Positions 1 to 24,533 of a stretch of DNA of 24,533 nt are shown here, one piece after another. The position numbers were made by a program, and so were the translations under genes. The stretch comes from Acidobacteriota bacterium (GTDB taxonomy: Bacteria > Acidobacteriota > Vicinamibacteria > Vicinamibacterales > JACQTH01), in NCBI GenBank assembly GCA_016210935.1, contig JACQTH010000583.1:1-24533 (forward strand), given 5' to 3'. The notes beneath the pieces are model-generated. The model did not search any database, was not told the DNA's origin, and worked only from the letters and a program-made list of their open reading frames with translations. Positions within the stretch are counted from its first letter, which is position 1. Each line of letters opens with the position of its first letter.

Positions 1-761
1 GAGAGGATGACCCGCTCGATCCCGGTCCCACCCAGCCGATCCTCGTGATACATCGCGGTCTGGTGCACGAGATCCGCGAGACTGTCCTCGCTGTCGCCGC
101 TGCGGTTCCGGAAGAAGCGCAGATCGGTCCCCCGCAGGATGGCGACGCTCGCGTACTCGGGCCGGACGTGGACCAGCAGCCAGTCGCCGGCTGGCGCGCC
201 GCTCGAGGCCAGGACCGCATTGATCACGTTGAAGCAGGAAAGATCGACCAGACCCGGGTACGCCCCGGCCGCCGTCGCCAGCCCCTCGTACTCCGAGACG
301 ACATCGCGCCGCGCCAGCGCCACGATGTACTCACAACCGCCGTCCGGCAGCCTGACACCGGGCGCGTGCGTCACCTGTGCGTCTTCGATTCTGAACGGTG
401 CGCTCTTGCGGACATGGAATCGAACGAGCTGATCGAGATCGTCCGGCCGCGCCGGCACGGAGTCGAATCGCACGAGCGAAACCTTCGCGACCGGGTCCGG
501 CACCACGAGAGCGACTCGCGGGCGCCGGACGCCGAGCGCGGCGATGACCCGCTGGACCGCGCCGCACGCCGAACCCTTATCGTGGACGTTGCTCGCGTTC
601 AGCGCCGGGGTGATGGCCCCGGCCGGTAGCGTCTCGGTGGCGTGGGCTGTGATCGTCCAGGTCGAGCCGCGCGGCGACGCCGCGACCCCGGAGACGGTCG
701 TCGCGGACACTTCGATCGCGACGGTGGGTGCCGGCGCGGACAGGAACGATCGGCCTGTCAT
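1..761 (-). CDS. pilM: PilM-like type IV pilus assembly protein, C-terminus runs off the window edge
   Basis: Not in the ORF track because it has no stop inside the window. Translated by hand from ATG 761, which overlaps the pilB stop (ATGA): MTGRSFLSAPAPTVAIEVSATTVSGVAASPRG...RVALVVPDPVAKVSLVRFDSVP...LDQLVRFHVRKSAPFRIEDAQV...GLVDLSCFNVINAVL...LRFFRNR...LADLVHQTAMYHEDRLGG. Open to base 1; directly downstream of pilC-pilB. Confidence 0.72.
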   Translation of the reverse strand, partial: MTGRSFLSAPAPTVAIEVSATTVSGVAASPRGSTWTITAHATETLPAGAITPALNASNVHDKGSACGAVQRVIAALGVRRPRVALVVPDPVAKVSLVRFDSVPARPDDLDQLVRFHVRKSAPFRIEDAQVTHAPGVRLPDGGCEYIVALARRDVVSEYEGLATAAGAYPGLVDLSCFNVINAVLASSGAPAGDWLLVHVRPEYASVAILRGTDLRFFRNRSGDSEDSLADLVHQTAMYHEDRLGGTGIERVIL

Positions 762-2410
762 TCGACGAACGTCACTTTGTTGATCTCGCGAAGCGTCGTA
801 ACCCCCTGGAAGACGCGCTGGACCGCGCACTCGCGCAGGAACTGCATGCCTTCTTCGCGAGCGGCCTTCTTGATCTCCGACGTGGGCTTCCCATCGAGAA
901 TCATCTCACGAATACGGTCGGACAAATCGAGCAGCTCGCAGATCGCCGTCCGCCCTTTGTAGCCGGTTCCGCCGCACTCGATGCATCCCGCCCCTTCATG
1001 AAACGGGTGTCCGTCGACCAGCGACGGGTCGAGGCCGGATTCCTCCAGCAGGGTCCGGGTCGGCCGGGCCTCTCTCTTACAGTGCGGGCAGATCACGCGA
1101 ACCAGGCGCTGGGCCAGGACGCAGTTGAGCGCCGAGACGAACTGATACGGCTCCACGTTCATGTTGAGGAAGCGGCCGAGCACGTCGACGACGTTGTTCG
1201 CGTGGACCGTCGTAAAGACGAGATGGCCCGTGAGCGCCGACTGGATGGCGATCTGCGCCGTCTCCGGATCGCGAATCTCCCCCACCATGATCTTGTCGGG
1301 GTCATGCCGCAGGATCGACCGCAGTCCGCGGGCGAAGGTGAGCCCCTTCTTCTCGTTGATCGGAATCTGCGTGATGCCCTCGATCTGATACTCGACGGGA
1401 TCTTCGATGGTGATGATCTTGTCCTCGACCGACTTGATCTCCGAGAGCGCCGCGTACAAGGTCGTCGTCTTGCCGCTCCCCGTCGGGCCGGTGACCAGCA
1501 CCATCCCATACGGCTCCGCGATGTACTTCCGGAACCGTTTCAGCTCCGCGTCCGGAAACCCGAGGATGTCGAGCCGCAGGTCGCTGAACTGCTCGCTGAT
1601 CGACTCCTTGTCCAGGATCCGGATGACGGCGTCCTCCCCGTGCACGCTCGGCATGATCGACACGCGGAAGTCGATGGTCTTTCCCGGCACCCGCAGCCTG
1701 AACCGGCCGTCCTGGGGCACGCGCTTCTCGGCGATGTCGAGCTCCGCCATGACCTTGATGCGCGAGACGATGGAGCTGTGAAACTGCTTGGCGATCGGCC
1801 GCATCGCGGGCTGGAGCACGCCGTCGATCCGGTACTTCACATGAACGGCGTCGTCCTGCGTTTCGATGTGAATGTCGCTGGCGCGGCGCTGGATGGCCGA
1901 GAAGATCGTCGAGTCCACGAGGCGGATGATCGGACTGATGTCGCTGGTCAGCCGCTCCACGGTGAGGCTCTCGTCTCCGGCCTCGTCTTCCTTGAGGAGC
2001 TGGAGCTGAAACCCTTCCGTGGCCTCCTCGAGCACCCGCTGGGAGCTCTCGCTCTTCTTCAGGATCGCTTCGATCGCCGATCTCGGCCCCACCGTGACTT
2101 TGAGCGGCGTCGCCAGCAGCAGCGACAGCTCGTCGATCATCGGCAGATCGGTCGGATCGGACACGACGATGACGAGCGACTTGCCGTCGCGCGCGTAGGG
2201 GACGAAGTTGTAGCGCAACATCAAGTCTGCGGGAATGGACCGGAACAACTCGTGATCGATCCGGAACTCCTGCAGATCGACGAACATCAGGCCATAGCGC
2301 TCGGCGAGGCGCCGGGCCTGCTCCACTTCGCGCGCGCGGTCCTCCGGCGCCGTCTCGACGCCGGTGGAACCGGCATACAACTCGTCCGGCGTGACGGGAT
2401 GGTTGTTCAC
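758..2410 (-). CDS. pilB: PilB/GspE-family pilus assembly or secretion ATPase
   Basis: Walker A GPTGSGKTTT, TIEDPVEY, Walker B region IMVGEIRD, His box TGHLVFTTVHAN, tetracysteine CPHC...CIEC. GTG start overlaps the pilC stop (GTGA). Confidence 0.93.
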   Translation of the reverse strand: MNNHPVTPDELYAGSTGVETAPEDRAREVEQARRLAERYGLMFVDLQEFRIDHELFRSIPADLMLRYNFVPYARDGKSLVIVVSDPTDLPMIDELSLLLATPLKVTVGPRSAIEAILKKSESSQRVLEEATEGFQLQLLKEDEAGDESLTVERLTSDISPIIRLVDSTIFSAIQRRASDIHIETQDDAVHVKYRIDGVLQPAMRPIAKQFHSSIVSRIKVMAELDIAEKRVPQDGRFRLRVPGKTIDFRVSIMPSVHGEDAVIRILDKESISEQFSDLRLDILGFPDAELKRFRKYIAEPYGMVLVTGPTGSGKTTTLYAALSEIKSVEDKIITIEDPVEYQIEGITQIPINEKKGLTFARGLRSILRHDPDKIMVGEIRDPETAQIAIQSALTGHLVFTTVHANNVVDVLGRFLNMNVEPYQFVSALNCVLAQRLVRVICPHCKREARPTRTLLEESGLDPSLVDGHPFHEGAGCIECGGTGYKGRTAICELLDLSDRIREMILDGKPTSEIKKAAREEGMQFLRECAVQRVFQGVTTLREINKVTFVE

Positions 2411-3621
2411 GACGTTCCTACGACCGCTGACAGGTTGAGCAGCGGCAGATAGAGGCTCAGCAGCAGCACCGCGATCACGAGCCCCATGATGGCCAGCAGA
2501 ATCGGCTCGACCAGCGTGACGAACCGCCCGAGGTCCGTCTCGATCTCCTCGTCGTAGAAGTCGGCCAGGCTGTTCAGCATCTCCTGCAGGGCGCCGGTCG
2601 ACTCGCCGACCTCGGCCATCTTGACCGCCACCGGGGGGAACACGCCGCGCTCGTCGAGCGCCGCCGCGAACGCGGACCCTTCCCGCACCCGCACCCCCAC
2701 GGTCTGCAGCTCGCGCGCGATGTGCTGGTTGCCGATGGATCGCGCCGCGACCTCGATGGCATTCACCAGCGGGATGCCCCCGCCCAGCAGCGTTCCCAGG
2801 GTCCGGGCCAGCTGCGACGTCGCGAACTTTCGCGCGACGGATCCGGCGAACGGAATCCGCAGGACGACGCGGTCGAATCGCGCCCGCTGGTTGGGCTGGC
2901 GCAGCCAGAGCACAAAGGCGGCCACCAGAGCGGCGAGCGCCAGGACGACGAAAAGAAGCTGTTCGCGCACGATCGTCGCGATCGTCACCATCGCGCGCGT
3001 CAACGGTGGAAGCTCCGCGCTGAAGCTCTCGTAGAACAGCGCAAACTCGGGCACGACGGTGAACAGAATGATCCCGACCACGATGAGCGCCAGCGCCACC
3101 AGGATGATTGGGTAGATCAACGCGGAAACCATCCGCCGCTTCACACCGCTGATCACTTTGGCATAGGCGACGAAGCGCCGGATGGTGCTGTCAAGACTGC
3201 CGCTCTTCTCGCCGGCGAGCAGCGACGCCGTGTACACGCCCGGAAACAGATCCTGATAATTCCCAAACGCGTCGGAGAGGGCCGACCCGGCGCGGACGCG
3301 GTCGTGCACATCGTCCAGAACCGTCCGGAACAGCGGGTTCGTCACCCGCTGTCGCAGGATGTCAAGGGACTGCACGAGCGGCATGCCGGCTTTCAGTAAG
3401 GTCGCGAGCTCCTGATTGAAGACCAGGAATTCACGCGCCGGGACGCGGCGGCGCTGCGGCAGCTCGAGCGACAGGCCCGCAATGGCGCTGCGGGGTTGCA
3501 GGCGGAGGACGCAGAGCCCCTTCTGCTCGAATTCATGTCTGAGTCGCGTTTCGCTTTCGGCCATGTACACGCCCTCGACAATTTCACCAGTGGGCGTGCC
3601 TAGCCTGCAGCGAAACTCCAT
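2407..3621 (-). CDS. pilC: PilC/GspF-family inner-membrane platform protein
   Basis: Two GspF-type repeats (QELATLLKAGMPLVQSL...AGEKSGSLD; LGTLLGGGIPLVNAI...VGESTGALQEML), three hydrophobic segments, C-terminal LVEPILLAIMGLVIAVLLLSLYLP. Confidence 0.93.
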   Translation of the reverse strand: MEFRCRLGTPTGEIVEGVYMAESETRLRHEFEQKGLCVLRLQPRSAIAGLSLELPQRRRVPAREFLVFNQELATLLKAGMPLVQSLDILRQRVTNPLFRTVLDDVHDRVRAGSALSDAFGNYQDLFPGVYTASLLAGEKSGSLDSTIRRFVAYAKVISGVKRRMVSALIYPIILVALALIVVGIILFTVVPEFALFYESFSAELPPLTRAMVTIATIVREQLLFVVLALAALVAAFVLWLRQPNQRARFDRVVLRIPFAGSVARKFATSQLARTLGTLLGGGIPLVNAIEVAARSIGNQHIARELQTVGVRVREGSAFAAALDERGVFPPVAVKMAEVGESTGALQEMLNSLADFYDEEIETDLGRFVTLVEPILLAIMGLVIAVLLLSLYLPLLNLSAVVGTS

Positions 3622-3656
3622 GTCAAGAGTTTAGACCACGGGGCCGGGAATGTGGA
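3622..3656 (-). promoter_or_regulatory. Putative sigma70-type promoter giving a leaderless pilC transcript
   Basis: Minus strand TCCACA-N17-TAAACT-N6-ATG; no Shine-Dalgarno sequence upstream of pilC. Confidence 0.45.
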
Positions 3657-3691
3657 CTGCACGAAACTGCCGGGATCGGCGCGAAGACTGG

Positions 3692-4561
3692 CTACCGGGG
3701 CTCGATGAAGGCGTGGAAGACCCGGACGCCGAGTTCTCGGGGGTCCCGGCTGTTCGAGCCTGGGGTCGACGCCGGCACGATCGTTTTGTCGACCAGAAGC
3801 CGCAGTTCCACCATATCGGTCGTCCCGAACTGCGCGGCTGAAACAGGCGTTTTCTGAAGAATCTGCTCCCGCCCGACGGGGAAGGTGTCGAGCGTCTGGT
3901 TCCCAAGGACGAGCGTGACGGTCTGCGGGTCGGGCAACCCGCCGGGCTGCCCGTCGAGGCTCAGATAGAGAAGGCAGTCGCGCTTGGGATTCCTGAGCGC
4001 CAGGACCGCCTCTTTGCGCGTCCACTGCCACTCGACGGCCGGGTTGTCTTCGGCCACTTCCGCCGGATGCCACCCGTCCTTGAAGATGACGAACACGTTC
4101 TCCGTCTGAGGCAGCAGCTGGATGTCCGCCACCTTATATGATCGCTGGCCGCGGTCCTCACCCGACAGCCGAAGCCTCCGTTCGGACTTCATCGAATACA
4201 GTCCTGCCACCACCGTCGCCTTGCCGATATAGGGGTAGACCGGAATAAACATGGTCCGCGTGTACTCAATCGTCTCGCCCGGCGTCCACCGCGTCGTCGG
4301 CCGCGGCGGCACATGGTCATCCGTCCACATCAGCTCTTCGTCGGCGTCCAGGAAGTGGACCATCACGTGGTAATCCTCATCGAACCGCGCATTTGGCGCC
4401 ACGACCCACCTGTACGCGACCTCAACGGGACTTCCAAGCGGCGGACGTGTCGTGTTGAACTTCGCGGAGACCGAGGCCACCGGCGCCGTGTCGTCACGGC
4501 TCTCGCCGCAACCGACTGCAAGCGCAAGAATGATGGAGAGGAAGATCCTTCGGGGTACCAC
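3692..4561 (-). CDS. Uncharacterised lipoprotein with two predicted beta-sandwich domains
   Basis: ORF track 3692..4600. GTG at 4561 gives MVPRRIFLSIILALAVGC (basic N-region, hydrophobic core, lipobox-like AVGC). Domain 1 YHVMVHFLD...TTRWTPGE...VVAGLY; domain 2 GWHPAE...WQWT...DPRELGVRV. Confidence 0.78.
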   Translation of the reverse strand: MVPRRIFLSIILALAVGCGESRDDTAPVASVSAKFNTTRPPLGSPVEVAYRWVVAPNARFDEDYHVMVHFLDADEELMWTDDHVPPRPTTRWTPGETIEYTRTMFIPVYPYIGKATVVAGLYSMKSERRLRLSGEDRGQRSYKVADIQLLPQTENVFVIFKDGWHPAEVAEDNPAVEWQWTRKEAVLALRNPKRDCLLYLSLDGQPGGLPDPQTVTLVLGNQTLDTFPVGREQILQKTPVSAAQFGTTDMVELRLLVDKTIVPASTPGSNSRDPRELGVRVFHAFIEPR

Positions 4562-4570
4562 GGAAGAGTC

Positions 4571-4600
4571 AGAATAGCGTAGTTGCTGCGGCTCCCGCAA
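4571..4600 (-). promoter_or_regulatory. Putative sigma70-type promoter of the lipoprotein gene
   Basis: Minus strand TTGCGG-N18-TATTCT, 9 nt before GTG 4561. Confidence 0.35.
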
Positions 4601-4612
4601 TGATGCTAGAGT
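4583..4612 (+). promoter_or_regulatory. Putative sigma70-type promoter of the BMC module
   Basis: TTGCTG-N18-TAGAGT with extended -10 TGc (TGCTAGAGT). Confidence 0.4.
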
Positions 4613-4645
4613 GCGCGCGACTGTTGGGCCTCAACATCTTACGCT

Positions 4646-4672
4646 GATCTTCCGGCTAAAGCCGGAAGCCAC
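4646..4672 (-). repeat. REP-like hairpin, copy 1
   Basis: Plus strand GAT-CTTCCGGC-TAAA-GCCGGAAG-CCAC, read on minus as GTGG plus an 8-bp stem. 23/27 identical to the copy at 16540-16566. Confidence 0.8.
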
Positions 4673-4677
4673 GAGTC

Positions 4678-4959
4678 ATGGCTGCAGAAGCGCTCGGGAT
4701 GATCGAAACGAAGGGTCTCATCGGCTCGGTCGAGGCGGCCGACGCGATGGCGAAGACCGCCAACGTCGTGCTCGTGGGCAAGGAGTACATCGGCGCCGGT
4801 TACGTCACGGTCATGGTCCGTGGTGACGTGGGCGCCGTGAAGGCGGCGACGGACGCCGGCGCCGCGGCGGCCCGGCGCGTGGGCGAGCTGGTGTCGGTTC
4901 ACGTCATCCCTCGCCCCCACAGCGAAGTCGAACGGATTCTCCCGCAGCAGAAAACGTAA
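4678..4959 (+). CDS. Bacterial microcompartment shell hexamer (BMC-H, EutM/PduA/CcmK family)
   Basis: ALGMIETKG...[11 protein letters not shown]...[25 protein letters not shown]...HVIPRPH, a single ~90-aa BMC domain. Confidence 0.97.
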
Positions 4960-4977
4960 AATTCCCGGCCTGCTGAC

Positions 4978-6765
4978 ATGGCCGCCGAGCAGCCGAAAGT
5001 AGAACTCGACCGCGACCTCGCCTCCATTACCGAAGCCCGCCAGCTCGCGCGACGCGCGAAGCAGGCACAAGCCATCCTCGCGGAATGCTCGCAGGAACAG
5101 ATCGATGCGTTCACCGACGCACTGGCCGCCGCGGCGGCTGCGCATGCCGAGCCGGTCGCCCGCCTGGCCGTCGAGGAAACGGGCTACGGCGTGGTGGCCG
5201 ACAAGATCCAGAAGAACCTGTTCTCGGCGCAGCGGGTCTACCAGTTCATCAAGCCGATGCGGACCGTCGGGATCGTCAACCGCATCGAGAGCACGAAGGT
5301 TATCGAGATTGCTGAGCCGTTCGGCGTGGTGGCGGCCGTCGTTCCATCCACCAACCCCACCTCGACGGCCATCTACAAGATTCTGATTTCCATCAAAGCC
5401 CGGTGCGCCATCGTCCTGAGTCCCCATCCAGCTGCGGTCAAGTGCATCACGCGCACGGCGGAGGTGATGGCAGATGCGGGGCACAAGGCCGGTCTTCCTG
5501 ACGGCGCGATCAGTTGGATGACGACGGTCACGCTTGAAGGGACCCAGGAACTGATGAAGCACCGCGACATCGCTGTCATCCTCGCGACCGGAGGGATGGG
5601 ACTCGTCCGCGCGGCTTATAGCGCTGGCAAGCCCGCGTACGGCGTCGGGCCCGGCAACGCCCCCGCGTACGTCGAACGGACGGCGGATCTCAAGAAGGCC
5701 GTTCACGATGTGGTGACGGGGAAAACCTTCGACAACGGTGTGCTCTGCTCGGCGGAAAACGCGGTCGTTGTCGACGAAGCGATCGCCGAGGATGTGCGGA
5801 GAGCCTTTATCGCGGATGGCGGCCACTTTCTCTCGCCCGACGAGATTGAGAAGGTGGGAAAGGCCCTCGTGACGCCGCAGCGCCTCCCCAACCCCGCTCT
5901 GGTTGGAAAAGCCGCTACATTCATCGCGTCCAAGGCCGGCATCACGGTTCCGGCCGAGACGCGGGTTCTCTTGGCGCCGCTGGCCGGCGTCGGCCGGGAC
6001 TACCCACTGTCCATCGAAAAGCTCTGTCCCGTGCTTGCGTTCTACGTTGTCAAGGATTGGCGGGAAGGCTGCGAACGGTGCAAGCAGATCCTGCGCTACG
6101 GCGGGATGGGGCACACCATGTCGATTCATTCCCGCGACGACCGCATCATCCTGGAGTTCGGCCTGAAAAAGCCCGCCTTCCGGATCTGCGTCAACACCCC
6201 AACGACCCACGGGTCGATCGGGCTGACAACCGGGCTCGAGCCCGCGATGACCCTCGGGTGCGGGGGGTACGGAGGGAACATCACCTCCGACAACATCTCG
6301 CCGCGGCATCTGCTCAACATCAAACGCCTGGCCTATGAGGTGAGACCGGCCGTCAGGCGCGGCGAGCAGCCGCGTGCGGAGGTCGACTGGCGCTCGGGGG
6401 GCCCTGAGCCAGGTCGAGGGGCGACGGAAGCGCCAATGTCCGCGTCCCAACTCAGTGATTTGCCGCGGCCGCCCGACCGGCCGGTCGACCGCGGGATCTC
6501 CGCCGAGGCGTTATCGAAGCGGATAGACGAGTTTCTGGCCGTTCGGGGGTTTTCGTCAGGCTCCCCTCGGAAAGCGGCCATTACGGCGGCGGCCATGCCG
6601 GCGGCCCCTTCCAAGCCCGTCGATTTCGTCTGCGAGGAGGACGTCCGGGAGGCCATCAAAACGGGCCGGCGCATCGTTATTGATGACCGGACGATTCTCA
6701 CGCCTGCTGCCCGCGATCTGGGGGAATCCAAGGGCGTCTTCAGCTTCGCGGATTGGCGCGCGTAG
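4978..6765 (+). CDS. CoA-acylating aldehyde dehydrogenase (EutE/PduP/AdhE-N type), BMC-associated, with a ~140-aa C-terminal extension
   Basis: VPSTNPTST, LATGG, GVGPGNAP, catalytic FDNGVLCSAEN, EKLCPVL, GHTMSIH, TLGCGGYGGNITSDN. Located 18 nt after the BMC-H gene. Confidence 0.93.
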   Translation: MAAEQPKVELDRDLASITEARQLARRAKQAQAILAECSQEQIDAFTDALAAAAAAHAEPVARLAVEETGYGVVADKIQKNLFSAQRVYQFIKPMRTVGIVNRIESTKVIEIAEPFGVVAAVVPSTNPTSTAIYKILISIKARCAIVLSPHPAAVKCITRTAEVMADAGHKAGLPDGAISWMTTVTLEGTQELMKHRDIAVILATGGMGLVRAAYSAGKPAYGVGPGNAPAYVERTADLKKAVHDVVTGKTFDNGVLCSAENAVVVDEAIAEDVRRAFIADGGHFLSPDEIEKVGKALVTPQRLPNPALVGKAATFIASKAGITVPAETRVLLAPLAGVGRDYPLSIEKLCPVLAFYVVKDWREGCERCKQILRYGGMGHTMSIHSRDDRIILEFGLKKPAFRICVNTPTTHGSIGLTTGLEPAMTLGCGGYGGNITSDNISPRHLLNIKRLAYEVRPAVRRGEQPRAEVDWRSGGPEPGRGATEAPMSASQLSDLPRPPDRPVDRGISAEALSKRIDEFLAVRGFSSGSPRKAAITAAAMPAAPSKPVDFVCEEDVREAIKTGRRIVIDDRTILTPAARDLGESKGVFSFADWRA

Positions 6766-6828
6766 ACCCTGGCACACCCGCCATTGCACCGCTTGAGCGC
6801 TTATTGTTGAGCCTGCTGAACTTATCCG

Positions 6829-6858
6829 TTGACCGCCCGAGCTCTCCGATGTTAAGGT
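6829..6858 (+). promoter_or_regulatory. Putative sigma70-type promoter of mltD
   Basis: TTGACC-N18-TAAGGT with extended -10 TGt. Confidence 0.5.
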
Positions 6859-6889
6859 TGAGCGGTTCCGGTCTGGCCGGGCTCGTCCG

Positions 6890-6957
6890 GCCCGCCTGAA
6901 GGCGGGCACTACGAGACTCATGAGCCCAATCAGCTGTAGTGCCCGGCTTCAGCGGGC
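6890..6957. repeat. Inverted pair of GTAG-type REP-like hairpins (REPIN/BIME-like)
   Basis: GCCCGCC-TGAA-GGCGGGC-A-CTAC (6890-6912), 23-nt spacer, GTAG-T-GCCCGGC-TTCA-GCGGGC (6936-6957). The two are near reverse complements. Confidence 0.75.
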
Positions 6958-7077
6958 CTGCCAGCGACCCGGCCGGAGCGCTTGGTCCTGCCGCCAGTTA
7001 GTTTCGGAAGTCCCTCCGCCTGAGGGGCGATTGAAGTCCGCATCCGGTCGGGTCCGGATGCTTTGCGGAGCGCCCTG

Positions 7078-8850
7078 ATGATGGTTCGACGTTCCTGGCT
7101 GCCTCTGGCGGCCGCGTTCAGCTTCTTCGTCGCCGCGTGCGGCGCCCCCCTCACTTCAAGGCCTCCGGCCGTCCACCCGACGCCGGTGGCGCCGCCGCCA
7201 GTCGTTGAGCATCCCGTTCAGCCGCCGCCACCACCCCCGGACGCAACGGACATCCTGATCGCTGAATCCCAAAAGCATTTTGAGGCGGGTGAGCGGGAGC
7301 TGAAGCTGGGTCATCTCGAGCGCGCTCGCGCGGAATTCGATCGCGCCATAGAAATGCTTCTCGAATCGCCTCGCGGGGCCCGGTCCGAGCCCCGCCTGCG
7401 TGAGCACTTCGACCGCCTCGTCGACCGAATCAGCGCGTTCGAGCTGATGGCGCTTGCAAAGGGAGATGGGTTTACGGAAAAGCCCTCGGAGCCAGCCTCA
7501 ATCGACGAGCTGCTGGCGATGGCGACCTTCGTTCAGGAAGCCGCCCCCGCCGGGCTGAAGCAGGCCGTCCAGTCGGACCTGCAGAGCACGGTCCATGACA
7601 TCCCGATTCCGCTGAACCGCCGGGTCCTCGCGTACATCGATCTGTTCAAAGGCCGGCTGAAGGAGTTCCTCCAGGAAGGGTTGGAGCGCGGCAGTCAGTA
7701 TCTGCCGATGATCCAGAACGTCTTCCGGGCCGAGGGGCTCCCGCTGGACCTCGCGTATGTGCCGCTCATTGAGAGCGCGTTCAAGCCGAATGCGTTGTCG
7801 AGGGCCAAGGCGCGGGGCGTCTGGCAGTTCATGCGCGGCACCGCCCTCGAGCATGGGCTCAAGGCGGATTGGTACGTCGATGAGCGCTCGGATCCCGAAA
7901 AGGCGACGCGCGCGGCCGCCAGCTATCTGAAGACCCTCCACAAGATTTTCAAGGGCGATTGGCACCTCGCGCTGGCGTCCTACAATGGAGGTCCGGGCCG
8001 CGTCGAGCGCGCGATGAAGCGCGCGCGGCGGACCGATTTCTGGGAACTGGCGCGGAAGGTGGGCTTCCTGCCGAAGGAAACACGCGAATACGTGCCGATG
8101 ATCCTGGCGGCGATCGTGGTGGCGCGCAATCCGATCCAGTACGGACTGACGTTCAACACATTGCCGCCGCTCGAATACGACCGTGTCCGGGTGGCGAGCG
8201 CGATCGATCTGCGGCGGATCGCCGAGTGGATCCAGGTGCCCGTCGATGCGCTTCAGGCCCTCAACCCTGAGCTCAGGCGCTTGACCACACCGCTGACAAC
8301 GCCACAACGAAATCCTGAGGGCTGGGAGCTCAAAGTCCCGGAAGGATCGGGGAGTGTTGTGGAAGCGAAGCTCGGTGAGCTTCCGACTCCCCTCCCAAAC
8401 AATCTCCAGTGGCACACGGTCCGAAGGGGTGAATCCCTTGCGACCATTGCCAACAAGCGGGGAGTCAAGCGGGCCGATCTGGCGGAAGCGAACTACTTGC
8501 CGCCGAGGTCACGTGTCTCGCCGGGACAGAAGCTCGTGATTCCCCGCGAGCCTGGCGTCCTGCTGGCCGCGCAGGTGGATCGTCCCGCGCCGGTCGCCGA
8601 GTCGCGAGATGTCGCCCCCGCCGAGATTCTCCTCGCCCAGACACCCGGCGCCGAGCAGTCCGGCCGCGTGAAGCTTCAATATCGAGTCAAACGCGGTGAC
8701 ACGCTATCGTCGATTGCGAAGCTGTATCGGACGACGGTGGCGTCGTTGAGGTCGTGGAACAAGCTCCGGAGCAGCCGCATCATCGCGGGTGATGTCCTGA
8801 CGATCTTTGCGTCGGGCCCTGTCGCCCGCGCGGCCGCCAGCAGTTTCTAG
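7078..8850 (+). CDS. mltD: MltD-like lytic transglycosylase (SLT domain plus two LysM domains), predicted lipoprotein
   Basis: Signal ending FFVAAC, Pro-rich linker, catalytic IESAF, GVWQFM, LALASYNGGPGRV, ETREYVP, LysM HTVRRGESLATIA and YRVKRGDTLSSIA. Start chosen at ATG 7078 after GGAG; the track starts at TTG 7063. Confidence 0.88.
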   Translation: MMVRRSWLPLAAAFSFFVAACGAPLTSRPPAVHPTPVAPPPVVEHPVQPPPPPPDATDILIAESQKHFEAGERELKLGHLERARAEFDRAIEMLLESPRGARSEPRLREHFDRLVDRISAFELMALAKGDGFTEKPSEPASIDELLAMATFVQEAAPAGLKQAVQSDLQSTVHDIPIPLNRRVLAYIDLFKGRLKEFLQEGLERGSQYLPMIQNVFRAEGLPLDLAYVPLIESAFKPNALSRAKARGVWQFMRGTALEHGLKADWYVDERSDPEKATRAAASYLKTLHKIFKGDWHLALASYNGGPGRVERAMKRARRTDFWELARKVGFLPKETREYVPMILAAIVVARNPIQYGLTFNTLPPLEYDRVRVASAIDLRRIAEWIQVPVDALQALNPELRRLTTPLTTPQRNPEGWELKVPEGSGSVVEAKLGELPTPLPNNLQWHTVRRGESLATIANKRGVKRADLAEANYLPPRSRVSPGQKLVIPREPGVLLAAQVDRPAPVAESRDVAPAEILLAQTPGAEQSGRVKLQYRVKRGDTLSSIAKLYRTTVASLRSWNKLRSSRIIAGDVLTIFASGPVARAAASSF

Positions 8851-8889
8851 CGAAGCGCCGCCTCAAACCGACCAGCTCCGCTTCGCTAG
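8847..8889 (+). repeat. 43-nt CTAG-bounded hairpin element, copy A
   Basis: CTAGCGAAGCG-CCGCCTCAAACCGACCAGCTC-CGCTTCGCTAG, with an 11-bp terminal inverted repeat. Its first TAG is the mltD stop codon. Confidence 0.85.
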
Positions 8890-9028
8890 TAGCACTTTTT
8901 GCAACCCTCGCCGTCCCGGATCGTTGCAATTTTTGCAATCTCGGGGCGGCGTGTACCCCACGACCCTATACCGTTCAGCAACTTAGCGTCTCCCCACGCT
9001 GGTCCGCCCCTTTGCAACAGCGAGGAAG

Positions 9029-10543
9029 GTGCTCGCCACGCTTTGCAGCGCGACGGTTGTCGGCGTCGAAGCGCTTTTCGTTCAAGTTGAAGTCGACGTT
9101 TCCTTCGGACTGCCGGCCTTTGCCGTGGTCGGCCTGCCCGACGCCAGCGTCCGCGAGAGTCGGGATCGCGTCAGGTCCGCGATTCGAAACTCCGGGTTCG
9201 ACTTCCCCCAGCACAAAGTCACCATCAACCTCGCGCCGGCCGACGTGCGCAAGGCGGGCTCCTCCTTCGACCTGCCGATCGCGGTCGGGATTCTGGCCGC
9301 CTCCGGTCTCCTCCGGCAACGACATGTGAGCGACCTCGTGCTGGTGGGCGAGCTGTCGCTCGACGGGTCGATTCTCCCCAGTCGCGGCATCCTGCCGATC
9401 GCGATTGCCACACGGCGCGAACATCGGGGGGGATTGCTCCTCCCCGCCGCGAATGTTGCCGAAGCGAAGGTGGTCGGGGACCTCGCGGTCACTCCGGTGC
9501 GATCGCTCGCGGAAGCGGTCAACGCGGTCAACGATCCCGCGTCCGTGCCCATAGAAGTCAACATCGTCCCGTCGGTACGACAGGCATCCACCGATGGTCT
9601 CGATCTTGCCGACGTTCGTGGCCAGTTGCTCGCGCGACGGGCGCTCGAGGTTGCGGCGGCGGGCGGCCACAATCTTCTCCTGGTCGGCCCACCGGGATCG
9701 GGCAAGACCATGATGGCGCGCCGCCTGCCGGGCGTCCTGCCGCCGCTGTCCTTCGATGAAGCGCTGGAGGTGACGGCGGTCCATTCAGTTTCCGGCATCC
9801 TTCAGCCCGGCGCAGGCCTCGTGGCGGATCGCCCGTTCCGCGCCCCGCATCACACGATTTCGGAAGCCGCGCTCGTGGGCGGCGGCTCGAACCCGCGGCC
9901 GGGTGAAATCAGCCTCGCCCATCAAGGCGTGTTGTTCCTGGACGAATTCGCGGAGTTCAGCCGCCGCGCCTTGGAGGTGCTGCGCCAGCCGCTCGAAGAA
10001 GGCAACGTGACGGTCAGCCGGGCGCTTCGATCAGTCGTCTTTCCCGCCCGCTTCATGCTCGTTGCGGCGATGAACCCCTGCCCTTGTGGGCTTCTGGGCG
10101 ACGAGGTTCGGGTGTGCCGGTGCACGGCCGATCAGATCCGCCGGTATCAAGGCCGCATCTCTGGTCCGCTGCGGGATCGAATCGATCTGGTCATCCGCGT
10201 GCCGCCGGCGCCTGTGACGACGGATGCGCTCGCCGCATCCGGCGAAGCGTCCAGCGCGGTCCGCACGCGCGTGCTCGGGGCGCGCGAGCGACAAGCGGCC
10301 CGAGCCGATGCCGCCGGGATTCGGGTCAACGCGGGTCTGCAGGGGCGAGCCGTCTGGCGCCACTGCGCTCCGGATCGACACGGCCGGCGCCTGCTGGATG
10401 AAGCCGTCAGGCGGATGGGGCTCAGCGCCCGTGCGCTTGATCGCGTGTTGAAGGTGGCGCGCACGATCGCGGATCTCGAGGGCTCGGACGCCGTGTCAGG
10501 CCCGCATGTCGCGGAGGCGCTGCAGTATCGAACGGACCTGTGA
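9029..10543 (+). CDS. comM: ComM/YifB-family AAA+ ATPase (Mg-chelatase-like)
   Basis: Lon-like N-terminus (VGLPDASVRESRDRVRSAI, TINLAPAD, FDLPIA), Walker A GPPGSGKT, RAPHHTIS, GEISLAHQGVLFLDE, NPCPCG, SGPLRDRID. SD GAGGAAG directly before GTG. Confidence 0.93.
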   Translation: MLATLCSATVVGVEALFVQVEVDVSFGLPAFAVVGLPDASVRESRDRVRSAIRNSGFDFPQHKVTINLAPADVRKAGSSFDLPIAVGILAASGLLRQRHVSDLVLVGELSLDGSILPSRGILPIAIATRREHRGGLLLPAANVAEAKVVGDLAVTPVRSLAEAVNAVNDPASVPIEVNIVPSVRQASTDGLDLADVRGQLLARRALEVAAAGGHNLLLVGPPGSGKTMMARRLPGVLPPLSFDEALEVTAVHSVSGILQPGAGLVADRPFRAPHHTISEAALVGGGSNPRPGEISLAHQGVLFLDEFAEFSRRALEVLRQPLEEGNVTVSRALRSVVFPARFMLVAAMNPCPCGLLGDEVRVCRCTADQIRRYQGRISGPLRDRIDLVIRVPPAPVTTDALAASGEASSAVRTRVLGARERQAARADAAGIRVNAGLQGRAVWRHCAPDRHGRRLLDEAVRRMGLSARALDRVLKVARTIADLEGSDAVSGPHVAEALQYRTDL

Positions 10544-10683
10544 CCAACGAAGAACAGCTTTTCCTGAAGGTCGATCCCGTCGCAAAGCGACTCGTGCCAG
10601 AGGTCATCATCGGTCGGCCCGTCTGAACGGCCTCCTCGCTCGCGCCTACCCAGTCAGTTGCCCTAATCTGGCCCAGGTTGGGC

Positions 10684-10712
10684 TTCCGCACATGAGCCCT
10701 TTGTGCTAAGGT
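10684..10712 (+). promoter_or_regulatory. Putative sigma70-type promoter of the M23 peptidase gene
   Basis: TTCCGC-N17-TAAGGT with extended -10 TGc. Confidence 0.4.
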
Positions 10713-10779
10713 GTGATCCCTCGTCTCGACGGTTCCTCGTCTAGCCGTGTAGCGGGGCTATTGAATAAAGCTTCGTGAT

Positions 10780-10822
10780 CTAGGGAAGCGGAGCTGGTCG
10801 GTTTGAGGCGCCGCTTCGCTAG
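10780..10822 (-). repeat. 43-nt CTAG-bounded hairpin element, copy B (inverted relative to copy A)
   Basis: Reverse complement CTAGCGAAGCGGCGCCTCAAACCGACCAGCTCCGCTTCCCTAG matches 8847-8889 at 41/43 positions. Confidence 0.85.
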
Positions 10823-10885
10823 AGCCCGGATCCTGCTTCGACGTCCAAAGGACAGGCGAGTCCGTCCGCTCGTGCTAGCTGACTG

Positions 10886-11824
10886 ATGGCTGAACGATCG
10901 CCCGAACCGCTTCTCTCGCGGCGCTACACCTTCATCTGGGTGAGCCATCGTACCGGCAAGGGGCGGCAGGTTTCCGTCACAGCCCGCACGCTGCTCTACA
11001 GCCTTTTCGCTCTCATTTTTGCGATCCCGGTGCTGATGACGTTCGCCGTCCGGTCGGCTGCGCGACACGAAATCGCCGAGCTCCGGCGCACGACCCAGGC
11101 ACTGGAAGTCGAGAACGCGAGCCACCGCGCCGCCACGGCGGAGCTGACGACCCAGATCGAATCGCTTCAGACGCTGACGAGCGATCTCGGCACGCGTGTC
11201 GAGACGACGGCCGACATCACCGCGCTGGACCGTCTCGAGAATCTCAGCCGGGTGCAGGCGGCGGGCGGCCCGGGGCTCCTCCGCGCCAGCGCGTCGAGCC
11301 GACTGTCCTCGGCGCTGCGATCCCCCGAAGACACCTTCGGGGTGATTCGCGATCTGCTTGGGGTGCTCGAAGCGCGACTGCGTCATTTCCAGGGCGACGT
11401 CGAGCGCCGGGAAGCGATGCTGGCCTCGACGCCTTCGATCTGGCCGGCGTACGGCTGGCTGTCCGGCGGGTTCGGCCGCCGGCGCGATCCGTTCACCGGT
11501 GGTGTCGATTTCCATCAGGGACTCGACATCTCAACCGACAAAGGCAAGCCGGTGTATGCCACGGCCGACGGCCTCGTGGAGACGGCGGCGTACAGCGGCG
11601 CGTACGGCAATCTCGTCGCCGTCAATCACGGTTTTGGCGTCGTCACGCGCTACGGTCACTTGTCGAGATTTGCGGTTCGGTCCGGCCAGCCCGTGCGTCG
11701 CGGCAGCGTGGTCGGCTATGTCGGGTCGACCGGCCGCGCCACCGGTACACATCTGCATTACGAAGTGCTTCTCAACGGACGCTTCCTCAATCCACTCCAG
11801 CTTCTGACCGAACCGCGCCGCTAG
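10886..11824 (+). CDS. M23-family metalloendopeptidase with N-terminal membrane anchor and coiled coil
   Basis: [22 protein letters not shown], coiled-coil segment, [39 protein letters not shown]. Confidence 0.92.
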
Positions 11825-11904
11825 CCGTGCCTGCACGGCTCCAACGCGTACAAAGCCGTCACATCCTCCGTGCAAGCCCGGCTTAAGCGCGGCCGCGCAA
11901 ACTC

Positions 11905-11958
11905 GTAACGAAGCTTCGGGTGTGTGTTCCTGGTGGGTTCGAGGCGAAGCTTCGTTAC
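11905..11958. repeat. Perfect 14-bp inverted repeat with 26-nt spacer upstream of secA
   Basis: GTAACGAAGCTTCG (11905-11918) and CGAAGCTTCGTTAC (11945-11958). Confidence 0.75.
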
Positions 11959-11967
11959 AAGGCGGCA

Positions 11968-11976
11968 TGGTAGAAT
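11968..11976 (+). promoter_or_regulatory. Putative extended -10 promoter of secA
   Basis: TGgTAGAAT, 56 nt upstream of ATG 12033; no clear -35. Confidence 0.4.
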
Positions 11977-12032
11977 CGTTCGATAACCTCGTCCTCAAAA
12001 GCCACGAGGGACGAGGGGTTCTCTCCGAACTG

Positions 12033-16536
<4,504 letters not shown>

Positions 16537-16539
16537 AAG

Positions 16540-16566
16540 ATGGCTTCCGCCTTCAGGCGGAAGATC
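16540..16566 (+). repeat. REP-like hairpin, copy between convergent guaB and tsaE
   Basis: ATGG-CTTCCGCC-TTCA-GGCGGAAG-ATC. The loop contains the tsaE stop codon. Confidence 0.8.
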
Positions 16567-16978
16567 CGGGTTGAATCGTGATGCGCCGTGTATCGCCGCC
16601 GAGATCCTCGATCTTCACCATGACGGCCTTCCCCGGCGGACGCAGGAGCTTCTCCGCCCATTCGATCGCCACGATGGAGTGCGGACCTGCCAGCTCCTGG
16701 AGCCCCAGATCCTCCGCTTCGTCGGAGGTGATCCTGTACAAATCCGCATGGTGAAGTGTCGTCCGGCCGCGGTACTCCTGAATGAGCGTAAAGGTCGGGC
16801 TCGACACTTGATCGGAATCGAGGCCCAGACCTTCGGCCAGTCCGCGAACGAACGCGGTCTTCCCTGCCCCAAGCTCTCCCAGCAACAGCACCGTTGTCCC
16901 GGGTTCCAGCGCTGACGCCAGCTGGCGGGCGACGGCGGCCGTCTGCGCTTCCGAGCGTGTGACGATGTCGTTCCACAC
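16553..16978 (-). CDS. tsaE: tRNA t6A biosynthesis ATPase TsaE (YjeE)
   Basis: GELGAGKTAFVRG, VSSPTFTL, HADLYR, IEWAEK. Follows nnr as in the conserved yjeF-yjeE pair. Start GTG 16978 preferred; GTG 17002 is possible. Confidence 0.93.
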   Translation of the reverse strand: MWNDIVTRSEAQTAAVARQLASALEPGTTVLLLGELGAGKTAFVRGLAEGLGLDSDQVSSPTFTLIQEYRGRTTLHHADLYRITSDEAEDLGLQELAGPHSIVAIEWAEKLLRPPGKAVMVKIEDLGGDTRRITIQPGSSA

Positions 16979-16988
16979 CGCGCGCGCT

Positions 16989-18557
16989 TCAGCCTTCGAC
17001 ACGCTTGCGTGCGGTGACTTCGAGGAGCGCGTCGCCCAGGTAGTCGAGCAGATCCCCGGCGGTCATCGCCACTTCTCCCAGATCCGCGTCCGCCAAGTCG
17101 CCGGCGGCGCCATGGAGAAACACGGCGATCTTGCAGGCGGCCTCCGCGTCCAGCAGCTGCCCGAACCACGCGGCGATCATGCCGGTCAGCACATCGCCCG
17201 TGCCGCCGGTCGCCATCCCGGGGTTGCCGGTTGGATTGATGAACACCTCGCCTTTGGGCGTAGCGATAATGGTGCGATGTCCCTTCAGGATCACGTACAG
17301 GCGATGATGCGAGGCGAAATCGCGGGCGATCTGAACGCGATTCCCCTGCACTTCTTCGGTCGTGATCCCGAGCAGACGCGCCATCTCGCCGGGATGCGGC
17401 GTCAGGATGACCGCCATTCCCTCCCGGGCCGACAGGGGATCCGGCTCGCCGGCAAACGCGTTCACGGCGTCCGCGTCCAGGACGATTGGCGATCCTGTCT
17501 GCGCCAGCAGCTCGCGAACGAACGCGCGCGTTTCGGGATCCGACCCGAGGCCCGGCCCGATCGCCACCACGTCCTGCGGAAGCTCCAGCACGCGCTGGAG
17601 GGCCGGCGCCGCAATGCCACCAGTCTCGGTTTCTTCCAGCCCCTCTGTCATGTATTCGGCCGCCAGGGTCGCGATGGTCGACTGGCAGCTTCGCGGCGCG
17701 GCGACTGTCACGAGCCCTGCTCCGGACCTGAGCGCGCCCATTGCGGCCAGATGCGCCGCGCCGGTCTTTCCGCGACTGCCCGCGACCACCAGGACATGGC
17801 CGAAATCGCCCTTATGGGCGTCGGCCGCCCGGGGCGTGATGAGCCTGCGGATGTCCTCGCGCGTCAGCAGCTCGATTCGATCGCCTTCGACGTTGTTCAA
17901 GACTTCGTTCGGGATGCCAATATCCGCAATCACCAGACGCCCGGCGTACGCCTGGCCCGGGGGCAGGACCAGAGGAAGCTTGGCGGCGCCGAGCGTGACG
18001 GTCATGGTGGCCTCGATGCAGTCCCCGATCAGCTCGTTCGTATCCGCCGACAATCCGCTCGGCAGATCGATCGAGACGATCGGGATGCCCAGCGAATTGA
18101 GGTCCGCCACGACGGTGCCCAGCAGGCCCTGAAGCGGCGTCTTGAGGCCGGTCCCAAAGAGCGCGTCGACGATCACGTGACAGCCGCCGATCTCCGATGA
18201 GTGAAGCTCCCACTCCTGCTCGTTGGTGATCTCGACGACCGACAGAGAGAGCCGTCCGAGCACTTCGAGGTTCGTGCGGGCGGCGCCCTTGACCCCGGCG
18301 ATCTCCCCGATGACGAAGACCCCGACTTCGACGCCGCGCTGGTGCAGCGTGCGGGCGACCACGCAGCCGTCGCCGCCGTTGTTGCCGCGGCCGCAGATGA
18401 TGGCGACCCGGTGATCGGCGAGGTTCTCGAAGCGGGCCTCCATCGCCGCGACCACCTGGCGTCCGGCGTTTTCCATCAGCACGAGGGCCGGGATGCCGAT
18501 CTCGTCGATCGTCCGCCGATCGGCCTCGCGCATCTGGCTCGCGTTCAGGACTCGCAT
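16989..18557 (-). CDS. nnr: Bifunctional NAD(P)H-hydrate epimerase/dehydratase (YjeF_N plus carbohydrate-kinase domain)
   Basis: LMENAG, GRGNNGGDG, DALFGTG, DLPSG, HKGDFG, GPGLG, LDADA, TPHPGEMARL, GMATGGTGDVLTG. Confidence 0.95.
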   Translation of the reverse strand: MRVLNASQMREADRRTIDEIGIPALVLMENAGRQVVAAMEARFENLADHRVAIICGRGNNGGDGCVVARTLHQRGVEVGVFVIGEIAGVKGAARTNLEVLGRLSLSVVEITNEQEWELHSSEIGGCHVIVDALFGTGLKTPLQGLLGTVVADLNSLGIPIVSIDLPSGLSADTNELIGDCIEATMTVTLGAAKLPLVLPPGQAYAGRLVIADIGIPNEVLNNVEGDRIELLTREDIRRLITPRAADAHKGDFGHVLVVAGSRGKTGAAHLAAMGALRSGAGLVTVAAPRSCQSTIATLAAEYMTEGLEETETGGIAAPALQRVLELPQDVVAIGPGLGSDPETRAFVRELLAQTGSPIVLDADAVNAFAGEPDPLSAREGMAVILTPHPGEMARLLGITTEEVQGNRVQIARDFASHHRLYVILKGHRTIIATPKGEVFINPTGNPGMATGGTGDVLTGMIAAWFGQLLDAEAACKIAVFLHGAAGDLADADLGEVAMTAGDLLDYLGDALLEVTARKRVEG

Positions 18558-18597
18558 GGCGTTCGCTCAAACCAAGCTGAAGCTTGGGTCCCACGAC

Positions 18598-21519
18598 TTA
18601 AGGGTATTGCGTCGGCGGGCAGGCGCAGAAGAGATTGCGATCACCGTACGGATTGTCGATCCGCCCGACACTCGGCCAGAACTTCTTCGCCTTGACGAAC
18701 GGCAGCGGATAGACCGCGCGCTCGCGCGAGTACGGGTGCGTCCAGACATCGGCCGTCGCTTCCTCGGCCGTGTGGGGCGCGTTCCGAAGCACGTTGTCTC
18801 GCGGGTGGGCCTTGCCGTCGATGACGTCCTGAATCTCCTGGCGAATGGAAATCATCGCGTCGCAGAATCGATCGAGCTCGTCTTGCGATTCGCTCTCGGT
18901 CGGCTCGACCATGAGCGTGCCAGCAACCGGAAACGAGACAGTCGGCGCATGGAACCCGTAGTCCATGAGCCGCTTTGCGACGTCCTGCTCGTCGATCCCG
19001 GCCGCCTCCTTGAAGCCACGCAGGTCGAAGATCAGCTCGTGCGCGACGCGACCGCCCGCGCCGGCAAACAAGACCGGATAGTGCCGTTCGAGCCGGGCCT
19101 TCATGTAATTCGCGTTGAGAATCGCGTAGCGCGTGGCGTCCGTACAGCCCGAGCCGCCGAGCAGACGGATGTACGCGTACGAGATCACGAGGATGCTCGC
19201 GCTTCCCCACGGTGCCGCGGCTACAGGCGGAATCGCCCGGTCACCCGGGCCGGCCAGCGGATGGCCGGGCAGATACGGCGCGAGATGGCGCGCCACGGCA
19301 ATGGGGCCCATGCCGGGACCGCCGCCGCCGTGTGGAATGCTGAACGTCTTGTGCAGGTTGAGGTGACAGACGTCGGCGCCGATGGCGGCGGGGCTGGTCA
19401 ACCCGACCTGCGCGTTCAGATTGGCGCCATCCATGTACACCTGACCGCCGTGCTCGTGCACGATGGCGCACATCTCACGAATCCCGGCTTCGTAGACCCC
19501 ATGGGTCGACGGATACGTAATCATCAGAGCGGCGAGCCGGTCGCGATGCGCCGCCGCCTTCTCCCGCAGATCGTTCAGGTCAACGTCTCCACCTGCATCA
19601 CACAGGACGACGACGACCTGCATCCCGGCCATCACGGCGCTGGCTGGATTGGTGCCGTGAGCCGATGAGGGGATGAGGACGACCGTTCGCTGCGGCTGGC
19701 CCCGGCCGTGGTGATAGCCGCGAATGGCGAGCAGGCCGGCCAACTCTCCCTGCGCGCCGGAGTTCGGCTGCAGCGAGACGGCGGCGAGTCCGGTGATGGC
19801 CGTCAGCGCCGCTTCGAGCTCGCGAAAGATCTGCCGATAGCCCTGTGCCTGCTCGGCCGGTGCGAACGGATGGATCCGCGAAAACTCCGGCCAGGTGACC
19901 GGCATCATTTCGGTCGCGGCATTCAGCTTCATGGTGCAGGAGCCCAGGGGGATCATCGATGTATCGAGGCCGATGTCCTTGCGCTCCAGGCCGCGGATGT
20001 ACCGCATCATCTCTGTTTCGGAATGATGCGAGTTGAAGACCGGGTGCGTCAGAAACGCCGAAGCTCGTTCCAGCTCGGGTGGATACGGTTCCGGCTCGAT
20101 CGTTTCGTCCAGCTCCGCCAACGCCGACGGACGCTCCTTTGCGGCGGCGAAGATCGACGCGATGGCCGCGAGATCCGCGGTGGTCGTCGTCTCGTCGACA
20201 GACATACCGATCGAGCCGTCCCGAAAATATCGGAAATTCAGGCCTGCCTGCGCGGCGCCGCGGCGGATGCGATCGGTCTGCAGGCCGGTTGAATCACCCG
20301 GGTCGATTTTCAGCGTATCGAAATACTGATCGTTGAGTTGCGCATAGCCGAGGCGGCGCAGCGTCTGATGCAGAAGCGACGCCAGTGCGTGCACGCGCCG
20401 CGCGATGCTGGTCAGGCCGTTCGGACCATGGTAGACGGCGTACATCGCCGCCATGTTGGCGAGAAGCGCCTGCGCGGTGCAGATATTCGACGTCGCGCGC
20501 TCGCGGCGAATGTGCTGCTCCCGCGTCTGGATAGCCATCCGGTAGGCTGTCCGGCCATGGGCGTCCACTGAGACCCCGATAATGCGTCCGGGCGCCTGGC
20601 GAATGAACCTCTCCCGCGTGGCAAAGAACGCGGCATGGGGCCCGCCGTACCCCAGCGGCACCCCAAAGCGCTGCGAGTTTCCGACGACGATATCGGCGCC
20701 CATTTCGCCCGGTGGCCTCAGGAGCGTCAACGCCAGCAGGTCCGAGGCCACCACAACGAGCAGTCCGGCACGGTGCGCCGCGTCGATGATCGGGCTCAGA
20801 TCGGTCACCGCCCCGTCGTCGTCGGGATACTGCAGCAGCACGCCGAAGGCCTTGGTGTCGCGTTCCAGCGCCCCGGCTGAAATGTCGCGGACGTCGAGGT
20901 CGATCCCGATGGGCTCCGCGCGATTGCGAACAACCGCGATGGCTTGAGGAAAACAGCGCGTCGAGACCAGAAACTGCCGGCGGCCTTCCGCGCCTTCCCT
21001 CGCCTGCACGCGCCAGGCCATCGACATGGCCTCTGCAGCGGCGGTGGCTTCGTCGAGCAGCGAGGCGTTCGCGATTTCCATTCCCGTCAGGTCCCGCACC
21101 ATCGTCTGGAAATTCAGCAGCGACTCGAGACGCCCCTGTGCCACTTCCGCCTGATACGGGGTGTACGGCGTGTACCAGCCGGGGTTCTCGAGCACCATTC
21201 GCCGGATCACGCCCGGCACGATGCAGTCGTAGTACCCCATTCCGATGTACGAACGACAGACGCGGTTCTGCTGCGCGATCTCGCGAAGGCGCCCGAGAAA
21301 CGCGTGCTCGGGCTCGGGCTCCGGCAACGCGAGCGGCTGCGACGACCGGATCCCCGGTGGAATCGTCTGATCGATCAGCTCTTCGAGCGACGACACGCCG
21401 ATTGCGCGCAGCATGGCATCGCGATCCGCCGGCCGCGGCCCGATGTGTCGTTGAGGAAAGTGATCCTGATCGGCGCCGAGAGTTGTCCGATCGGAGACGC
21501 TTCGCGGTTGAACGGTCAT
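18598..21519 (-). CDS. gcvP: Glycine dehydrogenase, glycine cleavage P protein (single chain)
   Basis: [55 protein letters not shown] lysine [25 protein letters not shown]. True start ATG 21519; the track's 1210-aa ORF is an over-extension. Confidence 0.97.
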
Positions 21520-21527
21520 CCCGATGG

Positions 21528-21899
21528 TCACTTGATGAGTTGCGAGTATTCCTCGACGGTCAGCAGTCGGTTCGTGTCGGCAGGGTTCGACAGGCGGAGC
21601 ACGATCATCCAGCTCTTGAACGCGTCCGCGTTGACCTGCTCGGGCCGCTCGACGAGCGCCGTGTTGACTTCGATCACTTCCCCGCTCATCGGGCAATACA
21701 GTTCCGACACCGCCTTCACGGATTCGATGGTGCCGAAGACCTGGCCCTTCTCGAACGTCTTGCCAATCGCCGGCAGCTCGAGATAGACGACGTCGCCGAG
21801 CTGCTTCTGCGCGTAATCGGTGATGCCGACGCGCCCGCGACCGTCCTCGATGGCGATCCACTCGTGGTCCTTGGTGTACCGGTAGTCGTTCGGATCCAT
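21528..21899 (-). CDS. gcvH: Glycine cleavage H protein
   Basis: [27 protein letters not shown], lipoyl lysine [14 protein letters not shown] 21899, or GTG 21902. Confidence 0.97.
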
Positions 21900-21902
21900 C
21901 AC

Positions 21903-23021
21903 TCACCTTTTGGAACGCTTGTAGAACGGAAGCGGGACCACCTGCGCGCGCGCGAGGCGTCCGCGGACGCCGATGTCGAGCAGCGTGCCCACCGGCGTCC
22001 GGTCGGCGCGCACGTACGCCAGTGCAATGGCCTTTTTCAAGAACGGCGTCTGCGTGCCGCTCGTCACAACGCCGACCGGTTCGCCGCCGTCCATGACGTC
22101 GTAGCCATGACGAGCGATGGCGCGATCGAGCATCTCCAATCCGACCAGTTTCCGTCCGACGCCTCGGGCCTTCTGCGCCGCCAACGCTTCCCTGCCGGTG
22201 AACGCCGGCTTCTGCCACCCGATGATCCACTCCAGGTCTGCTTCGAGGATCGTGGTCGTTTCATCGATGTCGTTTCCGTACAGGCGCATCGCCGCCTCGA
22301 GGCGCAGCGTATCGCGCGCCCCCAGGCCGACCGGCACCAGCCCTGACGGGTGTCCCGCCTCGAGAATGGCGCTCCACAGGCGGTCGGCCGCCTGCGGCGG
22401 CACGAAGATCTCGAATCCGTCCTCACCCGTATATCCCGTTCGCGACACCATGGCGCGAATGCCCGCCACCTCGCCGTGCGCGAACCAGTAATACCGGAGC
22501 GTCGAGAGATCGATCCCGGTGAGTGATTGGAGGATCGGCTGCGCCTGTGGACCTTGAATGGCGAGGAGGGCGTATCGCGCGCTGCTGTTGATGGCGGCGA
22601 CGTCGCCGAACGGCGTGACCTGCTCGGCGATCCACGCGTAATCTTTTTCGATGTTCCCCGCGTTCACCACGCACAAAAAGTGCGCCGGCCCCATCCGGTA
22701 CACGAGCAGGTCGTCGACGAAACAGCCCGTCGGCGTCGTGAGGGCCGAGTACTGCGCCTGCCCGATCTTCAGCCTGGATGCGTCGTTCGACCAGATCTGC
22801 TGGACCGCGTCGAGCGCCCGATCGCCCGCAATCTCGATCTGCCCCATGTGGCTGACATCGAAGAGACCGGCGCGCGTCCGAACCGCCAGGTGCTCGTCGA
22901 CGATTCCGGTGTATTCGACGGGCATCTCCCAGCCGCCGAAGGGAACCATGCGAGCGCCGTGGGCCAGATGACGGGCGTGGAGGGGCGTGCGTTTGAGCTC
23001 GCTGACGGCCGTCTGCTCCAT
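21903..23021 (-). CDS. gcvT: Glycine cleavage T protein (aminomethyltransferase)
   Basis: [49 protein letters not shown]. Confidence 0.97.
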
Positions 23022-23082
23022 GAAGGGTCTGCGTGATCAAACACGAAGATCTCGTGTTCACGACGAGGGCCGGAACCGTGTA

Positions 23083-23112
23083 ACCGTACTATGCGGCTGT
23101 CTGGAGGGTCAA
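23083..23112 (-). promoter_or_regulatory. Putative sigma70-type promoter of the gcvTHP operon
   Basis: Minus strand TTGACC-N18-TACGGT. Confidence 0.35.
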
Positions 23113-23144
23113 GGAAGGCCTGGAGCAGGCAGTGGGACACTGTC

Positions 23145-23190
23145 AAAAAAGATCCGGGCCCGGCGCGCGTTGGCACGACGGGCCCGTCGT
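23145..23190 (-). terminator. Possible intrinsic terminator after the 60-aa membrane protein gene
   Basis: GC-rich palindromes (CGGGCCC...GGGCCCG; perfect 16-mer ACGACGGGCCCGTCGT at 23175-23190) followed on minus by TTTTTT. Stem geometry is not canonical. Confidence 0.35.
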
Positions 23191-23212
23191 CTGGACGAGC
23201 CAACCCGGGAAT

Positions 23213-23395
23213 CTACCGGTTACGCCGACGCCACAGCACGTGACCCAGCGGAACGATCACGATGATGCCAATCCAGACCAGGATCGCGGTCACCGGACCG
23301 CGGAAGGCGTCCGGGGCAAACGGGATCGTCATCGACACGATCACCACACCGACGAACGCGCCAATCAAGGCGTCGGCCAGTAGACTCTTCAGCAT
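23213..23395 (-). CDS. Small 60-aa membrane protein, two TM helices and a basic C-terminal tail
   Basis: SD GGAGAA 5 nt before ATG; ALIGAFVGVVIVSMTIPF and VTAILVWIGIIVIVPLGHVLW followed by RRRNR. Confidence 0.7.
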   Translation of the reverse strand: MLKSLLADALIGAFVGVVIVSMTIPFAPDAFRGPVTAILVWIGIIVIVPLGHVLWRRRNR

Positions 23396-23416
23396 GAGCG
23401 TTCTCCGTCGGTGCCC

Positions 23417-24169
23417 TCACCTGAGAGGAAGCGCACTGCAGGCCAGAAACGAAAACCAGGCCGAGTCGACCCACAGGAAGAACCGAAAGTTGCAGAGCTG
23501 CCACAGGACCCCTCGAATCCCCGTCAGCTCGTTGTGGCAGTTCCATAACTCGTCGTACGCGCGCATGACTTCGGCTTCCCAAGTCGAGTAGCAACTCTGG
23601 CCGAACTTCACACTGCTAATCGTCGGGGACGGCGGGCCGACCAACACCTTGCGAAATCTGTTGATGGTTGACTCGTCGCCCGCGAGCGAGCGCAGCAGCG
23701 CGTCCGTGATCATCAATTGCGTGTGCAGCGTCCTCTGTGGCACGCGGTCCAGCTCTCGCAGGACAGCGGTGTGAAACGCGCGTGCCACAGCCGAATCGTC
23801 AATGAGACGTTTCAGGGCGCCGATGGACGTGTGCGTGGCCTCAGCCATGGTGATTGTGACCGATCGGCCCCTGGCCGCGACGGTGATCGTCTTCGGATCG
23901 ACATCCACCTTGATGGCGTCCGAGCCATCGGTGATTCTGATCATGGTCGCGCCAGCGCTCTTCGTGTGTTTCGTGACTCGAAGCCGGTCCACACCCGCTT
24001 CGAACACGTACCCTCCATCCGCCACCGGCCGGAGCGCCATCGTCCAGTCCGGTGCCTTCGTTCGCGCCTTCGACTTTTGAGTCGCCCCTGTGTCACTCTG
24101 CACTCCCAGGAACACCACGACCGCCCCCAGCGCCAATCGCGGGAGCCTACCGCAGAAGAAGCGTGACAT
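23417..24169 (-). CDS. Uncharacterised exported protein (250 aa) with C-terminal C-x17-C-x14-C-x17-C domain
   Basis: Strong SD GAGGAGGAGG before ATG 24169; N-terminal basic plus hydrophobic segment (RLPRLALGAVVVFLGV); beta-rich then helical middle; aromatic four-Cys tail. The track's extension to 24364 runs into repeat DNA. Confidence 0.75.
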   Translation of the reverse strand: MSRFFCGRLPRLALGAVVVFLGVQSDTGATQKSKARTKAPDWTMALRPVADGGYVFEAGVDRLRVTKHTKSAGATMIRITDGSDAIKVDVDPKTITVAARGRSVTITMAEATHTSIGALKRLIDDSAVARAFHTAVLRELDRVPQRTLHTQLMITDALLRSLAGDESTINRFRKVLVGPPSPTISSVKFGQSCYSTWEAEVMRAYDELWNCHNELTGIRGVLWQLCNFRFFLWVDSAWFSFLACSALPLR

Positions 24170-24332
24170 ACGCCTCCTCCTCTTCCTTGCAAGCGGACGT
24201 TTGGCGTCCGCCGTGGGCACGCGCGCGACCTCGCAGGATTCCCTGCCCCGCCTCGTGCCCCTGACCTGCCGGTGGCGCCCGGCATTGCGCGGACCTCCTC
24301 CCGCGCGGAGTCCGACCTCATTCCTTTGTGTG

Positions 24333-24509
24333 CGCGTGGGGCCCCACCCCCACGCGTCTACCACCGCTCGCTCGATCGCTCGCGGCGCTCATTCGAAATA
24401 ACGATCCGCTTGGTGGAGCAGCTCCGAGTCGCAGTCCCCACCGCCTCCCACGGCTCGCTTGCGCTCGCCGCGATGAATTGACAGAACGATCCGCTTAGTG
24501 GATCACTCC
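24333..24509. repeat. Degenerate tandem repeat (78 and 74 nt units) preceded by a GC hairpin
   Basis: Units 24348-24425 and 24436-24509 align (CCCCAC...CCAC.GCTCGCT...CGCTCGC.GCG...AACGATCCGCTT.GTGGA.CA.CTCC). Hairpin CGCGTGGGG/CCCCACGCG at 24333-24356. Confidence 0.65.
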
Positions 24510-24533
24510 AGTGCCCAGGCACCCCGCCAAAGC

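Follow-up and report, generated by a model that had tools for sequence, protein, structure and literature searches.

An Exported Protein and a Small Membrane Protein Are Encoded Next to gcvT

The window (the whole stretch of DNA analyzed, 24,533 nucleotides, from a groundwater acidobacterium) carries on its minus strand a gene for a 250-residue protein (23417..24169), defined by its open reading frame and translation. The coding sequence spans 23420-24169 and is followed by a TGA stop codon at 23417-23419. The start is an ATG with a GAGGAGGAGG Shine-Dalgarno sequence upstream, and the resulting N terminus, MSRFF, is common to the protein and its nearest homologs. A longer open reading frame with a GTG start, reaching up to 24364, was rejected as the gene. 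Residues ~1-28 (24086..24169, minus strand) read as a Sec-type signal peptide, with a basic start, a hydrophobic core, and small residues. A hydrophobic h-region lies within the first 45 residues in 110 of 120 full-length members of the family described below, which agrees with the initial annotation of the DNA as encoding an exported protein. That annotation dealt with the end of the gene. Read on the minus strand, 23417-23593 runs from Cys193 through the stop codon of this one reading frame; the plus-strand translation of the same interval makes no sense. The C-x17-C-x14-C-x17-C pattern, the preceding GPPSPTISS linker, and the richness in W, F, and Y are present in the translation as first described. 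The four cysteines (residues 193, 211, 226, and 244) are encoded by TGC codons at 23591-23593, 23537-23539, 23492-23494, and 23438-23440.

A second gene starts 21 nt past the stop codon on the same strand (23213..23395). It has its own GGAG and encodes a 60-residue protein with two transmembrane (TM) helices, a Pro/Gly-rich loop, and a basic C-terminal tail. Just after it lies a GC-rich stem that ends in a U-run (23145..23214, minus strand; RNA fold −37.6 kcal/mol, z = −1.78). The stem is likely to be a terminator separating the gene pair from gcvT, despite not being called by a pattern scan. Downstream of it come a separate promoter-like region and then gcvT-gcvH-gcvP. In this region, a block at ~23030-23125 (minus strand), upstream of gcvT, shows TTGACC...TAGTAC promoter-like spacing and is conserved in relatives; it recurs as an identical pseudo-translation in three of the loci collected (L002, L003, and L017). 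Many bacteria have a glycine riboswitch before gcvT. A search of Rfam gave neither a glycine riboswitch nor any other RNA family here. Despite the conserved sigma-54 activator gene in the neighborhood, no convincing sigma-54 promoter was seen upstream of the family gene or of gcvT.

Predicted Structure of the Hairpin Protein

AlphaFold2, supplied with an alignment of 138 sequences, modeled the whole protein with a mean pLDDT of 84 and a pTM of 0.66. A beta region of seven strands (residues 43-107; 23849..24043, minus strand) and a four-helix region (residues 113-177; 23639..23833, minus strand), the latter with the conserved S126 and a conserved G164-D165 turn, are predicted with pLDDT values of 93-98. 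The linker that follows, GPPSPTISSVKFGQS (residues 178-192; 23594..23638, minus strand), has low confidence (pLDDT ~50). Its length and sequence vary across the family, where it is mostly Arg-rich, and the family alignment shows no conserved cleavage motif within it. The C-terminal module (residues 193-246; 23432..23593, minus strand) is predicted as two antiparallel helices, 193-214 and 220-246, joined by a loop (pLDDT 89-97). When the last 60 residues were modeled alone, the same antiparallel hairpin was obtained (pLDDT 93.6, pTM 0.74), indicating that the segment is an autonomous domain. The models thus reproduce the antiparallel helices proposed in the initial annotation.

The positions of the cysteines fit this arrangement. 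Residue numbers 193 and 244 sum to 437, as do 211 and 226, and with an antiparallel turn at ~217-218 this common sum means that both Cys pairs face each other. Because 18 residues correspond to five helical turns, both cysteines of a helix are placed on one face. Mutual information with APC correction gave 200-237 (sum 437) as the top inter-helix pair, with no enrichment of the expected register overall; support for the register therefore comes from AlphaFold2 and arithmetic.

Conservation within the protein is highest in helix 2. Helix 1 has one conserved stripe, which contains its cysteines (193, 197, 201, 204, 208, and 211). Helix 2 has two: a Cys-bearing stripe (226, 230, 234, 237, 241, and 244) and a second formed by E235, W238, F239, and L242, which suggests a contact of helix 2 beyond that with helix 1. 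The hairpin is ~20% aromatic and anionic, with a mean net charge of −3.6 and a charge of zero or below in 97% of members. In the protein studied here the hairpin domain has a pI of 5.0, and the mature protein is basic (net +7). Kyte-Doolittle hydropathy of helix 2 averages 0.67 across the family and reaches at most 1.46, below transmembrane values; the earlier description of this helix as very hydrophobic was overstated.

Foldseek searches with the full model (against PDB and BFVD) and with the hairpin (against PDB) returned nothing at E < 1e-3. The best hairpin matches were generic long hairpins (E ≥ 2.5, TM scores of 0.4-0.5). A sequence profile search of the PDB gave noise only, and the ESM Atlas gave unnamed Acidobacteriota clusters only, together with weak GGGtGRT-like scores for the hairpin.

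A Vicinamibacterales-Specific Family with Four Invariant Cysteines

A phmmer search of 1.84 billion representative proteins identified 138 homologous clusters at E ≤ 1e-3. Nearly all are 230-300 residues long and align across residues ~40-250, so the ~250-residue architecture is uniform. In the 138-sequence alignment, identity to the query is 17-49%, and the four cysteines are the only invariant columns, a degree of conservation far beyond chance; S126, G164, and E235 are nearly invariant. The pattern C-x17-C-x(9-20)-C-x17-C occurs near the C terminus in 138 of 142 family matches. Both x17 spacings are constant and indels are confined to the loop (9-20 residues, mode 13), as a doubly stapled hairpin predicts. 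The mature chain has no further cysteine in 108 of 118 full-length members.

All named members are annotated as "hypothetical protein" and come from metagenome-assembled genomes (MAGs) of Vicinamibacterales or Acidobacteriota, with two exceptions by label: one matching genome record is assigned to Bifidobacteriaceae, and a short form (P0166, below) to Gemmatimonadaceae. Among 401 genomes of the phylum, convincing matches were confined to the window's own order, at one per genome, and the gene pair was found in 9 of ~50 sampled genomes of that order. Pfam gave no match to the query or to any of the 138 members at E values up to 0.1. Searches of Pfam, NCBIfam, PADLOC, and PHROGs produced nothing consistent for the protein, its relatives, or the small partner, bearing out the earlier remark that no named family could be recognized. 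One apparent match, a 1781-residue Gram-positive adhesin (P0104), was rejected as a beta-repeat artifact of its DUF11 repeats. A literature search for "Cx17C" brought up unrelated motifs only. Among ~170 members surveyed, neither paralogs nor domain shuffling were seen, apart from the one phage-borne short form; both had been put forward as checks of the initial annotation. The proteins constitute an undescribed, Vicinamibacterales-specific family.

The family protein diverges quickly. Pairs of family proteins share a median of 22% identity; for gcvT at these loci the figure is 66%. Identities of the two correlate (rho 0.51), a pattern that vertical descent with fast divergence would produce.

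Capacity for Disulfide Formation

The genome that contains the window also encodes, in one open reading frame, a fusion of VKOR with a DsbA-type thioredoxin-like domain (C487:3797-4927), and four relatives encode the same fusion. The periplasm of these organisms can therefore be expected to make disulfides. Given the modeled register, two disulfides most likely staple the hairpin after export, C193-C244 at its open end and C211-C226 beside the loop. A few degenerate sequences have lost cysteines: L016 retains the second and third, P0122 the first and third, and P0132 the third only. We considered pairwise Cys loss as evidence on connectivity and rejected it, as the cysteines of these f8-like sequences do not consistently disappear in the predicted pairs.

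The Small Partner Gene Accompanies the Hairpin Gene

Loci were judged assessable for the partner gene if they had an intact Cys motif and sufficient downstream sequence (n = 29). In 28 of these, a homologous two-TM open reading frame of 59-95 residues lies directly downstream, and its start often overlaps the stop codon of the family gene, by 4-31 nt. A TM1 motif, hydrophobic-G-x-L-L-A-G, is common to the small proteins, and the loop often contains (R/G)-G-P. At two loci (L020 in genome G208 and L023 in G168), the partner is replaced by a 4-TM protein of 132-143 residues, apparently two two-TM units fused in tandem. A holin identity for the partner was dropped; the match of the window's small protein to Phage_holin_2 was weak (E 1e-3, below the cut-off) and did not recur in ten homologs.

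The only exception among the assessable loci is P0066 (L038/L039, from a Vicinamibacterales MAG), which keeps the four cysteines and has no partner gene. This protein is altered at two positions of the second helix 2 stripe, E235 to Q and W238 to Y. Divergent P0066 is also relocated: its gene lies between genes for an Hpt-like protein and a response regulator on one side and a convergent PAS hybrid histidine kinase on the other. The Cys motif has decayed at three loci (L016, L021, and L022), and the small gene is missing from all three. This co-loss may be a single event, since the three belong to one taxonomic family (f8). At two of these loci (L021 and L022, genus g15), a different secreted protein of ~180-250 residues is encoded in the usual place of the small gene, and gcvT lies beyond ~4 kb of other DNA.

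Genomic Context and a Phage-Borne Short Form

The order of genes at the locus (GspH-like pseudopilin, PilZ-like protein, sigma-54 activator, family gene, small TM gene, gcvTHP) holds in genome and metagenome loci at family-protein identities of just 20-30%. The family gene is single-copy and occupies a fixed chromosomal site between the sigma-54 activator gene and gcvTHP. In five family-negative genomes of the order, both genes are absent and the activator gene abuts gcvT. The clean absence, with this junction, means that the pair behaves as a two-gene presence/absence cassette.

The genes on the activator side form a cluster of their own. In L002, L029, L036, and others it encodes a ComEA-like HHH protein, a GspH/FimT-like pseudopilin, a PilZ-like protein, and the sigma-54 activator, which has a 150-residue N-domain without assignment. 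The cluster precedes the cassette, or gcvT where the cassette is absent, and may be linked to competence or pili.

A profile search identified one protein, P0166, that consists of a signal peptide and the hairpin only (135 residues). A 58-residue two-TM open reading frame overlaps its stop codon. The locus (L043) is a 5.5-kb phage-like contig that also encodes an HNH endonuclease, an Erf-like recombinase, and further PHROG families. P0166 is the only short form among the ~170 members surveyed, and it indicates that the unit of hairpin and small partner can ride on a phage. As this contig keeps just the signal peptide, the hairpin, and the small partner, hairpin plus partner is the minimal conserved unit. 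A word-index search for stand-alone hairpin proteins of 33-105 residues found none, with a sensitivity limited enough that known fragments were also missed, and a scan of IMG/VR for stand-alone hairpins found none either.

A Putative Docking Module for the Two-TM Protein

We tentatively favor, at somewhat less than an even chance, a reading in which a periplasmic protein uses its stapled hairpin to dock the co-translated two-TM protein. The protein would be exported by Sec to the periplasm, where its last 54 residues would form an autonomous antiparallel alpha-hairpin, hanging by the flexible linker from the folded beta/alpha domain. The VKOR-thioredoxin system of the cell would form C193-C244 and C211-C226. 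The Cys-bearing face of helix 2 would pack on helix 1, leaving its other face (E235, W238, F239, and L242) free for another binding partner. The hairpin may thus serve as a rigid aromatic docking module, with the 60-residue inner-membrane protein as its target and a membrane-tethered periplasmic complex as the outcome. A possible parallel is offered by twin-Cx9C hairpins such as Cox19, whose conserved hydrophobic face binds the membrane-anchored Cox11 (PMC4571295). In keeping with docking, the sole member away from the partner gene, P0066, is the one altered at E235 and W238. The pairing at 28 of 29 loci, the missing partner at the three loci with a decayed Cys motif, the joint absence of both genes from five family-negative genomes, and the minimal phage-borne pair also speak for it. 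Against it, P0066 keeps its four cysteines without a partner gene, and the partner exposes a periplasmic loop of only ~10 residues to a hairpin of 54. The co-loss may be a single event, mutual information gave no overall enrichment of the helix-helix register, and degenerate sequences do not shed their cysteines neatly in the predicted pairs. An alternative use of the second helix 2 face would be dimerization or packing on the basic N-domain of the same chain.

A bacteriocin-like toxin-immunity pair seems unlikely but deserves serious consideration. The exported protein, or its hairpin, would damage the membranes of competing or unprotected cells, with the two-TM protein as the immunity factor. 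In favor of such a pair are the small membrane protein gene immediately downstream, often translationally coupled, the accessory status of the pair within the order (present in 9 of ~50 genomes, missing from others as a clean two-gene indel), and the coincidence of Cys-motif decay with loss of the partner. The rapid evolution of the larger protein (22% median identity against 66% for gcvT) would also fit, as would the minimal pair beside HNH and Erf genes on a phage-like contig, a setting in which moron cargo is often found. The properties of the hairpin, however, argue otherwise: it is anionic, its helix 2 falls below transmembrane hydropathy, and it shows the strongest conservation within the protein, not the greatest variability. 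A single copy of the gene occupies one fixed chromosomal site, and the gene's divergence tracks that of a housekeeping neighbor. Genes for transport, proteolysis, secretion, or regulation of the kind usual at bacteriocin loci are absent from the neighborhood, neither PADLOC nor Pfam gave a toxin match, and Sec export by itself reaches the periplasm only.

Much of this evidence bears on the functional half of the initial annotation, which had envisaged a membrane-active peptide carried on a larger pro- or carrier domain. That half finds no support: neither charge nor hydropathy suits it, the N-domain is conserved, has a confidently predicted fold, and does not resemble a leader, paralogs, shuffling, and transport or processing genes are lacking, and the locus is fixed. 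The structural half, comprising the hairpin fold and its register, stands.

We are doubtful that the hairpin is a self-contained module and the small protein a mere neighbor. Here the second face of helix 2 would drive formation of a four-helix-bundle dimer, or the acidic hairpin would pack on the basic N-domain, with autoinhibition or stabilization as the result. The opposite charges of the mature protein (net +7) and the hairpin (pI 5.0), the two conserved faces on helix 2, and the retention of the Cys motif by P0066 without a partner gene are all compatible with this proposal. It is at odds with the very consistent pairing with the small gene, including overlapping stop and start codons, among sequences that are ~20% identical, and with the phage-borne form, which lacks the N-domain and still has its small partner.

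More speculatively, and with rather low probability, the hairpin and the two-TM micro-protein could be a self-sufficient, phage-transferable envelope module. The hairpin would be a Sec-exported, disulfide-stapled effector that perturbs the inner membrane or blocks something there, the micro-protein its receptor, anchor, or immunity factor, and the larger Vicinamibacterales proteins domesticated versions with an added periplasmic domain.

It is very improbable that the protein is a precursor, the idea behind the initial annotation, in which cleavage at the linker sets the hairpin free as a stable, disulfide-rich peptide, in the manner of plant alpha-hairpinins, which come from signal-peptide-bearing precursors (PMC7191063). 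The flexible, low-confidence, often Arg-rich linker and the autonomous folding of the hairpin in the models would suit such a scheme, and P0166 is a natural form made of signal peptide and hairpin. Yet the linker is without a conserved cleavage motif, the N-domain is modeled with pLDDT values of 93-98 and contains its own conserved motifs, the locus has no linked protease gene, and the search for stand-alone hairpins of 33-105 residues, within its limited sensitivity, gave none.

Finally, we give little credence to the four cysteines acting as metal or cofactor ligands or as a redox switch instead of as structural disulfides: four invariant cysteines could in principle be ligands and twin-CxnC proteins can be redox-regulated (PMC4571295), but CxxC and CxxCH motifs are absent, the protein is exported in a cell with a VKOR oxidase, and the predicted Cys pairs are 18 residues, or ~27 Å, apart along the helices, too far to share one site.

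Comparison with Known Hairpin and Two-Gene Systems

Among the closest known designs is that of twin-Cx9C (CHCH) proteins, which contain C1-C4 and C2-C3 disulfides and use a conserved hydrophobic or aromatic face to bind partners that include inner-membrane proteins (PMC4571295). Like Cox17, Cox19, and the Mia40 substrates, the hairpin described here is a predicted helix-loop-helix with one CxnC per helix, the two cysteines of each helix on one face, and a presumed location in an oxidizing compartment. It differs in spacing (x17 in 138 of 142 members, in contrast to x9), in having helices about twice as long, and in belonging to a bacterial, Sec-exported, presumably VKOR-oxidized protein; CHCH proteins reside in the mitochondrial intermembrane space and are oxidized by Mia40. 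Neither the query nor any of the 138 members matched the CHCH entry PF06747 (E up to 0.1), and no CHCH structure was present among the Foldseek matches. We thus regard the resemblance as analogy rather than homology.

Alpha-hairpinins have the Cys motif CX3C-Xn-CX3C and are short, usually basic peptides. The hairpin described here departs from this motif (x17/x17, 54 residues, mean charge −3.6). Plant alpha-hairpinins are four-Cys helix-loop-helix peptides with a signal peptide that are cut from larger precursors (PMC7191063 and PMC11591084). They are short and often arranged in tandem cassettes, whereas the bacterial module is single, anionic, and without signs of processing.

Exported proteins paired with adjacent membrane proteins provide a second set of comparisons. 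In Bacillus subtilis, SdpC is a Sec-exported, Cys-containing precursor of ~200 residues encoded alongside the membrane immunity protein SdpI. SdpC gives rise to a hydrophobic internal peptide; SdpI spans the membrane several times and also acts in signaling. The likeness lies in an exported Cys protein and an adjacent membrane-protein gene; no sequence or profile similarity was found in Pfam, NCBIfam, or PADLOC. The resemblance to bacteriocin/immunity pairs in general is likewise formal, consisting of the adjacent small membrane-protein gene at 28 of 29 loci. The cationic amphipathic or strongly hydrophobic segment of bacteriocins is absent (charge of zero or below in 97% of members, helix 2 mean hydropathy 0.67), and so are linked export, processing, or regulatory genes and a patchy, mobile, or multi-copy distribution, with one phage-like exception. 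The top Foldseek matches of the hairpin, the receptor-binding domains of colicins E2 and E3, also have two long antiparallel helices of similar length; these hairpins lack disulfides, and the match is not significant (E ≥ 2.5, TM scores of 0.4-0.5), reflecting generic helical geometry only. PEP-CTERM-like C-terminal sorting signals are a poor comparison, as NCBIfam gave no match and helix 2 has a conserved Glu and hydropathy below that of a transmembrane segment.

Helix-loop-helix modules stapled by disulfides are familiar from mitochondria (twin Cx9C and twin Cx3C) and from plant defense peptides. The family and the fold of its N-domain are undescribed; the hairpin, with its x17 spacing, bacterial origin, and Sec/VKOR route, is a variation on the known design. 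It places the predicted stapled architecture in the bacterial envelope with a different, strictly kept ruler of 17 intervening residues (five helical turns), on a protein without recognizable relatives or a PDB fold match. Vicinamibacterales are represented in public data mostly by metagenome-assembled genomes. In this order the genes for an exported hairpin protein and a micro-membrane-protein now define a clean two-gene unit. It offers a testable way to study small membrane proteins, few of which have known partners. Were docking correct, the unit would be a compact model of how a stapled hairpin recognizes a two-TM partner. A toxin-immunity function would make it a new kind of Sec-dependent antibacterial module, and a phage-transferable module would represent a new bacterial class of disulfide-hairpin effectors, the prokaryotic counterpart of alpha-hairpinins and twin-CxnC proteins. 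Under docking and toxin-immunity alike, the family merits a domain-of-unknown-function entry.

Sequence Reads and Repeats at the Contig End

Reads of the sequence were found in DNA runs of groundwater metagenomes only. Upstream of the hairpin gene, at the end of the contig, are two copies of a 44-nt direct repeat (24377-24420 and 24462-24505) that are 80% identical and 85 nt apart; relatives have the sigma-54 activator gene at this position. The 12-mer core of the repeat, AAGCGGATCGTT, also occurs once in the relative L002, far from the family gene, and so looks like part of a dispersed short repeat. Such a repeat may have caused the contig to break at this point.
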